From: Candidatus Obscuribacteraceae bacterium
GTDB taxonomy: Bacteria; Cyanobacteriota; Vampirovibrionia; Obscuribacterales; Obscuribacteraceae
Assembly: GCA_044229845.1 (NCBI GenBank)
Contig: JBGASG010000005.1
Location: 349,078 to 413,077, forward strand
Direction: 5' to 3'
Length of the DNA stretch: 64,000 bases
Within the stretch, counting starts at the first letter, position 1, and the number at the start of each line of letters is the position of its first letter. A program made the position numbers and the translations under genes. The notes beneath the pieces are model-generated. The model worked only from the letters and a program-made list of their open reading frames with translations, was not told the DNA's origin and searched no databases. Positions 1 to 64,000 of the stretch are shown here, piece after piece.

Positions 1-807
1 ATCCAGCTTCCTCCAGAAGAGCAAACACGCCCGCCCGATCACGCGCTTTTCATCTAAGAAGCCCCACACATGCGAGTCTTCGCTGTTATTACGATTGTCG
101 CCCAGCATGAATACCATGCCGGGAGGCACAATAATCGGCTCGTCGGCGCGATCTTTGTACGGCCGCTTGTCGTCGCCGATGGTGGCATGACCGATGTCGC
201 CCAGCTTGATAAGGTCGTAGGCGGGTGGATCCTTTATGTAGGAGGTCTCATTGAGAAACTTCTCGTCAACGAAAACGCCGACCCCGCGCTTGATTTTGAT
301 TTTTTCGCCGGGCAACCCGACAACGCGCTTGATAAACGCAGGCTCGTAGGGAAGAAACGGCAAGCCGGTCAACCGTCCCAGTACTGTGGCGGGATCGTTG
401 CTCAGGTCCTTGCCGCCAGGCAGTTGCGAGGCAGGTGGATAAAAGACGAGGATATCGCCACGCTTCGCTTCCTTACCCAGGTTCTTCGATATCTTTTCGA
501 CGAGTATGCGATCTTCGGCTTGCAGAGTCGGTTCCATCGAGCCGGATGGGATGTAGCGCGGCTCGACCAGTAATCCGCGAATGACAATCAGGATCAGGAG
601 CGTAACCACAACCAGCTCGGTGATTTCTTTGACGACGCCGAACGCGCTCATTTTTTCTTGCTTTGACTCGTCCTCTATGCCCAAGTCCGAGCCCGCAACA
701 GCATTCCCGCCTGCGTCACCTGCGTCTGCGGCGCGCAGCACTTTCGCCTCCGCATGGGCATTGGCGGATTCGCTGGCAGAGACAATTTTTTCGCTCGAGT
801 CAGTCAC
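1..807 (-). CDS. lepB: Signal peptidase I, paralogue 2 (3' end runs off the window)
   Basis: Not in the ORF track. Manual translation from GTG at 807 gives a TM segment, YIPSGSMEPTL (catalytic Ser) and MLGDNRNNSEDSHVWGF; the frame is open to position 1. Confidence 0.9.
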   Translation of the reverse strand, partial: MTDSSEKIVSASESANAHAEAKVLRAADAGDAGGNAVAGSDLGIEDESKQEKMSAFGVVKEITELVVVTLLILIVIRGLLVEPRYIPSGSMEPTLQAEDRILVEKISKNLGKEAKRGDILVFYPPASQLPGGKDLSNDPATVLGRLTGLPFLPYEPAFIKRVVGLPGEKIKIKRGVGVFVDEKFLNETSYIKDPPAYDLIKLGDIGHATIGDDKRPYKDRADEPIIVPPGMVFMLGDNRNNSEDSHVWGFLDEKRVIGRACLLFWRKLD

Positions 808-852
808 AAGTCACGACGAAATCTGAAGTTCCATCAGATCACGGGGCCTATT

Positions 853-1608
853 CTATTCGACTCGTTCGATTATCTGCTTGGAGAGAGAAGGGGGTATCTG
901 GAGCTGGCGCCAGAAGAGCAACCAGGCGCGACCAATGACACGATTTTGGTCGAGAAAACCCCAGGCGTGGCTGTCCTGGCTGTTATTGCGATTGTCGCCC
1001 ATCATAAACAGGTGACCTGCCGGCACTTTAATCTCGTTGTTGGCAATTTTGGGGTCGCCGTAGGGGCGGGTGCCGCCGCCGAATGGGTCGACACCGATGT
1101 CGCCCATCACCTTCAGGTCGTAATTCGGAGCATCCGGCGCGTAGCCGTCTTCGGTCAGCAGTTGACCGTTGACGAAAACACCCACACCCTTCTGGATGCG
1201 AATCACATCCCCGGGCAGTCCAATAATTCGTTTAATGTAGGCGGTTTCAGAGGGAAGAAACGGCAAGCCGGTCAGCCTGCCCAGAATGCTGAGCGGATCA
1301 TTACTCAGGTCTTTGCCGCCGGTTTGGGAGGGTGGCGGATAGAAAACCAGTATCTCGCCGCGCTGATACGGGCGATGCAGGTGTCCGGAGATTTTCTCAA
1401 CCAGCAGTCGATCTTCGATCTGCAAGGTCGGCTCCATAGAGCTGGACGGAATGTAGCGAGCCTCGGCAATCGCCCAGCGAATGGCAATCAGCAAGACAAG
1501 CACCATGACGACCAGTTCTACGACTTCGCGCACGAACCCCAATGGTCCGCTGGGCTTGCCTTTTTCCGGCGATTTCTTTTCTGAGGTCATTTCTTCGGTT
1601 GCGGTCAT
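853..1608 (-). CDS. lepB: Signal peptidase I
   Basis: YIPSSSMEPTL, YIKRIIGLPGD (catalytic Lys), GDNRNNSQDSH. Start placed at MTATEE (1608) because the longer ORF overlaps gcvPA. Confidence 0.93.
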   Translation of the reverse strand: MTATEEMTSEKKSPEKGKPSGPLGFVREVVELVVMVLVLLIAIRWAIAEARYIPSSSMEPTLQIEDRLLVEKISGHLHRPYQRGEILVFYPPPSQTGGKDLSNDPLSILGRLTGLPFLPSETAYIKRIIGLPGDVIRIQKGVGVFVNGQLLTEDGYAPDAPNYDLKVMGDIGVDPFGGGTRPYGDPKIANNEIKVPAGHLFMMGDNRNNSQDSHAWGFLDQNRVIGRAWLLFWRQLQIPPSLSKQIIERVE

Positions 1609-1631
1609 AGCAGAATTGATTTTCTCACTAA

Positions 1632-3056
1632 CTAACGTTTGTGCGCCAGCGCCGACTCGGCTTTGGCGGAACGGTCCTTGGCGCCCTGTCCGCCTGCGAT
1701 TTGCGCGACGGCTTCTGCATAACGCTCCAGTTCTGCCGGAGAATTTGTTTCCGTGACAGCAACCAACAAGCAATCTTTGTAGTCAGGCAAGAAACGGCCG
1801 AGTTCGATGCCGCCGAGAATGTTCTGTTCTTTCAATTCGTCGAGCAGCTGTGCGACCGGCACCGGCGACTGCAAAACGAACTCGTTGACGAAGGGCTGAT
1901 TGAAACGCAATTTCATTCCGCCTTTGCTGGTGAGAAGTTCAGCGAGATGATGGGCGCGGCGCACGCTGATTTCGGCGGCATCGCGCAAACCCTGCGGTCC
2001 GAGCAAAGTCAGGTAGACGAGCATGGCCAGCGCATTGAGCGCCTGGTTTGTGCAGATGTTCGACGTGGCGTTTTGCCGGCGAATATGTTGTTCGCGCGTC
2101 TGCAGTGTGAGCGTGAAAGCACGCTGTCCGCGGTTGTCCAGCGTCTGTCCGGCAAGCCTGCCCGGCAACTGACGCACAAATTTAGTGCGTGTTGCCATAA
2201 ATCCAGCAGTCGGTCCACCGAACGAGAGGTTGTTGCCGCATTGCTGCGCGTCACCAACGACGATATCAGCTCCAAAGGTTCCGGGCGGAGTCAAAAGACC
2301 CATGGCGATTGGGTCGGTGACCACGACCAGGAGGGTGCCGGTGGCTTCGGTCTGTTTCTTGATCGCTTCCAGATCTTCCAGGCAGCCGAAGTAGTTCGGA
2401 TATTGCACGACGAACGCCGCCGTTGCGTCATCGAATTTCAAAGCGGCCGCATCGACCACACCGTCGGCGGTCGGCACTGAGGTGTGCGCTACACCGGCGG
2501 TATCGAGCATGGTCCGCGTCACCAGCGCGTATTCGGGGTTGACCGATTGGGCGATCACTACTTTCTTGCGATCAGTCAGACGGCAAGCCATCATCGCCGC
2601 TTCGGCACAGGCAGTTTGTCCGTCGTACATGGATGCGTTTGCTACTTCCATGTCGGTGAGAAGGCATATGGCGGTCTGAAATTCATAGATGGCTTGCAGG
2701 CTGCCCTGGCTGACTTCAGGCTGGTAGGGCGTGTAGGCAGTGGCGAACTCACTGCGCGAAATAATGCTGCCCACCGATGCCGGCACAAATCTTCTGTATG
2801 AGCCGCCACCCAGGAAGCATGCTTGCTGCGAAGCCGGCTTATTCTTACGCGAGAGCTCCGCAACTTTCTGCGTCAACTCCAGCTCATTCAGTCCTGGAGC
2901 CAGGTTTAGCTCTTTGACGCGGATGTCTTTAGGGATGTGGGAGAGCAAGTCTTCAAACGTGCGGACGCCGATGGCTTTCAGCATCGCGTCGCGATCAGCC
3001 TGCGTATGAGGCAGGTAGGGGAAGTGGCTCTCATGCGTTTTGTTGCTTTCGCTCAT
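1632..3056 (-). CDS. gcvPA: Glycine dehydrogenase (decarboxylating) subunit 1
   Basis: YLPHT, FLGGG, TAYTPYQPEVSQG, NASMYDG, LQTREQHIRR..ATSNICTNQ; 474 aa fits the split P-protein alpha subunit. Confidence 0.95.
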   Translation of the reverse strand: MSESNKTHESHFPYLPHTQADRDAMLKAIGVRTFEDLLSHIPKDIRVKELNLAPGLNELELTQKVAELSRKNKPASQQACFLGGGSYRRFVPASVGSIISRSEFATAYTPYQPEVSQGSLQAIYEFQTAICLLTDMEVANASMYDGQTACAEAAMMACRLTDRKKVVIAQSVNPEYALVTRTMLDTAGVAHTSVPTADGVVDAAALKFDDATAAFVVQYPNYFGCLEDLEAIKKQTEATGTLLVVVTDPIAMGLLTPPGTFGADIVVGDAQQCGNNLSFGGPTAGFMATRTKFVRQLPGRLAGQTLDNRGQRAFTLTLQTREQHIRRQNATSNICTNQALNALAMLVYLTLLGPQGLRDAAEISVRRAHHLAELLTSKGGMKLRFNQPFVNEFVLQSPVPVAQLLDELKEQNILGGIELGRFLPDYKDCLLVAVTETNSPAELERYAEAVAQIAGGQGAKDRSAKAESALAHKR

Positions 3057-3272
3057 GCTGAAGAATCCTGGCTGAAACCTGTGTGGGCGCGCAAACTCGC
3101 GCTATTACGGTCTTATGAAGGTTCAATTTAGCACGATTAGCCTTTCAACTCATGCGAAGATCTCAGGGCGTGTAGCGTGGCAACATATAAAATTACACTC
3201 AGTTAGAGAGTGCGCGCGCATCCGTCGTTGTTGCTCACCCCGTCCCCTGACAGTCCGCGCGGCATCCGGCAC

Positions 3273-4025
3273 ATGACACAAGAAACAAGCAAACTCAAAC
3301 TCATAGTAGGGCTTGGCAATCCCGAACCTCGCTATTGGGAAACTCGCCACAACGCCGGTTTCTGGATTGTCGATCGCATAGCCACCAAATATAGTATCAA
3401 TCTGCAACACAAAAAGGACCTGTTCGCCGATACGACAAAAGTCAACATAGGGCGGCAGGAAGTGGTCCTGGCCAAACCTACTACATATATGAATCTGTCC
3501 GGCCGCTCGATCGCCGCGTTTTTGCACTGGTACAAAATCGACGCCGCAGACCTGCTGATTATTCACGACGAGGTGGCTTTGCCGCTCGGCAAGATTCGCA
3601 TGCAGCACGGCGGCGGTGCCGGCGGGCACCACGGCATCGAGTCGACGTTCGAGTCGATCGGCAAAGATAAGGTTTTCGACCGTCTACGCATCGGTGTCGG
3701 ACCCGATCCGGGCGGGGATATCCGCGGACATTTTGTGCTTTCGCCGATTGCCGAGGAAGACCGCGAGTTGAAAGAGAAATCGCTGGCAATGGCTACCGAT
3801 GCGGTTTACATGTGGCTCGCGCGCGGCCATAAAGATGTGGCGAACAAATTCAACGGCATGGACCTGCGTCCCAAACCGCCGGAACCGGAACCGCCCGCCC
3901 CCGAGCCCCAGGGTCCAGCGGACGAGCCGCCACCGGCCGCACCAAATTCAGAGGTGCCACCACCGCCGACACCGCAATCGAAAGACGAACCACCCCACCG
4001 CACAGACGAATCACCGCCGCCGTAG
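3273..4025 (+). CDS. pth: Peptidyl-tRNA hydrolase with Pro-rich C-terminal tail
   Basis: LIVGLGNP, TRHNAGF, KPTTYMNLSG, HDE, GGHHGI, RLRIGVG. Confidence 0.95.
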   Translation: MTQETSKLKLIVGLGNPEPRYWETRHNAGFWIVDRIATKYSINLQHKKDLFADTTKVNIGRQEVVLAKPTTYMNLSGRSIAAFLHWYKIDAADLLIIHDEVALPLGKIRMQHGGGAGGHHGIESTFESIGKDKVFDRLRIGVGPDPGGDIRGHFVLSPIAEEDRELKEKSLAMATDAVYMWLARGHKDVANKFNGMDLRPKPPEPEPPAPEPQGPADEPPPAAPNSEVPPPPTPQSKDEPPHRTDESPPP

Positions 4026-4033
4026 GGCATTCA

Positions 4034-4146
4034 TTGGCATACCATATACGTATGCCAAAACCGATTTAGGATACGTATATGGTATCTTCGGCCGGCATAC
4101 CAAATACGTATCTCAAACCCAAAATTGCATACGTATATGGTATCTT
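4034..4146. repeat. Intergenic array of four ~17-bp quasi-palindromes in alternating orientation (58-bp period, BIME/REP-like)
   Basis: GCATACCATATACGTATGC (4037), GATACGTATATGGTATC (4070), GCATACCAAATACGTATC (4095), GCATACGTATATGGTATC (4127). Confidence 0.75.
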
Positions 4147-4713
4147 GCGAAACCAGCGCTGTTTCACCACCCCAAGCAGGTCTGAAAAGACGCGGAGATG
4201 TGATTTCCGATTACTTTTGCACGGTCGCTACAGATAGTGGTGGCACATGGCGCAAGTTGGTCGAGCTTGCTGGCATGCCGTGGTGGCGCCTGCGGTATCA
4301 AAGTGACATCGACAACCACACGTTGGCAACGGATTTTGTCGGCTCAAATGCCTACTGAAAACGCGGTTGAAAATAGTTTCAAATCCAAGCCGGGACATCC
4401 GATGCGTATGCTTTCGGCAACAGTTGGGATTACACGTGCTCAAGGTTAAACGAAAGACATCTTTCGTCAGCGCTGACTGACATCTGCAATTTGCCGGAAT
4501 CCCGCATGAATACGAGCATTTAACGCGTTACGCATTGTTTCGAAAAATGGGTTAGGTATCAGAATATGCGAGTTCAGCGCTGAAATAATATCTACGACGA
4601 AAAAGAAGCGGCAGCATGCGGATTCCCAAGACAACACGAATTTTCACTGTGACACCAACCGTGCGTGCCTGGGTTTATTGACCCGGGCATTTCTGTGAGA
4701 TAGGAAGCAAAGT

Positions 4714-6102
4714 ATGTATTTGACAGACAGGCTGATTAGCACCCAAGAAGGAAGTGCATCGCGCAATTTCTTCATTTCGGCTGTTTTCTGGTCGCTGATT
4801 GGCATGGGCGCCGGATTGTTTGCCGCATTGGAATTCTCATTCCCAGACCTCGTGCACAACGTACCGCAGCTCTCGATGCCACACCTGCGGATGCTGCACG
4901 TCAATGCTGTCGCCATCGGCTGGCTGTCGATGGCTTATATCGGTTCGATGTTCTACATGATTCCGTCTCTGACCAAAACCAAACTGTGGAGCGAGCGTCT
5001 GGGCAACATGACCATGTGGGCCTGGAATTTGCTCATGATCGGCGCATTTTGCACCCTGCTCAATGGTTACACGGAAGGTCGCGAGTATGCCGAGCTTGGA
5101 GCAGTTCTGGATACAGTGGCAGTGATCGGACTGATCTGTGTCGCTCTCAACTGCTACATGACCGTGATCAACCGCCGTGTCAAAAAGCTCTATGTCAGTC
5201 TCTGGTACTTCTTGGGCGCGCTCTTCTGGTTCCCGCTCGTCTACATCATTGGACAGCGCACCTTCGTGCAATTGAATGGCTTGAACGATGCCATCATCGG
5301 TTGGTTCTACGGACACAACATTCTTGGTATGTGGTTCACCACTGTCGGTGTCGGCATGATGTATTACCTCTTGCCACGTTTGACCAACAACCCGCTTTAC
5401 AGCCACGGTCTCTCTATGCTGGGCTTCTGGGGCATCGCCCTTTTCTATGCACCAACCGGCACGCACCACATCACCCAGTCGCCCGTCCCGGAGTGGCTGA
5501 AAGCAATCGCTATCATCTCGTCCATATTTCTCCTCGTTCCTGTTTTCACTGTCCTTACTAACTTCTTCATGACTATGAAGGGCAAGTGGCAGCTGATGGT
5601 GTCTGACATGACGCTGAGGTTCACCATCACATCAGCGATTTTCTATTACATTACTTGCGTGCAGGGACCTTTCCAGGCAACACGCTGGGTCAACTGGTAT
5701 CTGCACTTCACTCAGTGGGTTGTAGGACATGCTCACTTGGCGTTGCTGGGGACGTTCTCGTTTATCAGTGTGGCGGCCATCTACTACGGGTTGCCACGTC
5801 TGACCGGAAGACCCTGGTACAGCCAGGGTCTGATTCGTGCCCACTACTGGCTGAAGACATTGGGGTTCGGAGCGATGATGACCGTACTGACAATTGCCGG
5901 ACTCATCCAGTCGGCTGGTTGGCAGATGGGCATTCCGGTTGACCAATGGGGACTGCAGATTCGCCCTTACTGGTGGCTGAGATCCATAAGCGGCATCATG
6001 ATCTTCACTGGACAGTGCCTCTTTGCCTACAACATCTACCGCACACTCTACACACCGACCGCCGTCGCGTCGGTGAAGAAAGGTCAGGAGGTTAAGGCGT
6101 AA
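4714..6102 (+). CDS. ccoN: C-family (cbb3-type) haem-copper oxygen reductase subunit I
   Basis: RMLHVNAV (haem b His), GREYAE, WFYGHN (CuB His), FYAPTGTHH (helix VII Tyr and two CuB His), HFTQWVVGHAH; about 12 TM. Confidence 0.92.
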   Translation: MYLTDRLISTQEGSASRNFFISAVFWSLIGMGAGLFAALEFSFPDLVHNVPQLSMPHLRMLHVNAVAIGWLSMAYIGSMFYMIPSLTKTKLWSERLGNMTMWAWNLLMIGAFCTLLNGYTEGREYAELGAVLDTVAVIGLICVALNCYMTVINRRVKKLYVSLWYFLGALFWFPLVYIIGQRTFVQLNGLNDAIIGWFYGHNILGMWFTTVGVGMMYYLLPRLTNNPLYSHGLSMLGFWGIALFYAPTGTHHITQSPVPEWLKAIAIISSIFLLVPVFTVLTNFFMTMKGKWQLMVSDMTLRFTITSAIFYYITCVQGPFQATRWVNWYLHFTQWVVGHAHLALLGTFSFISVAAIYYGLPRLTGRPWYSQGLIRAHYWLKTLGFGAMMTVLTIAGLIQSAGWQMGIPVDQWGLQIRPYWWLRSISGIMIFTGQCLFAYNIYRTLYTPTAVASVKKGQEVKA

Positions 6103-7040
6103 TGAACGGCTATCGCCTGGGCGCATCAGGAATCATCATTACTTTCTTCACTATTATCACCGCCACCGTGCTACTGCCGATGGTGCTGTTCAATCCGAAG
6201 CCTTCCGGTCATGGCAACGACTATACTTCGGCAGCGGTGACCAAAGTTGCCGATCCGGTACGCGGACGGCAGATCTATGTGAGAGAAGGCTGCGTTTATT
6301 GCCACACTCAGTTCACACGCTTACAGGATCGTGGCTACGGACCGTTGGTGAAGGCCGGGGACTTCACCCAGGAAACTCCACACCAGCTTGGCACCGCACG
6401 GACCGGTCCGGATCTAACGAATGAGGGCGGAAGATTTCCATCCGAGTGGCAAAAAGCCCACCTGATTCAACCTCGGGCCGTGAAGCCTGGATCTATTATG
6501 CCGAGCTTCAGCTATTTGTCGGACCGAGATATGAATGACTTGGTGGCATATATTCAGACTCTTGGGAACATGCGGGTAGTCAATCACTTCGTGGAGGCGC
6601 CGGAGGAATACAAGGCATACCTGGCAAAGAAAACAGTTGATACTAATGCCGATGCCTCAGCTAACGCCGGTCGTGGCATCTACACGCAGAACTGCGCTGC
6701 CTGTCACGGACTGGAAGGATACGGCAACGGTCCCAACGCCATCTCGCTCGAGAAGAAGCCAGCCAACTTTACCCGTCCTTTTTATAAGCAGTATCCGGAT
6801 GACTTCTGGTTCTACCGCATAAGTGAAGGTGTAGCAGGCACACGTATGCCGCGTTTCGGTGAAGTGCTCTCCCCTGAGCAGCGCTGGTATCTGGTTGCAT
6901 ACCTCAAGACTCTGCCTCGCGATCAGGAAGTGGTGATTGACAAGCTTGATCAACTCAACCCGGTCGATGCAGTCAAGCTGCCGAAACTCTCCAAGCAATT
7001 GTGGGAACCAGCTTCCGGCGGAGACGAGGAGGGTCACTAA
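6102..7040 (+). CDS. ccoO: cbb3 subunit II (CcoO) fused to a second cytochrome c domain
   Basis: N-terminal TM, GRQIYVREGCVYCH, RTGPDL, SIMPSF; second haem site CAACH with RMP ligand; TAATG coupling to ccoN. Confidence 0.88.
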   Translation: MNGYRLGASGIIITFFTIITATVLLPMVLFNPKPSGHGNDYTSAAVTKVADPVRGRQIYVREGCVYCHTQFTRLQDRGYGPLVKAGDFTQETPHQLGTARTGPDLTNEGGRFPSEWQKAHLIQPRAVKPGSIMPSFSYLSDRDMNDLVAYIQTLGNMRVVNHFVEAPEEYKAYLAKKTVDTNADASANAGRGIYTQNCAACHGLEGYGNGPNAISLEKKPANFTRPFYKQYPDDFWFYRISEGVAGTRMPRFGEVLSPEQRWYLVAYLKTLPRDQEVVIDKLDQLNPVDAVKLPKLSKQLWEPASGGDEEGH

Positions 7041-7394
7041 ATGTGTCCAAATTGCATTCTTAACCAGGTTGGTCTTCAGTCGGGCATCTATGTTGCCTTC
7101 TTCGTTTGCGGGGTTTTCTTCTTAGCCGCCATGGGCGCCATGTGGTTTGCTTTCAAGAATGGTGATTTTGAAGACATGGAGGGTTCGAAATTCGACATGC
7201 TCGATGATGTTGAAGATGGAACGGAAGCAGCCCACGCCCGCGCGCGTTTCGAACGCGCCCGCCGCGAAAGAGCCGATGCGCGCGCTGAGTTCGGCGGAAA
7301 TGGTAGCGATGACATCAGTCACGCATCGACGGCATCATCAGCATCAGAATCATCAAGTTCAGACCGGGAGGAAGTAGAAAGTGCCAGACGATAA
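7041..7394 (+). CDS. CcoS/FixS-like oxidase maturation protein with N-terminal CxxC
   Basis: Single TM followed by W.FKNGDFEDME, resembling the CcoS GQFDD motif; position within the operon. Confidence 0.6.
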   Translation: MCPNCILNQVGLQSGIYVAFFVCGVFFLAAMGAMWFAFKNGDFEDMEGSKFDMLDDVEDGTEAAHARARFERARRERADARAEFGGNGSDDISHASTASSASESSSSDREEVESARR

Positions 7395-7623
7395 CGAATC
7401 GCTAGCCAAAGGTTCCGGATCGGCCGCAGGCGAAGTGGCCAAGAGCACCAAAGCCGCTGCCACCACAGCCGGTGCCTCCACTGAACCGGCCGAGGAAGGC
7501 CACTACGAAGTGGTCGCCGAATATCGCATCGGCGAAGGGCCACCGCCGATTGCATTGGTCGTTATGTTCGCCCTGATCGTCTTGTGGGCATCCGTCTCAT
7601 GGGTGCCATTCTTCGGTTATTAG
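7381..7623 (+). CDS. Small single-TM protein of the respiratory operon
   Basis: 80 aa with a C-terminal TM; overlaps the upstream gene in the same orientation. Confidence 0.6.
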   Translation: MPDDNESLAKGSGSAAGEVAKSTKAAATTAGASTEPAEEGHYEVVAEYRIGEGPPPIALVVMFALIVLWASVSWVPFFGY

Positions 7624-7668
7624 GCTCCGTATTTATACTAGTTAGAGCGCTGAAAGTATCCAACCAAA

Positions 7669-8706
7669 ATGAAACTCAAGAAGACCCTAGCTCCGATGAC
7701 TATCCTGCCGGCAATAGCGGCATCGTTTCTCGCAGGCTGCGGCGGCGATAACGGCGTAGTGACGCTGAAGGGCGATCAAGCCGCTCAGTTTGGCGACACC
7801 AAATTGACCCAGGCTCCGGTCGGTACCGTCCTCTATCCGGATGACAGACCGTCGGAAGACGACGGCAAAGCGCTCTACCAGGCGCAAAACTGCGCTTCCT
7901 GTCACGGCGCCGACGGCAGCTCGATAGCGCCCGGTGCCAAGGCAGCCCTGTCCGACCCTCTCTGGGCCGGCAAGAAACGCCCCGTCGAGGAGTTCATCTT
8001 CCTTACTTATGGCGACAAAAATATCAAAGGCCACGAGAAACCGCTGCGCGACACTCTCAGCCGCCGCGAAATCTGGAACCTGGTTGCTTACAGCCGCGCT
8101 CTGGCGGCGCCGCTTCTGACCAAAGAAGAGATGGATGCAGTACTGCCGGTCTTCGGTGCCAACTGCGCAGTCTGCCACGGCACCAAAGGCGATGGCGACG
8201 GACCGCTTATGCGTAACCTCGAGCCCGCCCCGGCTAACTTCCAGGTCTTCGCCCGCTTCTACGACCGCGATGACGATACGCTCTACGACCACATCGCCAA
8301 CGGCATTCGCTGGGAAGGCATGCCTAACTTCCTCGGCAAGAAAGATCCTCGCAACAAAGTAGAATTCGATCAAAAATATATTCGTAAGCTGGTTGCTTAC
8401 GTCCGCGCTTTCCACTTCAGCACTGCGCCGACACTAACGGCAAATTCCAAGCCCAGCACTGTGGGCGGCACTGATTCTTTACCGCCGACTCCGCCTACAG
8501 GCTCTGACCTCGGGCACAAAGACCAGACACAACCTGAACAAAGCAAAACTCCGGCCAGCGCAGGACAGCATGAAGTCCCCAGCTCTCCAGCCGAGTCAGC
8601 ATCTCCGAGTTCGGGATCGGCCACGGGTACTGAACCTATTAATTCACCGTCGTCTCCGTCGAGCAACGCAACGCCCGCCGGCGGAACGACAAATCCACAG
8701 CATTGA
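7669..8706 (+). CDS. Dihaem cytochrome c lipoprotein (CcoP/c1 functional analogue)
   Basis: Lipobox LAGC, CASCH and CAVCH, GMP ligand motif, Ser/Pro/Thr-rich tail. Confidence 0.85.
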   Translation: MKLKKTLAPMTILPAIAASFLAGCGGDNGVVTLKGDQAAQFGDTKLTQAPVGTVLYPDDRPSEDDGKALYQAQNCASCHGADGSSIAPGAKAALSDPLWAGKKRPVEEFIFLTYGDKNIKGHEKPLRDTLSRREIWNLVAYSRALAAPLLTKEEMDAVLPVFGANCAVCHGTKGDGDGPLMRNLEPAPANFQVFARFYDRDDDTLYDHIANGIRWEGMPNFLGKKDPRNKVEFDQKYIRKLVAYVRAFHFSTAPTLTANSKPSTVGGTDSLPPTPPTGSDLGHKDQTQPEQSKTPASAGQHEVPSSPAESASPSSGSATGTEPINSPSSPSSNATPAGGTTNPQH

Positions 8707-8716
8707 GGACAGGACA

Positions 8717-9283
8717 ATGGCAGAGGGAACATCTAGAAGATTACTTTTGAAGACGCTGGCGGCGGTGCCCCTGGCGCTCACGTTCGGTCTGGTGGCGTCA
8801 CCGATGGTGCGCTTCTTGCTGCCGACCCGCAAACCGCTCGACCTGCTGGGACCATCGGATCAGCCGTCGGCTATGAAGGACGTTTCCTTCAATCAGAGTG
8901 ACTTCGCCGAACCGTGGACCTGCCTGCCGTTCACCTTCGAGCAGAAATACTTAGAATACAATCCGGAAGGCATGGAAGTCCGCAAAGTGCCGGGCTTCGC
9001 AGTCAAACTGCCCTCCGGCGAAGTGGTCGCGTACAGCCGCATTTGCCCGCACCTGGGCTGCATCTTCAACTTCGTCAAAGATCCGGAAGAGTGTGCCAAA
9101 GGCTACAACTTCAAACCGAACGGACCGGTATTTGCCTGTCCGTGTCACTTGAGCGTGTATGACATCGCTCAAGCCGGCAAGGTCGTCAGTGGACCGGCTC
9201 CGCGTCCGCCACGCCAGTTTACGACCAAGACCGAAGGCGACAAGATCTCTATCGTTTCATTGGAGGCTGGGGGCATTGCCTGA
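8717..9283 (+). CDS. Rieske [2Fe-2S] subunit of a bc-type complex
   Basis: Tat motif SRRLLLK and TM; CPHLGC and CPCHLSVY boxes; GPAPRP. Start at ATG 8717 after AGGAC. Confidence 0.93.
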   Translation: MAEGTSRRLLLKTLAAVPLALTFGLVASPMVRFLLPTRKPLDLLGPSDQPSAMKDVSFNQSDFAEPWTCLPFTFEQKYLEYNPEGMEVRKVPGFAVKLPSGEVVAYSRICPHLGCIFNFVKDPEECAKGYNFKPNGPVFACPCHLSVYDIAQAGKVVSGPAPRPPRQFTTKTEGDKISIVSLEAGGIA

Positions 9284-11090
9284 TACATCAACCACTGCAA
9301 ATTCCTTTGGCAGCCGCCTATCGGGAGCACTGGTCAAGACCAATGACTGGTTGAAGACTCGCTTCAACGGTATTGATCTCTTCGATGAGCACTATGGGCT
9401 GGAAGCCAAAACGAACCCCTTCTATTCGTTGGGCTCGATTTTCTACCTGGTCTGGTTCATAGTCATGTTCACGGGACTCGTATTGATCATGTGGTACGTG
9501 CCGACGAAAGCTCAGGCCTTCGACTCGATTCTCCATATTCAGCACGGCATTCCGCTGGGCAACTTGATGCGCGGATGCCACAAGTACGGCGCGGACGCCA
9601 TGATCATCGCCGCCACCATGCGGCTTTTCCGCATGTTTCTTGCCGCCGACTACAAACCCGGCAAAGAGTTCAACATCGCTATTGCGCTTGTCACGCTCTT
9701 GCTCTCGATGTATTCCGGTCTGACCGGATATCTGCTCATCTGGAACCAGCGTGCATTTTGGGCGACCAAGGTGTTTGCCACCTTCCCGACTTATATGGAT
9801 CAGTTCCCGGTGATGGGCGACTTCTACATGCCGCTGGTCAAATCCGTGCACATGGGCTGGAATACAGCCGAGTTTCTGCTCGGAGCCGGCGGCGCCATCA
9901 CGCAGGAGACGATTACGCGTTTCTTCTCATTGCACCTGGCGTTCTCTCTGATACCACTGATTTTCGTCGAACTGTATTTCTACAAGACAGGCTTCAAGCG
10001 CGTTCCGCTCAACTGGATCAAGCGCTCGGTGATCATCCTCATGCTGATCATCGTTTCGATCATCATGCCGGCTGCGCTCGGACACCGCTCCAACCCGGAC
10101 GTAACGCCGCTGCCGATTTTGTCCGACTGGTACTTCCTCGGCTTGTATCAGATGTACAAATATCTGGAGCCGGTGGTGGCAACCGAAATCACGATGGTGA
10201 TTCCGCTCACCGTCGTCCTCCTTCCTTTCATCGATGTCTGGGTGACCGGACCGGAAAAAGATATCTGGAAGCGCCCGCTGATCTTTATGACCAGCATCAT
10301 GGGCTTCGTCTGCTGGATCGTCTTCTCGATTTTGATCATCGTCAACATCGCCAACATCCACAACGATCCGCCCTACTGGCGCTCGTTCCTCTGGTGCCTG
10401 CCTAACATCGGCATGCTCTGGCAACTGGTTGTTTACTTCGGTGAAAAGAACCCGGTTCTCAAAGCCAAGTTTGCGGTCGGCGCCATGGCGATGGCGATTG
10501 TCGCCGGCATTCAGACCATACTCGCCGTGTTCTACTACTACATGGCTCTCACGGAGATGTTCTTCTCACCGATCACTCAGTCGCTCACTTACTGGATGCT
10601 CCGTCCTTTCGTACCGGATGCCTCCCAGCTCGAGCAAGCAATGAAGACGGTGCAGCCTCTGTCGACCTACACCGCCTCGACCTACACCGCAACCTGGCAA
10701 GCCACTGTGCTGTCCAACTTCGTGGAGAAGGGCGGACCCGCGCAGAAAGCTGCTTACGACACAGTTTTGCAACTGTGCCAGAAAACATCGCCGCTCGATT
10801 TCATCTTCAAGGCGATTCCCACCTTCGATCCTAACCACCCTGTCTATGCCAGCATGACCGACTTCCTGGTCACCAACCGCTATGCATACGACTATGTGGT
10901 CTTCTGCGGGCGCATGAACGGCGATGTGAAACCGTACCCGCTTTATGTTCCGGAAGTTGACTGGTTCTGGATGGTGGGCGGTTTCGTGACCATGGTCGCC
11001 TGCTTGATCGTCTGGAACAAACTGCGCAATCTGCCGAAGACGGCTCCGGCAGCTCAAACGCAGACCGCACCGGCCACCAACCCGTCATAG
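9276..11090 (+). CDS. Cytochrome b paralogue 1 (b6 + subunit IV-like fusion with C-terminal extension)
   Basis: NPFYSLG, RGCHKYGA, TGYLLIWNQRAFWA, TRFFSLH, SDWYFL (PEWY-like). TTG start at 9276, 9 nt after GGAGG. Confidence 0.9.
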   Translation: MPDTSTTANSFGSRLSGALVKTNDWLKTRFNGIDLFDEHYGLEAKTNPFYSLGSIFYLVWFIVMFTGLVLIMWYVPTKAQAFDSILHIQHGIPLGNLMRGCHKYGADAMIIAATMRLFRMFLAADYKPGKEFNIAIALVTLLLSMYSGLTGYLLIWNQRAFWATKVFATFPTYMDQFPVMGDFYMPLVKSVHMGWNTAEFLLGAGGAITQETITRFFSLHLAFSLIPLIFVELYFYKTGFKRVPLNWIKRSVIILMLIIVSIIMPAALGHRSNPDVTPLPILSDWYFLGLYQMYKYLEPVVATEITMVIPLTVVLLPFIDVWVTGPEKDIWKRPLIFMTSIMGFVCWIVFSILIIVNIANIHNDPPYWRSFLWCLPNIGMLWQLVVYFGEKNPVLKAKFAVGAMAMAIVAGIQTILAVFYYYMALTEMFFSPITQSLTYWMLRPFVPDASQLEQAMKTVQPLSTYTASTYTATWQATVLSNFVEKGGPAQKAAYDTVLQLCQKTSPLDFIFKAIPTFDPNHPVYASMTDFLVTNRYAYDYVVFCGRMNGDVKPYPLYVPEVDWFWMVGGFVTMVACLIVWNKLRNLPKTAPAAQTQTAPATNPS

Positions 11091-11098
11091 GAGAGCCC

Positions 11099-11410
11099 AT
11101 GAAAAAGCACTGGTCTCTACGCTACTCGATGTTCATTTTCTCGGTCATCTCGCTTTCATGGTTTTTTGCGGGATGGCGGGGTATTAACGAACACGGTGCC
11201 GTTGCTGACTGGGCACTGCTTGTCGGTGCAACGCTTTTGACGGGCGGGCTCCTGGCTGTGCAGGGTTACTGGATCTATATAGAGGAACTGGCAAAGGGCA
11301 GTTTGAAACGGCGCATCGGAATTTTCGATCGCATCCACGCCAAGATGTCAGCTGGTACTGCGGCCGGTGCCTTGCAGGGCGCCACCACCCACAAGAAAGG
11401 GGAACTATAA
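11099..11410 (+). CDS. Small two-TM protein of the respiratory operon
   Basis: GGAG RBS, two hydrophobic segments, tight operon packing. Confidence 0.65.
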   Translation: MKKHWSLRYSMFIFSVISLSWFFAGWRGINEHGAVADWALLVGATLLTGGLLAVQGYWIYIEELAKGSLKRRIGIFDRIHAKMSAGTAAGALQGATTHKKGEL

Positions 11411-11797
11411 ATGGACCTCAACTCAAAGCCAGTCACCATGACCACCATCATAGTCTGCCTTGCTTTCGTCGGGCTGACATTCGTTGGTGCTTTGATGCTG
11501 CCGTCTTCCGAGTTGCTCGGGTGGGAAGTGATCACCCACAAACCCCAAGCCGGCGACTCACCGGTTTTGACATTCGAGCCAGCCAAGCACATAGCCACAG
11601 CCCTGACGAATCTGGGCGATGACGCCTGCAAAGCCATCTGGCACAAAGACTTCAAAACTCTGGCAGCAGAGGATCCCAACGTCCAATACTACGCATACTC
11701 TCTCTTCCTCGCGGCGGCACTATTAGCCGCGGGGGTGGCTTTCGCCGTTGTCGGACGGCTGGAGTCCGAAGAGCGTACTCTCATTCCAACCAAGTAA
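11411..11797 (+). CDS. Small two-TM protein of the respiratory operon
   Basis: Abuts the previous stop codon; N- and C-terminal TM segments. Confidence 0.65.
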   Translation: MDLNSKPVTMTTIIVCLAFVGLTFVGALMLPSSELLGWEVITHKPQAGDSPVLTFEPAKHIATALTNLGDDACKAIWHKDFKTLAAEDPNVQYYAYSLFLAAALLAAGVAFAVVGRLESEERTLIPTK

Positions 11798-11825
11798 GAA
11801 CTGAAGGCAAGGGAAATCAATCCAA

Positions 11826-12995
11826 ATGGCGTTATACACCGAACCCTTAAACCGAGCTAGCCAGCGTGTTGAACACTGGATCAATGCTGTGTCGACCAGC
11901 AAGTACAACCCCTTCTATTATCACGGCGCACTGCCGCAGTTTTTCCTGTGGGTGCTCTTCCTCTCGGGTCTGTTGCTGTTTGCCTATTACATCCCGACCA
12001 TCGATAACGCTTATTCATCGCCGCGGTTGATCAACGCCTACACCTCGGTCGAATACATCACCAAGACAATTCCTTTTGGTGTCGTGGTGCGCGCCATGCA
12101 CCGTTATGCAGGCGACGCGATGGTAATCACGATCATCCTGCACGCGTTGCGCGTGTGGTTCACCGATCGTTATCGTCAGTACCGCATTATTCAATGGCTC
12201 TCCGGTATCGTGCTGTTCCTTTTGGTGCTGGTCATCGGTCAGACCGGTTATTACCTGGTCTGGGATGAGCGCTCCTTGCTGCTCACCCGCATGACGGTAA
12301 CCGCGTTCGATTCATTGCCCATTATCGGCGAACCGCTCAAACTGTGGTTCCTCAACGGCAAAGACATCACCAACTTGACGCTGGCCAACTTCCTGTTCAT
12401 CCACATTGGTCTGTCATTCTCACTCTTGTTCGGCCTCTGGATTCACTACGTGCGCATGCAGCGCCCGGTGGTGACGCCACCGCCCGCGATGAACTACATT
12501 CTGATGGCTTTGATCATCGTGGCTGTATTCGCGTTTCCGATCACGACCGGCGGCCGAATGGAATTTCCGGCAGCCGACCTGACGAAACCGGCAACGCAAC
12601 TGTCCATCGACTGGTTCTTCCTCTTCCCGTACTGGATGATGCTGCACATGCCGATGGCGGCATTCTGGGGTGTGACCATTGTTGTCACCGCCCTCCTGTG
12701 CTACATCCCCTATCTCGTGAAGACTCCTCCCGTTCAAGCGGCGGAAGTGGTCGACACCAAGTGCACCGGCTGCTCGCTGTGCGCCAAAGACTGCCCGTAC
12801 GCCGCCATCGAAATGGTGCCCGCACCAGCCGGCAGCCGTTTCAAACTGCTGGCGACGATCATGCCCTATCGCTGCTCGGGCTGCGGAGTCTGTGTCGGTG
12901 CCTGCGCCTTCGACGCGGTCGACCTGCCCAACCTTCTCGATACTGATGTGACCACGAAGATCAAAGAGCTTGCCTCTTCCGGATCAACTACATAG
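11826..12995 (+). CDS. Cytochrome b paralogue 2 fused to a 2[4Fe-4S] ferredoxin domain
   Basis: Four haem His (RAMH-13x-H, FIH-13x-H), IDWFFL; C-terminal CTGCSLCAKDCP and CSGCGVCVGACA. Confidence 0.9.
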   Translation: MALYTEPLNRASQRVEHWINAVSTSKYNPFYYHGALPQFFLWVLFLSGLLLFAYYIPTIDNAYSSPRLINAYTSVEYITKTIPFGVVVRAMHRYAGDAMVITIILHALRVWFTDRYRQYRIIQWLSGIVLFLLVLVIGQTGYYLVWDERSLLLTRMTVTAFDSLPIIGEPLKLWFLNGKDITNLTLANFLFIHIGLSFSLLFGLWIHYVRMQRPVVTPPPAMNYILMALIIVAVFAFPITTGGRMEFPAADLTKPATQLSIDWFFLFPYWMMLHMPMAAFWGVTIVVTALLCYIPYLVKTPPVQAAEVVDTKCTGCSLCAKDCPYAAIEMVPAPAGSRFKLLATIMPYRCSGCGVCVGACAFDAVDLPNLLDTDVTTKIKELASSGSTT

Positions 12996-13014
12996 ATAAG
13001 GGAAACGAAACCAC

Positions 13015-13452
13015 ATGGCTGGCAAAGTTATCACTCTCATTTGTGAACGCTCGTGCGAACTGACCGCAGAGCACCTCAACGGCAACGAACTGAAAGGCGT
13101 GCCGGGAGTCAACGTGGTCAAGTATCCGTGCTCCGGCATGATTCAACCGCTGATGATCGAAGCGGCACTGAAAGCCGGCGCCGACGGTGTCGTAGTCACC
13201 GGTTGCGAGATCGGCGATTGCTACTACCGCGAAGGCAATCGCATGATTCGCGAGCGCTTGCTCGGCGACCGTCCGCCGACGTTGAAAAAGGGAACGGACC
13301 GTCGTCGCGTCATGGGTCTCTGGCTCTCCCGCGTTCAAACAGACCGCCTGATCAACGAAGTGAAGGAATTCCGCGCCAGCCTAGATAAGCTGCCGCCGCC
13401 CACACCAGAGGCAAAGAAACCTGCTGCTGCGCCCCCGAAAGCACAATCGTGA
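13015..13452 (+). CDS. MvhD/FlpD-like [2Fe-2S] protein (hydrogenase delta subunit family)
   Basis: ICERSC, YPCSGMI, GADGVVVTGCEIGDCYYREGN match the MvhD pattern. Confidence 0.85.
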   Translation: MAGKVITLICERSCELTAEHLNGNELKGVPGVNVVKYPCSGMIQPLMIEAALKAGADGVVVTGCEIGDCYYREGNRMIRERLLGDRPPTLKKGTDRRRVMGLWLSRVQTDRLINEVKEFRASLDKLPPPTPEAKKPAAAPPKAQS

Positions 13453-13461
13453 GAATGAAAA

Positions 13462-13584
13462 ATGGCCGCTAAAGAACCCAAACTAACCGACATTCAATAC
13501 ATCACCCGCTGGACCTGGTTCTTCCTTTTGTACTTCGCCTGCATTTTGCTGATCGCCTCGTTCGGTCTGGTAGCTGAATTCTAG
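13462..13584 (+). CDS. 40-aa single-TM peptide, last gene of the respiratory operon
   Basis: Manual translation MAAKEPKLTDIQYITRWTWFFLLYFACILLIASFGLVAEF*, 9 nt after the MvhD-like stop; below the ORF-track cutoff. Confidence 0.55.
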   Translation: MAAKEPKLTDIQYITRWTWFFLLYFACILLIASFGLVAEF

Positions 13585-13640
13585 AATCTAGTCCAGGCAT
13601 CCCGGCAACCCGGCGTCGTACAACAGCACTCTTTGAGGTC

Positions 13641-14336
13641 ATGCAGATGAAACTTCAGGAAGTGACGTCGCAGCTGCGTGCGCTCGGCACCACCCAGAAC
13701 ATCAAAACGTACCGCAGACACGGTGCTGATGACAACGTGTACGGCGTCAGCTTCGCCGATCTGAAAACGATGGCGAAGAAGATCAAAGTCGACCATCAGT
13801 TGGCGCTCGATCTGTGGGAGACCCAAATCGTCGACGCACGCTGTCTGGCTACCATGATCATCGATTGCGAACGGATTGATGAAACGCTGGCGCACCGCAT
13901 GCTCTCAGACCTGCGCATGTCCATGCTGATCGACTTACTCGGCGGCTGCGTAGCTAAAAGTCCTGTCGCCATGACTTTGATCGAAGACTGGATCAAGTCT
14001 GACCAGGACTCAGTTCGGCAATGCGGATATGTCGCGCTGTCCGTTTGTTTGAAGAACGGATCGATTTCTGACGAAACAGCATCGGCGTTTCTGCAGAAGA
14101 TCGAGAAAGAGATTCATGAATCTCCCAATCGCTCGAAACATGCGATGAATGCCGCCGTCATCGCAATCGGCGTTCACAAGCCGAAGTTGACCGATGTCGC
14201 CATTCAAACTGCCATCAATATAGGCACCGTGAAAGTCGATCATGGCGACACCGCCTGCAAAACTCCAAATGCGGCCGCCTACATCAAAAAGTCAGTGGCG
14301 GCGAAGAAACCGAAACTGAAAACCAACGTTACCTGA
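13641..14336 (+). CDS. DNA alkylation repair protein (AlkD-like HEAT repeat)
   Basis: YGVSFADLKTMAKKIKVDHQLALDLW, KHAMN, IGTVKVDHGDTACKTP. Confidence 0.8.
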   Translation: MQMKLQEVTSQLRALGTTQNIKTYRRHGADDNVYGVSFADLKTMAKKIKVDHQLALDLWETQIVDARCLATMIIDCERIDETLAHRMLSDLRMSMLIDLLGGCVAKSPVAMTLIEDWIKSDQDSVRQCGYVALSVCLKNGSISDETASAFLQKIEKEIHESPNRSKHAMNAAVIAIGVHKPKLTDVAIQTAINIGTVKVDHGDTACKTPNAAAYIKKSVAAKKPKLKTNVT

Positions 14337-15193
14337 TGGATGATTTGCTCGCGGCGCTGCTCGCTAAATTCGATGACAGCGAGCGTTATCGCGCTGTTCT
14401 ATTGGCAGGCAGTGCCGCCCGCGGTGACCTCACCACATACAGTGACATCGATTTAGTTTTCTTTTGCGACAATTTGCATGCGCTTGCCGGCGCAAGCGCG
14501 GCTGAGCGTCGTCGGCTCGCCTATCAGTTGAAGTACTTTGATGATGGAGAATCCACTGCCCTGCCGAGACTGGTAAGTCTTTCCGTACGATCCTTCGGCG
14601 ATTCAGCAAAGTCCATGTGGGACCCGGTAGAAGCGATTCGCTACGTTCAGGGCTTGCGCGATGGGCGCGTGTTGCGTGACACCGACGATCGGCTGGCGCA
14701 ATTGAAACAGGCTGCCGATGCGTTCGTGTGGGACAGCGAGATGCAGTCCGACGCCTGCCGGCGAGCCAGTTATGAACTGGCGGGTTGCGCAGAGGAGGTG
14801 CACAAGATTTTGCGCGGTCTGTCCACCGGCGATCAAGGCGCCATGTTCAACGGCGCCCTGGGGATTATTTTGAACATGCCGACGGTGGTGGCGCTTGCCC
14901 GAGGTGTCTTGTCAGGCGGGGAAAACGTCTTCAACTTTCAGGTAAGAGAGAGCATGGGAGAGCATTCTCGCTGGTCGCGCTGCCTGCAGCTGGCTTCCGG
15001 ATCCTTTCCGATGGCCTTGCCGCCTGGGATGCCCAACTTCCCGCCGATCGCTTTGCAAGCCATTGCAGCCTTCTGGCTGTTTGACGAGACCGCGGTCGTC
15101 ATAGACGATATCCTGCTTGCTGAAGACAGAGAAGTAGTGCAGGGTGCACTGGGTATAGCAAAAGCATCGATGCTCATCCCCAGCATCATTTAG
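14336..15193 (+). CDS. Nucleotidyltransferase domain protein (KNTase-like)
   Basis: GSAARGD...SDIDL pol-beta motif with a helical C-terminal domain (EEVHK). Confidence 0.75.
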   Translation: MDDLLAALLAKFDDSERYRAVLLAGSAARGDLTTYSDIDLVFFCDNLHALAGASAAERRRLAYQLKYFDDGESTALPRLVSLSVRSFGDSAKSMWDPVEAIRYVQGLRDGRVLRDTDDRLAQLKQAADAFVWDSEMQSDACRRASYELAGCAEEVHKILRGLSTGDQGAMFNGALGIILNMPTVVALARGVLSGGENVFNFQVRESMGEHSRWSRCLQLASGSFPMALPPGMPNFPPIALQAIAAFWLFDETAVVIDDILLAEDREVVQGALGIAKASMLIPSII

Positions 15194-15234
15194 TTTAGTC
15201 GTGTAGCGATCGCCGATCTTCTCCGGAGAATGAT

Positions 15235-16065
15235 ATGGAAAATGCCATCAGCCTACAGGTGCTCTTCAAGGAACTCCCTCAGCTGAGTCCGCCGATGTTG
15301 ACCGGTATGGGAGCACGCGCTTCTAAAGCTTTCAAGGAAGTGACTTACGATTTTCCTGCCGACACCACGGTGGCGGGAGCGGGATACGCATCATTCGGAC
15401 CGCACAAAGTGAAGTTCGATTTTGTGCAACATCCGCTGCCCGACAAGTACCGCGCGACTATCGTCGATCACATTCACACCTCGGCCGAAATAGCCGGACT
15501 GGTCGAAGACCACAAGGCGTACATCGAACTTTCGTACGAAGGTGAAGAAACCGACCCGGTTGCTAAGTACTGCATATTGACCGTCCTCGGCTCGATGCTT
15601 GCCACCCAGGATGCGCTCATTCTCGCAAACTGCAATTCTCACTGCGCACTAAACGCCGCCAAATTGTTGTGCATGTTCGCCGGCAAAGACTGGATGGAGA
15701 GCATTCAACAATTGCCGCTCGTTTATTTGTTCTGCGGTGCAGCAGCGTATGATGTGCCCAATGACGACTCGAAAGTGTGGCTGCGCACGCACGGCAACCA
15801 CATGTTGAACATTCCTGATATCGGCGCGGAGTTCGACGTCAGTCAGCACGAAGAACTTGTGCCCCAGGCTCTCGAGACTTTCGAAACTCTGATGGGCTAC
15901 ATGAATGCGCTCGGCGTTCCAATCGCGCCCGGGCATACGGTCGAAGGCTCGACGATGATGATTACTGTCAAAGAGAAACCGGAGGCCACCGGCGAAATCT
16001 ACGACGCTCCGTCGGGACTCCTGACGCTGGCGTTCTCGCCGAAACCGGTGAGCACGGCAACCTGA
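15235..16065 (+). CDS. Hypothetical protein, DUF4261-like
   Basis: C-terminal WLRTHG..LNIPD...PGHT pattern; GGAG RBS. Confidence 0.55.
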   Translation: MENAISLQVLFKELPQLSPPMLTGMGARASKAFKEVTYDFPADTTVAGAGYASFGPHKVKFDFVQHPLPDKYRATIVDHIHTSAEIAGLVEDHKAYIELSYEGEETDPVAKYCILTVLGSMLATQDALILANCNSHCALNAAKLLCMFAGKDWMESIQQLPLVYLFCGAAAYDVPNDDSKVWLRTHGNHMLNIPDIGAEFDVSQHEELVPQALETFETLMGYMNALGVPIAPGHTVEGSTMMITVKEKPEATGEIYDAPSGLLTLAFSPKPVSTAT

Positions 16066-16277
16066 TCAACCGCGCCGCCACTGCCGAAACGCGTTGCCTG
16101 CCGCCCGCCGTAAACTTCGCAGACGCTGGCCCAGCACTGGGCCAAAACCTTTTCCGTTGGCCCGGTGGGTGGACAAACTGAACCCGCATTGCAAAAACCG
16201 AAGGCTGACTGGCCATGTACCGGGCCACTTGTCGCGCAACAGATTCGAAAAAGGGCTGCCCAGACGAAATCAACTAC

Positions 16278-18020
16278 TCATGCACTTGCCGGATGGCAAG
16301 TTTTGTCCGTGGTTGGTTCCAGGACGAGCACGCGGTGCGGTACGCGTTGCAGTTCCTGGAACAAGACACTGATGCGATCGTAATCTGCAATCGTTTTTCC
16401 GACCCAGACCGCCTGACGCATCCAGCCTTCAGTTTCGTGTCCATACGGGGCTTCGTCTCCGTGTGGACACGAGATGCTGTTGTTGTTTCTTTCCGTAGTC
16501 TGCAACTCCCGCTGCGACGCCGGTTTTGGCGCGAGCATTCCATCGTTGACGACAATTAGCTTGTCGCCGTCTTCTGCTTGCACATAAATGAGGCAATTGA
16601 GAAGGCGCGTCAATCGGCGCGAGCGCAAATAGTTTTGCGCCACCCGAGAAAGTAGACGAGCGATTTTCCAGGAAACCTCCTCCGCATCGACTTCTTTTTC
16701 GATAGCCACTCGCTCAGGTTTGATGATCACAGAGGTCTGAGTGCGCAGAGACTCGATGTGCAACTGTCCGTACGAACGCTCGATGAACTGCTCAGTTTCA
16801 AGCTGCACGTTTCCACGTTGAGAGGCGCGCAGCAGGCGAGCACCCATCGCAATCGTGAAGCGCGGGTCAGCAAATTGTTCGCGGGTCACCGACCAGCGTC
16901 GGCAAAAAACATCGACACCCGCCTCTAAAAGATGCGGATCGAGCGACTCCATAAAAATGCGAGCATCGAAGTCTCCGGTCGAAGCGCACCGACACAGTCG
17001 CAGCAGTCTGTCGAGCGACCAGGCGCTGGTGAATGGTCCGAGTGTGTGCGTTGCATCCGGACGCTCTGATTTGCTGCCGAAGTCACGCGAGCAAAAGAAT
17101 ATCTGTCGCCCTGTTTCCTTCAATGCCGCATTGTAGGGAGGATTGTGCAGCTTAATCAGATCAGACTCCATCACGGCGGCTTCAATCACGGTGTCGCAGG
17201 TGGTGACATCAATGTCACTGACCTGCGTGAGCATTTCCAGAAGTTCCGGATCGCGTTTCTTCTGACCTCGAAAATAGCTGTTGACGCGGCTCTTCAATGA
17301 TGTGGCTTTGCCGACGTAGAGTATGTCGCCATGGCGATCCAGCATGCGGTACACACCCGGCTTGTTCGGCAGCCCAAGGCGCTTATCGCGACTGATGGGA
17401 TATTCGTACTTGCCGCGTTTGCTTTTGAATGGCTGCGTCAGGAAGCGCACCAATTCTTCATCTGTTGTGATGTTGTTTTCGGCCAGAACCTCGACCAGAT
17501 ACTTCCAGATGATCCAGGTGGCATGCACATGAGAAGATGCCCGCTTCAGCGGTGGCAACCGCTTACCGAAAAATCCTGCGATGGCGCGAATGCCGCGCGC
17601 CGGAAAGTTCGGGTAAATGCGCCGCGCGATCTCGTGAGTGCAGTAAACCGAGAAATTGATCGGTGCGTTGTCGCGATAATTCACCAGTGGATCAAACATG
17701 AGACTGCGCAGAAACGGCATCTCGAATTTCGCATAGTGAATAACGCTGTATGGCGTAGCTGTCAGCGCTTGCCGCAGTGCGCGCGACACGTCTCGCTGAG
17801 AAACCGCTTCGTCAAGATCGTCGACCGTAATGCCGGTGAGTTCGGCAATTCTGTCCGGGATGAGATTATATGGCTGTTTAACGATGCAATATGTGATCTC
17901 CGGCAACTCGGTGCGCGCTGAGGCGCGGGCAAATGCTAGTTCCAATAGTCCGCCGGTCGTCGGGCTGGAACCCGTCGTCTGGCAGTCAACAAAAATCACT
18001 TCTCGATCAGCTAAATTCAT
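16278..18020 (-). CDS. DEDDh-exonuclease-like domain fused to UvrC/Cho-type GIY-YIG nuclease
   Basis: FVDCQTTG...LTGIT in the N-terminal part; LPNKPGVY..ILYVGKA..LKSRVNSYF..E..LIK.HNPPYN. Start at MNLADR after GGGGAG. Confidence 0.85.
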   Translation of the reverse strand: MNLADREVIFVDCQTTGSSPTTGGLLELAFARASARTELPEITYCIVKQPYNLIPDRIAELTGITVDDLDEAVSQRDVSRALRQALTATPYSVIHYAKFEMPFLRSLMFDPLVNYRDNAPINFSVYCTHEIARRIYPNFPARGIRAIAGFFGKRLPPLKRASSHVHATWIIWKYLVEVLAENNITTDEELVRFLTQPFKSKRGKYEYPISRDKRLGLPNKPGVYRMLDRHGDILYVGKATSLKSRVNSYFRGQKKRDPELLEMLTQVSDIDVTTCDTVIEAAVMESDLIKLHNPPYNAALKETGRQIFFCSRDFGSKSERPDATHTLGPFTSAWSLDRLLRLCRCASTGDFDARIFMESLDPHLLEAGVDVFCRRWSVTREQFADPRFTIAMGARLLRASQRGNVQLETEQFIERSYGQLHIESLRTQTSVIIKPERVAIEKEVDAEEVSWKIARLLSRVAQNYLRSRRLTRLLNCLIYVQAEDGDKLIVVNDGMLAPKPASQRELQTTERNNNSISCPHGDEAPYGHETEGWMRQAVWVGKTIADYDRISVLFQELQRVPHRVLVLEPTTDKTCHPASA

Positions 18021-18201
18021 AAAGCTCCCCCAGCTGGTTATACACCAGTTGAGCGGCCGTGCCAATGTATAATCTGAACCGGTTAGGCGACGCATCGAAA
18101 TACGTTGGCGATGTAGTCGAAGATATTCTACGCAATACAACCGAAATCACTGAGTTGCAGGCCGGGTGAGAAACGATTTGCGTGACGCCGAGCGCTGCGG
18201 T

Positions 18202-18744
18202 TTAGAGTGGTGGTTCCTGGGTCAACAGAAGCTTGGCGCGTGTGCGTGCCACGGAGGCTTCCTCATCCTTGCCGAGCGCCGCCAACGCGTCGGACATCCC
18301 AATCCAGGCTTCTGCGTGTGACGGATCTATTTCCGCAGCGCGGGAAAACAGGTTTCTTGCCTGAGCAAACATGCCGGCATTAAAACGGTCGCGCGCCTTG
18401 CGGCAAACCATCAAGGCTCCGTCGCGCTTCATCTTGTCTTCGCTGACCGGCTGTTCCGGCGAATTGGCATTGAACCATTCGGTGAGCGCATCGTGCTTCG
18501 ATAGAAACTCCTGCAAACGCGCGTCGGTTGGTTTCACCTGATCGATGGTGGCATTTGGATCTCGCTTACGCGCCTCAGCCAGCCCCTCCATCAGTGCTTC
18601 TCGCAACGCGCCGGCAATCAAATCGAGCACGAAGTCCGGCATGCCCAGGAGGTTCTCCAGTCCCTCGGGTTCCATATGTTCCGCAAATCTGGCGCGGGCA
18701 TCTGGATTGTCTCGCAGTTCCATGAGAATTTCGCGGTACGACAT
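18202..18744 (-). CDS. TPR-containing hypothetical protein
   Basis: C-terminal TPR (AAEIDPSHAEAWIGMSDALAALG); start uncertain. Confidence 0.65.
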   Translation of the reverse strand: MSYREILMELRDNPDARARFAEHMEPEGLENLLGMPDFVLDLIAGALREALMEGLAEARKRDPNATIDQVKPTDARLQEFLSKHDALTEWFNANSPEQPVSEDKMKRDGALMVCRKARDRFNAGMFAQARNLFSRAAEIDPSHAEAWIGMSDALAALGKDEEASVARTRAKLLLTQEPPL

Positions 18745-18833
18745 CCGCTGTCGCTTAACGAAGTAATAGCGCGAGGGTGATGGACTGAGATAACGACCGA
18801 TAGGGGTAGAATTAGCCATAGAGGAATCATGCC

Positions 18834-19265
18834 ATGTCTGACGAAAACAATGCCGGAATAACAGGCTCCTGGTGGGGCAACTATTATTATTCCTCGGCTA
18901 CGAAAGCTTACGGCTTTGAGGCGGTGTTTGTCGACAGCAACGGCGCCCTCTCCGGCAACATCCTCGACATGGGCACGCTGGGTGAGGCAACCGTCACGGG
19001 GACGTTTTCGAGCCCGGTAGTCGGATTCACGAAGGTTTATTACAAGGGCGGTAACGCGCCTGTTAAGTACGACGGGACCATGTCCAGCGACGGCAAATCT
19101 ATGACGGGTACCTGGCAAATTCCGCCGACTGCACGCGGTAGCTGGATCGCCTGGCGTATCGATGAAGAAGAGGGTCCCGAAGACCTGACACTCGACGAAT
19201 CTGTTGATGAAGAAAAAGAGCGCGAGAAACAGCCCGTACGGCCGATGACCATGCCTGGACGCTAG
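18834..19265 (+). CDS. Hypothetical beta-rich protein
   Basis: GAGG RBS; GSWWGNY...MTGTW pattern with an acidic tail. Confidence 0.65.
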   Translation: MSDENNAGITGSWWGNYYYSSATKAYGFEAVFVDSNGALSGNILDMGTLGEATVTGTFSSPVVGFTKVYYKGGNAPVKYDGTMSSDGKSMTGTWQIPPTARGSWIAWRIDEEEGPEDLTLDESVDEEKEREKQPVRPMTMPGR

Positions 19266-19356
19266 CCGAGCGCAGGGCGGCGGTGGGTAGTCCTCTTCCA
19301 GGTCTTATCGTATAGATCAACATTGTCGCTGCCTGTGAATTATCAGCACTGGCTAG

Positions 19357-19944
19357 TTAGCAGGTCTGTGGGATGCTTTCGAGCAATTCTTTGGTGGCTT
19401 GCGCGTCGGTTATGCCGCGCAGCGCGTAAGACTTATCGCTGGTTGAGAGGCGCAAATACAGATCGGTGGTGCCATCTTTCTCTTCAACGAGATGGACCGA
19501 CGTTAGTTTCTTCAAATCGATCGAACCGATGACACCATTAGCCGGCAACGATACGCAAATCAAGCGCTGATTAGTGACCGCATACGCACGGCCATCCAGC
19601 GCTCTGAACATCGTCAGGTATGAAACAACCATGGCGACCAAAAAGAAAACTACAGTCACCAGCGGATGCGTATCACGGATTACCATAACTGTGGCGACTC
19701 CCAGAAGCAAGATAGCCAGCACCATCAAACCCACACCCGCCCACGACTTCTTAGCAAACTGCTCGCCATCCTGAACCAATCGCGTTATGCAGAGCCCAAC
19801 GCGGCTTGGCCAGAAGAGCTGGATGAACGGCAGACGCCTGCGATGTTCTTTGAACGTTGCCGACACCGTCTCGTCTGGTGCCAATGTGGTGGCAACCAGT
19901 TGATCGACTTTCGATTGTTCGACCGGTGTCAAGTCTGTTTGCAT
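19357..19944 (-). CDS. Hypothetical membrane protein (two TM plus PH-like YAVTNQR)
   Basis: Hydrophobic helix pair, GAGG RBS, operon packing. Confidence 0.6.
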   Translation of the reverse strand: MQTDLTPVEQSKVDQLVATTLAPDETVSATFKEHRRRLPFIQLFWPSRVGLCITRLVQDGEQFAKKSWAGVGLMVLAILLLGVATVMVIRDTHPLVTVVFFLVAMVVSYLTMFRALDGRAYAVTNQRLICVSLPANGVIGSIDLKKLTSVHLVEEKDGTTDLYLRLSTSDKSYALRGITDAQATKELLESIPQTC

Positions 19945-19956
19945 AAAACCTCGTAT

Positions 19957-20586
19957 TCAGACAACCAAGTCTACTACGACTGCGGGATTGGCCAAGTGAT
20001 ACCAGATGTCTACCGAAGCGGCATTCACAAATAATGTGTCGCCGTGCTGTTCCTGTCCATAGGCTTCATGAATATGCCCGAAGCAGTGAACGCGAGGCTG
20101 CACCTTGTCGACCCGCTCGCGCAGGTGTTCGCAGCCTACACGCGTCCCGAACTTCACCCGATCGAGAATGCCATGCGGTGGGCCATGGGTGATCAAAACA
20201 TCGACATCGTCAGGAATCCGGCGCCATTTGTCAGCTAGCTCGGCAGACTTGCGCGGCAAATTAAATGCCCATCGTCCGAAGGCGGGCTGCCAGGGACTGC
20301 CGTAGAGTTTTAAACCATCCACCTCAGTTCCTTCATCTTCCAGATAGGTGAATTGATTGAGAGCCTGGCGGGCAGCGTCTTGTTCGCGCTGAAACGGCCA
20401 GTCGTGGTTGCCGGCGACGACGATCTTGTGTTTGTGCGGCAGAGCCTGGAAGTCCTTGCGAAACTGCTCCACTTCAGGCATCGTGCCCGCACTGCAGAAA
20501 TCGCCGCAGTGAATCAGAATGTCGCCGTCCGGAACATCCATGCGGGACAAGAGATTGTGCGTGTCGCTGATGATTACCAGTCGCAT
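19957..20586 (-). CDS. Calcineurin-like metallophosphoesterase
   Basis: SDTH, HCGD, AGNHD, THGPP, FGHIH. Confidence 0.92.
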   Translation of the reverse strand: MRLVIISDTHNLLSRMDVPDGDILIHCGDFCSAGTMPEVEQFRKDFQALPHKHKIVVAGNHDWPFQREQDAARQALNQFTYLEDEGTEVDGLKLYGSPWQPAFGRWAFNLPRKSAELADKWRRIPDDVDVLITHGPPHGILDRVKFGTRVGCEHLRERVDKVQPRVHCFGHIHEAYGQEQHGDTLFVNAASVDIWYHLANPAVVVDLVV

Positions 20587-20601
20587 TGCAAGTTTGTCGC
20601 A

Positions 20602-21246
20602 TCAAAGCGAATCGTGGGTGTGTCGCAACTTGCGCAGCAACTGCGGCAAGCAGCAAATGATGGCACGGGCGGCCGGCGAAAGCGACTGGTGCAGCACCAC
20701 GTAATAAAGCTCGCTGGCGCCTTTCGGATGAATCTGCACGCTGCAGGTTTCTTTATTACGCTTGACGTCGCCGGAAATCTCAGAGTAGTGAAGTTTTCCG
20801 TCGGGGAGGGTGAATTCCAGGTCGACGCCATCGAGAAAAAACGTGGTGATCAGTCCTTCGTCCGAACGGAAGTCCCAGCCTTTGCGTTTGCCGGCGGCGG
20901 TCACTTCGGTAGTTTTCTCCAACCAGGTGCGGCGCTTGAGGTATTTGCAGTTGAAGACGATTTCGTAGCCGGCGCCGTAGAATATCGTTCCCGCTGCTTC
21001 TCCGTCTTCGGTGAGAGCGAGTGTATTCCATTCTGCTTCCGCAGGCAAAATCATGACGGTCAGGCAACTCTGCCGGTCGAGCCCGCCACGCCGCGACGCA
21101 CCCCAGACATCGTCAAGGCTGCGAGATGCCAGAAACCGATCGACTGCCTGGGCATGCCTTTGCCGGCGCAGCACATGCGCCACTCCCACCACCGCAAATC
21201 CGGTGAAGAGGGCGAAGACAATGATGATTATGTAGGCGCCTGTCAT
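20602..21246 (-). CDS. Hypothetical protein with N-terminal TM
   Basis: ATGA overlap with the upstream gene; TM anchor. Confidence 0.55.
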   Translation of the reverse strand: MTGAYIIIIVFALFTGFAVVGVAHVLRRQRHAQAVDRFLASRSLDDVWGASRRGGLDRQSCLTVMILPAEAEWNTLALTEDGEAAGTIFYGAGYEIVFNCKYLKRRTWLEKTTEVTAAGKRKGWDFRSDEGLITTFFLDGVDLEFTLPDGKLHYSEISGDVKRNKETCSVQIHPKGASELYYVVLHQSLSPAARAIICCLPQLLRKLRHTHDSL

Positions 21247-21605
21247 TCTTCTGGCGATTGACTGATCCGCAAAATGTGACCATCAGGGTGCTGAATGTGC
21301 ATTTCGCGCACACCCCACGGCTCGTCGGTGGGTGGCCATGTAATCTTGATACCCATCTTCAAGCAATGTGCGTAAATGGGATCGACGGCATCGACCCAGA
21401 TACTCATCCAGACGCCGTTTTCCCCACGTCCGCCCTGGTCGCCGTCGCAGAGGAAAATTTCGGCGCCGTCTTCAGCGCACACGGCTCCGAATGTCGGCGG
21501 CTCGCCCCAGTCGAATCCTCGCTTCCAACCCCATTTTTCAAACCAGGCAAAACTTTCTAAGACGCTGGAGACATTCAAAATCGGGGTGATGTGGCTTACT
21601 TTCAT
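21243..21605 (-). CDS. VOC/glyoxalase/bleomycin-resistance family protein
   Basis: ITPILNV, PTDEPWGVREMHIQHPDGH. Confidence 0.88.
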   Translation of the reverse strand: MKVSHITPILNVSSVLESFAWFEKWGWKRGFDWGEPPTFGAVCAEDGAEIFLCDGDQGGRGENGVWMSIWVDAVDPIYAHCLKMGIKITWPPTDEPWGVREMHIQHPDGHILRISQSPEE

Positions 21606-21790
21606 GGTTCAGTTAGATTCCTCCGGGCGGCGATCGGCGCCTCTGGCACCGGATGTGGTGGCATCTGCGAGTATGTCGGGCGCAGTCTATAGTTTTTGCT
21701 TGCCAAGGGCAAATTTTATGTTTGGAGCGATACGAACCCCATAGTTGGCTGGGCACGTATAAGTCTAGAACTTCCGGAGTAACGTTACCG

Positions 21791-22744
21791 ATGACAAAAT
21801 CCCCCGATGTCGCCCAGAAGACTGGTTGCAGGCTGGTAACCCGCAGCGACTTTGACGGTCTGGTGTGCGCTGTGCTGCTCAAGCACCTCAATATGATTGA
21901 CAACATCCTGTTTGTGCACCCGAAAGACATGCAGGACGGCAAAATCGAAATTACCGACAACGACATTACTACCAACTTGCCGTATGTCGATGGAGTGCAT
22001 CTGGCCTTCGACCACCACTCCAGTGAGATGTCTCGCAACAAGGATCACAAATCGAACCACATCATCGACCCGAAAGCCATGTCTGCTGCGCGCGTCGTGC
22101 ATGATTACTTCGGGGGAACCAGCGTATTTCCGACCCGCTGGAACGACATGATGGTCGCCGTGGATAAGGCTGATGCCGCGCAGTTTTCCAAGGAAGAGAT
22201 ACTCGAACCCAAAGACTGGGTGCTACTCAATTACTTGATGGACCCCCGCACCGGTCTGGGTCGTTTCCGCAATTTCCGCGTCTCGAACTACCAGCTGATG
22301 ATGGATCTCATCGATTACTGCAAAGACCACGACATCGGCGACATCATGAAAATGCCCGATGTGCAGGAGCGCGTCGATCTCTACTTCGAGCAAGCCGAGA
22401 AGTTCAAAGAGCAAGTGAAGCGCTGTTCGCAGATTCACAAGAACTTGATTGTACTGAAGCTCAAAGATGAAGAAACGATCCATGCCGGCAACCGCTTCAT
22501 GATTTATGCCCTCTATCCTGATATCAACATCTCCATCCACGAAATGTGGGGACTGAAGAATCAGAACACCGTCTACGCGATCGGTAAGTCGATCGTCAAT
22601 CGCAGTTCTAAAACCAACATCGGCGAACTGTGCCTGAAGTACGGCGGCGGCGGTCACGAAAATGCCGGCACCTGCCAGATCGACAACGATAAGGCTGACG
22701 GTGTGCTCAAAGAACTGATTGAAAAGATCACTGCCGACGGCTAA
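21791..22744 (+). CDS. DHH/DHHA1 phosphoesterase (exopolyphosphatase-like/nanoRNase family)
   Basis: RLVTRSDFDG, FDHH, YGGGGH. Confidence 0.88.
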   Translation: MTKSPDVAQKTGCRLVTRSDFDGLVCAVLLKHLNMIDNILFVHPKDMQDGKIEITDNDITTNLPYVDGVHLAFDHHSSEMSRNKDHKSNHIIDPKAMSAARVVHDYFGGTSVFPTRWNDMMVAVDKADAAQFSKEEILEPKDWVLLNYLMDPRTGLGRFRNFRVSNYQLMMDLIDYCKDHDIGDIMKMPDVQERVDLYFEQAEKFKEQVKRCSQIHKNLIVLKLKDEETIHAGNRFMIYALYPDINISIHEMWGLKNQNTVYAIGKSIVNRSSKTNIGELCLKYGGGGHENAGTCQIDNDKADGVLKELIEKITADG

Positions 22745-22755
22745 GACGAGCGGCG

Positions 22756-23703
22756 ATGACATTTGATCAATCAAACACTCTTAAAAGGAAAGCGGCTCTT
22801 GGAGCCGCTTTCCTGTACTTTTTGCTGGTCTGCACACCAGCACTGGCAGCTGAGAGTTTCGAAGAATTGATGGCAGGCGCTGACGCTGCATACTCGAAGG
22901 GAAAGTATGTCGACGCGATCAATGGCTATCGCAAGGCGTTGGCGGAAGCAGAGAAATCAGGGGACAAGCAGAATATCGGGTTAGTGCTGTCAGACATCTC
23001 CTATGTCTCGGTGCTGGTCGGCACTTATTCAGAAGGTGTCACTGCTGCCGAGCGCGGCATAGCGATCAGCAAGGAAACTAAAGACGAGAAACGGCAAGCT
23101 ACCTTTCTGGTCAACCTGGCCAATCTTGTCGGCGCACAGGGAGATTTGAACTCTGCCCTCAATTACGCCAAGGAGGCGGTTGAGATACGCGAGCGCATCT
23201 TGAAGCCGAACGATGCGTCTCTGGCGCAGGCGTACAACGACTTGGCGGGCAACTACATGCATCTGCGCAAAGTCACAGAGGCTGAAACCAACTACAAGCG
23301 CGCCTTGAAGATCTACGAGGACAACGGCGACCCTCGTGCCGCGGCATGTTATTCCAATCTCTCGTTAGTGTGCGTTGAACAGGGCAAAGGAGACGAAGCC
23401 GAGCAACTGGCGCAGAAAGCGCTGGCAATCGATGAGAAGAACAAGGGACCAGATCATCCGTGGGTAGCTGCGGACGCAGCGGCACTGGCAACTATCTATT
23501 TTGCGCAGGGCAAGTATACTCAGGTTGAACCCCTGATCAAACGTGCGCTCGCCATTGAAGAAAAGGCAGCTGGACCACAGAGCGAAGGTCTAGCAGAGAT
23601 GCTCGATATCTACTCTCAAACACTCGCCAAGCTGGGGCGGCAGAACGAGTCTAAAGAGTGTGCGGTGCGTGCCAATTCAATTCGGACAAATCTGCAGCAT
23701 TGA
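22756..23703 (+). CDS. Secreted TPR protein
   Basis: Signal peptide (ALA-A); kinesin-light-chain-type TPRs (GPDHPWVA, RALAIEEK). Confidence 0.85.
   Translation: MTFDQSNTLKRKAALGAAFLYFLLVCTPALAAESFEELMAGADAAYSKGKYVDAINGYRKALAEAEKSGDKQNIGLVLSDISYVSVLVGTYSEGVTAAERGIAISKETKDEKRQATFLVNLANLVGAQGDLNSALNYAKEAVEIRERILKPNDASLAQAYNDLAGNYMHLRKVTEAETNYKRALKIYEDNGDPRAAACYSNLSLVCVEQGKGDEAEQLAQKALAIDEKNKGPDHPWVAADAAALATIYFAQGKYTQVEPLIKRALAIEEKAAGPQSEGLAEMLDIYSQTLAKLGRQNESKECAVRANSIRTNLQH
22786..22822 (+). terminator. Intrinsic terminator-like hairpin downstream of the DHH gene
   Basis: Perfect 13-bp stem AGGAAAGCGGCTC-ttg-GAGCCGCTTTCCT followed by GTACTTTT. Confidence 0.55.
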
Positions 23704-24339
23704 AGCTGTTTCTTCCTGCAACTCATATGACGCAATGACGCGGTGCAGCCCGTCGAAAATCAACACATAGCTGATTCCCTGCAGCAAGTATTGCCACATT
23801 GGTGCCATCGCGTCCGACGACAAAGTGTCGGAGGACATGGCGGTTACAAGCTGCGATGCAAATATAAACAACACACTGCAGACTACCGGCATCAGCAGTC
23901 CGACGGAGAATTCGAAGCCGGACAGCAGCGCATTTCGAACGTGGTGGCGCGGTCCGGAGATATTAAATGCAAGCAGTATGCAGGCTGGCAACCCGGCAAG
24001 GAACGGCATCAGAATACCCAACTCGCCCAGGAAGTGCATCTGGTGGAACGCGATAGTCGGCAGCAGCGCGATTCCCAGCCCGCTGGCTAAGATCAAGCAC
24101 AGCGATAACCAGATGGTGACTGTGCGGACGGGATTCGGGATAAGAGACTTTCGCTGCTGCGACAGCTTAACGACCAGTCCAGCCCAATAGACCAGCGGCA
24201 AGAACGAACAGAATGACGCAATCGACGCCCAGACCGCGACCAACAGCAAACTCGCCAGTTGTGCAACGATGACACGATAGCGCAGGGACCGCAACCCTGC
24301 TCTATCGAGCGAGCCTGTGACTTGTGTGAACTGCATCAT
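23677..24339 (-). CDS. Hypothetical multi-pass membrane protein
   Basis: About 6 hydrophobic segments. Confidence 0.55.
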   Translation of the reverse strand: MMQFTQVTGSLDRAGLRSLRYRVIVAQLASLLLVAVWASIASFCSFLPLVYWAGLVVKLSQQRKSLIPNPVRTVTIWLSLCLILASGLGIALLPTIAFHQMHFLGELGILMPFLAGLPACILLAFNISGPRHHVRNALLSGFEFSVGLLMPVVCSVLFIFASQLVTAMSSDTLSSDAMAPMWQYLLQGISYVLIFDGLHRVIASYELQEETASMLQICPN

Positions 24340-24380
24340 GTAGTTCCACTATACCCCCTCCACCGATTTAATGAAGAGTC

Positions 24381-26144
24381 TTAAACGGAACGCGGACGTT
24401 CGAACTGTGCGGCCAGAAGGCGCGAGTAGGACCCGTCGGCGGCTGACAGTTCATCGTGGGACCCCGTCTCGACGATGGAGCCATTTTCGAGAACGATGAT
24501 TTGATCGGCGTGGCGGACGGTGGAGAGACGGTGAGCGATGACGATCACGGTACGTCCTTCCATCAGTTTATTGAGCGCGGACTGCACCATGGCCTCCGAT
24601 TCGTTATCTAGAGAGCTGGTGGCTTCATCGAGAATGATCACCGGTGCGTTTTTCAAGAAAGCGCGCGCGATAGACAATCTTTGTTGCTGTCCGCCAGACA
24701 GGCGAATGCCGCGCTCACCGATAACGGTTTGATAGCCGGCAGGAAACTCTTGAATAAAGTCATGGCAGTAAGCTGCCTTCGCCGCTTCTTCGATTTCGGC
24801 GCGGGTGGCTCCCAGTTTGCCCAGAGCGATGTTCTCTTGAATGGTGGTATTGAAGAGGAAATTATCCTGCGTGACCATGGCGATCTGATCGCGCAGCGAT
24901 GCCAGTGTGAAGTCGCGCACCGGCGATCCGTCTATTTGCACTGCACCGCCGGTGACGTCGTAGAAACGCGGAATCAGGTGAATCATCGTGCTCTTGCCGG
25001 AGCCGGACAAGCCAACCAGTGCCACCATGCGCCCGGCGGGAATGTCAAAACTGATATCGCGCAGCACCATTTGCGGTGCACGTTCGTCACCGACCGTCGG
25101 ATAGTGGAAGAACACGTTTTTGAACGCAATCGAATGCGAGCCGGGCGCCAATTCGCGGGCGCCGGGCAGATCAGTCAGTTCCGCCTGCCGATCGAGAACG
25201 TCGAACACTCGATTGGCGGCAGCCAGGGCCGGCTGAATGACACCATTGATGCGACCGATGTTTTTGATCGGCGAGTAGAGCAGCAGCAGGGCGATGACGA
25301 ATGAGGTCAGTGAACCGACGGTCATCTGGTGATGTGTCACCTGATAGCCGGCCACCCAGATCACAGCCGCTATACCGATAGCGCCAATCATGGCCAATAT
25401 CGGTGAGAGCATGGCTTCGTGGCGGATTGCCTTGGTCGTATTTGCAAAAAATGCCTGGTTGGTCTTCATGAAACGGTCGATCTGAAAACCTTGCAAGTTG
25501 AACGATTGAACGACCTTGGCGCCCTGGATCGATTCAGAAATCACCGCCACCAGATCGCCGACATTTTCCTGGCTGCTGCGGCTCGACTTGCGAATCTTCT
25601 TGCCGAAGATACTGACGGGAATGACGATCAACGAAAGGATTGCCACCGCGATCAAACTCAGTTTCCAGCTGAATGTCTGCGAAATGGCGTTTTCGATGAT
25701 GCCGATATCGTTAATCATGCGCCCGATCAAAATGCCGGATGACTGCGACTGGAAGAAGAGCAGCGGCTGTTTCTCAATGTGCTGGAAGACTTCATTGCGT
25801 AAATCGCGGATGGCAGCGCCGCCGACATAGCGCACGGTGAATGCTTCTAAGAAACGGAAGAAACCTTGCAGTGCCGCAATTGCCAGCACCACCAGCGGAA
25901 CATAGTAGATCAGCCCCTGGTTTCCCTCTATAAAAATCCATTGCAAGCCGCGACCGGCAAGCCAGGCAATCGCCGCGTCCATGCCTCCGGAAGGCAAAGC
26001 GGCGAGCATACCGACAGCGAACGGCACCCAATATGGCTTGATGTATTGGAGCAAACGTCCATACAACTGCCACTGAGTCGCCTGCGGTTTGCTGTCCGCT
26101 GTTGCGACTTCATCACGTGGTAGCGTCTTTGGTGCCACTGTCAA
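24381..26144 (-). CDS. msbA: Lipid A export ABC transporter MsbA-like (apparent TM3 deletion)
   Basis: GLSGSGKS, LSGGQQQR, ILDEATS, IAHRLST; coupled to lpxB. Confidence 0.85.
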   Translation of the reverse strand: MTVAPKTLPRDEVATADSKPQATQWQLYGRLLQYIKPYWVPFAVGMLAALPSGGMDAAIAWLAGRGLQWIFIEGNQGLIYYVPLVVLAIAALQGFFRFLEAFTVRYVGGAAIRDLRNEVFQHIEKQPLLFFQSQSSGILIGRMINDIGIIENAISQTFSWKLSLIAVAILSLIVIPVSIFGKKIRKSSRSSQENVGDLVAVISESIQGAKVVQSFNLQGFQIDRFMKTNQAFFANTTKAIRHEAMLSPILAMIGAIGIAAVIWVAGYQVTHHQMTVGSLTSFVIALLLLYSPIKNIGRINGVIQPALAAANRVFDVLDRQAELTDLPGARELAPGSHSIAFKNVFFHYPTVGDERAPQMVLRDISFDIPAGRMVALVGLSGSGKSTMIHLIPRFYDVTGGAVQIDGSPVRDFTLASLRDQIAMVTQDNFLFNTTIQENIALGKLGATRAEIEEAAKAAYCHDFIQEFPAGYQTVIGERGIRLSGGQQQRLSIARAFLKNAPVIILDEATSSLDNESEAMVQSALNKLMEGRTVIVIAHRLSTVRHADQIIVLENGSIVETGSHDELSAADGSYSRLLAAQFERPRSV

Positions 26145-27382
26145 ACCGTTGTCTTCGCTCCTGCTTCGGCTCCGTTAATCACAGCCAGGACTTCCTGCGC
26201 CGCGACATCATCGAATTTGGTAGAACCTAATTGCTCGTGGATTTTGCCGAGTTTCTCCACGGTCGATTGGCGCGCCCCGGGCACTTCCAGCCAGTCGCGG
26301 GTATATTTTACGAACAGTTCCGCTCGACAATCCAGTTGGAAAAGTTCAGGAACCACGCCGCCTGTGAGCAAATTCGGCAAGCCAATCCAGCGCACCCTCT
26401 TGAAAAGCAGCACCAGCAGATAGCTGGGCCAGTCGGCGCGATAGAAGATCAGCATCGGCTTCTTCATTAAACCGGCTTCAAGTGTCGTGGTTCCGGACTT
26501 TGCCCAGACGATGTCCGCTGCCGCCATCAGGTCGCTGCTGTCGCCAACATGCGCCACCTTGAGTTGCGAGCCGCTGCGCGGTCCGTACTTAATAATCAGT
26601 TCTGTGAGGCGTTCAGAAAATTTGTCGTTGGCTTGCGATATCACAAACTGCACATCAGGAAGGTCGCGAGACAACCAGCTGATCGCCTGCATGGCGGGCG
26701 GCACGTTGTCTTCAATCTCTCGCCTGCGACTGCCGGGAAAAACGCCGACCAGAGGTTTCGTCTGGTCGAGATGGTACTTCTCGCAGATCTGTTCACGTTT
26801 CTTCTGATAGTCGATGGAGTCGAATTGGCTGGCCAACGGGTGTCCGACAAACTTGGCGGGAATGCCGCGCGTCTTGTACCAGGTTTCTTCGAACGGAAAA
26901 ATGACCAGCATCCTGTCGATTACTTTGCCGATGGTCTTAGCGCGCCAGGGGCGAGAACCCCATACTTGGGGCGAAATCAAGAAAATGATTTGCATCTTGG
27001 GCAAACGTTTTTTGATCATCTTCGCCAGCGAGAGATGAAATCCGCCGTAGTCTATTAAAAGCACGGCATCCGGTTGGCGCTCGGCGATTAGATCAACGAG
27101 AGCCTTGCGCAATGCCGCCAGACGCGGGAGATGCTTGATCACATTGGCGATGCCGAACGTGGAGTAGTTCTCAAAATTGACTTCGACACGCATGCCTGCA
27201 TCTTCCATCCTCTGGCTGCCCATGCCCCAGATGTCGATGCCCGGTTCTAATTGACGCAACTTGCCGATCACGCGCGTAGCGTGAATGGAAGCTGAATGAT
27301 CGCCCACGGAGAGAAACAGCTGCTTGCCGCGAACAGGCAGCGCCGTCTTTTCGCCACTATCTGTTGATGACGGTACCGACAT
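26141..27382 (-). CDS. lpxB: Lipid-A-disaccharide synthase
   Basis: GDHSA, LIDYGGF, SPQVW, IFPFE, FVGHPL, FPGSR..EI, KSGTTTLE, IGLPNLL. Confidence 0.93.
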   Translation of the reverse strand: MSVPSSTDSGEKTALPVRGKQLFLSVGDHSASIHATRVIGKLRQLEPGIDIWGMGSQRMEDAGMRVEVNFENYSTFGIANVIKHLPRLAALRKALVDLIAERQPDAVLLIDYGGFHLSLAKMIKKRLPKMQIIFLISPQVWGSRPWRAKTIGKVIDRMLVIFPFEETWYKTRGIPAKFVGHPLASQFDSIDYQKKREQICEKYHLDQTKPLVGVFPGSRRREIEDNVPPAMQAISWLSRDLPDVQFVISQANDKFSERLTELIIKYGPRSGSQLKVAHVGDSSDLMAAADIVWAKSGTTTLEAGLMKKPMLIFYRADWPSYLLVLLFKRVRWIGLPNLLTGGVVPELFQLDCRAELFVKYTRDWLEVPGARQSTVEKLGKIHEQLGSTKFDDVAAQEVLAVINGAEAGAKTTV

Positions 27383-28112
27383 GCAGTGCAACCGAACCGA
27401 GAGCCAGCGGAATATGCCGTACATTGCTAAGCCCTGCCTGTTCGAACATGGCGGTCAACTTAGCGGGTGTGGGATATGTGTTCAATGATTCAGGCAAATA
27501 GGTATAGGCGCTGCGGTCGTTTTGCAAAACCGAGCCGATCATCGGCACTACATGCCTGAAATAAAGTTTGAATGCGGGCGCGAACACAGGCGTGGTGCTG
27601 TGCCCGAGATCAAGGTTGATTACCAGACCACCGGGTTTGACGACGCGCGCCATCTCATTCAGTCCGGCTTGCAAATCGGTGAGATTGCGCAGACCGAAAC
27701 TGATTACTGCACCATCGAAAGTGGCATCGACGAAAGGCAGTGCCTGCGCATCGCCCTGAATGAAATCGACGCCACAGCTGAAGTCGTTGCGCGTTTTAGC
27801 TTGTTGCAGGCGGCGCTCCGCCACCTCCAGCATGCCGCTCGAAAAGTCCAGGCCGACCACTTCGGCTTTCTCCGTCAGGCGCGCCGCCAGCGAAAGTGCC
27901 AGGTCGCCGGTGCCGCAGCAAACATCCAGATATTTGCCGTCAGCACCAGATGTGGTGCGCATCAATTCGGTGAGCGTGCGCGACTTCCAGCTGCGATGCA
28001 TGCCCATGCTGATCGCGTCGTTGGTCAGGTCGTATCCGCGCGCGATGCGATCAAACTGTTTCTCGACGTAAGCAGCTTTGTCTTCGCGTGTGGGCAATTG
28101 AAATGATGGCAT
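27357..28112 (-). CDS. menG: UbiE/MenG quinone C-methyltransferase
   Basis: FDRIA..YD..N..IS.G.H..WK, LDVCCGTGD, FGLRN, RVVKPGG, AYTYLPES. Confidence 0.88.
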   Translation of the reverse strand: MPSFQLPTREDKAAYVEKQFDRIARGYDLTNDAISMGMHRSWKSRTLTELMRTTSGADGKYLDVCCGTGDLALSLAARLTEKAEVVGLDFSSGMLEVAERRLQQAKTRNDFSCGVDFIQGDAQALPFVDATFDGAVISFGLRNLTDLQAGLNEMARVVKPGGLVINLDLGHSTTPVFAPAFKLYFRHVVPMIGSVLQNDRSAYTYLPESLNTYPTPAKLTAMFEQAGLSNVRHIPLALGSVALHVGTVINR

Positions 28113-28113
28113 A

Positions 28114-28350
28114 TCAGGGTCTGACGAAGCCGAATCCAAGAATCGTGCAGACGGTGAGGAAGAGCCCCACTATCGTCCAGGTGAGCTTGTCGAGCCCGGC
28201 TTCGGCGCCGCGCTTGCCGGAAAACATGACGGCCATGCCGCCGATACCGCCCATGCCTTCGGCTTTGGGAGCATGCAACAAAATCATGCCGATCAGCACC
28301 AGTCCGAGCAGGCAGGTGACGATGAGCAGAGCTATGTAAACCGGGTTCAT
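28114..28350 (-). CDS. secG: Preprotein translocase subunit SecG
   Basis: Two TM with LLHAPKAEGMGGIGG and LDKLTW. Confidence 0.9.
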   Translation of the reverse strand: MNPVYIALLIVTCLLGLVLIGMILLHAPKAEGMGGIGGMAVMFSGKRGAEAGLDKLTWTIVGLFLTVCTILGFGFVRP

Positions 28351-28465
28351 TGATGCCTCGATGCAAAGGTCGCAAAACAGGCATTATATCGCGTATTCAT
28401 AATCTGCCTGCGCCCTCTGAGTAGCCTTTAAAGATTGATGTCCTCTTTCCCATCAAATTCGCGAA

Positions 28466-29089
28466 TTAGCGCCGTCCACCCGCTACTGGTTGGCGCGCCG
28501 GAGCCGTTATGGGCGGACGATTTCCCAGTCCCATGCGGTGCATGCCGCGCAGGTCTGCTCTGGAAGGCTTGCAAACTTTGCCGAGAACGTAGTCAGCCAG
28601 CGGCAGAACGACGTTGTAGTTGGTATTGCCATGCACATGGTGCAGGTAATGGTGTCTGGCCAGGTATTTGAAGACCGGGTAATCGGCAAAGAAACGTTGC
28701 TCCGGCTTATGCATCTCCAGGTGAATCAAGTTCCACAGCTTGTGGTGGAGGCAGACAACAGCAACGAAAGTGACTGCACAGGGCCAGGAGAATATGGAAA
28801 TCAGAGCGGCCACCGGCAGTGCTTCAAAAAATCCTTCCCGTACACTCAGCTTCAGACCGCGCTCCATGCCACGCGGCACCGGTTCATCGCGAAACTGTTT
28901 GTGGTACTGCCCGTGATGCAAAATCGCATGGTGATCGAAAACTTTCTTGATCACTGGAAACCGGCAGAGCCAACTTTTGCGATGCATCAAATACCTGTGC
29001 ACACCGTGCTCGATGAAAGACATCAGCACTGTCGACACTATTAAAGCCAACAAAAATTGGACGATCAGATTGAACATCGAGAGTCTCAA
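28466..29089 (-). CDS. Fatty acid hydroxylase/sterol desaturase family protein
   Basis: His boxes HRYLMH, HHAILHH, H..MH, HHYLHH and NYNV. Confidence 0.8.
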   Translation of the reverse strand: MRLSMFNLIVQFLLALIVSTVLMSFIEHGVHRYLMHRKSWLCRFPVIKKVFDHHAILHHGQYHKQFRDEPVPRGMERGLKLSVREGFFEALPVAALISIFSWPCAVTFVAVVCLHHKLWNLIHLEMHKPEQRFFADYPVFKYLARHHYLHHVHGNTNYNVVLPLADYVLGKVCKPSRADLRGMHRMGLGNRPPITAPARQPVAGGRR

Positions 29090-29217
29090 TAGGATTCCAG
29101 ACCAACGGTACCACGAACAGTGGCAATAGCCAGCAGTCAGGCGGCATTAATTAAGCCGCTGGACCACTGTATTAAATGCATTATCCGATGGTTCAGCCGG
29201 CATTGCGGCATCTCAAA

Positions 29218-29778
29218 TCAGGCAGTGGGCGAGGATGACGGGCCCTTACGATCGAGATATTTTTGCAGGATAATCGCTGCCGCCTGCCGATCGACCAGTT
29301 CCTTTTCATGTCCGGTCTTGATGCCCTGAGCAGTCAAAGTACGGATAGCGGACACCGTGGACAAGCGTTCGTCCTCGTAAACAATCGGCAGACCGCATTC
29401 ACGAGCCAGTTTAGCGCCGAATGCCTGCACTTTCTGGGCTTGCTCGCCGATGGTGTTGTCCATGTTTTTCGGCAAACCTATGACGATTTCGACAGCGCCG
29501 TGTCGCTTAGCCAGTTCCGCAACTGCCTTCAAGTCTGTGGCCATGTTCTTGCGTGTGATCGTGTCCAGACCGGCGGCAGTAATGCCGAGCGGATCGGAGA
29601 TGGCGACGCCGATGCGCCGGTCGCCTACGTCCAGTCCCAATAATCTCGGTTTCAATCGGACCTCCCGATATTTGCCGCTGTCAGAGCTCTCGTTCATCTC
29701 CGCGTCAGCGGACGCCTTGTCTTTCGCACCGTCTGTGGTGCGCACTACTTGTAGGTCTGGCCGTTGAGTAGAATCCAT
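29218..29778 (-). CDS. ruvX: YqgF/RuvX pre-16S rRNA nuclease
   Basis: LGLDVGDRRIGVAISD, VIGLP, DERLST, VDRQAAAIILQ; start may be 29697. Confidence 0.92.
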   Translation of the reverse strand: MDSTQRPDLQVVRTTDGAKDKASADAEMNESSDSGKYREVRLKPRLLGLDVGDRRIGVAISDPLGITAAGLDTITRKNMATDLKAVAELAKRHGAVEIVIGLPKNMDNTIGEQAQKVQAFGAKLARECGLPIVYEDERLSTVSAIRTLTAQGIKTGHEKELVDRQAAAIILQKYLDRKGPSSSPTA

Positions 29779-30281
29779 CCGCCCTCTTCTGTTCCCTGGG
29801 GATCGTGATGCGTCCAGTGCAGCACGCCGCCTTTTTCGTTCCAGATATATTCGCCGCGAATAAGGACGACATTTCCTGGAGATACCGGTACTCTCGGCGC
29901 CAAATCAGTATTATGCGCTACCAGGACCGTACTGCCATTATCAAGTTTAAGGAGAAACCTCTGATGACAGGGGGGACGGCGATCGTCCTCGAGGCTCCTG
30001 AGAACCGCAGCCTGCACTGTCAGCCAGACTTTGCGGGCATGATCCTGCTGGGCTTTTAGAATCTGTCCCTGGGCAACACTGACTGAATTGCCATTGCGTC
30101 CGGCGACGGCGGTCCCGCCGACCGGCGCTCCGAAGTCGGACTGGTAGCCGGGCGTGTTGGCGTAGCGCGTGTCCCCGATAGCGTTTGCAGCTGGCTGGGG
30201 CGGCGAAGCGACGCACCCGGACAGCGCCACCGAAAGGCACAGGGCAACAGTTGTCCGTACATAGAAAGTAATTGACAGCAT
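29745..30281 (-). CDS. DUF3465-like lipoprotein
   Basis: Lipobox LSGC; HQRFLL, VAHNTDLAPR, GEYIWN, HWTHHDP. Confidence 0.8.
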   Translation of the reverse strand: MLSITFYVRTTVALCLSVALSGCVASPPQPAANAIGDTRYANTPGYQSDFGAPVGGTAVAGRNGNSVSVAQGQILKAQQDHARKVWLTVQAAVLRSLEDDRRPPCHQRFLLKLDNGSTVLVAHNTDLAPRVPVSPGNVVLIRGEYIWNEKGGVLHWTHHDPQGTEEGGWILLNGQTYK

Positions 30282-30508
30282 CGCTTTGTTTTGATATTTC
30301 CAATACTGGTGCGGCTTGACGCCCTGCGGGAACGTTTATCGCTGGCGATAATCTTTAGATATTGGCTTGAGATACCGACTGACTGCGTTCAATTATCCCT
30401 TAAGCCCGCCAAAGCCACGACAAAAGCCACAGAACCCTCCATCCCGTGAGGTTTTGAGAGCCCGCAAGGGTATATATACATGAGGCAACAAAGGTTTCTT
30501 CCCAGGAT

Positions 30509-31627
30509 ATGAGTTCGATTTACCTAACCGGCGATGCATTAGAAGCTCCAGAAATTAATATGCTGGTCGCCGAACAGCAACCCGACTGGCGCGCCGTTGC
30601 CATGAACAGACTGCAGCGTTATGGACTGCGCGTGGTCAATCCGATCGTGGAGATGATTTCATCCGCCCCCTCCTCTGAAGAATCGGGTGTCGATAAGAGT
30701 GTGCGCCGGGCGCTGGATTTAATCGACCAGTGCGACGCGCTGCTCGCCAATTTAACTTCGGCAAACGGTCCCGGAGCAGCCGGCTACGGCGGTCCCGGGT
30801 ACGGTCCCGGCTACGGCACGGCGATGGAAATTTTCTACGCGCACCGGCGCGGCAAAATGGTGACGGTCGTCGGGCAGTCGCCCTTCAATCCCTGGGTTCT
30901 GTCGCACTCGCAAGCGCGTTTCCCGAACATAGACTACGCGCTCGAATATCTGATCGGCGAACAGCCGCACGTCGACCCTTTGAGCTGGGCTCTGCAACAC
31001 GAAGCTGTGGTTTCGGAACGACATGAGCAGCTGCCTCCGCACGGTGAGCCCGATTACCAGTTTCTGGGCGGCGACTTCCCGGTGCTGGTTTTAGCGCCGC
31101 ACTCATCGGCGTTTTTCCGCGAAAGCGACTTCCAGGAGCCTGACGCTTTTACAGGTACTCTGGCGGCGCTGATGCATCGATTTGCCCGCTCGCACGCGTT
31201 GCAAACCAGCTACTGCTCGGTGGCAGATCCATGCTTGCATCTGGAAACGCCCATGGTGCGTGCCCTGGCTGACATCGTCAAAACCGGGCGCATGGGTCTG
31301 GTGGTTGTGCTCCTGGGCTCGCCCTGGCACGAATCACACGGACTGATGTTGGAGACCGCCGGTCCACCCAGCGTTCAGGAGTTCGCCAGCCGGTTGCGCC
31401 TGTCACTCGGTTCACTGGAACCCGTGGCCGAAGCTCAGCCGGACAGTCAGATTGCGCCTCTGACACATTTTATCGCCGAGACTCTCAACATGCCGACGCT
31501 GGTTTTGAAAACGCACCGGCGCTACCGCATGCCTAAACTACAGCCGGAACCATTCGTGCAACTGGTATCACGGCTGGCCGAATTCGTCGCCGACAGTGGT
31601 GTTGAACTTTTGAGAAACCGCAGCTGA
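30509..31627 (+). CDS. Nucleoside 2-deoxyribosyltransferase-like domain fused to an amidohydrolase-like domain
   Basis: IYLTG, VVNP, IDQCDALLANL, GTAMEIFYA; second domain begins VLVLAPHS. Confidence 0.6.
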   Translation: MSSIYLTGDALEAPEINMLVAEQQPDWRAVAMNRLQRYGLRVVNPIVEMISSAPSSEESGVDKSVRRALDLIDQCDALLANLTSANGPGAAGYGGPGYGPGYGTAMEIFYAHRRGKMVTVVGQSPFNPWVLSHSQARFPNIDYALEYLIGEQPHVDPLSWALQHEAVVSERHEQLPPHGEPDYQFLGGDFPVLVLAPHSSAFFRESDFQEPDAFTGTLAALMHRFARSHALQTSYCSVADPCLHLETPMVRALADIVKTGRMGLVVVLLGSPWHESHGLMLETAGPPSVQEFASRLRLSLGSLEPVAEAQPDSQIAPLTHFIAETLNMPTLVLKTHRRYRMPKLQPEPFVQLVSRLAEFVADSGVELLRNRS

Positions 31628-31947
31628 TGGGCGGCGAAATCATTGTCTTGGTGACCAGCCCGCAGCAGGATCTCAGCGAGGCGATTGCCCATCGCTTAGT
31701 TGAAGAAGGTCTGGCTGCCTGCGTCAATGTCGTGCCCGGTATCACTTCGATATACAAATGGCAGGACGAAGTACAAAAAGAGACCGAGCAACTGCTCGTC
31801 ATCAAGTCACATGAGCGGCTCTGGGAGAGCCTCGAGAAGCGCATCAAGGAATTGCACTCCTATGACGTTCCGGAAATTGTGAGCATACCTTTGAAGAGCG
31901 GATTTCCACCATATCTCGAATGGATGAATGCAAATCTGCGTACTTAA
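31627..31947 (+). CDS. cutA: Divalent cation tolerance protein CutA
   Basis: LAACVN, SIYKWQ, HSYDVPEI, YLEW. Confidence 0.93.
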   Translation: MGGEIIVLVTSPQQDLSEAIAHRLVEEGLAACVNVVPGITSIYKWQDEVQKETEQLLVIKSHERLWESLEKRIKELHSYDVPEIVSIPLKSGFPPYLEWMNANLRT

Positions 31948-31962
31948 ACTAGAATGTAATTA

Positions 31963-33816
31963 GTGAAGCAAGAAACTGTTATTCATGTCTTCTGGGAGCG
32001 GGTCGAACAGACTCCGCATCGGCCTGCGATATTGCACAAAGTAACCGGCGAATATCGTCCGGTAGTCTGGGGTGAGTGTGGACGCATAGTCAAATTCATC
32101 GCCGCCGGTCTGCTCAAACATGGTGTCAAAAGCGGTGACAAGGTCGCCATCCTCTCCAACAGCCGATCGCAGTGGTCGTGGGCAGACATCGCCATTCTCT
32201 CGGCGCAGGGCGTGACGGTTCCCATTTACCCGACATTGACGGCCGGTGAAGTCGACTACTTGCTCAAACACTCGGAAGCGACAGCCATTTTTCTGGAGAA
32301 TGCGCGTCAACTGCAAAAGGTGATTGCTGCCGGTGAGAAACTCTCAGAAGACCTGCGCTTCGCCGTCTTGATGGAAGGCGAGCCGCCGGAAGACTGTCCG
32401 ATCAAAGTTATGAGCTGGGAGGAATTTGCCAGAGAGGGTCAGTCTTATCTGGAACAGCATCCCGACTCAGTCAAAGAACGCATCGACGCAATTCTGGCCG
32501 GTGACGTCGCCACCATCGTCTACACGTCAGGCACCACCGGCATTCCCAAAGGCGTCATGCTTTTGCATCGCAACATCTATTTTGTTTGCCAGACAATCAG
32601 TCTGAACGTCGGGTTTCATCCCGACGACATCGCACTGTCTTTCCTCCCTCTGTCGCACATCTTCGAACGCGTCGGCGGGCAGTTTCTCTGCATCTACGAA
32701 GGCATGCTGATGGCATACGCGGAGGCTATGGAGACCGTGCCGCAAAACATGATGGAGGTCAGACCGACCATCATGAATGCGGTGCCTCGATTTTACGAGA
32801 AGGCCTACAACCGCATCACCGCTGAGGTGCGCAAGATGCCGCAAGCCCAGCAATATCTGGTGCGCTGGGCACTTTCGCTTGGTCGGCGCGCCGCCAAGTT
32901 TAAAGAGCAGAGCTCGGAGAACGAACTGGACGTCGTCCACAACATCTACAAAACCGAGTTGCGCGTCGCCGACCGCATCGTCTTCTCCCGCATCAGAAGA
33001 CGGTTTGGAGGCAGACTACGATTTCTGGTATCGGGCGCGGCACCACTTTCGCCGGAAGTGCAATCATTTTTCGAGTGCATCGGACTGCCGATTATCGAAG
33101 GCTATGGTTTGACAGAAACGGCTGCGCCGGTGGCCTGCAATAAGCCCACAGACGTTCGCAAGGGCACCGTCGGTAAACCGCTTCCCGGGCTGGAAGTAAA
33201 GATCGCCGAGGACGGCGAAATTCTTGTTAAAGGACCAAGCATCTTTGCCGGTTACTACAAAAATCCCGAGGCGACGGCGGAAGCGTTGACAGCGGACGGC
33301 TGGTTCCGCACCGGCGACATCGGCGAAATAGACTCTGAGGGCTACTTGCGCATTAAAGATCGCAAGAAAGACATCATCATTACATCCGGCGGCAAGCATG
33401 TGGCACCGCAATTCATCGAAAATCTCTTCGCGGGCGAGCGCCTGGTGAGCCGCATCCTAGCCTATGGGGACAAACGCCGGTTTATTTCTGCATTGCTCAC
33501 ACTCAACCCGGACGGGGCGCAGCAGTTTGCGCAGCAGCACGGCATCTCGTTCTCCAGCGTCGAAGAACTGGCGCACCACCCGCTGGTGCTCGCGGAAGTG
33601 CAGGCGATTATCAACCGCAAAAACGAGCGGCTGGCGTCCTTCGAGCAAATCAAAAAACATATCGTGTTGGAAAACGACTTCTCCATCGAAGCCGACGAGC
33701 TGACTCCCACCTTGAAGATGAAACGCAAGTTCATCGTCGAGAAGTATCAGAAGGTACTCGATGAGCTCTACAGCGAAGAAGACGACGCGCGATTCAATAC
33801 GAAAGAAGCCAGCTGA
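31963..33816 (+). CDS. Long-chain fatty acid-CoA/ACP ligase
   Basis: YTSGTTGIPKG, FLPLSHIFER, EGYGLTE, GWFRTGDIG, LTPTLKMKR. Confidence 0.93.
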   Translation: MKQETVIHVFWERVEQTPHRPAILHKVTGEYRPVVWGECGRIVKFIAAGLLKHGVKSGDKVAILSNSRSQWSWADIAILSAQGVTVPIYPTLTAGEVDYLLKHSEATAIFLENARQLQKVIAAGEKLSEDLRFAVLMEGEPPEDCPIKVMSWEEFAREGQSYLEQHPDSVKERIDAILAGDVATIVYTSGTTGIPKGVMLLHRNIYFVCQTISLNVGFHPDDIALSFLPLSHIFERVGGQFLCIYEGMLMAYAEAMETVPQNMMEVRPTIMNAVPRFYEKAYNRITAEVRKMPQAQQYLVRWALSLGRRAAKFKEQSSENELDVVHNIYKTELRVADRIVFSRIRRRFGGRLRFLVSGAAPLSPEVQSFFECIGLPIIEGYGLTETAAPVACNKPTDVRKGTVGKPLPGLEVKIAEDGEILVKGPSIFAGYYKNPEATAEALTADGWFRTGDIGEIDSEGYLRIKDRKKDIIITSGGKHVAPQFIENLFAGERLVSRILAYGDKRRFISALLTLNPDGAQQFAQQHGISFSSVEELAHHPLVLAEVQAIINRKNERLASFEQIKKHIVLENDFSIEADELTPTLKMKRKFIVEKYQKVLDELYSEEDDARFNTKEAS

Positions 33817-33829
33817 CGAAAAGTGGGTC

Positions 33830-33941
33830 GTGAGCAAAACTGCTCACTTCAGACCTGTCCCAGGTAGCAATTTTGCTCACGAGCATCCGATTTAATGTGA
33901 TTTCGAACTTGAGCGACCCCTGAATGAGCAATTTTGCTCAC
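33830..33941. repeat. Three copies of a 17-18-bp palindrome (GTGAGCAAWWYTGCTCAC-like)
   Basis: GTGAGCAAAACTGCTCAC (33830), GTAGCAATTTTGCTCAC (33864), ATGAGCAATTTTGCTCAC (33924). Confidence 0.75.
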
Positions 33942-34002
33942 GGCGGGAGGAAACCTCGGTGGACCGCCACGAAAGAGACTCTCCTGGGATAATAAAAAGT
34001 GC

Positions 34003-34031
34003 TTTACATATCCTTGGCAACTATATAAAAT
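34003..34031 (+). promoter_or_regulatory. Candidate sigma70 promoter
   Basis: TTTACA-17 nt-TAAAAT in an AT-rich intergenic stretch, about 100 nt upstream of 34138. Confidence 0.5.
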
Positions 34032-34137
34032 ATAGTCGACTATTAGTCATCTCAGGCCTCATGGCCGAGAGCGCCCTCTCCCCTTACTAAGTACTCGCAA
34101 CCTATGCAATTCACGCCCCCCAGAGGCTTCGCCGTTT

Positions 34138-35142
34138 ATGTTTGAATCGTTTTCGCGCGGTTTCCGGATGATCATGGCCAGCGTCAAAATGGGCTGGCAA
34201 GACAAACGCCTACTGATTCCGTCCATTCTGACCGTCTTTACCAACCTGTTCTTCGGCGTCTTGCTGTTCGCTCAAGAAGCGCAACGCATGCAACACCACG
34301 GACAAAACCTCGTCCGCCAGACTGCCGCCTTCAATCAGTCGGCCAGTGGCGGCGTCCAGGGCATGCAGAACATGCTCAATATGACGCAGCTGAATGGACC
34401 CGGCGACCAGAGCGGCTTCGACGCGCTGGGCGGTCTGTTCACCGCCGACAACGGGCTTCTGGTCACCTCGCTGGTCATGGTCTGGTGGCTGACTAACCGC
34501 TTTCTCGAAGGCGTCACCACTGCGCTCGTCTACTCCCATCTGACCGAAGGACGGGGCTCCGGCAAGTTCTCCACGGCTGTGTCCGCCGTCGTCTCCAGTC
34601 TGCCCGCCATCGTCATGCTGGGCGTCATCACCTTCATCGCTCGCCGCGCCGCCGGCTGGATGCGCAACAAGCGCAATTCAGGCGTTCTGGGCATGGGCTT
34701 TAACTTTCTGGCAGGCGTCGTCGAGGTTTTCTGGACCCTCGCCGGACACCTGATTTTGCCTGCCATCGTGATTGAGGGGACATCCTTCTGGGGCGGCATG
34801 AAGCGCGCCGATAAAATTGCCCAGGGCAACCTTTTGACCATCGGTGTCGGCGAAGTCGGCGTAGACATTATCTGCCGCCTCTCCACCTGGGGTCTCTATG
34901 GCATAGGCGCAGGCTGTTTCGCCCTCGGGACCTACTTCAAAATCAACATGATGTCGCCGGTCGTAGTGATGTCCGGCATCATCTGGATGGCTTCTGCCGT
35001 GTTCGTCACAGCCCTGTCCATATATATAAGGTCTGCGTTCTACACCTGCCTGTATGTCTGGGCGATTGAATCTGAAGCCGTTGAAGAGGCCGAACGGGCT
35101 CGCATCAAGCCGCCAGAGCCACTGGCAGCCGCTCTCGCTTAA
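34138..35142 (+). CDS. Conserved membrane protein (DUF6159-like)
   Basis: MFESFSRG...DKRLL, W....LILPAIVIEG; multi-TM. Confidence 0.7.
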   Translation: MFESFSRGFRMIMASVKMGWQDKRLLIPSILTVFTNLFFGVLLFAQEAQRMQHHGQNLVRQTAAFNQSASGGVQGMQNMLNMTQLNGPGDQSGFDALGGLFTADNGLLVTSLVMVWWLTNRFLEGVTTALVYSHLTEGRGSGKFSTAVSAVVSSLPAIVMLGVITFIARRAAGWMRNKRNSGVLGMGFNFLAGVVEVFWTLAGHLILPAIVIEGTSFWGGMKRADKIAQGNLLTIGVGEVGVDIICRLSTWGLYGIGAGCFALGTYFKINMMSPVVVMSGIIWMASAVFVTALSIYIRSAFYTCLYVWAIESEAVEEAERARIKPPEPLAAALA

Positions 35143-35251
35143 GCCGATTTAAGAAACCCAGAAACTACAACGGTTTCCATATATTTAGCTCCTGAGATCC
35201 TTAAGGGATAAGTATTCCTTTGCACGTCTTGGTCATGGTGCCCTTATACTC

Positions 35252-35560
35252 ATGACCATGAACAAGATGAATACAGCAATTTATATAGCAAACGCGCTCC
35301 TGTTGAGCATTGGCATCGCCTCTGCATCCGCAGCGCCGGAGCAATTGAAGCCGACGGTGCAAGGTGTTCTGACAGGACCTGTAGTGGCAGTTCCACTGAA
35401 AGACCCCGCAGTCAAGCGGGCCGTGGAACTCTTGCAGAAAAACAAATCAGCGCAACCAGCGCACGAAAAACCAAAAAAACAAAACAAACCCGACAGTCCG
35501 ATCGGTCTGAGAAGCAACAAAAACTTGATTCTCGGCGGTCCGGAAATGGTACCCATGTAA
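35252..35560 (+). CDS. Hypothetical secreted protein
   Basis: Signal peptide ASA-A. Confidence 0.5.
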   Translation: MTMNKMNTAIYIANALLLSIGIASASAAPEQLKPTVQGVLTGPVVAVPLKDPAVKRAVELLQKNKSAQPAHEKPKKQNKPDSPIGLRSNKNLILGGPEMVPM

Positions 35561-35682
35561 CTCGGTTGGCAAAGGCATTGATGCTAAGGGCGAGGCTTTT
35601 GGTCTCGCCCTTTCAGTTAGTGCGTGCGAAGTCAAGCGCTCAACTGGGAATAGAATATAGCAAGAGGTAGGAGGAACTACTC

Positions 35683-35913
35683 GTGGCTACGAACAAAACG
35701 CTAACCGAAGCTGTGAAAGACATCGTCAAAACGACGGGTCAAGTCCGGAAGTGGGACGCCACAGCACTCAAAGAACTGATTCTTGCCGATGGAAGAATCT
35801 CCACCGAAGAACGTCTGTTCCTCGAGAAGGCAATTGAAGAAAACCAGATGGACGAGAATGCTCAGAAGATCCTCAAAGACCTTCTGCTGCGCGACGAACT
35901 GAAGAACCGCTAG
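35683..35913 (+). CDS. Small hypothetical protein (TerB-like ADGRISTEE motif)
   Basis: Strong AGGAGG RBS, GTG start, downstream terminator. Confidence 0.7.
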   Translation: MATNKTLTEAVKDIVKTTGQVRKWDATALKELILADGRISTEERLFLEKAIEENQMDENAQKILKDLLLRDELKNR

Positions 35914-35966
35914 TTCCAAGCACTGTTCGCGTAGCCACCGTCCGTGGTGCATAATCTAGTATCGGG

Positions 35967-35999
35967 AAGCGGCACCGCTATTGGTGCCGCTTTTCCTTT
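35967..35999 (+). terminator. Intrinsic terminator
   Basis: AAGCGGCACC-gctatt-GGTGCCGCTT stem followed by a T-rich tail. Confidence 0.65.
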
Positions 36000-36034
36000 G
36001 CTGATCTTTAAAAATCGCCAACAGCGGGCATAAA

Positions 36035-38044
36035 TTGGGTATGAGTAACGAATTCAAGCCGTCGCAGCCTGGCTCCCCTGAACTGGTGGAAGGGAGTCTC
36101 ACAGGCACCATCACTTCGGTGCCCTGCCCGAAGTGCGGTCTTGCCGTCGCAGCCACGCTCGACAGTTGCCCTGTCGACGGTACACCGACACGCGAGATTG
36201 TCATCGACGCCGACGCGCTCGAACGCTACAAGTTGCTCTCGCCTATCGGCGAAGGCGGGATGAGTGTAGTCTACAAAGCTCAGCATTTGCTAATGGACAA
36301 GTTTGTCGCCGTCAAGCTTTTACATGCGCGGACCGGCAGCGGTAGCGCGGCAGTCAAACGCTTTCAACAAGAAGCCAAAGCAGCTAGTTTGCTTCGCCAC
36401 CCCTACATTACTCCCGTGCACGATTTTGGCGTCCTGCCCAACGGCACGGCGTTTCTCGTCATGGAATTCGAGCCTGGAGAAAGTCTCGCCAATTACATTA
36501 AAAGGCACGGTCCGCTCTCGCCATCGAAAGCATTGCCTTTGTTTATCGGCATTGCCCAGGCCCTGGCTCACGCTCACAAGCAAGGCGTTCTGCATCGCGA
36601 CTTGAAACCCGGCAATGTGATGGTGCACATTGACGAATCTGGAAATCTCGAAGGACGACTGGTCGATTTCGGCATTGCCAAAGTAGTTAACGATGGGGAA
36701 AACGATGCCGCCAAGCCGCAGCTGACTGCCACCGGCGAAGTGTTCGGCAGTCCTGCTTACATGAGCCCGGAACAATGCCAGGGACAAGCGGTCGATCAAC
36801 GCTCCGATCTCTATTCGTTGGGATGTCTGATGTACGAAGCGTTGTCCGGCGAGGTACCGCACACGGGTGACACCAGCTTCGACATCATCTACAAACGCCT
36901 GAACAACGATGCGCCACCACTTCCGGTTCGTTCAGTCGGCAGCGCCCCGGAGGCAGGTCTGCGCGCCATCATTGATAAGTGTTTGCAACGCGATGCAGAA
37001 AAGCGCTACGCATCCGCCGGGGAAATGCTGACCGACCTGCGCGCACTCGTTGACGGTCGCGTTGTCAGCGCTCGCCTCGCTGCTCGCAAACGTCCCACTA
37101 TCTCCAGAATTTTTATCGCGGCCGGACCACTGGTGGTTGTAGCAATCGCCATCGCCTCCTTCCTCATGCATGGCGCCAATCGAAATGCACAAAACTCCAC
37201 TTCCTCACCATCTGCTCCAGCGCCGCTTTCTGAAGCGTTGACACCGCAAGACACAGGACTTGTCTTTCCAGCCAACGGTGCCAAAAGCGCACCAAAAGGC
37301 TGGGACGATACACGTGCCGAAGCGCTGTTCAAAGACTCCACCGACTACAGCTCCATAAACTTCAGCGACACTCCGGTCACCGACAGATCGATGCAGGCTG
37401 TCAGAGGAAACGTGCGTTTGCACACTCTGATCTTAAACAACACCGCCGTCACCGACAAAGGCTTGGAGCTACTAAAACACTTCTCGAAAATCAACCAACT
37501 CGATCTCGTCGGTATGAACAACATCACTGACGCTGGAATAGAAGCTGTTGCAAAACAAAAGAGTCTGCGAGTTGTGCACATCAACAACACTCACGTCACT
37601 GATGCCGGGCTCGCCAAACTGGCAACGATCTCAAATCTAGAGTCTATGGGAATGAGCCATTCCGATGTGACAGGCAAGGGCTTCATAGAGTTTCTCAAGC
37701 AACAACCGCAGTTGCAGCGGGTCAGCTGTGGTGGCGTCGGATTGACCGACAAGGACATCCAGTCGATGCCGGAGATGAAAGAGCTCGTCTTGCTGAAGAT
37801 CCAGAACTCCTCCCTTACCGATGCGTGCATCCCCGCGATTGTGAAAGCTTGCCCAAATCTGGTTCATCTAGACATCGCCGGCAGCGAGGTGACAACGCGT
37901 GGACTGGCACCATTGGCTACCCTATCAAGGCTGCGACAGATCGATTGCGGCAGTTGCGCCGGCGTCGATACCAAAGAAGCGACTGCGGAACTGAGCGCTC
38001 TTTCGAAGCGCAAGAAAATTCTGGTGACCAGAGCGATCGAATAA
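36035..38044 (+). CDS. Hanks-type Ser/Thr kinase with zinc ribbon, TM and C-terminal LRRs
   Basis: CPKC..CPVDG, IGEGGMSVVY, VAVK, HRDLKPGN, DFGIAK, GSPAYMSPEQ, TM, L.L..T.VTD.GL repeats. Confidence 0.93.
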   Translation: MGMSNEFKPSQPGSPELVEGSLTGTITSVPCPKCGLAVAATLDSCPVDGTPTREIVIDADALERYKLLSPIGEGGMSVVYKAQHLLMDKFVAVKLLHARTGSGSAAVKRFQQEAKAASLLRHPYITPVHDFGVLPNGTAFLVMEFEPGESLANYIKRHGPLSPSKALPLFIGIAQALAHAHKQGVLHRDLKPGNVMVHIDESGNLEGRLVDFGIAKVVNDGENDAAKPQLTATGEVFGSPAYMSPEQCQGQAVDQRSDLYSLGCLMYEALSGEVPHTGDTSFDIIYKRLNNDAPPLPVRSVGSAPEAGLRAIIDKCLQRDAEKRYASAGEMLTDLRALVDGRVVSARLAARKRPTISRIFIAAGPLVVVAIAIASFLMHGANRNAQNSTSSPSAPAPLSEALTPQDTGLVFPANGAKSAPKGWDDTRAEALFKDSTDYSSINFSDTPVTDRSMQAVRGNVRLHTLILNNTAVTDKGLELLKHFSKINQLDLVGMNNITDAGIEAVAKQKSLRVVHINNTHVTDAGLAKLATISNLESMGMSHSDVTGKGFIEFLKQQPQLQRVSCGGVGLTDKDIQSMPEMKELVLLKIQNSSLTDACIPAIVKACPNLVHLDIAGSEVTTRGLAPLATLSRLRQIDCGSCAGVDTKEATAELSALSKRKKILVTRAIE

Positions 38045-40053
38045 TGTTTGAGAAGAAACTTGTGTCATCGCTCGCCTGTCCGACTTGTGGTCTGCAAGTG
38101 GCAGAAACGCTCGATGCCTGTCCCAATGACGGAACCATTATTCGCGGGGCAGAGACGGCAGCCGACTCTTCGCTTCTGGAACGGTATAAGCTGCTTGAGC
38201 CGATTGGCGAAGGCGGCATGAGCGTCATTTATAAGGCTCGCCACTTGCTGATGGACAAAATAGTGGCGATCAAGTTGTTGCATGCGCGTTTGGGCGGCAG
38301 CCAGACGTCAGTGAAGCGGTTTCAGATGGAAGCCAAGGCAGCCAGTTTGCTCAATCACCCGAACATCATCGCGGTCCACGACTTTGGCGTGATGCCGAAC
38401 GGTACCGCGTTTCTAGTCATGGATTATGAGCCCGGTGAGAGCCTGGCAGCGTACATATCCAGTCATGGTCCGTTGTCCCCCCAGCAATCACTGCCGCTGT
38501 TCAAGGCACTTGCGGATGCACTGGATCACGCCCATCAGCAGGGTGTTCTGCATCGCGACCTGAAGCCCAGCAACATCATGATTGTTCAGAGCGCATCGGG
38601 AGAACTGACAGGCAAAATCGTCGACTTCGGTATCGCCAAGGTTCTGGACCCACAAGCGGAATCCGGTGCCAAGCCGCAGCTTACCGCCACCGGCGAAGTA
38701 TTCGGCAGCCCTTCCTATATGAGCCCGGAGCAGTGTCAGGGAGCCGAACTGGACAACCGCTCAGATATTTATTCGCTTGGTTGCCTGATGTACGAAGCGT
38801 TGTCCGGCAAACCACCGTTTGCTGGAGCGAATACCCTCGAAATTCTGTTCAAGCAAATCAATGAAGATGTGACACCGCTGGTGATGCCAGGTAATCCGCG
38901 CCTCGAAAGTGGACTCAACACAATTCTAAAACGATGCCTCGTCAAAGATCGCGAAGGCAGGTATGCGAACGCACGCGAGATCGCCAACGACATCGCGACA
39001 CTCGAAGAAGGTGGTGCGCTTGCCGACGCTGGTGTTCGCCGATCTAGAGAGCAGCAGCCGGGTCTGTTGCGAGCCCTCAAGCAGCCCCGGACTCAGATTA
39101 CCGCATTGTTGATCGTGGTTGCCGTCGCTTTGCTCAATGTCTTCGCCTTCAAACCCGCACAACAACCGGCCCACGAACTGCACGCGCCACCAGAAGCAGT
39201 GCCAAACATCGAGCCCAATCTTCGCCCACCCGAGGATAAGCCTTCTGGGCAAGCGGTAGCGTTTCCTGAAAAGCCCTTTGCCAGCAACCGACTCGCTCGC
39301 CGGTTCACAGACGCGGACGCACTGGCAATTTTCACGCCGCAGCGCGACTATCGCCGCATCGACTTGAGTCACACCAGCGTCACCGACACTTCGTTGAAAG
39401 TGCTGGAACCATACCATCACTTGACCTTTCTCGCGCTCGACAATACAGCCGTAACCGACAGCGGTCTAACCACTCTGAAGAATATTCCATCGCTCGAGTT
39501 CTTGAGTGTGATGAACAACTATCAGATCGACAATGCCGGGCTGGCGTCGCTGTCCGAGTTGCGTGGGCTGAAATGCTTGCATCTCAATCGCTCGCCCAAC
39601 ATCAGCGATGGTGGCATGAAGCACCTCGCCAAGCTGAACAAATTGACCACGCTTGGACTGAGCTACACGCACATCGGCACCGATGGCATGATCTACGTAC
39701 TCAAGACCCATCCAAACCTGGAACACTTCTCAGCAGGCTCACCGCAAGTTGATGATGCGGCGATAAACGGCATGCCGCTAATGAGTTCGCTGCGCTCACT
39801 AAGACTGCAACAGAGTGCCATCAGCGACAAGAGTCTGCAGATCATCGCCGACAAGTGTCCGAAACTGACGTCCCTCAATATTCAGGGCACTGCTGTCACC
39901 TACGATGGTTTGAAATCACTTTTGCTCAAACTGCCCGGTCTGACGCAGCTATTTTGCAAAGACTGCCCAAATCTAAGTCCCGAGCAGCTCGATCTTTTGA
40001 AACAAGCGAAGCCAGGAATGAAAATCAACGAAGCAACTGCCGAAGCGCGGTAG
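38044..40053 (+). CDS. Hanks-type Ser/Thr kinase with zinc ribbon, TM and LRRs (tandem paralogue)
   Basis: Same architecture; ATG at 38044 overlaps the upstream TAA. Confidence 0.93.
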   Translation: MFEKKLVSSLACPTCGLQVAETLDACPNDGTIIRGAETAADSSLLERYKLLEPIGEGGMSVIYKARHLLMDKIVAIKLLHARLGGSQTSVKRFQMEAKAASLLNHPNIIAVHDFGVMPNGTAFLVMDYEPGESLAAYISSHGPLSPQQSLPLFKALADALDHAHQQGVLHRDLKPSNIMIVQSASGELTGKIVDFGIAKVLDPQAESGAKPQLTATGEVFGSPSYMSPEQCQGAELDNRSDIYSLGCLMYEALSGKPPFAGANTLEILFKQINEDVTPLVMPGNPRLESGLNTILKRCLVKDREGRYANAREIANDIATLEEGGALADAGVRRSREQQPGLLRALKQPRTQITALLIVVAVALLNVFAFKPAQQPAHELHAPPEAVPNIEPNLRPPEDKPSGQAVAFPEKPFASNRLARRFTDADALAIFTPQRDYRRIDLSHTSVTDTSLKVLEPYHHLTFLALDNTAVTDSGLTTLKNIPSLEFLSVMNNYQIDNAGLASLSELRGLKCLHLNRSPNISDGGMKHLAKLNKLTTLGLSYTHIGTDGMIYVLKTHPNLEHFSAGSPQVDDAAINGMPLMSSLRSLRLQQSAISDKSLQIIADKCPKLTSLNIQGTAVTYDGLKSLLLKLPGLTQLFCKDCPNLSPEQLDLLKQAKPGMKINEATAEAR

Positions 40054-40054
40054 C

Positions 40055-40438
40055 TTACTGCTTCATGTATGTAAGGATGATGTGCTTGCTGGCAACTTGG
40101 ACGTTGGCGGCTTCTACTTTCTTGCCGTCGCCACCGACGTTTTTGAAGCCATTGATCACAAAGGTGTCACCCTTTTGATCGACCTTCACTTTTTCCCAGC
40201 CGCCTTTCTCCAATTCAGTTTTGTAGTACTCAGCAATTTTGGCTGGATCATCGGTGCAATCGAGCACCAGCGAGCGCGCGCCGATTACTTCGCGATAGGC
40301 ATCATTGGGAGCCGTTGCACCTGGGTAAACAGGTAGTGGATAGTCTGCAGGCATGGGCTTTCCAGACATCCCGCATGCTGAAACTGACACGATAATCGCT
40401 GCCGTCATAATCGCTTGGCAGGCGCTTGCTTTGTTCAT
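40055..40438 (-). CDS. Hypothetical lipoprotein
   Basis: Lipobox VSAC; PADYPLPVYPGA. Confidence 0.7.
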   Translation of the reverse strand: MNKASACQAIMTAAIIVSVSACGMSGKPMPADYPLPVYPGATAPNDAYREVIGARSLVLDCTDDPAKIAEYYKTELEKGGWEKVKVDQKGDTFVINGFKNVGGDGKKVEAANVQVASKHIILTYMKQ

Positions 40439-40471
40439 CCGTTCATCTTCTCCTGGAACGCGCTAACTGAT

Positions 40472-43400
40472 CTATTCCCAGATCATCCGCTTGGAAATAC
40501 TTGGACCGAGACCAAAGTATTTTCCCAGCAATTCTGGCTTTGTTTCAGTGGCGAGTACAAATCCAGGGCTGACATATTTATTCCAGGCATTCTGAAAAGC
40601 TTCACGGCCGCGTTCGCTTCTAGCCAGCAGCGCCGGTACCGCATGATAACTGGCAATACGCGGCTGGGCTCGTCCGTCCAGATAGGATGCAAAGAACTGC
40701 TCTTCGCTGACTTCATTCTCTTGCGTGCCTTCTGGCACCACAGGTGGTGGGACCTGCTGCCAGGGCAAAAGACGCTTTTCCTTCTTCGCCTTGGGAAAAC
40801 CAAACTCGTACTTGGGCACCACATATGGTTGGTTGGTTACCGGCTCCAACGCTTCCCGTACGCATTTCACAAAATACTCGGCGTGCTCGGTATCGACGTC
40901 GTCCAGAAAGACACGATAGCTGCCGTCTGAACGAATTGTGACGGTCACATGCTCCTTTTCTATCGTGCGCGGTAACAGCTTAGCTGCCTGCAGAGCGGAG
41001 AGAACGGCAATACCGATGTCCTTCAAGGAAGAGTCTTGTGTATTCGGCCTACAGATCTCTTGCTTGTGCTTGCTGTAGAGCTGATTGAATTTCCTGATTC
41101 CCATGGCGATCGCCGCTGCCATCAAAACAATTGCGCAGAGTGGCGGCGCACCAAAATGATTGAGCACAACGCCGGCGAATACTGTGAGAAACAGACCCAG
41201 GAATCCGTATTCCAGCCAGACACCGCTCAGCGATGCACGCAAAAGCTTGGCGTGCTCTTTGTACGGAACGCTCATGCGAATGTTTGGAGGTGTGAGAGCC
41301 AACTTGCGCAAGCCTGTCACTTCCACGCAACCGAGCATGCGATTGGCATACGTCGCACCCACGCCCCATTTGTCATAAGCATCGTCGCGCTTGAGCGCCC
41401 GCTCGACCATCTCAGAATTGAAAGCCTCCTGGTGCGCGAAAACTTCCGCCGGAGTCAATTCGGAAAACGAAGGATGGACATGCCCCACCCCGCACTCGAT
41501 CTGTCCGTCATCAGCAATGCCGAAATAGCCGGCATGTTTGCGAGCAAAACGCTGATAGTCGTTGAGACCCTTCTCCAAATGAGGCGCGATACAGACTACA
41601 TCCCAATTGTTGGCGACTTTGCGAGCACCGAGAGGATCTGTGGTATTCAAACGAATTGATCGACCACGCAACTGCTTGACAGAGACCGGAGTAGTGGTCG
41701 TAGTCAAATCGATCAATGTGTTGAGAGCCTGACAGTCCCAACCTTCTCCAAAGATGCCGCGCGTGCCGATCAGGCACTTGGTGATACCACGTTCGAGCAA
41801 CTGGGTCGCCAGTCCCACGTAGAGTCGAGCCTGCCATTCCGTGCTGCCGGCAATGATCTCGCAATACTCAGGCAGCGGCTCCGGGGGCGACGGTGGCACA
41901 AATGACATAGCGCGCGCGGCGAGCGTTTCTTCATCTTCAGAAATGGGAGAATCGAAGTCCACGTAGTCGATGCGTGAGTGCGCAACCGGCTTCGTGAGTA
42001 TCTTGCGCTCCAGATCGGTTTCCTCCCCGCCAGAGACCGCGACCGTATCCTGATAGAAGCAATCAACCATCTCGTCGTGCACAGGTTGGCTTGCGGCATA
42101 GACCGCATCTGCGGCATCAACCACGTCACCCTGCACATCGGCAAGCGCGGCATCCGCAGCCGCGTGCAACGCTTTGCGGCGTTCTTCGTCGACCAGTTCA
42201 GCGCGCACCGTGAAGTTGTATCCGTTCTCCTTCAGCAACTCGTTCATCGCATCGACAAACTGCTCTTGAATGCGAGCGTCAACCATGAGAAGCGATCCGG
42301 TCACAAGACACGGATTGGTAAACAAGCCCGCCGGTCTGATCAGCACCTCGCGCAGCACGGCAATGGCGCCACCTGACTGGGCGTCGAGTATACCTTTGGC
42401 TGACTTCACTGATGTCGCCGACATCCGTTCGAAGTCCGTGACCACCGCCACGCGCAGCTTGTCTCCGACGTTCCGGTATTCGACGTCGAGAATCTCTGCC
42501 ACCGCCTTTGGTTTACTCTTGCTGAAGGCGAGGATACGATCCACGTTGGATGCTTTTTTGCGCAGTCCTTTTTCAGTGAGCCCATATCCCAGTTTGCCCA
42601 CAGCCGATCTGACGCGTTCATAGAGCTGATGGTGCTCCGGCAACGGACTGACTTTCAAATAGGCAAGAGCGAACTCTTCGAGCAGGCACATCCAGTCTTC
42701 CAGGGTCGGCGGCTGCCTGAATGAGTCGGCCATTTCAATGTGCGGAACATCCAGTTTGTTTTTGAAGACGTAGCGTCCCAGTGCCTGTGCCAACTCTGAC
42801 TTTTCAGAGAGAAACTTGCGCCAGCCTTTCTTGCCGGCTTGAGTTCCGACTTCGATCACCCAGGTGGAGAGAAGTGAAGGCTCTGCCGCCACCAGTTCAT
42901 CCAACAACTGGTGGAACTCGTCGTGTTGCTCTTCTAAATAGCGCTCTTCCTTCTCGGTCGGCTGTGTGAAGTAAACCAGATCTTGGAACGGCGCCAGTCC
43001 ACCTTCACGCACCAGGGCTGGTGTCGGCACCTGATAATCGATTTCACCTACCAGAGAGATGTAGCGATTCTCCTGCTTGACCGATTTGCCCTCGGGAGGA
43101 GTGCCGGTCAGTCCAATGACAACTGCATCATCGAGGCGGCTGACGACCTGAGTCATGACGGCTGCCCAGTAGTCTGTGAGGTGGTGGCACTCGTCGAAGA
43201 CCACGACTCTAAACTTCTGACGCCGCAATGCTTGCAATAGCGCCAGCGCATTCGGGTGCAGCACTTCTTTCAGATCGATTACGTCGGAGAGCTTGCGGCG
43301 CAACCGACTGATGTGGCGAGACATCTCCTTGTCGAAGGCGCGTTTGTTGTTTTGCATCAACTCCATGATGCGCAGTTCCGCGTCGCCCTGAGTCGGGCAG

Positions 43401-43921
43401 GTGCTGCCAATCAGCTCCTGCACCCACTCATTGTGAGCCAGCTTTTGCAAGTACTCCACTTCTCGGCCCGGCGTCGAAAGCACTTGATAGGTGAGCAGCG
43501 TAATCGGCTTGAGAGGCTTTTCTTCATGGGTGCCGATCAGATCCTGCACGCCATAGCCGACTAACTCCGGCGGCAAGAAGAGATCCAGCTTTTGTCCCCA
43601 CTGAGCCTGAATGGTTGTCGTCGGGCAGACTACAAGCGCGTTGTGTTTCAATTCAGAAATCAGTTGCAGTCCAATAATCGTCTTGCCTGCCCCGGGAGGA
43701 GCGACGATGTGCAACTGTTTCTCACCGCGCTCAATCTTGAGTTTGACCAGCTCGAGAATTTCCTGCTGGTACCGGCGGAGCGGGTAGCGAAAGTTCAGTC
43801 CATCGAGCGGACTTTTCTCGACCGGCTGATCGGACACTGGCTCCACCGTCGGCACCTTTTCAGGTTGCGAAGATTTGTCTTCCGGCAATGGGGACCCACC
43901 ACGATTGAACAAGCCGAGCAA
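40472..43921 (-). CDS. SF2 DEAD/DEAH-box (ResIII-like) helicase with a C-terminal TM hairpin
   Basis: LRRYQ, PPGAGKT, DECHH, LTGTP, GEGWD, QLRGRSIR; two hydrophobic helices near the C-terminus. Confidence 0.88.
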   Translation of the reverse strand: MLGLFNRGGSPLPEDKSSQPEKVPTVEPVSDQPVEKSPLDGLNFRYPLRRYQQEILELVKLKIERGEKQLHIVAPPGAGKTIIGLQLISELKHNALVVCPTTTIQAQWGQKLDLFLPPELVGYGVQDLIGTHEEKPLKPITLLTYQVLSTPGREVEYLQKLAHNEWVQELIGSTCPTQGDAELRIMELMQNNKRAFDKEMSRHISRLRRKLSDVIDLKEVLHPNALALLQALRRQKFRVVVFDECHHLTDYWAAVMTQVVSRLDDAVVIGLTGTPPEGKSVKQENRYISLVGEIDYQVPTPALVREGGLAPFQDLVYFTQPTEKEERYLEEQHDEFHQLLDELVAAEPSLLSTWVIEVGTQAGKKGWRKFLSEKSELAQALGRYVFKNKLDVPHIEMADSFRQPPTLEDWMCLLEEFALAYLKVSPLPEHHQLYERVRSAVGKLGYGLTEKGLRKKASNVDRILAFSKSKPKAVAEILDVEYRNVGDKLRVAVVTDFERMSATSVKSAKGILDAQSGGAIAVLREVLIRPAGLFTNPCLVTGSLLMVDARIQEQFVDAMNELLKENGYNFTVRAELVDEERRKALHAAADAALADVQGDVVDAADAVYAASQPVHDEMVDCFYQDTVAVSGGEETDLERKILTKPVAHSRIDYVDFDSPISEDEETLAARAMSFVPPSPPEPLPEYCEIIAGSTEWQARLYVGLATQLLERGITKCLIGTRGIFGEGWDCQALNTLIDLTTTTTPVSVKQLRGRSIRLNTTDPLGARKVANNWDVVCIAPHLEKGLNDYQRFARKHAGYFGIADDGQIECGVGHVHPSFSELTPAEVFAHQEAFNSEMVERALKRDDAYDKWGVGATYANRMLGCVEVTGLRKLALTPPNIRMSVPYKEHAKLLRASLSGVWLEYGFLGLFLTVFAGVVLNHFGAPPLCAIVLMAAAIAMGIRKFNQLYSKHKQEICRPNTQDSSLKDIGIAVLSALQAAKLLPRTIEKEHVTVTIRSDGSYRVFLDDVDTEHAEYFVKCVREALEPVTNQPYVVPKYEFGFPKAKKEKRLLPWQQVPPPVVPEGTQENEVSEEQFFASYLDGRAQPRIASYHAVPALLARSERGREAFQNAWNKYVSPGFVLATETKPELLGKYFGLGPSISKRMIWE

Positions 43922-43993
43922 TTGGACCGCTTTCTAGTGACTTTGCATCACCAAAATAGCCTACTGAACGGCGACTTGCAACCGATTGGGCAT

Positions 43994-44452
43994 CTATTCG
44001 TCCCCATGGACTTCCGCAGACGGAGGCGGCGTTTTCGACTCCGTCTGCAGGTAGGCGGTGGCATCTTTGAGCGTCTGCATCTTATCGAAGTCGCTGTCAG
44101 GAATATCTCTATCGAACGCCTGTTCGAGTGCCAGATGTATATGCACTTTCGTCAGGTCATCGGTCTTCAAATCTTCGACAAAACGGGATTGTCTCGTCAA
44201 CAATTCCGGTTTCATGTTGACCTCGTGAGCCACGATGTTGCGCACTTTGACGAACATCTCTTCTTCCTTGGAGGTCGGCGCCGCCTCGGCGGTTGTGGAT
44301 GTCGAGGCAGCTGTCTCCATCGAGTTAGAGGTTGCGGTGGTTGCCTCGGTGGAAGTCGCTGTGGATGTGGTGGCAGGACCACTGACACCGCCTCTGCAAC
44401 CGGCCGCGAACATAGCGCCGATCATTGCACCGAGGATGAGCGTGTTTCTCAT
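43994..44452 (-). CDS. Lipoprotein with an acyl-carrier-protein-like domain lacking the phosphopantetheine Ser
   Basis: Signal peptide with AAGC, Thr/Ser/Ala linker, KVRNIVAHE...FVEDLKTDDL...ALEQAFDRDIPD..FDKMQTLKDA. Confidence 0.75.
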   Translation of the reverse strand: MRNTLILGAMIGAMFAAGCRGGVSGPATTSTATSTEATTATSNSMETAASTSTTAEAAPTSKEEEMFVKVRNIVAHEVNMKPELLTRQSRFVEDLKTDDLTKVHIHLALEQAFDRDIPDSDFDKMQTLKDATAYLQTESKTPPPSAEVHGDE

Positions 44453-44475
44453 ATTGATTCTCACAAGATTCCCCT

Positions 44476-45213
44476 CTAAATTCTGGCGGCTTCCTGCCGC
44501 AGTTGCTCTGCTCGTAATTCCAACGCTTGAATGGGTTTCGTAGGTTCATAGAGTTTGTATGAAATGAAGGCACCAAGGGCAAAAACAGCGCCCGTCACCA
44601 AGATAGCATCGCCGACTGGATGCATGGAGATAACCTTCACCATCGCATCACTGAATGTCGCGTGGTTCGAATCGCCAAATATCATTCCGACAGCGTCCAC
44701 ACAGAAAACCAGAAGTACCGGAGCCCAGCACACGAAAAACAACGCACCGAGAATGTAAGTCACCGACTCCAAGACAACGGCCGGGACTAACGATGGATGC
44801 TTCTTCTTTTCTGCCTCAGCTTCCAGCTGATAGTAACTGGCGAGTTCCTTGTACCCGTCGACAATGGCTGGATCGTGCTTGTGCAGCAGGCGACGAGTAA
44901 GTGGTGGTTCCAGAACCAGGCGGGCTGCATGACAGTCGCCGGCGCGCACCAGTTCGGTAGCTTTCTGTCTGGCCTCCAGCACCTCGTTCAGGTCGTCTTG
45001 AACGATTTTATTCTTCGCATCTATCAGGGATTGCTCGGTATCGATCAGCGCTTGTTTCGTCTGCTTGACCTTCTCGGTCACGTGTTTGATTTTGTCAGAC
45101 CAGCCTTCCGCGCCTGCAGTTCGTGTAAAGAATAAACCCGATGCGGCCGCGACCACAGTCGCCAAAGCGACAGCCCAAACACAAAAACTGCTTCTGCCAA
45201 GTGCGATGGTCAC
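44476..45213 (-). CDS. Hypothetical membrane protein
   Basis: Signal peptide, coiled coil, two TM. Confidence 0.55.
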   Translation of the reverse strand: MTIALGRSSFCVWAVALATVVAAASGLFFTRTAGAEGWSDKIKHVTEKVKQTKQALIDTEQSLIDAKNKIVQDDLNEVLEARQKATELVRAGDCHAARLVLEPPLTRRLLHKHDPAIVDGYKELASYYQLEAEAEKKKHPSLVPAVVLESVTYILGALFFVCWAPVLLVFCVDAVGMIFGDSNHATFSDAMVKVISMHPVGDAILVTGAVFALGAFISYKLYEPTKPIQALELRAEQLRQEAARI

Positions 45214-45312
45214 AAAATAAACACAAACCGCCTGCCAGCCAGCCCCTATATTAGCACCAGCCTGTAACGAGCAGCATCACGCCCCGAGCCTGTGCGAACA
45301 CAGATTGCTGTT

Positions 45313-46107
45313 TTATGTCCCGACAGTTGAAGTCGGACAGAGGTGGTTGATCGGGCACTGCGGGCAATCGGGATTGCGTGCCATGCATAGCCGCCGTCCA
45401 TGCCAGATGAGCGTTATGGAGTATTGATGCCACGGCTGATTTGGAAACAGTTTCTGCAAAGCAAACTCGATTTTCGTTGGATCAGCCTCATCAGTAAAAC
45501 CAAGCCGCTTGACCAGTCGCTGCACGTGCGTGTCCACAGTCCACGCTGGTTGATCGTGAATCACACCAAGCAACACGTTGGCAGTCTTCCGTCCCACACC
45601 CGGCAAGGTGATCAGGTCATCCATATTATCTGGAACCTTGCCACCAAAGTTTTGGACCAGCGCCTGAGCACACTTTTGAATGTTAGTAGCTTTGGCGTTG
45701 TAGTAACCGGTTGGAATAATCAAAAACTTCACTTCGTCAAGATCAGCCTCCGCCAGCGCTTTCGGCGTCGGAAAATGTTTAAACAAGGCTGGTGTAACGC
45801 GGTTGACCGTAGCATCGGTGGTCTGCGCCGAGAGAATTACCGAAATCAACAACTCGTAATCATTGTTGTAGGTCAGCTCACACTCAGCGTCAGGATACTG
45901 CTCACACAAGATGCGCATTTCGGCCGACGCCGTCTCCTGTCCTACCTTTCTAAAAGAATTATCCGCGGAATTGGCTTTACCTTTCTTTTTGGCAGCCGCC
46001 TTTCCTGCCAGAGCGGCACCGCCCGTGGTTTTTCCGGCGGCTCCCTTCGGAGTCTTTGCGGCGGGTTTCTTTGCGGTTGGTTTCTTATCGGCAGGTTTCT
46101 TGGGCAT
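45313..46107 (-). CDS. nth: Endonuclease III
   Basis: LSAQTTD, HhH LPGVGRKTANV, VDTHV, C-x6-C-x2-C-x5-C FeS motif. Confidence 0.95.
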   Translation of the reverse strand: MPKKPADKKPTAKKPAAKTPKGAAGKTTGGAALAGKAAAKKKGKANSADNSFRKVGQETASAEMRILCEQYPDAECELTYNNDYELLISVILSAQTTDATVNRVTPALFKHFPTPKALAEADLDEVKFLIIPTGYYNAKATNIQKCAQALVQNFGGKVPDNMDDLITLPGVGRKTANVLLGVIHDQPAWTVDTHVQRLVKRLGFTDEADPTKIEFALQKLFPNQPWHQYSITLIWHGRRLCMARNPDCPQCPINHLCPTSTVGT

Positions 46108-47080
46108 GAGGTTGCGTGCACACACCGTGGTTGAGAGTCTCGGCAAGGTAGAAATCCCAGGGCGGACCTTTCATGGTAGGCGACGTGGAACCATATATGA
46201 ATCCATCGTCATCGTTGCGCAGCATGCGCCGTCTAATGCTGTGCGCCATCTGGCGGTTAGCGACAACACTAAAAATTGTCGGCCCGCTGCCGGTCATCTG
46301 GCAGTACCAGCTGCCCTGATCATACAAAGATTTCGAGATAGCTTGCAACTCAGGATGCTCCTCGAAAACCAGAGGTTGGAAGACATTTCCAAGTCCAGCC
46401 AGCAGTTTTTCGAGATCACCTTCGCGTAGAGCGTCGATGGACTGCTGCAGATTCGGGCGTTTGATCAGCGATGCCGCCTCAGACCGTTCTTGATAGCGAT
46501 CGAAAGCAGAATAAACCCACGGCGTTGAGACGGACAGCCGGCGCGGCTTTACGATGCAAAGAAACATCTGACAGTTATTTTCAAGCGGCGTCAACAGGTC
46601 ACCTTTACCTCTTCCGAGCATGGTGCCGCCGGTCAGGCAAAACGGCAAGTCGGCGCCCAACCGTCCGGCAATTTCCGAAAGCCGGACCGATGAAAGCGGC
46701 GAACCGAACAACTGATTCAATCCGAATAGCATCGCCGCACCGTCGGTACTACCACCAGCCATGCCACCACCGATAGGGAGGAGTTTATTGACCTTGACGG
46801 TGCTTTGAAAGGTTTCTCCAGTGGCTTCTGCAAATTCCCTGGCAGCGCGCGCGATCAAGTTGGTTCCATCCAGAGGGAAGTCGGCGCACGGAGAGCCTTC
46901 GCGCAGGCACTGCAGCTCGACGCGCGTATCCCTTGCTTCAGCGACTTCAATCTCCAGTTCGTCGCAAACATCGACAGACTGGAAAATAGTTTCTATCTCG
47001 TGATAGCCTCCGGGCAGCAAACCGAGAACGTCCAACGTCAGATTGATTTTGCCAGGAGCCAGCAGCGTGATGGAGCGCAT
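46085..47080 (-). CDS. ispE: 4-diphosphocytidyl-2-C-methyl-D-erythritol kinase
   Basis: PGKINLTL, GYHEIETIFQ, PIGGGMAGGSTDGA, LGADLPFCL, MTGSGPT. Confidence 0.95.
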   Translation of the reverse strand: MRSITLLAPGKINLTLDVLGLLPGGYHEIETIFQSVDVCDELEIEVAEARDTRVELQCLREGSPCADFPLDGTNLIARAAREFAEATGETFQSTVKVNKLLPIGGGMAGGSTDGAAMLFGLNQLFGSPLSSVRLSEIAGRLGADLPFCLTGGTMLGRGKGDLLTPLENNCQMFLCIVKPRRLSVSTPWVYSAFDRYQERSEAASLIKRPNLQQSIDALREGDLEKLLAGLGNVFQPLVFEEHPELQAISKSLYDQGSWYCQMTGSGPTIFSVVANRQMAHSIRRRMLRNDDDGFIYGSTSPTMKGPPWDFYLAETLNHGVCTQPHAQETCR

Positions 47081-47086
47081 CGCAGA

Positions 47087-47968
47087 TCAGACACTCTTTT
47101 GATCGATAGCGTCTGTAAGTCTAGCAAACTGTTCCAGCGAAAGCCGCTCCGCTCGTACCTGCGGATCAAAATTGAGGCGCTCGAAAATTTCACCAATCTC
47201 GTCAGGCGAGAGGCGCAAGAAGGAAAGGTTGTTTTTCAGCATCTTGCGCCGCTGTTTAAAACCGGCTTTGATCACCTGCCTGAGCAATGTGTGGTTGCGG
47301 CACTCGACGCGCACCGCCGGAGCGGGAGTCAAGCTGACCACTGCGGATGTCACTTTCGGGCGCGGGAAAAATGCATCGGGTGGTATCACCCGCACAATAT
47401 GCGCCTGGCAAAAATAGGAAACCAACAAGCTGACCTGGCTGTAATCCTTACTGCCTGGTGTGGCTACCATGCGCTCTGCAACTTCTTTCTGTACCGTGAT
47501 CACGATGTTTTCAATGCGCGAAAGCCACGGCGCCGGTCTGCCAATTTCACCGAGCAGATGTCCGAGAATCAGTCCCGTGATCTGGTACGGCACATTGCCC
47601 ACTACTTTGAAGTTCTTCCGCTCAGGCGCTATTTGCTGCAAGTCCATCTGCAGGAAATCGCCGTGCTCGAGCGTCAGGTTGTCGTAGTTTCTCGCCTTCA
47701 AATAGCCAATTGCATCGCGATCGAGATCGATTGCCACCACATGTGCACCGGTATTCAGCAAGAAGCGCGTCAAGAAACCAGCACCCGGCCCGATTTCCAG
47801 TACAGTATCGCCGGTGGTGGCATGGCTGGCGGCGGCAATCAATTGCAGCAGTTCGGCATTTACCAAGAAGTGCTGTCCCAACCGTTTCTTAGTGTGAAAC
47901 GACCGCGCTTCTTTGAGCATGCCTTCCGTCGTGGTAGTGATGGTGGTCACGGCGGACTGACGACTCAC
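47087..47968 (-). CDS. rsmA: 16S rRNA m6(2)A dimethyltransferase
   Basis: KKRLGQHFL, EIGPGAG, GNVPYQIT, QKEVAER, FFPRPKVTS. Confidence 0.95.
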   Translation of the reverse strand: MSRQSAVTTITTTTEGMLKEARSFHTKKRLGQHFLVNAELLQLIAAASHATTGDTVLEIGPGAGFLTRFLLNTGAHVVAIDLDRDAIGYLKARNYDNLTLEHGDFLQMDLQQIAPERKNFKVVGNVPYQITGLILGHLLGEIGRPAPWLSRIENIVITVQKEVAERMVATPGSKDYSQVSLLVSYFCQAHIVRVIPPDAFFPRPKVTSAVVSLTPAPAVRVECRNHTLLRQVIKAGFKQRRKMLKNNLSFLRLSPDEIGEIFERLNFDPQVRAERLSLEQFARLTDAIDQKSV

Positions 47969-49404
47969 TTGTTGGCTTCGAGCGATTTACTGTGACTGCC
48001 GGTATCTGTTTTCGGCTTGGCATGCGAACCGGTCTCGGTGGTAGAGCCTTCGATCGGGAAGCCGGCACCGTTGGTTTCCACTTTCTCGGGTTCTTCCTTG
48101 ACCTTCTTCATCAGGCGCACTTTCAAGATGCGATGGCGGTCCGCTTCTTCAACCCAGAGCTGCGCTTGATCGTCTTCCACTTCGTCGCCGATCTTCGGCT
48201 CGCGTCCCAGCAAACCAAAAACGTGTCCGCCTACGGTGTTGAATTCTTCGTCTTCGATGTCTAAATCGAGAGCGTCATTCAGTTCGTCCAGCGACATTCT
48301 GGCGTCGATGACGAATGAACCGTCTTCGAGTTCTGATATGTATTCCTCGACGATTTCGTGTTCGTCGGCGATGTCACCGACCAGCTCTTCGATCAAATCT
48401 TCAATCGTGACCAGACCGCGCGTGCCGCCGTATTCGTCGACAACAATTGCCATGTGAGTCTTGGTCTTCTTGAATTCAGTGAGCAGATCGCCGACATCTT
48501 TATTCTCAGGAACAATCAAGATCTTGCGCGCGAATTCGCGAACAGGAGCGTTCTCCTTGTGTTCCACAAGAGCTCGCAACCCGTCGCGAATATGCACCGC
48601 ACCAAATATAGTATCGATATCTTCCTCGTAGATCGGCACTCGCGAATGCCCATGTTTGAGGGCCAGCTCGACGAATTGCTTAATATTGGCAGTAGCCGCC
48701 ACGCAGATCATGTCGGTACGCGGAGTCATGACCTCGTGAGCGACTGTGTGCGCGAAGTCGAAGACGCTGTGCAGCATCTCTTCTTCTTTCTCTTCAATGA
48801 CTCCCTCTTCATGACTTGCCGACACCAGCATCTTCAACTCCTCACCGGAGTGCACGAAATGGCGGCGCGGTGGCTCCTGGATGTTCATCAGTCTGAGCAC
48901 CAGCGCGGTGAAGCCGTTCAATATCTTGAGGAAAGGTGAAGTCAACCAGATCCAGAGTTTCATCCACCACATGAGCGCAAAGAGGACAGGCTCAGCACGC
49001 TGGAATGTAAGGGTCTTGGGAATCAGCTCACCAAATACGGTTTGCAAAAAGGCAGTGATACTGAACGCAGCAACAAAGGCAAATGCCTGAGCAATTGCCA
49101 GCGCATGACCGGACATCAAGCCCATGCGTTTGATCAACTCCGACAACTCGCTGGCGAAAGCTTCTTCACCGGTGGCACCCAAAGCCAGCGTGGCGAGCGT
49201 GATACCCAACTGACAGGCTGATATGAACCGGTCGGGATTATTCAGGTGCTCTTGAATTTCGAGCGCCATCTTGCCGCCTTCCGCCGCCAGTTGGTCGACG
49301 CGCGTTCTGCGAATGCGCGCCAATCCCATTTCGGCTGCCACGAAAAATGCGTTCAGGGCAATCAGAATAACGATTAAAACGACTTGTATACCAGCAGTTT
49401 CCAC
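47965..49404 (-). CDS. HlyC/CorC (CNNM-CBS-CorC) transporter
   Basis: NAFFVAAE, QLGITLA, GELIPK, VMTPR, HSRVPIY, VVDEYGGT.GLVTIEDLIEE. Confidence 0.93.
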   Translation of the reverse strand: METAGIQVVLIVILIALNAFFVAAEMGLARIRRTRVDQLAAEGGKMALEIQEHLNNPDRFISACQLGITLATLALGATGEEAFASELSELIKRMGLMSGHALAIAQAFAFVAAFSITAFLQTVFGELIPKTLTFQRAEPVLFALMWWMKLWIWLTSPFLKILNGFTALVLRLMNIQEPPRRHFVHSGEELKMLVSASHEEGVIEEKEEEMLHSVFDFAHTVAHEVMTPRTDMICVAATANIKQFVELALKHGHSRVPIYEEDIDTIFGAVHIRDGLRALVEHKENAPVREFARKILIVPENKDVGDLLTEFKKTKTHMAIVVDEYGGTRGLVTIEDLIEELVGDIADEHEIVEEYISELEDGSFVIDARMSLDELNDALDLDIEDEEFNTVGGHVFGLLGREPKIGDEVEDDQAQLWVEEADRHRILKVRLMKKVKEEPEKVETNGAGFPIEGSTTETGSHAKPKTDTGSHSKSLEANK

Positions 49405-49856
49405 TGCGATCCCGCGTTACGGCACTCCTTCTCGGGGTTACATCAGGGGCGCCAGGACTGTGTGTGTGCGCGTCAATCTTGCATCCCCCTGCTGGACATG
49501 CCGCACATTGAGAGGGATGCGGAAACTTATGAAGTTGAAATTACTCTGGGGTTCTTCCATTTACGGGTTCGCAAACTCTGGCAGGCGCCAGATTTCCTCT
49601 CAAGATATCCTATCATAAGCAGATCTGAATCTATAATCTTGTGAATATCGGTTTTTACACGCCAGTGCCGGTTTTCGGACACACGACTCTCGATTTCTTA
49701 GGGCATGATCATTAGCGATTGCTAGTGTCGTTAAAAAGACCCGATTTGTGCCGCCTGGCGAAACCTTTCTCGGCGTTATCAAGATATAATTCCCGCGCAC
49801 GTAAGACGCAGAGCCGCTCATGCGATAATCAAGTCGCTTGTTTGGCGAGGTGTGAG

Positions 49857-50336
49857 ATGTTGAATCGCGCGCAGATGCTGATAATGTTGTCCGGTCTGGT
49901 CTTTGTGACCGGAGTTGCCAGCCTGCCTGCTCAGGCTGAACGGGACAACAACAAGCGCCAGCTTGCTGTTTCGATTCCGGTTGCACCGGCAACAACTACC
50001 ATCAAACCGGCTGCCGTTCCAGTCAGAGCGAAATCCGCCGATGCGGTCGGTCTTCCGGACATGAAAGTGACGCCCGAAATGCAAAAGGCGTTCAACGATG
50101 GAGCCAAAACCGCGGGCGACCTCAGCAAAGTGGTCTTCCATAAGGCAGCTGATGTAGCTTCTTGGATGGGAGCAGTCTGGAAGAAGATTGATACCTCCCC
50201 GACCATCACGCCGTGCGGTGGACCCTACAGCGGCGAGACAGCGCTCGGACCGATGCGCCCACTCGAAGAGTGGGGACCCAACCACAAGGTTTTCTACACC
50301 AACGAACGGCGGATGAAGACCGTCACCAATCGCTGA
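49857..50336 (+). CDS. Hypothetical secreted protein
   Basis: GAGG RBS; signal peptide (AQA-E). Confidence 0.55.
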   Translation: MLNRAQMLIMLSGLVFVTGVASLPAQAERDNNKRQLAVSIPVAPATTTIKPAAVPVRAKSADAVGLPDMKVTPEMQKAFNDGAKTAGDLSKVVFHKAADVASWMGAVWKKIDTSPTITPCGGPYSGETALGPMRPLEEWGPNHKVFYTNERRMKTVTNR

Positions 50337-50342
50337 TATCGG

Positions 50343-51137
50343 TCAGGGATTGCGTTTTGTGCCACTGGGCCGAGGCAGATTGTCGGGCTTGCCGCCTTGG
50401 TCTGACTTCTTCTTGAGCGGCTTGACCTTGGCTGGGGTTAGTTTCGTCCATGCCTGGGTGAGAATGTCGGCCGACATCACCTGAGCCGCAAAGACGGTCG
50501 ACGGCACGAAAAAGACGCCAACTATGGTCAAGCTGGGCACTAGTACCGCCGCCCCGAACAGCCCCATGGACAGCAGCCAGGCTCCAACCAGACCAGAAGG
50601 ATCGCGCCAGGCGCGTTTCACCACCTCTCTGATGGCAAAACCTGCCTTCAGCTCCTCCTCAAGCGCGAAGTTAACCATCAAATACGACGCAAAAAACGAC
50701 GTCTTGAGCGCGCCTGCGATGATCAGAAGGACGCCGCCCGTGATCCAGAAATTGATTGTCTTCAGCGTCTCGAACTTCATGCCGATCATCACAACGACTG
50801 TGGCGAACCCCGCAAAGAGGCTCCAGTAGCCGAATTGCAGCGCCACCCAGGTCAAGCCGGAAACAAAAAGCTCGAGCCATTCGTTCCAATCCGGCAGCTT
50901 GTCTTCAACTTCCAGAGCGCGATAGCGAACGGCGCGCATCGAATATCCGGTCGTCAGCGCCGAGAGAGCCAGCAGGGCAGGAAACATCAGCGGGTTGGCG
51001 AGACCGGTGACCAGTCCGCCAGCGTTGATCATGCCACCAATGCCGGCCTTGAACATCCATTCAGGATCGCGGATAAAGCCTTTTACCGCCAGATCCGCAT
51101 CGAATGCCGGTCCTTCTCGACGAGCCACTACGCTCAT
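50343..51137 (-). CDS. DUF4013-like membrane protein
   Basis: DPEW..K, GY..R, LPDWNEW..LF..GL; ATGA overlap with surE. Confidence 0.75.
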   Translation of the reverse strand: MSVVARREGPAFDADLAVKGFIRDPEWMFKAGIGGMINAGGLVTGLANPLMFPALLALSALTTGYSMRAVRYRALEVEDKLPDWNEWLELFVSGLTWVALQFGYWSLFAGFATVVVMIGMKFETLKTINFWITGGVLLIIAGALKTSFFASYLMVNFALEEELKAGFAIREVVKRAWRDPSGLVGAWLLSMGLFGAAVLVPSLTIVGVFFVPSTVFAAQVMSADILTQAWTKLTPAKVKPLKKKSDQGGKPDNLPRPSGTKRNP

Positions 51138-51967
51138 TTGCTTTCTCGGTGCGCCTTCTGCTCGCCGACCGGTGCTGCCACGCCAAAGCCTTCCATCAGG
51201 TGCTTCAGCTCGTCCCAATGTTGCATCTTGCCCATCATGTCGGTGTCGGTCATGTTGAACTGAATCGGCGTCAACGAAATATAGTTGTGGAAGACTGCCC
51301 AGGCGTCGGTGTCTTCGGCCTCACCGCCCTCGATAGCTTCCCCGGCGAGCCAGTAGTACACCTTGCCGCGCGGGTCGACGCGTTTTTCAAAGTGATCGTT
51401 GTAGGCTCTGACACCAAGTTTGGTGACGCGCAGTCCCTTCAATTCGCCCTCGGAGGCGTTGGGAACGTTGATGTTGAGCAGCATGCGCTTAGCAAAGCGA
51501 GCACGCGGCAAAATCTTGATGAAACGAGCGACAAAGTCGGCTGCCAATTGATAGTTGCGGTTACCGCTGCCGCCCATGCTGACAGCAATGCTGGGTATGT
51601 CGAGAAACGCGCCTTCCATCGCCGCCGAAACCGTGCCCGAGTAGAGCACTTCCGAACCCAGGTTGGGACCAGCATTGATGCCGGATATGACGTAATCAAT
51701 CGGCTCCTTGAGCAGAGCACCGACCGCGAATTTCACACAGTCACTCGGCGTGCCGGTGGTGTACCAGGCGCCCTTCACCTTGGCATCAAGGTGCGCTTCT
51801 TCGACTCGCAGCGGCTTGTGCAGGGTGAGCGCGTGTCCCGTGGCGCTCCGCTCACGGTCAGGCGCACAGACAAAAACCTCGTTCGCGGCATCCTCAGCCA
51901 GCCTCTGAGCAAGCACCCGAATGCCACGAGCGCTGATGCCGTCGTCGTTGCTGACTAGAATCCTCAC
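51134..51967 (-). CDS. surE: 5'/3'-nucleotidase SurE
   Basis: ILVSNDDG, APDRERSATGH, GTPSDCV, SGINAGPNLG, YSGTVSAAMEG; GTG start after AAGGAG. Confidence 0.95.
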   Translation of the reverse strand: MRILVSNDDGISARGIRVLAQRLAEDAANEVFVCAPDRERSATGHALTLHKPLRVEEAHLDAKVKGAWYTTGTPSDCVKFAVGALLKEPIDYVISGINAGPNLGSEVLYSGTVSAAMEGAFLDIPSIAVSMGGSGNRNYQLAADFVARFIKILPRARFAKRMLLNINVPNASEGELKGLRVTKLGVRAYNDHFEKRVDPRGKVYYWLAGEAIEGGEAEDTDAWAVFHNYISLTPIQFNMTDTDMMGKMQHWDELKHLMEGFGVAAPVGEQKAHRESK

Positions 51968-52186
51968 GATAAACTCCTTGGTTTCGCTTCGGCCGCCCGC
52001 CGAGAACGCCTCTCGGCGCTCCAGTCGCGTAGCCGTCATTGTACACAATGCGGGCTTGCGGATAAGTAGCTGAATTAGTACGATCCATGGGTGTTTATTG
52101 GGTGCGCGCGGCTCTCTTATTGATGAGCTTTTTTTCAGCCGACGGCTGATTCAAAGACGACCCGGCAAAGCAGGGGCTTTTAGAAG

Positions 52187-53272
52187 ATGTTTGAAAAAAT
52201 CAGTGAACCGGTTCGTTTGTCATTTGCACAAGCTCAAGAAGAGGCGCAGCGTCTCAACAGCGAGAGCCTCAACTGCCAGCATTTGTTGCTCGCATTGACC
52301 AAACTGCAAGATGATGTAGTCACCAGTGCGCTCGCCGACATGAGCATCACCCACGATGCACTGCGCAAAGAAATCGATCGCGAAGTCAGTATGGCTGGTG
52401 GCAAAATCAACGCCGCACCACCCGCGATGCCGCACGCCAAACAAAAAGAACTCGATTACAGCGCCGGCGTCTATAAAGTTCTGGAGCGCGCACATCATTT
52501 CCAACTGTATCTTGGCCGCAAGCAAATGTTGCCGGAACACCTCTTGCTCTCGATCATCGAATGCGGTGAAGACGGTGTCCTGAAGGTCCTGGAAGAAATC
52601 GGCGCCAACGTCAATTTCTTGCGCCGCCAATTAATGGTGCTCGTCGCAAAACGCGATTGCTTCTCGCAAGAAACCTGCGGCATCTGCAAAACGCTGACCA
52701 CGGGACTCGGTCATCTGGTTTCGGAACATGCTCGCAGCGCCGAAGAACTGAAGGAACTGGCTGCCAAAATCGGCAAGCCTACTGAGCGCTTTTCGGAACG
52801 CAGCGAGATTGCGCTATTGATTTTCGTCAGCCACTTGCCTGAATTCCTGATGATGCAGGTAGCATTCCAGAGATACCTTCTGGAAGCAACTTTGAAGCTG
52901 GTTACGAGTCGCACCGGTACATTGGATCAAGAGATCAACGCAACATTGGTTTCTTCGTCGGCTCAAAACGTTCGCGCCGAAGTGCGCGCTGCGATCGAGC
53001 AAATCTGGAGTCACGAACTGCGGTTGTTCAATCAATTGCCGCACGAAGCGGAGCACGATCTGATCGGCGTGGTGATCGAAGATCTGTGGTGGACACACAG
53101 TGAAGAGATTGCAGTGCACGAAGTCTTTGATGAAGCCCTGGACGATCATCGTCGCCAGCAAATGCTTAACTTGCAGAAGCGTCGTCTGGAAATTGCCGAT
53201 CGCTTGTTCAAGCTGCGCATCCGGCTGGAAGAAGTCGTCAAAGAATCGCTTCTCAAAGCTATGTCGGTTTAA
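52187..53272 (+). CDS. Clp N-terminal repeat domain protein without an AAA+ module
   Basis: MFEK..E.V..S...AQEEA..L...QHLLLAL and a second PEHLLLSI repeat; no Walker A/B. Confidence 0.8.
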   Translation: MFEKISEPVRLSFAQAQEEAQRLNSESLNCQHLLLALTKLQDDVVTSALADMSITHDALRKEIDREVSMAGGKINAAPPAMPHAKQKELDYSAGVYKVLERAHHFQLYLGRKQMLPEHLLLSIIECGEDGVLKVLEEIGANVNFLRRQLMVLVAKRDCFSQETCGICKTLTTGLGHLVSEHARSAEELKELAAKIGKPTERFSERSEIALLIFVSHLPEFLMMQVAFQRYLLEATLKLVTSRTGTLDQEINATLVSSSAQNVRAEVRAAIEQIWSHELRLFNQLPHEAEHDLIGVVIEDLWWTHSEEIAVHEVFDEALDDHRRQQMLNLQKRRLEIADRLFKLRIRLEEVVKESLLKAMSV

Positions 53273-53357
53273 AGTCGAAACCAACGGCTACAATGCGCAA
53301 ATTCACCCCGGCGGCTGTGAAGTCACAGCTAGACTGTCAACGTCGCTGAAACTTCAC

Positions 53358-53756
53358 TTAATATTGGCTAAACGATTGGCTGGAATGGTGAAGTCGCACT
53401 TCAGCATGAATCCCACAAAGCGGACACTTGTTTGTTTTCTTGGGAATGCCGTCGACATGCCCATTGACTAGCGCCCACTTTGCCTGTGGCGTCAGCGCCA
53501 GCCGGTTGTCTACACTGGCTGTCTTTTTGCCTCGGTTCTGTTGGTTGACGCGCCGCACAGCGAGCAGCAGATTTTGGTAGCTTCTGAGCATCAGTTTCGT
53601 AAGGCTTCGCACCTTATTCCACCGGCGCTTGCACGTTGCACGGAACATTCTCTGCCTCAGTTTTCTGATAGACTCTTCAAAAGAGTCCCACGGAAGTAGA
53701 TCCCAATCGAGAGTTTGTCCTTCTGCTCCGATACCGTATTCGGTTCCATCTTTCAC
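53358..53756 (-). pseudogene. Group II intron-encoded protein fragment (RT0 joined to the start of HNH)
   Basis: W...IRKLRQRMFRA...KVRSLTKLMLRS...LLAVRRV...N.GKKTASVD, then KCPLCG...HH; no YADD. Confidence 0.8.
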
Positions 53757-54358
53757 AGTCGTTCGAATCCTTTGCTTTGATATTCCGCCGGACACCAACC
53801 GGAAGTCAGCCGCCTTGAGGCGTGAGCACAGCTCTATCGAAGCCATTACAGCTGCGCATTCGCTTTTTCCGGTCTCCTCTGCCCACTGGGCGATTATTCC
53901 TTAATCCTCACTTACGCTCGGATTACTCGTGAGCAACGAGAGCCCAATGGGTTTACCATGTTTCGCTCAAAACGATGTTCGATCAGTCCGAGTTCCGTCT
54001 GTGTTCCGGTGGGAGTTTTGCCTCCTCGCAGCGATCATCCCAATAACGGCTGCCGACCCACTTACCTTTTGGTTTCGGCGTATCAGCCAATTTCGCCGAT
54101 TCTCTCTATTACGGAACGTTCTTTTGCCGACGGTTCGCCCCTGCTAACCCGGCACCACCCGCGCCATCACCACTACTGATCTTCCTGTAGCGCTACTTCC
54201 ATGCTTTGGCTCACAGATTAGGCGCGTTCGTGGCTTGCTTACCGCCGTTTCATTACTTACACGGGCGGGAGCCGCGGTCAATGACCGTTTTACGTCAAGA
54301 CAGAGAGCGGAGGGTCTCTGGAGTTTTTCTCAATCATTTTGTGCGACCTCATGTCGCG
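53358..54358 (-). mobile_element. Group II intron remnant (5' RNA domains plus internally deleted IEP)
   Basis: Minus-strand 5' end CGCGACATGAGGTCGCAC (GTGCG-like stem); about 600 nt non-coding with group IIB-like motifs (GAAACATGGTAAACCC, GGCGGCTGAC); then an RT N-terminal ORF. No domain V/VI seen. Confidence 0.75.
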
Positions 54359-54359
54359 A

Positions 54360-55208
54360 TGGGATTGCGAAAATCGGCTGATTCAGATCACTTACCCCGG
54401 GATGAACAATAAGACAGAGATGACTTATTCTCCGACCGGGGGACGGGTGAAAATTGTGGAGACAGTTTCCGGCTCTGTAAACAGCACTAAACAGTTCATC
54501 GGAAGCGAGGAACGCGATGGCAGCGGCAATGTCGTCAAGCAATTCTTCTCGCGAGGGCAGCGAAATGGCTCTACAAACCTCTTCTACGCGAAGGATCATT
54601 TAGGCTCAGTCCGCACAATGACGGACGATTCAGGAGTTGTCCAAGCCTCCTTCGGCTTTGATACTTACGGAAGGTCAACCAAGCTTGAAGGCACCGCAGA
54701 TAGTGATTTCGGGTTTGCTGGGTACTACATTCACGCGAGAAGCGGCCTCAATTTAACCCGAAGCCGAGCCTACAGTGCTGCCCTTGGGCGGTTCATAAAT
54801 AGGGATCCAATTGAGGAAGCCGGTGGCTCCAACCTCTATCGCTATGCCCTGAACGATCCAGTCGACTTAGTAGACCCGTCAGGCATGTTTCCCATCATTC
54901 CTGTAGTGATCATCATTATCGTGACAGTTCCACTCGTAGGTTGCACAAAGAAACCTGATAATCCGTACAAGGACATGACCATTGAAGATATGGAGAAGGC
55001 TGGGCTCGATCAAAGCATCATAGACCAGGAAATCATTCGAAGGGGACAAGCTGCTGGTGAATCGCCGGAAGTGATTAGAAATGAACTGCAGAGGTCACAT
55101 CAACACCTCCAAGATAGACTGTATCAGCAGCAGGATGCTCAGCGTCAGCAGAATAAGTTACCTCCAACGAAAACCATCCTGGACAATTCCGGACGGCCAG
55201 TCCCCTGA
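54360..55208 (+). CDS. Orphan Rhs core C-terminal cassette 1 with variable tip
   Basis: WDCENRL, KDHLGSVR, RAYSAALGRFINRDPI, NLYRYALNDPVDLVDPSG; 5'-truncated, possible start at ATG 54402. Confidence 0.88.
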   Translation, partial: WDCENRLIQITYPGMNNKTEMTYSPTGGRVKIVETVSGSVNSTKQFIGSEERDGSGNVVKQFFSRGQRNGSTNLFYAKDHLGSVRTMTDDSGVVQASFGFDTYGRSTKLEGTADSDFGFAGYYIHARSGLNLTRSRAYSAALGRFINRDPIEEAGGSNLYRYALNDPVDLVDPSGMFPIIPVVIIIIVTVPLVGCTKKPDNPYKDMTIEDMEKAGLDQSIIDQEIIRRGQAAGESPEVIRNELQRSHQHLQDRLYQQQDAQRQQNKLPPTKTILDNSGRPVP

Positions 55209-55240
55209 GGCGAGGGTTGAGAGCGCAGGGTAGCGGCTGC

Positions 55241-55819
55241 CTAACGTAGTGCGGCCGCTGCCTTTTCGTTTCCTTGCAGGCGGTAGACATTCGCTAGCTG
55301 CATAGCAGCGATTCGAGTGTAAAAATGCTTCTCCCCGTAAGTCTGTTTCTTGACTTGGAGTTCCAGCTCATACAGCTTCTGTGCTTCAGGGTAGCGGCCA
55401 ACACGGCAATAGAGGTCTGCTAGATTGTTCATTGATGTGGTCGTTTCAGGATCTCTGTCTCCGAAAGCAGCTTTCCTGAGGCTGAGGGCCTGCTTGTAGA
55501 ACGGCTCGGATTCAGAATATCTCTCCTGTACTTTTAATATCGTGCCAAGCTGGTTCAAAATGAAAGCGCGCTGCCTTTGCTCCGCTGCGCTATCTGAGGT
55601 TTTCACCCTGAGTGCGAGAAGCCACATTGGTTCGACTTTCGCATAGTCTTTTTGGGTGTAAGCACGTAGTCCTTCGCTAAAGAAGTAATCGCCAATTCCA
55701 TCGCGCAACTGCTCAAGCAGAAACGGCGATAACGCAACCATCAAGCAAGCCCCTCCCACGGATAGAGCCGCATGTTTGCCGAGTGCAGGAATATGTACCG
55801 AGAAAGGCATCATTGTCAA
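55241..55819 (-). CDS. TPR protein with N-terminal TM, convergent on Rhs cassette 1
   Basis: LNQLG, ALSLRKAAFGDRDPETTTSMNNLA kinesin-type TPRs. Confidence 0.8.
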   Translation of the reverse strand: MTMMPFSVHIPALGKHAALSVGGACLMVALSPFLLEQLRDGIGDYFFSEGLRAYTQKDYAKVEPMWLLALRVKTSDSAAEQRQRAFILNQLGTILKVQERYSESEPFYKQALSLRKAAFGDRDPETTTSMNNLADLYCRVGRYPEAQKLYELELQVKKQTYGEKHFYTRIAAMQLANVYRLQGNEKAAAALR

Positions 55820-56551
55820 ACGGAACCTCCTACTAGACTAGGATATCAGGAAGCGGTGTCACTGGAAATGGGGGACTTACGAATTAAGACGGTTGCCGTT
55901 GATTACGGGAATAGCCTGCTGGTCGGCGATTCTGAACCCTGGCGATCTCGATCCTTCGATTTCAAATTTGCCGAAAGAGGCTTCAAGATTGGATGACTGT
56001 TCACGAATCGCCGCATCCGCGCGGGCGCCCTTTTGGACAGCGTAAAGGAGATTCGTTTGCTAGGGGCATTTCGGTCGCGAAACAAGCAGGTGCGCCTCCG
56101 TGACCTGTCGACTGACGATCTGTTTGTGCAAAGCATAGTCAATGTCGTCCTATTTTATGCACCATGCGAGCATCATTGCGAGTCGGGGCAGGATAATGAA
56201 ATGATACCAAATCGGCGAAAGCACCACGGGCGGTGCCTTTCCACGGTATCGTCCACGCCCTCCACGAATGCCAAATACCCTTGAGAGTCGCGCGCAGAGC
56301 CCTGAGCGGCATTCGCCCGTCGCTGGTGCGTCTCGGGACTCCCCTCCCGGGCTTTCTCTATTTACATCTCTCTGTCTGTGGTTAGCGGACACCATATATG
56401 GTGGCGCTCGGGAACTATCCGCTCTCTTGCACGTCGATGGGCGGTGACGAGTTCGCTCGTTTGTTCCTCCATTGCATTCAGTTGAGGAACCCCATGCAAG
56501 CCAAGCTTGCGACAACGTCCACGTGCAATGCACACGTGTTACGAGGTACGA

Positions 56552-56689
56552 ATGCGTTCACCGCAGTACTGTGTTCGGTTTCAACCGAAAGTCTCCGAAG
56601 AGATCCGCCGATTGGCAGAAGCGAACGGAGTTACACCCTCCAAGATGATTCAGGAGCTTGTCGTGTGCGTCCGGTTCTTCACGTCCTAG
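56552..56689 (+). pseudogene. Ribbon-helix-helix (CopG-like) small protein truncated by IS66
   Basis: GAGGT RBS; YCVRF..KVSEEIRRLAEANGVTPSKMIQELV; the last codons come from the IS end. Confidence 0.5.
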
Positions 56690-56728
56690 GAAATTAAGGC
56701 GTGGCGTGGTTTCCTAAGGTAGTGAAAT

Positions 56729-58265
56729 TCAGGAGACTTTGTTTTGGTTTGGCGTCCACCGGTCCGGAAGAAGCTGCTCAAGCTCGCTGGTCTTCATGGA
56801 GTTGATGCGCGTAAACACGTCGGTGAGGTATGCACGTGGGTCGATCTTGTTGCGCTTCGCAGAGGCAATGAGAGTCAGGAGAATGGCAATCGACTTGCCA
56901 GCGTCCGAGCCTGCGAACAGGAAATTCTTTCGATCAATCACGAAGTCTTTGATTTCTCGCTCGGCGGCGTTGTTGTCGATATTGATGGCAGGATCTTCGA
57001 GAAAGCGAGTGAGCGCCTGCCAGTGAGTGAGCGTGTACAGTACGGCGCGCATGACTGGATGTTTAGGGTTCAGTTTCTCACTAAGAGAGAGAACCAGGGC
57101 GTGAAGCTGCCCAACGGGTGGCTTCGATCGTGCTCGTCGCTCAGCCAGCTTCTCCGCAGGACTCCGCGTCTTGATCTCCGCTTCGATGTCGTAAAGTTCG
57201 TGATAGATGTCCAGGATCGGGTTGCAGCTTTGAGGATCAATCACCAGCGCTTCGTAGTACTTCCTGCGCGAATGGGCGTTACAACCGGCCTCGACTTTGG
57301 TGCCATCCTCGTACAGCTTGTCGAAGCCCTTTGCGGCGTCGGCTTGTACGATGCCGACAAACTGTTCGAGGAATGCAATGTTCCTGGTGAAGGTTTGATC
57401 GGGAGAGAAGTCGAAGGCTACAAACCTGTGATTCTCATCCCCGCGGTAAACAGTCATTTTGCCTTTGCGCATTTTTCGCTTGTGCTTCCGGTCCTGGATC
57501 TTAAGTTCGATGTCGTCCGTCTGTATTACGCGAGAAAGGAGCAGGCGTCGAGTAACGAGATCGTACAGAGGTTCAACAGTAAACGAGGCAGCCAGCATCC
57601 AGTCACTTTGAGTGGACCGCGGTATGGTGGCACTTTCGCGTTTGTATCTTTTCTCCTGTCTGTAGTTTGGAAGCCCGTCTGCAAGCTTGTTCACACAGAC
57701 GTCCGCGAGCAGTCCAGGTCCGGCGTAGCTGCCGGGGTGGCGAACAAGGTTTTCTGCGGTGACGATGTACTTCCTACACTTCGGGCACGCCCGAACTTCC
57801 TGCTCATGCTGCAGATGTTTGAGCGTTTGAGTCAAGCGCTCCAACTGGTGGGTCACTTCGGTGCCGACGAAAACGGTGTCAACGATGCAGTGGGGACAGG
57901 TTGCATCTTCCGGCTTAACGGTATGCGGAACAATCTCCGGGGGAAGGTTTTGCGAGAGAATGTGCTTGATGTGATTGCGTGGTTTTGGAGTCGACTTTTC
58001 CTTAGCCGTCAGAGGAGACAATTCGACAGCGAGTGCCGGCCGCGGATTGTGTCGTTCAGTCTTGTTGCCAAAGTCCTTGCGATTCCGTTTTTTGAATTGG
58101 ACGATAAGGATGTCGAGTTTTTCTGGAGATCCTTCATGACGCGCGCAGCTCTTTGTTGGCGTCATTAGCTTCTTGGAGCTGCTTCTCCATGCGGTCCAGC
58201 GACTTTTGGAGCCGGGCATTTTCTTTTCTGAGGCGCGTATTTTCGGAATGTTCGGATTTTGGCAC
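56729..58265 (-). pseudogene. tnpC: IS66 DDE transposase TnpC, frameshifted near the N-terminus
   Basis: Coiled-coil start (GTG 58265) stops in another frame before KDFGNKTE; CPHC/CPKC, GLPNYRQ, QAD, CNAHSRRK, IDNNAAER, LEQLLP..W. Confidence 0.85.
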
Positions 58266-58447
58266 GGCAAATACCTGAGTGGTACCGTATATGGTACTAC
58301 TCGGGTGAGCAAATTGCAGCTTAGATCTAGCTGATCCAGCTTACACCACACGTGGTGGCGACATTACCTGCCAGCGTCCGAAAAGGAGGTATTATGTTTT
58401 ACTCCGCGTTTCTCGGAAGTGCCACCGGATGGCGATCGGATATTTGC

Positions 58448-58855
58448 TCACCTCACGGCGGGTACTTTTGGGGTGGCCTTTTGGCTTGATCCCGGGCTTT
58501 CCCGGCGGTAGCGCTTCAGTCTCTTCACAGAATCGGTGTCGATGCCCTCCAGAAGCAGGAGAAGGTCGGATCGTTCCATCTCCAGTGCTTCATACTCGCC
58601 GTTCACGAACCGCACCTCTGGAAAACGGAATGTTCCGACTTCGAGACGCTTTGCAAAAATGGCAAAGCCGTCGAGGTCCCACCAGAGAATTTTGATGAAG
58701 TCCCCGCGCCGACTGCGGAAGAGAAACAGCGATCCAGAAAATGGATCCTGGTGCACGAGCGATTGAACAAGTCCGAACAGTCCGTCGAACGAACGCCGCA
58801 TGTCGACCGGCTTTGTGCAAACGAAAATCCGCACCGATGGTGACAAGTTAAACAC
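58448..58855 (-). CDS. tnpB: IS66 accessory protein TnpB
   Basis: PVDMRRSFDGL, DPFSG.LFLF, IKILWWD..GF....KRLE.GTF. Confidence 0.93.
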   Translation of the reverse strand: MFNLSPSVRIFVCTKPVDMRRSFDGLFGLVQSLVHQDPFSGSLFLFRSRRGDFIKILWWDLDGFAIFAKRLEVGTFRFPEVRFVNGEYEALEMERSDLLLLLEGIDTDSVKRLKRYRRESPGSSQKATPKVPAVR

Positions 58856-59298
58856 TACGATTTCTCCAGTGTGGTGATTACCGAAGCGAGGAAGTCTGGA
58901 GAAGAACCTGACGGCAGTCGAAGAGTGATACCACTGGGTAGAATGATTTCCAACACACCGTTGGATGGCGGAAGGTCCTCTAACCTGCGTGGCTCGACCA
59001 GCCTCACTTCCCGGAATTCGAACTCCTGGGGCCGGACCTCGCGTGGCTTGGAAGGACGGTCCGCGCGTCCCGTTTCCGTCCCGTCCCAGTGTTTGGTGCG
59101 ACGCTGCAAGAACTGATCCAGAGTGGATTTCTGGTATTTTGCAAGCCGCCCGACCTTCACGAAGGGTAAGTCATACCTCCCCGTGCAACTCCAGATCGCC
59201 AACGTATTGGGAGAGACGCCGAGATACTCGGCAGCTTCGTTCCGTGTCAGGAGTACGTCGCTGTCTTGGTGCCTATCCGTTTTTCTTGCTCGTGCCAT
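58855..59298 (-). CDS. IS66 TnpA-position protein with an excisionase-type HTH
   Basis: LLTRNEAAEYLGVSPNTL..W....LPFVKVGR; C-terminal F.EV.L...LEIILPSGITLRL typical of IS66 OrfA. Confidence 0.8.
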   Translation of the reverse strand: MARARKTDRHQDSDVLLTRNEAAEYLGVSPNTLAIWSCTGRYDLPFVKVGRLAKYQKSTLDQFLQRRTKHWDGTETGRADRPSKPREVRPQEFEFREVRLVEPRRLEDLPPSNGVLEIILPSGITLRLPSGSSPDFLASVITTLEKS

Positions 59299-59422
59299 GG
59301 CTTGCCCTCGGATACTCTTAGTGCAAGCGCTCTTCGCAGCTTCGAACTGGCAGCGCCGCATGTGCAATTAGCAAACCACGGCGACGCAAAATTGCCTACG
59401 ACGTGGACTACCGGACGCACAC

Positions 59423-60259
59423 AAAGATCCCAGCGATCTCGTTTCGCGCCTAAAGCTCTTGGGATTCTACTGGCAATACGAGAGTCAGGTCCTCGGAGTC
59501 TCACTCGAAAGATTCAGAAACGTGATGTGGCTAATATCAAACCACCCTACATATGATGACAGCTTACAAATCTACGCGCAGCTGGACCAATTCCCACTGA
59601 GGCTGTGGAATCAGGCTTCCGCAGCTTGGAATCTTCAGTCTGCGAAACATCAAACCGAAGCGCAAGTGTTTTTCAACTCAGCGGTATTTCACGCCCAAAG
59701 GAATTTTACGGTAGCCTACGCGCACTTCCAAACGGCCTGTGATTTGGACCGGATGAACTCCTTCTACTCCTACACGTTTTGCACGGAGCTGTTTCGTCAG
59801 TTCAGCAGTGTTGCCGCTGGGGAAGACAAACAGCGCTTTGCTTCAGACATTTTGGATCAAGGGGACCGGGCTCTCAAAGCCAGGCTCGATCATCACCAAT
59901 TCGAGTGGGAATGCCGGATGTACTTGTCTCAAGCAGCCCTAGCACTGAATAAGCCAGATTTGGCCGAGACCTATACAGAGCACGCGCCGCAAGGGGAGCA
60001 ATCCCAGGAGTTCTGCCAGGCGGTGGCCGGTCTTGCGGACCTACTTCGAGGTAACACTGCTGGCGCGAAAAAGCGGTTGGTTCTCACTGAGTCTGGCACA
60101 CGAATTGGGTTCCTGTCACTGCACCTCGCGGAGCAACTAATCGGAGTTGGAGAACAGACTTTTGTTTCAGAGTTTCTGTCTGGCTACTTAAAGGCAGAGA
60201 TCACTTCATCGGAGGTAAGTGACTGGCTCGATGACGTCAAATGCGGGCTGATTCCATAA
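59423..60259 (+). pseudogene. TPR-like protein, N-terminus truncated by IS66, convergent on Rhs cassette 2
   Basis: The open frame continues upstream of TTG 59459 as KDPSDLVSRLKLLGFY to the IS end; helical repeats. Confidence 0.6.
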
Positions 60260-60267
60260 ATACGCAT

Positions 60268-61161
60268 CTACTTTCCTTTGCCTCCAGACTCGCTGCATTT
60301 CGGCCATTCCTGACCGCTGTAATATGCACGCGCTCCTATTAGAACTGCTCCAATTCCAACGATGGCATTCATGCATTTGTTGTAGAAGCCGTTGCAGCAC
60401 CGCAGACAACCTCCGGTCGTTGGATAGAGATAGCCGTCGGCTCCGATTTCATTGATCATTTGATTCCTAATTTCTGTGCATAGGTTGCAGCTTCTTGTAC
60501 AAGTATTCCTGTTGTATCCACAGCAGCTCTTGTCGCCGACCTGGCAGTTTCTATAAGGCCGCGGAGCTGGATCAAGTCTAGCTGGAGGTCGCGTTGGCGC
60601 TAATCCACTTGGATCAATGTTCGTCAACGGTTCGTTGTCGACATAACCATAGAGATTGATGCCGCCTTCCTCTCCGATTGAGTCGCGACTCAGCCATCTT
60701 GCCAATGTGGGGCTGTACGCACGCGTTAAGGTGAGGAGCAGACCGCTCCTTGCGTGAGAGTAATAGCCTGCAGCGTACTCTCTCTGAGATACGAAGCTGC
60801 CCTGCAGCGGCACTTTTCGCCCGTATGGATCATAAGCAACCGATGTTTGCACACTTCCAGAACCGTCAGAGATTTCCCGAACCGAACCCAAATGGTCGAC
60901 GGTGTGAAAGTATGGGGTGCCAGAGACCATTTGCCCTTGAGCAAAGTACTGGGTGACAACGTTTCCCGAGTTGTCTCTCGCCTCTGCGCGATCCTCTGCG
61001 TCCCATACAAACTGGCTGGTGCTCGTAACAGACCCTGACACAGTCTCCACCAGTTTCACATTATGCCCTTGGGGGTCGTACATGAATTCCGTCTTATTAT
61101 TCATCCCTGGGTATGTGATCTTTCTAAAACCCGTCTGCACCGTGGGTGGTGCGGATGCCAC
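60268..61161 (-). CDS. Orphan Rhs core C-terminal cassette 2 with Cys-rich tip
   Basis: DHLGSVR, YDPYG, RAYSPTLARWLSRD, NLYGYVDNEPLTNIDPSG; possible start at ATG 61104. Confidence 0.88.
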   Translation of the reverse strand: MASAPPTVQTGFRKITYPGMNNKTEFMYDPQGHNVKLVETVSGSVTSTSQFVWDAEDRAEARDNSGNVVTQYFAQGQMVSGTPYFHTVDHLGSVREISDGSGSVQTSVAYDPYGRKVPLQGSFVSQREYAAGYYSHARSGLLLTLTRAYSPTLARWLSRDSIGEEGGINLYGYVDNEPLTNIDPSGLAPTRPPARLDPAPRPYRNCQVGDKSCCGYNRNTCTRSCNLCTEIRNQMINEIGADGYLYPTTGGCLRCCNGFYNKCMNAIVGIGAVLIGARAYYSGQEWPKCSESGGKGK

Positions 61162-61450
61162 ACAGCGATGGCAATGCGAGAAACAGTTAAAACGGATCCT
61201 TGTGATCGTTGTCGCCGCAGTGTCGACAACAAGGAAAATTTCAATCTGCGTTGATTTCGCTTCTTGGCTGTTTGCGTAGGTTATGGCTTATTACACTTCC
61301 TTGACTGTCGCAAGCTAATCCTCGCCCAAGCATTCCGGCACTTCAGGTGGACTGTGCCTTCAAGCGTCCGGCGCCTGTGCCTCTTTCGGAGCCGTTGTCG
61401 CGGCATGGTAAACTATCAGGAGACTATAGAATTTTCGTAGAACTGTTCGA

Positions 61451-61669
61451 ATGACTCAATCTCGAAACAAAAGACCAACCGTCGACCAGGTTTTGAAACT
61501 GGTGGATCAGCTGTCTCCGGAAGAACGTGAACAGCTGATGCAGGAGCTTAGGGCTGAGGATTTTCGCCGAGACATACAGAAGGGCATTGCCGCTGCGGAC
61601 CGTGGTGAATTGAAGCCAGCCGAGGAAGTGCTCGCCAAACTGCGCAAAAAAGCTCAGTCAAGACTGTAG
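61451..61669 (+). CDS. Putative antitoxin (ParD-like C-terminus)
   Basis: IQKGIAAADRGELKPAEEV; directly upstream of a ParE/RelE toxin. Confidence 0.75.
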   Translation: MTQSRNKRPTVDQVLKLVDQLSPEEREQLMQELRAEDFRRDIQKGIAAADRGELKPAEEVLAKLRKKAQSRL

Positions 61670-61677
61670 AGTTCAAC

Positions 61678-61983
61678 GTGAAGCTCCTCATCACTTCTGC
61701 TGCCGAACTCGATTTGGAAGAGATAGAAGCATACATTTCTAACGACAATCCAGCAGCAGCGGACCGTCTGTTGGCATCACTGTTGAAGCGATTCGAGGTC
61801 CTAGCGGAAATGCCAGGGATTGGTCGTCGGCGCGATAAGTTCGCACGAGGCGTCCGCAGCATCGCTGAAGGTGACTACGTTGTTCTCTATCGCGTGAAGA
61901 ACAACGCAGTTGAAATCCTTCGCGTGCTGCACGGCGCAATGGACCCAGAAAGAGTCATCGCCGAAACTCCTATTGAAGAGTGA
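61678..61983 (+). CDS. ParE/RelE-family type II toxin
   Basis: AELDLEEIEAYIS.DNPAAA, L..MPGIGR, YVVLYR, EILRVLHGAMD. Confidence 0.9.
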   Translation: MKLLITSAAELDLEEIEAYISNDNPAAADRLLASLLKRFEVLAEMPGIGRRRDKFARGVRSIAEGDYVVLYRVKNNAVEILRVLHGAMDPERVIAETPIEE

Positions 61984-62110
61984 TCACGATGACCAAGCTC
62001 TGTCATCGCTGAATATGCCTGCGCGACACCATTAACCATCGCTTGTCGAGCAATCGGCCTGCTGGAGAGAGGCGCACCGTCAGCGTTGCGAAATTGGGCG
62101 CCGTGCGTGC

Positions 62111-62383
62111 TCAATCACGAGAGGCTACGCAACCATAATACGGGTTGCCTGCCTCCAGATGCTGGATCACGCTGGCGATCTTGGCGACAATGTGCTGTGC
62201 GCGACCGCCGGAGATTCCCCAGAACTCGCCGACCTGCTTGAATGTCATGCCTTCTTCCGACACATACATGCCGTAGATTGCCCGGTTGCGCTTCCTGCTC
62301 CATGCCTGACTGCGGAAGTAGGGATGGTTCGGGAGAGCTTCCGGCAATTCAACAAGCTCGCCTTTGATCTTCATCGTGCGCAT
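62111..62383 (-). CDS. Small sigma70-region-4-like HTH protein
   Basis: GMTFKQVGEFWGISGGRAQHIV; 18 nt downstream of the integrase. Confidence 0.65.
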   Translation of the reverse strand: MRTMKIKGELVELPEALPNHPYFRSQAWSRKRNRAIYGMYVSEEGMTFKQVGEFWGISGGRAQHIVAKIASVIQHLEAGNPYYGCVASRD

Positions 62384-62401
62384 GGTGACAGAATACTGGC
62401 T

Positions 62402-63619
62402 TTACTCGTTCGATGCAATCTCTGTTTCTTTCGCCTTGCACAAAGCCACAAACTCGTTGGTGATCCTTTGCATGGGTTCACGCAGTCTCTCCACGTCGAC
62501 TACCACATAACCGAATGTGGTGTCGTTTCTGCCCGAGTGATTAGCGAGCTTCTTCAAAACGACGTATGAAAGTGCCAGTCGTTCGGCGACGGTTAGGAAG
62601 GTTCTGCGTAAATCATGCAATGTGAACGGGCAACCGGCCTTCTGCGCGACTCCGCTGATTACATGGTCCGAGTCGACGATGTGGCGCTTAGCGCTGCGCC
62701 CAGGAAACACATATTCAGCGTCCCCACGCTCCGCGTGTCGCCGCTTCAGCAGGTCTTCAAGGAAGTCGCTTAACGGCAGACGGTGTTCCTTGCCGTTCTT
62801 CGCAATCTCTGCCCGAATGGTCAACACCCTCGACTCGAAATCGATATCTGCCCACCGCAGTGTGGCGGCTTCGTTGCGACGCAAACCTGTGAAGAGTAAC
62901 AGTAGGAGGTAGTCTCTGATCGTCGGGTGCCGGAGCGACACAACGACTTGATACCAGTCCGGCAGCTTGTGGTCAGGGATCACCGTTTGCCGCCTGCGCT
63001 CTGGATACCAGCGGCGATTTTGTGACAGCCGCTTGACCGGGTTATATAAGATGATGGGTTTTTCGTCGATGTCGTAGTTGGCTGCAGCGAAGTTCAGCAG
63101 CGTGCCAAGCATGTGCATCACCGTGTTAGCCTGCGCCTCTCCCGATGTGCCTTGCCTCGTCGTCCTGCGCAGGTCCGAGTGTCGCTGCTCTACCATGTCC
63201 CGCGTGATTGAAACCACCGGCAGATCTAACCAGTCGCGAAGACAGCGCGTCACCATATATCGGTAACACCGGGTCGTGTTCGGCTTCAGATTTCTCACCG
63301 ACAAAAACTGTTCAAGGATGTCGTGCAGGGTGACACCGATGGTCTTCTTCTTCGCTCTTTCTACCATCGGGTCTTTGCCAGCGGCCATCATGGCTTGGAT
63401 CTTACGCGCTTTCTTTCGTGCCGTGGCTGGAGTCAGTGGGCCGTTTTTGCCCAGAGTGATTCTTCTGGCAACTCCATTGACTCGCGCCTCAACGACATAC
63501 GTCTTGCTTCCGGGGGTGACACGTAACGCGAGACCGACAAGCACGGTGTCCCGATAGATCTTCTGACCTCGCTCCGGAGGTTCTACTTCGTTCACAAACT
63601 TTTGGGTCAATTTGGGCAT
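62402..63619 (-). CDS. Tyrosine integrase with N-terminal arm-binding domain (P4/IntA-like)
   Basis: KLT..V, GLALRV, RRITLG; catalytic R (TGLRRNE), K (KNG), HDLRR, H (NHS), Y (FGY). Confidence 0.93.
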   Translation of the reverse strand: MPKLTQKFVNEVEPPERGQKIYRDTVLVGLALRVTPGSKTYVVEARVNGVARRITLGKNGPLTPATARKKARKIQAMMAAGKDPMVERAKKKTIGVTLHDILEQFLSVRNLKPNTTRCYRYMVTRCLRDWLDLPVVSITRDMVEQRHSDLRRTTRQGTSGEAQANTVMHMLGTLLNFAAANYDIDEKPIILYNPVKRLSQNRRWYPERRRQTVIPDHKLPDWYQVVVSLRHPTIRDYLLLLLFTGLRRNEAATLRWADIDFESRVLTIRAEIAKNGKEHRLPLSDFLEDLLKRRHAERGDAEYVFPGRSAKRHIVDSDHVISGVAQKAGCPFTLHDLRRTFLTVAERLALSYVVLKKLANHSGRNDTTFGYVVVDVERLREPMQRITNEFVALCKAKETEIASNE

Positions 63620-63768
63620 TCGTTCGCCTTTGAAATTTGGGGGTGTTTGTAAAGTTGTGTCGTCACTATGTCGACGACTTGAGCAAAAATTGCTTCTGCT
63701 ATGGCTGATTGGATGTGGCTTTCCGGGGTTTGCTGTTTTTTGATTTCAGAAAAATCCGCGCCAAGTCG

Positions 63769-63892
63769 CCATGCCCCCATGCGGAATAGCGGCGGACCGG
63801 GTTCCTGCTGTCAAGGCTGGCTGCGCAGCAGACACCCCGAAGGGGTTTAGCCTTGACAGTAGGGGTCCGCTGCTCGGCTTTAGCCGGCATGG
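63769..63892. other. Large nested inverted repeat (hairpin) upstream of the integrase
   Basis: CCATGCC/GGCATGG, AGCGGCGGACC/GGTCCGCTGCT, CCTGCTGTCAAGGCT/AGCCTTGACAGTAGG; inner ACCCC-GAA-GGGGT. Confidence 0.7.
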
Positions 63893-64000
63893 AGATTTCC
63901 CGTCAAATGTCAATCTGGTGAACGCGCGCAAACAAGTTCGCCAGTTGCGAAGCAACTGGCACCGTATTCAGTGCACTTCGATGTCGAACTAAGACGCTTT

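Follow-up and report, generated by a model that had tools for sequence, protein, structure and literature searches.

Two cytochromes b with complementary losses in the complex III–IV operon of Vampirovibrionia: a candidate asymmetric complex III with an iron-sulfur arm

Introduction

Canonical bc1 and b6f complexes are homodimers with two Qo sites, two Qi sites and four b haems, and both inter-monomer electron crossing in normal life and the reason for the dimer have so far been probed with engineered fusions. Forced crossing between complex III subunits appears to have been shown so far only in engineered mutants: according to the available part of PMC4152375, a Rhodobacter bc1 with H212N in one half and G158W in the other supports growth, but the symmetric knockouts do not. 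A natural enzyme with compulsory crossing would make the question of inter-monomer transfer directly testable.

In Melainabacteria, a C-family oxygen reductase adjoins a Rieske gene and two cytochrome bc genes (PMC6349859 and bioRxiv 10.1101/531145, citing Soo et al. 2017; each source in part). The cassette described here is this known Melainabacterial (Vampirovibrionia) complex III–IV operon: a C-family oxygen reductase, a Rieske protein and two cytochromes b are clustered, and near relatives of the sequence are labelled Obscuribacterales or Melainabacteria. In the available portions of these two papers the proteins are annotated as b6f/bc, and neither the absence of bH ligands nor the relaxed Qo region of the second gene, its ferredoxin fusion or MvhD is mentioned.

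Two further groups of cytochromes b are relevant. Subfamily H, or the PDWF-FeS clade, combines four His and the absence of PEWY with a fused 4Fe-4S domain and MvhD in Magnetospirillum and Turneriella (PMC5600118 section 8 and Fig. S1, PMC4122944 section 14; both in part). Cyanobacterial subfamily K, Pyrobaculum and a Planctopirus leaf (H Q H Q, PEWY) are known to lack one or both bH ligands, but, unlike the CytB1/CytB2 pair reported here, these proteins have no complementary partner described in the available text of PMC5600118 (Fig. S1). The Arg/SDWY family to which CytB1 belongs is not among the leaves in parts 1–2 of 3 of that Fig. S1 text, and our literature search found no description of its haem loss.

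Results

Layout of the cassette

The window, i.e., the whole stretch of 64,000 nucleotides that was analysed from a Candidatus Obscuribacteraceae bacterium (contig JBGASG010000005.1), contains the following genes and domains:

4714..6102, + strand: ccoN, C-family (cbb3) oxygen reductase subunit I (PF00115, E 2e-83; TIGR00780, E 6e-84, below the equivalog cut-off)
6102..7040, + strand: CcoO with a fused second c-type haem domain (PF02433 and PF00034)
7041..7394, + strand: FixS/CcoS-like maturation protein (PF03597)
7381..7623, + strand: small one-helix membrane protein (no family; one hydrophobic segment; conserved in cbb3-linked operons of class loci)
7669..8706, + strand: dihaem cytochrome c, probable lipoprotein (two CxxCH; PF13442/PF00034)
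8717..9283, + strand: Rieske [2Fe-2S] protein with a twin-arginine N-terminus and a Ser/Tyr(Phe) signature (PF00355)
9276..11090, + strand: CytB1, cytochrome b with bL ligands and Qo site and no bH ligands (eight core helices and a variable C-terminal extension)
11099..11410, + strand: candidate small subunit, a small membrane protein encoded between both cytochrome b genes (no family; homologue at loci inside and outside the class)
11411..11797, + strand: second small membrane protein, two-helix, candidate small subunit (no family)
11826..12995, + strand: CytB2, cytochrome b with six helices, four haem His, a relaxed Qo region and no canonical Qi residues
12738..12935, + strand: C-terminal 2x[4Fe-4S] ferredoxin domain of CytB2 (Fer4 families; NF040770 571-642)
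13015..13452, + strand: MvhD/FlpD [2Fe-2S] protein, soluble (PF02662, E 4e-23)

The core cassette (cytochrome c, Rieske, CytB1, two small membrane proteins, CytB2 with its ferredoxin domain, MvhD) is found in several phyla, with or without cbb3. In what follows, "class" counts refer to the host's GTDB class (Vampirovibrionia) and "outside loci" to metagenome loci beyond it; relatives in all counts are kin rather than independent samples. The dihaem cytochrome c gene always lies 5' of the Rieske gene in class and outside loci, and its product is likely the electron acceptor from the Rieske protein. As in bc1 and b6f, a Rieske gene is part of the operon (61/61 class; upstream in 67/67 outside loci), and the 61 class Rieske sequences all contain the CPH..C and CPCH motifs with cluster ligands and disulfide cysteines as well as Ser146, with Tyr (46) or Phe (15) at position 148. 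In 106 of 126 loci the gap between the cytochrome b genes holds at least two small hydrophobic ORFs. MvhD, single-copy as the sole FlpD match in the genome, has four Cys conserved in 59/59 class sequences; the cassette encodes no partner for it, and no flavoprotein or HdrA gene recurs in class or outside loci. Elsewhere in the genome, NuoD and futalosine-pathway genes are present and NuoF has no match, at a genome completeness of 88%.

CytB1: haem ligands and Qo site

The CytB1 ORF is intact (604 aa) with a TTG start overlapping the Rieske stop. As the sequence-only reading had proposed, the first His of helices B and D is retained (His102 in RGCH, His220 in FSLH), and the positions 14 residues on are Arg116 (ATMR) and Tyr234 (VELY). 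This register is secure because HMMER alignments to PDB b6 set Arg116 on the second helix-B His and because 5 of 149 profile-search rows have a His at the Tyr234 column, with the helix-B His still missing. The Qo motifs WNQRAFWA (at 156) and TPLPILSDWYFL (at 277), likewise noted before, proved near-invariant among relatives. The informative positions are:

9621..9623, + strand: Arg116 replacing the helix-B bH histidine (Arg/Lys in 61/61 class and 80/80 metagenome loci)
9975..9977, + strand: Tyr234 replacing the helix-D bH histidine (Tyr in 61/61 class; F41/Y12/R12/L8/H4 as the commonest of 80 outside)
10104..10139, + strand: CytB1 Qo ef-loop motif of SDWY type (12/12 residues invariant in 61/61 class; SDWY in 80/80 outside)

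Position 116 is Arg in 47 and Lys in 14 of the 61 class sequences, and Arg in 120/120 and another 120/120 further homologues, where position 234 is F102/L16/V2 of 120. Such counts speak against chance, and conservation of the losses across phyla excludes local decay. The bH-pocket Trp and Gly are also relaxed in CytB1, whereas CytB2 keeps both in 46/46. The alignments show a CytB1 without the usual bH ligands that has retained those of bL together with a strongly selected Qo site.

That the missing histidines are replaced by non-His ligands (Tyr234, Glu232) of a second haem, or that the changes are local after all, is very improbable. The invariant residues in class and outside loci do include Glu232 along with Gly53 and Arg119 of the bH pocket, and 4 of 80 outside loci retain the helix-D His, but position 234 is mostly Phe or Leu outside the class, position 116 is always Arg/Lys, and the pocket has been relaxed as described.

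CytB2: haem ligands, Qo region and iron-sulfur arm

CytB2 (intact ORF, 389 aa) has all four His at 14-residue spacing (His92/106/193/207), as noted earlier, and keeps all bH-pocket residues. Its Qo region (WDERSLLL, IDWF) had been called degenerate, which holds in part. Over 46 dereplicated CytB1/CytB2 gene pairs and 21 positions that we take to be Qo positions, the mean top-residue frequency was 0.95 in CytB1 and 0.57 in CytB2 (backgrounds 0.64 and 0.59), with bL positions at 1.00 in both; the CytB2 Qo positions thus vary at background level, and the docking Gly is Ala in 46/46 CytB1 and Leu38/Ile7/Val1 in CytB2. However, Tyr142, Trp146, Asp147 and Asp262 of the p-side pocket are kept in 45–46 of 46, and with Asp262 conserved (45/46) CytB2 could have a p-side quinone site of its own. 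Qo relaxation and bH-ligand loss are complementary and conserved among relatives.

Neither protein has the canonical Qi His and Asp/Lys or, in agreement with the sequence-only reading, the haem-ci Cys, so that the bc1/b6f N-side quinone site (His/Asp or haem ci) is absent from both; the CytB2 D-E linker falls some 20 residues short of its bc1 counterpart. Paired CytB2s have Tyr31, Tyr32, Asn/Gln38 and Tyr208 near the N-side pocket, which are missing in 120 stand-alone relatives, the alphaproteobacterial fusions lacking these Tyr/Asn residues. His33 is invariant in the class (59/59) but is Thr in 53/68 outside loci and so cannot serve as a cofactor ligand in general.

The C-terminal 2x[4Fe-4S] domain and the adjoining MvhD/FlpD gene had gone unnoticed in the sequence-only reading. 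The ferredoxin cysteines (58–59/59 class) are as conserved as the haem ligands. The domain follows the sixth helix in the model, at low confidence (pLDDT 42–62), and is cytoplasmic by topology. It resembles the HdrA C-terminus (NF040770; PDB 5odc_A), with which the cassette shares 2x[4Fe-4S] followed by a four-Cys MvhD, but the HdrA flavin domain is absent and a membrane cytochrome b carries the module. Taken together, the conserved residues show a CytB2 that retains bL and bH ligands, has lost the Rieske-docking Qo features and carries two predicted cytoplasmic-side [4Fe-4S] clusters.

CytB2 has the hallmarks of subfamily H/PDWF-FeS (four His, no PEWY, 4Fe-4S domain, MvhD), with MvhD as a separate adjacent gene, and resembles by eye the available subfamily H alignment rows, including amb2225, Turpa_2107 and HTH_0156. 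In our tree, built without these three, CytB2 falls together with the alphaproteobacterial fusions of cytochrome b, ferredoxin and MvhD (SH-aLRT 100). CytB2 differs from subfamily H in its constant association with a Rieske protein and a second cytochrome b that lacks the bH ligands.

Comparison with bc1 and b6f

Both proteins share the fold of canonical cytochrome b (PDB 6xi0_C, 8asi_F, 6rqf_I; Foldseek TM 0.64 for CytB1, 0.59 for CytB2), bL ligands, the Rieske partner and a predicted helix A/D interface. CytB1 has the cd1 and ef elements, with an invariant SDWY as its P(E/D)WY-type motif, and CytB2 a relaxed version; two of the four canonical His are found in CytB1 and all four in CytB2. As for b6f, there is no CxGG haem-ci motif, the chains are long and fused rather than split into b6 and subunit IV, and the helix-D His spacing is 14 rather than 15 residues. 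Lacking haem ci and the split, the complex is not a b6f.

Co-occurrence and predicted pairing

Among 200 class genomes, 116 encode both cytochromes, 80 neither, and 4 are discordant (at contig ends). Where flanks sufficed, CytB2 follows CytB1 in 65/65 metagenome and 74/74 further loci and MvhD follows in 56/56 and 70/70. The CytB1–CytB2 linkage also holds where no oxidase gene adjoins, and the split operons (G086, G173) have kept CytB2 and MvhD on another contig. The two had been called paralogues, of which an ancient relationship and nothing closer stands (a score of about 80 bits between them; joint grouping at SH-aLRT 84).

A CytB1–CytB2 complex model scored 0.73, with the best of 3 controls at 0.00; the pass mark is reached by 116/157 solved and 2/215 mismatched pairs, and the run, confined to CytB1:CytB2, differed from this calibration in using its own alignments and a riding ligand. 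Runs agreed in at least 94% of contacts with partner pLDDT of at least 75, and contacts run symmetrically from helix A to helix D' in a bc1-like interface. The pass possibly stems from the model's memory of solved bc1/b6f homodimers. On balance, CytB1 and CytB2 probably form a heterodimer with one Qo site and three b haems.

Proposed mechanism and alternatives

We propose, at a probability of roughly 0.4, that the cassette encodes an asymmetric complex III in which the Fe-S arm supplies or stores the second electron for quinone reduction. CytB1 and CytB2 would pair via the ordinary helix A/D dimer interface and quinol, probably menaquinol, would be oxidised at CytB1 only. The first electron would pass via Rieske protein, dihaem c and cbb3 to O2 and the second from bL of CytB1 to bL and bH of CytB2, with CytB2 re-reducing quinone at an N-side site of non-canonical type, which invariant Glu232 of CytB1 may complete across the dimer interface. 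The arm might play the part of b6f haem ci and store the first electron, or might bring the second in from cytoplasmic ferredoxin; either way no stabilised semiquinone would be needed. Haem cn storage and a donor 'd' have been described (PMC5600118 section 10, in part), and the scheme would amount to the Q cycle as Mitchell first conceived it, the second donor being hard-wired. The missing Qi His/Asp and haem-ci Cys, the N-side residues of paired CytB2s, the NuoF blank and the futalosine genes favour the arm as donor. Tentatively, several phyla could have a naturally obligate asymmetric complex III, in which a single Qo site is combined with three b haems, bL-to-bL' transfer is compulsory and ferredoxin/MvhD delivers the second electron from the cytoplasm.

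The asymmetric heterodimer with a rewired Q cycle put forward by the sequence-only reading draws support from the complementary losses, co-occurrence, the model passing its controls and the engineered precedent; no orthologue of CytB1 retaining both bH histidines was found, nor any other sequence-level result that it had named as contrary. Its route after bH, however, does not stand as written: it had electrons simply exit via bH, in a CytB2 without Qi His, Asp/Lys and haem-ci Cys, and omitted the conserved ferredoxin domain and MvhD. It is improbable that the heterodimer runs a plain modified Q cycle, with CytB2 housing an ordinary Qi site and the arm being accessory or regulatory: the engineered equivalent works without any arm (PMC4152375, in part) and CytB2 keeps every bH-pocket residue, but the Qi residues are missing, the D-E linker is short and the arm cysteines match the haem ligands in conservation.

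The main rival, rather unlikely in our view, keeps the heterodimer and lets the electron leave the membrane from bH of CytB2 via 2x[4Fe-4S] and MvhD to a cytoplasmic acceptor, as a quinone-based bifurcating enzyme without a Qi site. In the HdrA/MvhD module electrons pass from ferredoxin via MvhD to a flavin. The likeness of the arm to this module, its conservation in every locus with flank and the lack of canonical Qi residues fit such export, but no flavoprotein or HdrA gene recurs and, by textbook potentials, transfer from bH to a ferredoxin-level acceptor would be uphill, and also against the membrane potential. The midpoint of MK is -60 mV (PMC7908018). It is unlikely that there is no functional heterodimer, with CytB1 and Rieske protein as a non-Q-cycling, bL-only homodimeric quinol oxidase and CytB2-ferredoxin-MvhD as a separate, merely co-transcribed trans-membrane wire or quinone:ferredoxin oxidoreductase. 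The two cytochromes are very distant, and stand-alone CytB2-ferredoxin-MvhD fusions without CytB1, which occur in Alphaproteobacteria, have the four His, Asp-Trp and all eight Cys in 120/120. In the one gene context examined (the family counts 3211 matches), the fusion neighbours a haem-copper oxidase, cyoE and SCO, and the surrounding 10 kb contain no Rieske gene. Arm-bearing CytB2-type proteins can thus be useful without CytB1. Yet no flanked locus has CytB1 without CytB2, which is kept even when operons split, the heterodimer model passes its controls, and a bL-only homodimer gives the second electron no exit; in Rhodobacter the symmetric H212N form is non-functional (PMC4152375, in part).

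Discussion

The engineered Rhodobacter bc1 shares the lost-cofactor pattern and the forced bL-to-bL transfer, but is artificial, with near-identical subunits, an intact Qi site and no Fe-S arm (PMC4152375, in part). If our proposal were true, the cassette would present Mitchell's original Q cycle in natural form with a separate donor at centre N, a net ferredoxin:cytochrome c oxidoreductase, and would explain what the cytochrome b-ferredoxin-MvhD family, so far uncharacterised, does. The complex concerned serves as complex III in the aerobic lineage that is sister to Cyanobacteria, and its non-b6f identity contradicts the annotation used to argue for a b6f in their common ancestor (PMC6349859, in part). 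CytB1 would be dropped by design from surveys that filter out sequences missing any of the four His (PMC4122944, in part).

Two cytochromes b in one row of genes

The DNA encodes a variant of the Rieske/cytochrome b complex that is strongly conserved and occurs in several phyla; its genes are part of a row of eleven on the forward strand (window positions throughout):

4714-13452 (+): eleven genes in the order ccoN; ccoO fused to a second cytochrome c; FixS-like; one-helix ORF; dihaem cytochrome c; Rieske; CytB1; two small membrane ORFs; CytB2 with a C-terminal 2x[4Fe-4S] domain; MvhD/FlpD
9276-11090 (+): CytB1, cytochrome b without bH ligands
10440-11090, within CytB1: C-terminal extension lacking CxxCH, with two further helices on either side of a loop of 140 residues
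11826-12995 (+): CytB2, four-His cytochrome b-ferredoxin
16278-18140 (-): ORF resembling a fusion of exonuclease and GIY-YIG/UvrC-like domains (by eye)

The register of both proteins was confirmed with HMMER against solved b6 and by alignment with Azospirillum PetB, cyanobacterial PetB and Brevibacillus QcrB. CytB1 has His102 and His220 and carries Arg116 and Tyr234 at the remaining two ligand positions, and CytB2 has all four ligand histidines (His92, 106, 193 and 207), just as the sequence-only reading had proposed; its further statement that neither protein has the haem-ci Cys is likewise borne out by these alignments. Both folds match bc1 cytochrome b, with eight core helices in the AlphaFold model of CytB1 and six in that of CytB2, followed by the ferredoxin domain. 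Because it comes after these six helices, canonical topology predicts a cytoplasmic location for this domain, which is itself of low confidence in the model. Including its extension, CytB1 is about 600 aa long in this family and 440-540 aa elsewhere, and some outside loci (among the best 80 of 552 metagenome relatives) are missing the extension. Local decay or a frameshift of either gene was rejected, the ORFs being intact and conserved across phyla.

The G+C content of the locus (0.554) equals that of the genome (0.555) almost exactly, most of its nearest named relatives carry the label Obscuribacterales or Melainabacteria, and a search for related loci in genome contigs returned close relatives only. 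FlpD has a single match in the source genome (88% complete). In four RNA runs from two studies, assembled contigs match parts of the row from ccoN to mvhD, including the genes of CytB1 and CytB2, and leave the stretch uncovered in its first and last bins; being silent on strand, level and single transcript, they are compatible with transcription of the locus, no more.

Conservation within the class

The search covered 200 further genomes of the class Vampirovibrionia, and 60 of 118 CytB1 loci, picked to span families, were fetched. Gene order is retained in 58 of these 60, and in the other two the string stops after the small ORFs. The bH ligand loss noted from the sequence alone holds in the orthologues, as all 61 class sequences are without the helix-B bH His: position 116 is Arg in 47 and Lys in 14, and position 234 is Tyr in 61. 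Both bL histidines (61/61) and a 12-residue Qo loop are invariant in the same set. CytB2 retains all four histidines in 59/59 class sequences, yet its cd1 and ef loop are variable.

At cut-offs of E 1e-40 (CytB1) and 1e-30 (CytB2), both genes occur in 116 of the 200 class genomes and neither in 80, with CytB1 only and CytB2 only in 2 each; the four discordant matches lie near contig ends of assemblies that are 76-87% complete. Two operons are split, with CytB2 and MvhD retained on another contig. Among 80 named loci, CytB2 follows downstream in 74/74 and MvhD in 70/70 where the flank suffices, all these counts coming from genomes that are kin and from overlapping sets. In a sample of the phylum, 3 of 251 genomes match at E 1e-28, all three within the class.

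The cassette outside the class

When representatives at 50% identity were searched with a profile, the bH-less type came first, followed by ordinary four-His cytochromes (110/149 rows); some matches are labelled Armatimonadota and Holophagaceae, and the protein of one fetched locus (L205) is identical to one labelled Bacillati bacterium ANGP1. Six cytochromes b that likewise lack bH ligands are more distant and have a PDWY or ADWY motif (P0144, P0146, P0150, P0151, P0233 and P0238). The matches listed from plasmid searches include a single CytB2-like fusion and no orthologue of CytB1.

The best 80 of 552 metagenome relatives, some of them duplicates and a few perhaps from Melainabacteria, have Arg (79) or Lys (1) at CytB1 position 116 and mostly Phe, Tyr, Arg or Leu at position 234 (His in 4), with SDWY and Glu232 in 80/80. 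CytB2 lies downstream in 65/65 loci whose downstream sequence is 1 kb or longer, MvhD in 56/56, and a Rieske gene upstream in 67/67. Other neighbours vary, with cbb3 upstream in some loci; in many, ccm genes precede the cassette and a polyprenyl synthetase gene follows it. Since the oxidase and other neighbours differ between loci, the stable unit is cytochrome c, Rieske, CytB1, small ORFs, CytB2 and MvhD, without a link to cbb3. A role of CytB2 and MvhD in cbb3 maturation is weakened, as both follow CytB1 at loci without a nearby oxidase gene.

Two residues of CytB2 were considered for special roles and dismissed on this wider sample. His33, which never varies in the class, is Thr or Leu in 56/68 outside loci and was rejected as a general additional cofactor ligand; Arg213 was rejected as a constant partner of Glu232, since loci outside the class do not conserve it. 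Just 3' of MvhD, nine loci (L178, L179, L180, L183, L192, L195, L196, L224 and L234) carry a divergent gene of the COX1 family (PF00115, E 4e-25), next to a FixO-like gene and one for a further cytochrome c; with its few histidines, the COX1-family product may not be an active oxidase. Cupredoxin and NAD(P)H-binding SDR genes recur downstream of the cassette in 16/80 loci (including L177, L181, L188, L206 and L221), and their products are possible carriers or partners.

Complementary losses and origin

We compared 46 gene pairs of <85% identity, out of 120 full pairs, at residues taken to line Qo, bH and Qi. At 21 Qo positions mapped via Azospirillum PetB, the mean top-residue frequency is 0.95 in CytB1 (background 0.64) and 0.57 in CytB2 (background 0.59); CytB2 columns 243-247 are gap columns and were left out of the 95%-conserved list. 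The glycine at which Trp blocks Qo in Rhodobacter (G158W; available text of PMC4152375) is Ala in all CytB1 and Leu, Ile or Val in all CytB2. Conversely, a Trp and a Gly of the bH pocket are present in 46/46 CytB2 and variable in CytB1. The earlier description of the CytB2 Qo region as degenerate thus fits its background-level frequency and the residues at the glycine, but Tyr142, Trp146, Asp147 and Asp262 are retained and count against complete loss.

In an unrooted tree of the four-helix domain (66 rows, after 22 had been removed to save time or because of long branches), a branch with SH-aLRT 97 sets CytB1 apart, CytB2 groups with alphaproteobacterial cytochrome b-ferredoxin-MvhD fusions (SH-aLRT 100), and 25 canonical sequences form a third group (SH-aLRT 84). 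An old common origin of CytB1 and CytB2 is thus allowed but not shown by this tree; recent duplication was rejected, the two scoring only about 80 bits against each other. The stand-alone fusions may or may not nest within the paired CytB2s (AU p 0.615). These fusions are numerous (3211 matches) and have four His, Asp-Trp and eight Cys in 120/120. They agree with subfamily H in PMC5600118 and with the PDWF-FeS clade in PMC4122944 as far as the available text of both describes these groups.

The single fusion context seen (plasmid NZ_CP156080.1; L171:5759-12505) has a haem-copper oxidase, cyoE and SCO nearby, a hemerythrin gene and no Rieske gene. The oxidase is annotated as cbb3 subunit I and may be eNOR-like.

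A probable heterodimer with a cytoplasmic Fe-S arm

CytB1 and CytB2 probably form a heterodimer with bL-bL' crossing. One complex prediction was made (CytB1 21-388, CytB2 3-384, three haems, a 59-row alignment for each), in which the heterodimer scored 0.73 and the best of three controls 0.00, the score mark being reached by 116/157 solved complexes and 2/215 mismatched pairs. Runs share at least 94% of contacts with partner pLDDT of at least 75, and the predicted contacts are symmetric, pairing helix A of each subunit with helix D of the other beside the bL ligands, with an extra cytoplasmic-side contact between CytB1 232-239 and CytB2 208-217. Because a similar homodimer has been solved many times, this pass shows likeness to it, not binding of this pair, and gives no ranking of hetero- against homodimer. 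Independent plausibility comes from engineered bc1, in which H212N in one half and G158W in the other allow growth and symmetric mutants do not (available text of PMC4152375). The operon is mentioned in PMC6349859, bioRxiv 10.1101/531145 and PMC8235220; our literature search found no account of bH loss or a natural heterodimer in the text available.

The heterodimer of the sequence-only reading, with Qo in CytB1 only and exit via bH of CytB2, stands as the best-supported frame, and what it left out is the cytoplasmic Fe-S arm (the 2x[4Fe-4S] domain of CytB2 with the adjoining MvhD/FlpD protein), the missing piece. Having neither the His/Asp pair nor haem ci, CytB2 is without both known means of handling a one-electron intermediate at centre N. 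A quinol electron at CytB1 would cross from bL to bL' and on to bH of CytB2, where the arm would store or donate an electron at the N side; we commit to this store-or-donor reading of the arm at a probability of about 0.4. Transfer from ferredoxin to bH is downhill, and the reverse is uphill and against the membrane potential. The main rival, export of the electron to the cytoplasm via the arm, would run in that opposed direction and is less likely. That CytB1 and CytB2 sit in separate complexes, with CytB2 acting alone, is unlikely; its strongest point is the numerous stand-alone fusions, with their intact ligands and the one context without a Rieske gene.

A plain Qi cycle in CytB2 is very improbable. 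In the PetB/QcrB alignment and the 46 pairs, neither protein has the Qi residues known from bc1 (His, Lys and Asp), and the D-E linker of both is much shorter than in bc1. Paired CytB2s retain Tyr31, Tyr32, Asn/Gln38 and Tyr208, four positions occupied in the stand-alone fusions by Ala, Gln/Asn, Trp and Ile, and these retained residues may form a quinone site or merely a CytB1-binding surface. For the arm as store or donor, the available text of PMC5600118 describes haem cn, which stores electrons delivered by ferredoxin, and the separate donor of Mitchell's original scheme.

NuoD and futalosine-family genes are present in the source genome (88% complete), in which NuoF has no match and MenD none over the cut-off. 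Set against these futalosine genes is the Ser-Tyr/Phe signature of the Rieske protein, which denotes mid-high potential in the available text of PMC4122944.

Other cytochromes b of the source genome

Two more cytochromes b of this genome have four His, PEWY and Rieske genes of their own, both on contig C20. The first (about 96300-101000; L172:8333-16000) adjoins a NarI-Rieske fusion, narJ, narH, narG and a nitrate/nitrite transporter. The second (about 109300-118800; L173:1308-10843) is flanked by two CydA-like genes, of which one encodes a c-haem motif, and lies near a qNOR-like gene, two reverse-transcriptase-like ORFs and transposase pieces (identities by eye); its genes are on the + strand in the ORF list and on the - strand in the genome search.

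Follow-up and report, generated by a model that had tools for sequence, protein, structure and literature searches.

Gene organization of the locus

The window, that is, the whole stretch of 64,000 nucleotides analysed, harbors a co-directional gene run (4714-13584) that begins with a ccoN-like gene and ends with the gene of a 40-aa peptide, and the genes of a second cytochrome b paralogue (b2) and an MvhD-type protein lie near its end, as shown in Table 1. The run is a Vampirovibrionia (Obscuribacterales) cbb3-oxidase/Rieske operon, with named close homologues in Candidatus Obscuribacterales/Melainabacteria. The gene order from ccoN to mvhD was identical in all 20 relative regions fetched, which were chosen among the 30 genomes with a full-length b2, and the Rieske gene was present in 20/20 fetched operons. 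The first cytochrome b paralogue (b1) probably starts at the TTG at 9276 rather than at the ORF start, and the dihaem cytochrome c at 7669..8706 is the likely link from the Rieske protein to the oxidase. Contigs from RNA libraries covered 4304-13774 patchily and 14226-16000 not at all (4/23 runs, two studies), and their pieces spanned several gene junctions, including orf128-b2, with none of the 32 listed out of 75 bridging b2 and mvhD; as the runs had been chosen with this stretch, the coverage is a weak hint on transcription only. A promoter scan returned matches no better than chance level.

Table 1. Features of the cbb3-oxidase/Rieske operon in the window.
Feature	Position	Strand	Evidence and remarks
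CcoN-like subunit I, C-family (cbb3-type) haem-copper oxidase	4714..6102	+	Pfam COX1; NCBIfam ccoN E 5.7e-84, under equivalog cut-off
CcoO-like dihaem cytochrome c	6102..7040	+	FixO and Cytochrom_C; two CxxCH
CcoS/FixS-like small membrane protein	7041..7394	+	Pfam FixS E 1.3e-5; in 20/20 fetched operons
Small single-helix membrane protein, no Pfam match	7381..7623	+	In 20/20 fetched operons
Dihaem cytochrome c, probably lipoprotein	7669..8706	+	Two CxxCH; Cytochrome_CBB3
Rieske [2Fe-2S] protein, S-Y high-potential signature	8717..9283	+	Pfam Rieske; both boxes intact
Cytochrome b paralogue 1 (b1)	9159..11090	+	Qo motifs and bL haem ligands retained; R155 and Y273 in place of the bH ligands
Small membrane protein, no Pfam match	11099..11410	+	Syntenic in Vampirovibrionia and other phyla
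Small two-helix membrane protein, no Pfam match	11411..11797	+	Weak conservation, syntenic
Cytochrome b paralogue 2 (b2) membrane domain, helices A-F	11826..12716	+	His of both haems kept; degenerate Qo; no haem-cn Cys; short D-E linker
2[4Fe-4S] ferredoxin domain fused to b2	12738..12926	+	Homologous to HdrA C-terminal ferredoxin domain
MvhD/FlpD-type [2Fe-2S] protein	13015..13452	+	Pfam FlpD
40-aa single-helix membrane peptide, last in operon	13462..13584	+	BLASTP match; same place in 18/20 fetched operons

The ferredoxin-fused cytochrome b2

The b2 ORF (11826-12995, + strand, 389 aa) matches Pfam Cytochrome_B over residues 23-211 and Fer4 over residues 308-364, and its haem histidines lie at positions 92, 106, 193 and 207. 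In the AlphaFold model (pLDDT 83.8), six long membrane-type helices, from A (36-53) to F (277-297), are followed by the ferredoxin domain; Foldseek with this model returned bc1 cytochromes b as top matches (E about 1e-9), and the D-F segment gave chance matches only against solved structures. A reading made from the sequence alone (hereafter the sequence-only reading) had proposed that b2 stops after the helix-F equivalent and runs into two CxxCxxCxxxC motifs, and the ORF, the Pfam matches and the model agree on this, with the motifs at 313-323 and 350-360. All eight cysteines of the motifs are invariant in 46/46 homologues, so the ferredoxin domain keeps its cluster ligands, as that reading had supposed.

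The N-terminus of all cytochromes b lies inside, and with six helices the end of the b2 chain is therefore expected inside as well. Mean K+R content per residue was 0.11-0.34 in segments predicted inside against 0.04-0.07 in outside loops (46 sequences), and fused homologues often continue after MvhD with a further membrane helix and, in a subset, with a c-type cytochrome, which is necessarily outside. On account of the helix number, the positive-inside bias and the fused homologues that reach a c-type cytochrome via an extra helix, the FeS arm of b2 is placed on the cytoplasmic side, where the ferredoxin domain had been placed before.

The MvhD-type protein and its relation to HdrA

The MvhD ORF (145 aa) starts 19 nt downstream of b2. 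It matches Pfam FlpD above the cut-off (E 4e-23) and the solved MvhD 5ODC_D at 4e-16, and its four putative [2Fe-2S] cysteines (10, 39, 64 and 69) are kept in 21/21 aligned Vampirovibrionia copies, which bears out the earlier identification of the gene after b2 as encoding an MvhD-type protein. FlpD occurs once per genome in 30 of the 41 genomes searched, the same 30 that have a full-length b2, and lies directly behind b2 in 29 of them and across a contig break in one; with the same 30 genomes and adjacency in 29, the association is not due to chance.

On the HdrA2 profile, the Fer4 of b2 matches positions 571-645 and MvhD positions 649-775, i.e., consecutively and in the same order, and the Fer4 also matches the C-terminal domain of solved HdrA (5ODC_A 571-634 and 7BKB_A 593-663). 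A profile search for full-length HdrA yielded 0/41 genomes (the source genome being 88% complete), and full HdrA was found in only 2/17 hosts from other phyla. HdrA was therefore rejected as a partner, every HdrA2-profile match at E 1e-10 or better in the 41 genomes being this Fer4 and this MvhD. With Fer4 and MvhD matching the HdrA2 profile consecutively and no full HdrA found in the 41 genomes, the arm is read as a transplanted HdrA-terminal module and not as an adaptor to HdrA.

Complementary losses in the two cytochromes b

The comparison of b1 with b2 covered 46 pairs, from the window, 20 relatives and 25 of 26 further loci (L044 was dropped by the length filter). These comprise 23 pairs from Vampirovibrionia, ten from Holophagaceae, nine from Deinococcales, three from Bacillota and one from Armatimonadota, which are related and not independent. 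The b1 proteins carry SDWY in 46/46 and keep the bL ligands and the ef Tyr; their cd1 helix is nearly invariant (conservation 0.94), with Ala in 46/46 at the small-residue position, which we take to be R. capsulatus G158, the bovine numbering being likewise presumed. The helix-B bH His is found in none of the 46 b1 (Arg in 38 and Lys in eight) and the helix-D bH His in two, and the helix-C residues of the bH pocket are kept in four (Trp) and 12 (Gly); in a profile alignment to b6, the R and Y of b1 fall on the bH histidines. Leftovers of the bH pocket are G92 (45/46) and R158 (46/46), and E271 is invariant, so b1 may have an unusual haem ligation.

The b2 proteins keep the four haem His, the pocket Trp and the pocket Gly in 46/46, and their cd1 position, also aligned to b6, is a bulky L/I/M/V at the Qo glycine position in 46/46. 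Their Qo motif occurs in 14 variants among the 46 sequences and the conservation of the ef region is 0.42, while the best-conserved face is the N-side, with a conservation of 0.73 in the bc loop. Because b1 lacks bH ligands and b2 lacks Qo features, neither can run a Q-cycle alone, and the electron chain probably crosses a heterodimer. Judged from these sequences, b1 and b2 very probably form one asymmetric heterodimeric complex III; the complementary losses are a point that the sequence-only reading had missed. No description of this asymmetry was found in the publications covered, outside which lie Soo 2017, Dibrova 2013 and ten Brink 2013, which may bear on it.

The same reading had held that the FeS chain replaces or supplements the Qi site, and the canonical Qi ligands are indeed gone from the D-E segment of b2 in the 46 sequences. 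The haem-cn Cys is absent from b2 in the alignment to b6, the helix D-E linker of the AlphaFold model has 11 residues, and no conserved His or Asp lies between H207 and helix E in the 46 sequences, so a canonical Qi is missing. The canonical PEWY cytochrome b of the same genome has a long linker, in which an Asp follows the bH His at a distance of 36 residues. A quinone site may nevertheless persist in b2, since a His occurs five residues after H207 in 11/46 sequences (the b2 of the window not among them) and Asp262 is invariant.

Distribution and phylogeny

From a scan of GTDB genomes, the best 80 of 560 confirmed loci were analysed. Fifty of these best 80 are fused cytochrome b-Fer4-MvhD loci, in which b1 and Rieske were found in 0/50, and thus the module works elsewhere without Rieske-type Qo bifurcation. 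The other 30 of the best 80 are non-fused and contain, within the DNA covered at each locus, b1 in 26, Rieske in 25 and a C-family oxidase in 19, and the four without b1 are all cut by contig ends. Each of these 26 b1 genes has b2 downstream and none was seen alone. Among the best 80 loci, split operons were hosted by Holophagaceae, Deinococcales, Bacillota, Armatimonadota and Melainabacteria. A search for b1 at E 1e-60 gave no match in 120 further genomes drawn from across the phylum, none of them from the family of the window. Among the 150 best representatives, MvhD is fused in the same chain in 120 and the four His are kept in 146.

The phylogenetic tree, from which the named reference proteins of PMC4122944 and PMC5600118 are absent, revealed a clade of b2, fused and FNR-fused proteins with support of 100/99. 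The b1 and b2 proteins form old, separate clades (100/99 each), which rules out a recent b1/b2 duplication. Both trees showed the fused family as derived from split b2, but not significantly so (p-AU 0.216).

Rieske protein, quinone and energetics

The S-Y signature of the Rieske protein is well maintained (Ser 46/46, Tyr 45/46), and by the rule given in PMC4122944 it predicts a potential above 260 mV. In the portion of that paper considered, PDWY-type complexes are reported only with low or mid Rieske potentials, and PEWY/menaquinone complexes span all Rieske potentials; the S-Y signature is therefore not diagnostic. The ordinary PEWY complex of the same genome has a G-Y Rieske.

Markers of futalosine menaquinone synthesis (MqnA/D or MqnC) were present in 30/30 module-bearing Vampirovibrionia, the MqnA/D family in 29/30 and MqnC at the strict threshold in 7/30; MenD was above the cut-off in 0/41 genomes, and MqnC-like matches were found in 13/17 hosts from other phyla. 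Menaquinone as the host quinone is settled as gene evidence only, via the MqnA/D family, and the plastoquinone pathway is reported only in Cyanobacteriia in the part of PMC13386864 considered.

Assuming -75 mV for menaquinone, 280-320 mV for the Rieske protein and a membrane potential of 130 mV, the potential computed for the N-side acceptor was -300 to -340 mV with menaquinone, and ubiquinone would reach not below about 0 mV under the assumed potentials. This leaves little margin for NAD(P)+ and falls short for a typical ferredoxin at standard state unless the pools are poised. The bifurcation of quinol towards a cytoplasmic acceptor, which had been suggested from the sequence, would thus be energetically allowed by arithmetic with these assumed potentials.

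Search for a soluble partner

The window contains no hdrA, hydrogenase or formate dehydrogenase (Fdh) gene, just as first noted, and the genome-wide search places the candidates on other contigs. The NiFe hydrogenase of the source genome, on contig C20, is of the sulfhydrogenase type, and two FdhF/YdeP-family genes on contigs C1 and C6 are unlinked to the operon. NiFe hydrogenase matches occur in 20/30 module-bearing genomes, and three of the ten without a match are 92-96% complete. An Mvh-type hydrogenase was rejected as partner on the type and contig of the NiFe enzyme and on these ten genomes, a FeFe hydrogenase because the search gave no FeFe match, and Fdh because both FdhF/YdeP-family genes are unlinked.

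The complex I of the source genome lacks NuoEFG. NuoF-like proteins were found in 6/30 module-bearing Vampirovibrionia versus 16/17 hosts from other phyla, so the module as a substitute for NuoEFG fits the former and not the latter. Genes for hydrogenase, NuoF-like and FdhF/YdeP proteins do not follow the distribution of the module, and the sole FNR-type NAD-binding domain found in the source genome is the gamma subunit of the hydrogenase. No acceptor or partner gene was seen in any split operon inspected, and none co-occurs consistently. Some fused relatives lie beside NuoF-like proteins (loci L063 and L101) and others have a second cytochrome b that bears FNR-type modules (loci L071, L091 and L113); a word search for longer MvhD fusions gave four matches, which were uninformative.

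The sequence-only reading had treated the chain from bH through the FeS clusters to MvhD as a cytoplasmic wire on complex III. The cytoplasmic arm, the cluster ligands, the loss of the canonical Qi ligands and the energetics of this proposal stand. Its alternative of H2 or formate input through a partner of the Mvh or Fdh type is not supported, with no Mvh-type enzyme and ten of 30 module-bearing genomes lacking a NiFe hydrogenase match, and the split of functions between b1 and b2 had escaped it.

Proposed mechanism and alternatives

The reading that we favor, and to which we give roughly an even chance on the sequences, is that the heterodimer bifurcates menaquinol, with one electron going to O2 and the other via bL, bL, bH, the FeS clusters and MvhD to a cytoplasmic acceptor. 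In this scheme b1 and b2 would dimerise as in the bc1 dimer, and menaquinol would be oxidised at the Qo site of b1. The first electron would pass to the Rieske protein, the dihaem cytochromes c, the cbb3-type oxidase and O2, and the second from bL of b1 to bL and then bH of b2, the two [4Fe-4S] clusters and the [2Fe-2S] cluster of MvhD. MvhD would then reduce a soluble acceptor encoded outside the operon, for which an NAD(P)-linked flavoprotein, a ferredoxin or flavodoxin, or the complex I lacking NuoEFG are candidates, and the outcome would be a low-potential reductant made from the menaquinone pool at the expense of O2. One difficulty is that obligate export of every second electron would stall the complex once the acceptor is full. 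The comprehensive version, in which an obligate heterodimeric complex III of five phyla depends wholly on bL-bL transfer, bears an HdrA-derived arm in place of Qi and makes NAD(P)H or ferredoxin from menaquinol driven by O2, is put forward tentatively, at somewhat less than an even chance.

In the main alternative, the same heterodimer would run inward: a donor such as ferredoxin, hydrogenase or an NAD(P)H flavoprotein would pass electrons by way of MvhD and Fer4 to a non-canonical site of quinone reduction close to bH of b2 and so provide the second electron of an 'activated Q-cycle' as proposed for haem cn in b6f. In the Hdr arms described in PMC12350162, PMC13518236 and PMC6019823, electrons pass from the donor through HA1/HA2 and the MvhD [2Fe-2S] cluster to the flavin, and MvhD and the HdrA termini are where the donor enzymes attach. 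By analogy, this electron order would match outward flow, while docking of donors on MvhD would suit inward flow. Inward flow is downhill and meets no thermodynamic objection, a further point of entry for electrons from the cytoplasm would be of use beside a complex I without NuoEFG, and the well-conserved N-side of b2, including the bc loop, and the His after H207 in a minority of sequences are also in its favor. However, b2 has neither conserved canonical Qi ligands nor a cn Cys, no donor is consistent across genomes, the frequency of NuoF-like proteins in other phyla means that a headless complex I is no precondition for the module, and a high-potential Rieske would be unnecessary, with about 250 mV per electron wasted; we therefore consider inward flow unlikely.

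An ordinary Q-cycle through a non-canonical Qi of b2, with the FeS arm as a side branch (buffer, overflow valve or redox sensor) that would limit superoxide at Qo under fluctuating O2, seems quite improbable to us. It would account for split operons without any partner gene, three clusters could store electrons, and C-family oxidases suit low and fluctuating O2, but the conservation of the cluster ligands across five phyla and the relatives coupled to NAD(P) flavoproteins speak for through-flow, and the Qi ligands are not conserved. About as improbable, in our view, are two separate homodimers, of which b1-Rieske would be a complex III whose bH is unusually ligated and b2-Fer4-MvhD would act on its own as an oxidoreductase between menaquinone and the cytoplasm, like the fused family without Rieske. 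The 50 loci (of the best 80 of 560) without b1 or Rieske, the G92, R158 and E271 retained in b1 and the old separate clades agree with homodimers. Arg does not ligate haem, however, and it replaces the bH His in 38/46 b1, the helix-C pocket Trp and Gly are mostly gone, a b1 homodimer would leave bL without an exit, and none of the 26 b1 genes among the best 80 loci was seen without b2 downstream.

Significance

The system is real, conserved and mechanistically unusual. The physiological role of bL-bL electron transfer in complex III is described as a long-standing open question that has so far been probed with engineered asymmetric enzymes (PMC7908018), and a natural asymmetric complex III would be a direct test system for it, whichever way electrons flow. 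If the flow is outward, menaquinone-using microaerobes would make a low-potential reductant at the expense of O2 with complex I not reversed, a chemistry proposed but unproven for the anammox complexes. The complex III-IV operon of Melainabacteria, which carries a b6f-like annotation (PMC6349859) in discussions on the rise of aerobic respiration beside Cyanobacteria, is also to be read differently. If the comprehensive version above is true, the closest non-photosynthetic relatives of oxygenic cyanobacteria would have this enzyme as their main complex of aerobic respiration. The system also offers an entry point into the large cytochrome b-Fer4-MvhD family.

Comparison with known systems

The cytochrome b-Fer4-MvhD architecture has been published before. 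The PDWF-FeS clade of Kao and Hunte 2014 (PMC4122944) combines cytochrome b, a 4Fe-4S domain and an MvhD domain, with no Rieske gene in its clusters according to the part of the paper considered. Like this clade, b2 has the same domains in the same order, four His and an xDWF-like motif; unlike it, MvhD is a separate gene here, and the cluster contains a Rieske protein, a second cytochrome b without bH and a C-family oxidase. In the part considered of Dibrova et al. 2017 (PMC5600118), PF02662 is listed five times among cytochrome b neighbourhoods and subfamily H, to which this clade probably corresponds, is called functionally unknown. The operon of Melainabacteria encoding complexes III and IV was described as b6f-like (Matheus Carnevali et al. 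2019, PMC6349859), and two cytochrome bc proteins in that operon have been cited (10.1101/531145).

With bc1 and b6f complexes the system shares the fold, the Rieske protein, the Qo motifs (in b1 only) and the link to cytochrome c and an oxidase. Those complexes are homodimers in which each monomer carries Qo, bL, bH and Qi, whereas here no single subunit has the full set, and b2 differs from them in its six helices, the lack of the cn Cys and its cytoplasmic FeS arm. The loss of bH in one half and of Qo in the other, with function depending on bL-bL transfer, resembles the engineered cross-inactivated bc1 dimers, of which one half carries H212N and the other G158W and which work in vivo via the bL-bL bridge (Ekiert et al. 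2014, PMC4152375); those are, however, laboratory constructs that end at a normal Qi, while here a natural gene pair is found whose chain appears to end in FeS clusters.

In the anammox Rieske/cytochrome b complexes (PMC12954380), the same mismatch between menaquinone and an unusually high-potential Rieske underlies the proposal of NAD(P)H formation, in which bifurcation would send electrons into a cytoplasmic FeS chain and on to NAD(P)+. They are b6f-like homodimers with haem cn, an encoded flavoprotein and nitrite as the proposed sink, in contrast to the proposed heterodimer with an HdrA-type arm, O2 as the sink and no encoded flavoprotein. The succession of Fer4 and MvhD follows the arm of Hdr-Mvh/Fdh/Elp complexes, in the order of HdrA2 profile positions 571-775; unlike Hdr complexes, there is no HdrA flavoprotein core, HdrBC or MvhAG/FdhAB, and the arm sits on a membrane cytochrome in an oxidase operon. 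A cytochrome b-like gene pair beside a haem-copper enzyme is also known from the eNOR operon of Ferrigenium straubiae, which encodes a cytochrome b-FeS and a cytochrome b-FeS-FAD-NADH protein and for which terminal reduction is proposed to be coupled to that of NAD+ (bioRxiv 10.64898/2026.01.22.701106); unlike the operon here, it has an eNOR and an encoded NAD-binding module, and in the comparable loci both cytochromes carry four His and no Rieske was found. New here, beyond the domain fusion already known, is the complementary heterodimer, very probable as such, in which the Rieske protein is of the high-potential type and an FeS arm stands where Qi would be.

Homologous loci and a possible partner of the Fer4-MvhD arm

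The best lead to the partner of the arm, the predicted cytoplasmic electron path through Fer4 and MvhD, is offered by the gene order of two Nitrospirota loci, in which a NuoF-like FMN/NADH protein is encoded between two fused cytochrome b-Fer4-MvhD genes, with haem-copper oxidase genes adjoining the set. No match to NuoF was found anywhere in the genome of the window (G000), whose complex I-like operon contains NuoA, B, C, D, H, I, J and K, with NuoI carrying a long repetitive tail of Ala, Lys, Pro and Glu.

In most of the fused homologues of cytochrome b paralogue 2, such as P0136, P0141 and P0150, MvhD is followed by a membrane helix and, at the end, an outside domain of ~130 aa, for which no Pfam match was obtained and after which a cytochrome c sometimes comes. 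This domain could possibly substitute for the absent Rieske protein, or itself act as an arm that docks to the oxidase. In a relative (G002; genome 58% complete), paralogue 2 seems frameshifted, possibly through an assembly error.

Small peptide and residues of paralogue 1

The gene of the small peptide lies directly 3′ of mvhD in 18 of the 20 relatives with fetched operons; its product is a candidate small subunit of the complex. In paralogue 1, R155 and E271, an invariant basic/acidic pair on helices B and D, lie level with the lost haem bH and may form a salt bridge occupying the bH pocket, or a proton path.

Features discussed and their locations
Feature	Location	Strand	Remark
Single-helix peptide, 40 aa	window 13462-13584	+	unannotated; conserved C-terminal motif
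Paralogue 1 R155	window 9621-9623
Paralogue 1 E271	window 9969-9971
NuoF-like/fused set	L063:2833-8511
NuoF-like/fused set	L101:6523-11446
Paralogue 2, relative	G002:C3:284438-285559
Complex I-like operon	G000:C17:9511-16028
Second C-family oxidase	G000:C1:894160-896796		878 aa
Second Rieske copy	G000:C19:122441-123004		71% identical to operon copy
Apparent NarI-like/Rieske fusion and third cytochrome b	G000:C20:96332-98772
Rieske/cytochrome b pair (L133)	G000:C20:114587-118842		Rieske signature G-Y

Other respiratory genes of the genome

The second C-family oxidase is a single CcoN-CcoO-cytochrome c fusion; the genes adjoining it, named by inspection, encode a sulfite-oxidase-like molybdoprotein, a small cytochrome c and a rhodanese/hydrolase. 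The Rieske gene of the operon has a further copy elsewhere in the genome, which stands alone, with no cytochrome b adjoining. The nitrate reductase operon encodes a NarI-like membrane protein, apparently with a fused Rieske domain, followed by the third cytochrome b (PEWY). The L133 pair, an ordinary PEWY one, lies between the genes of two membrane proteins, of which one carries a CxxCH at its C-terminus; neither had an NCBIfam match at 1e-20, and both appear cytochrome bd-like.
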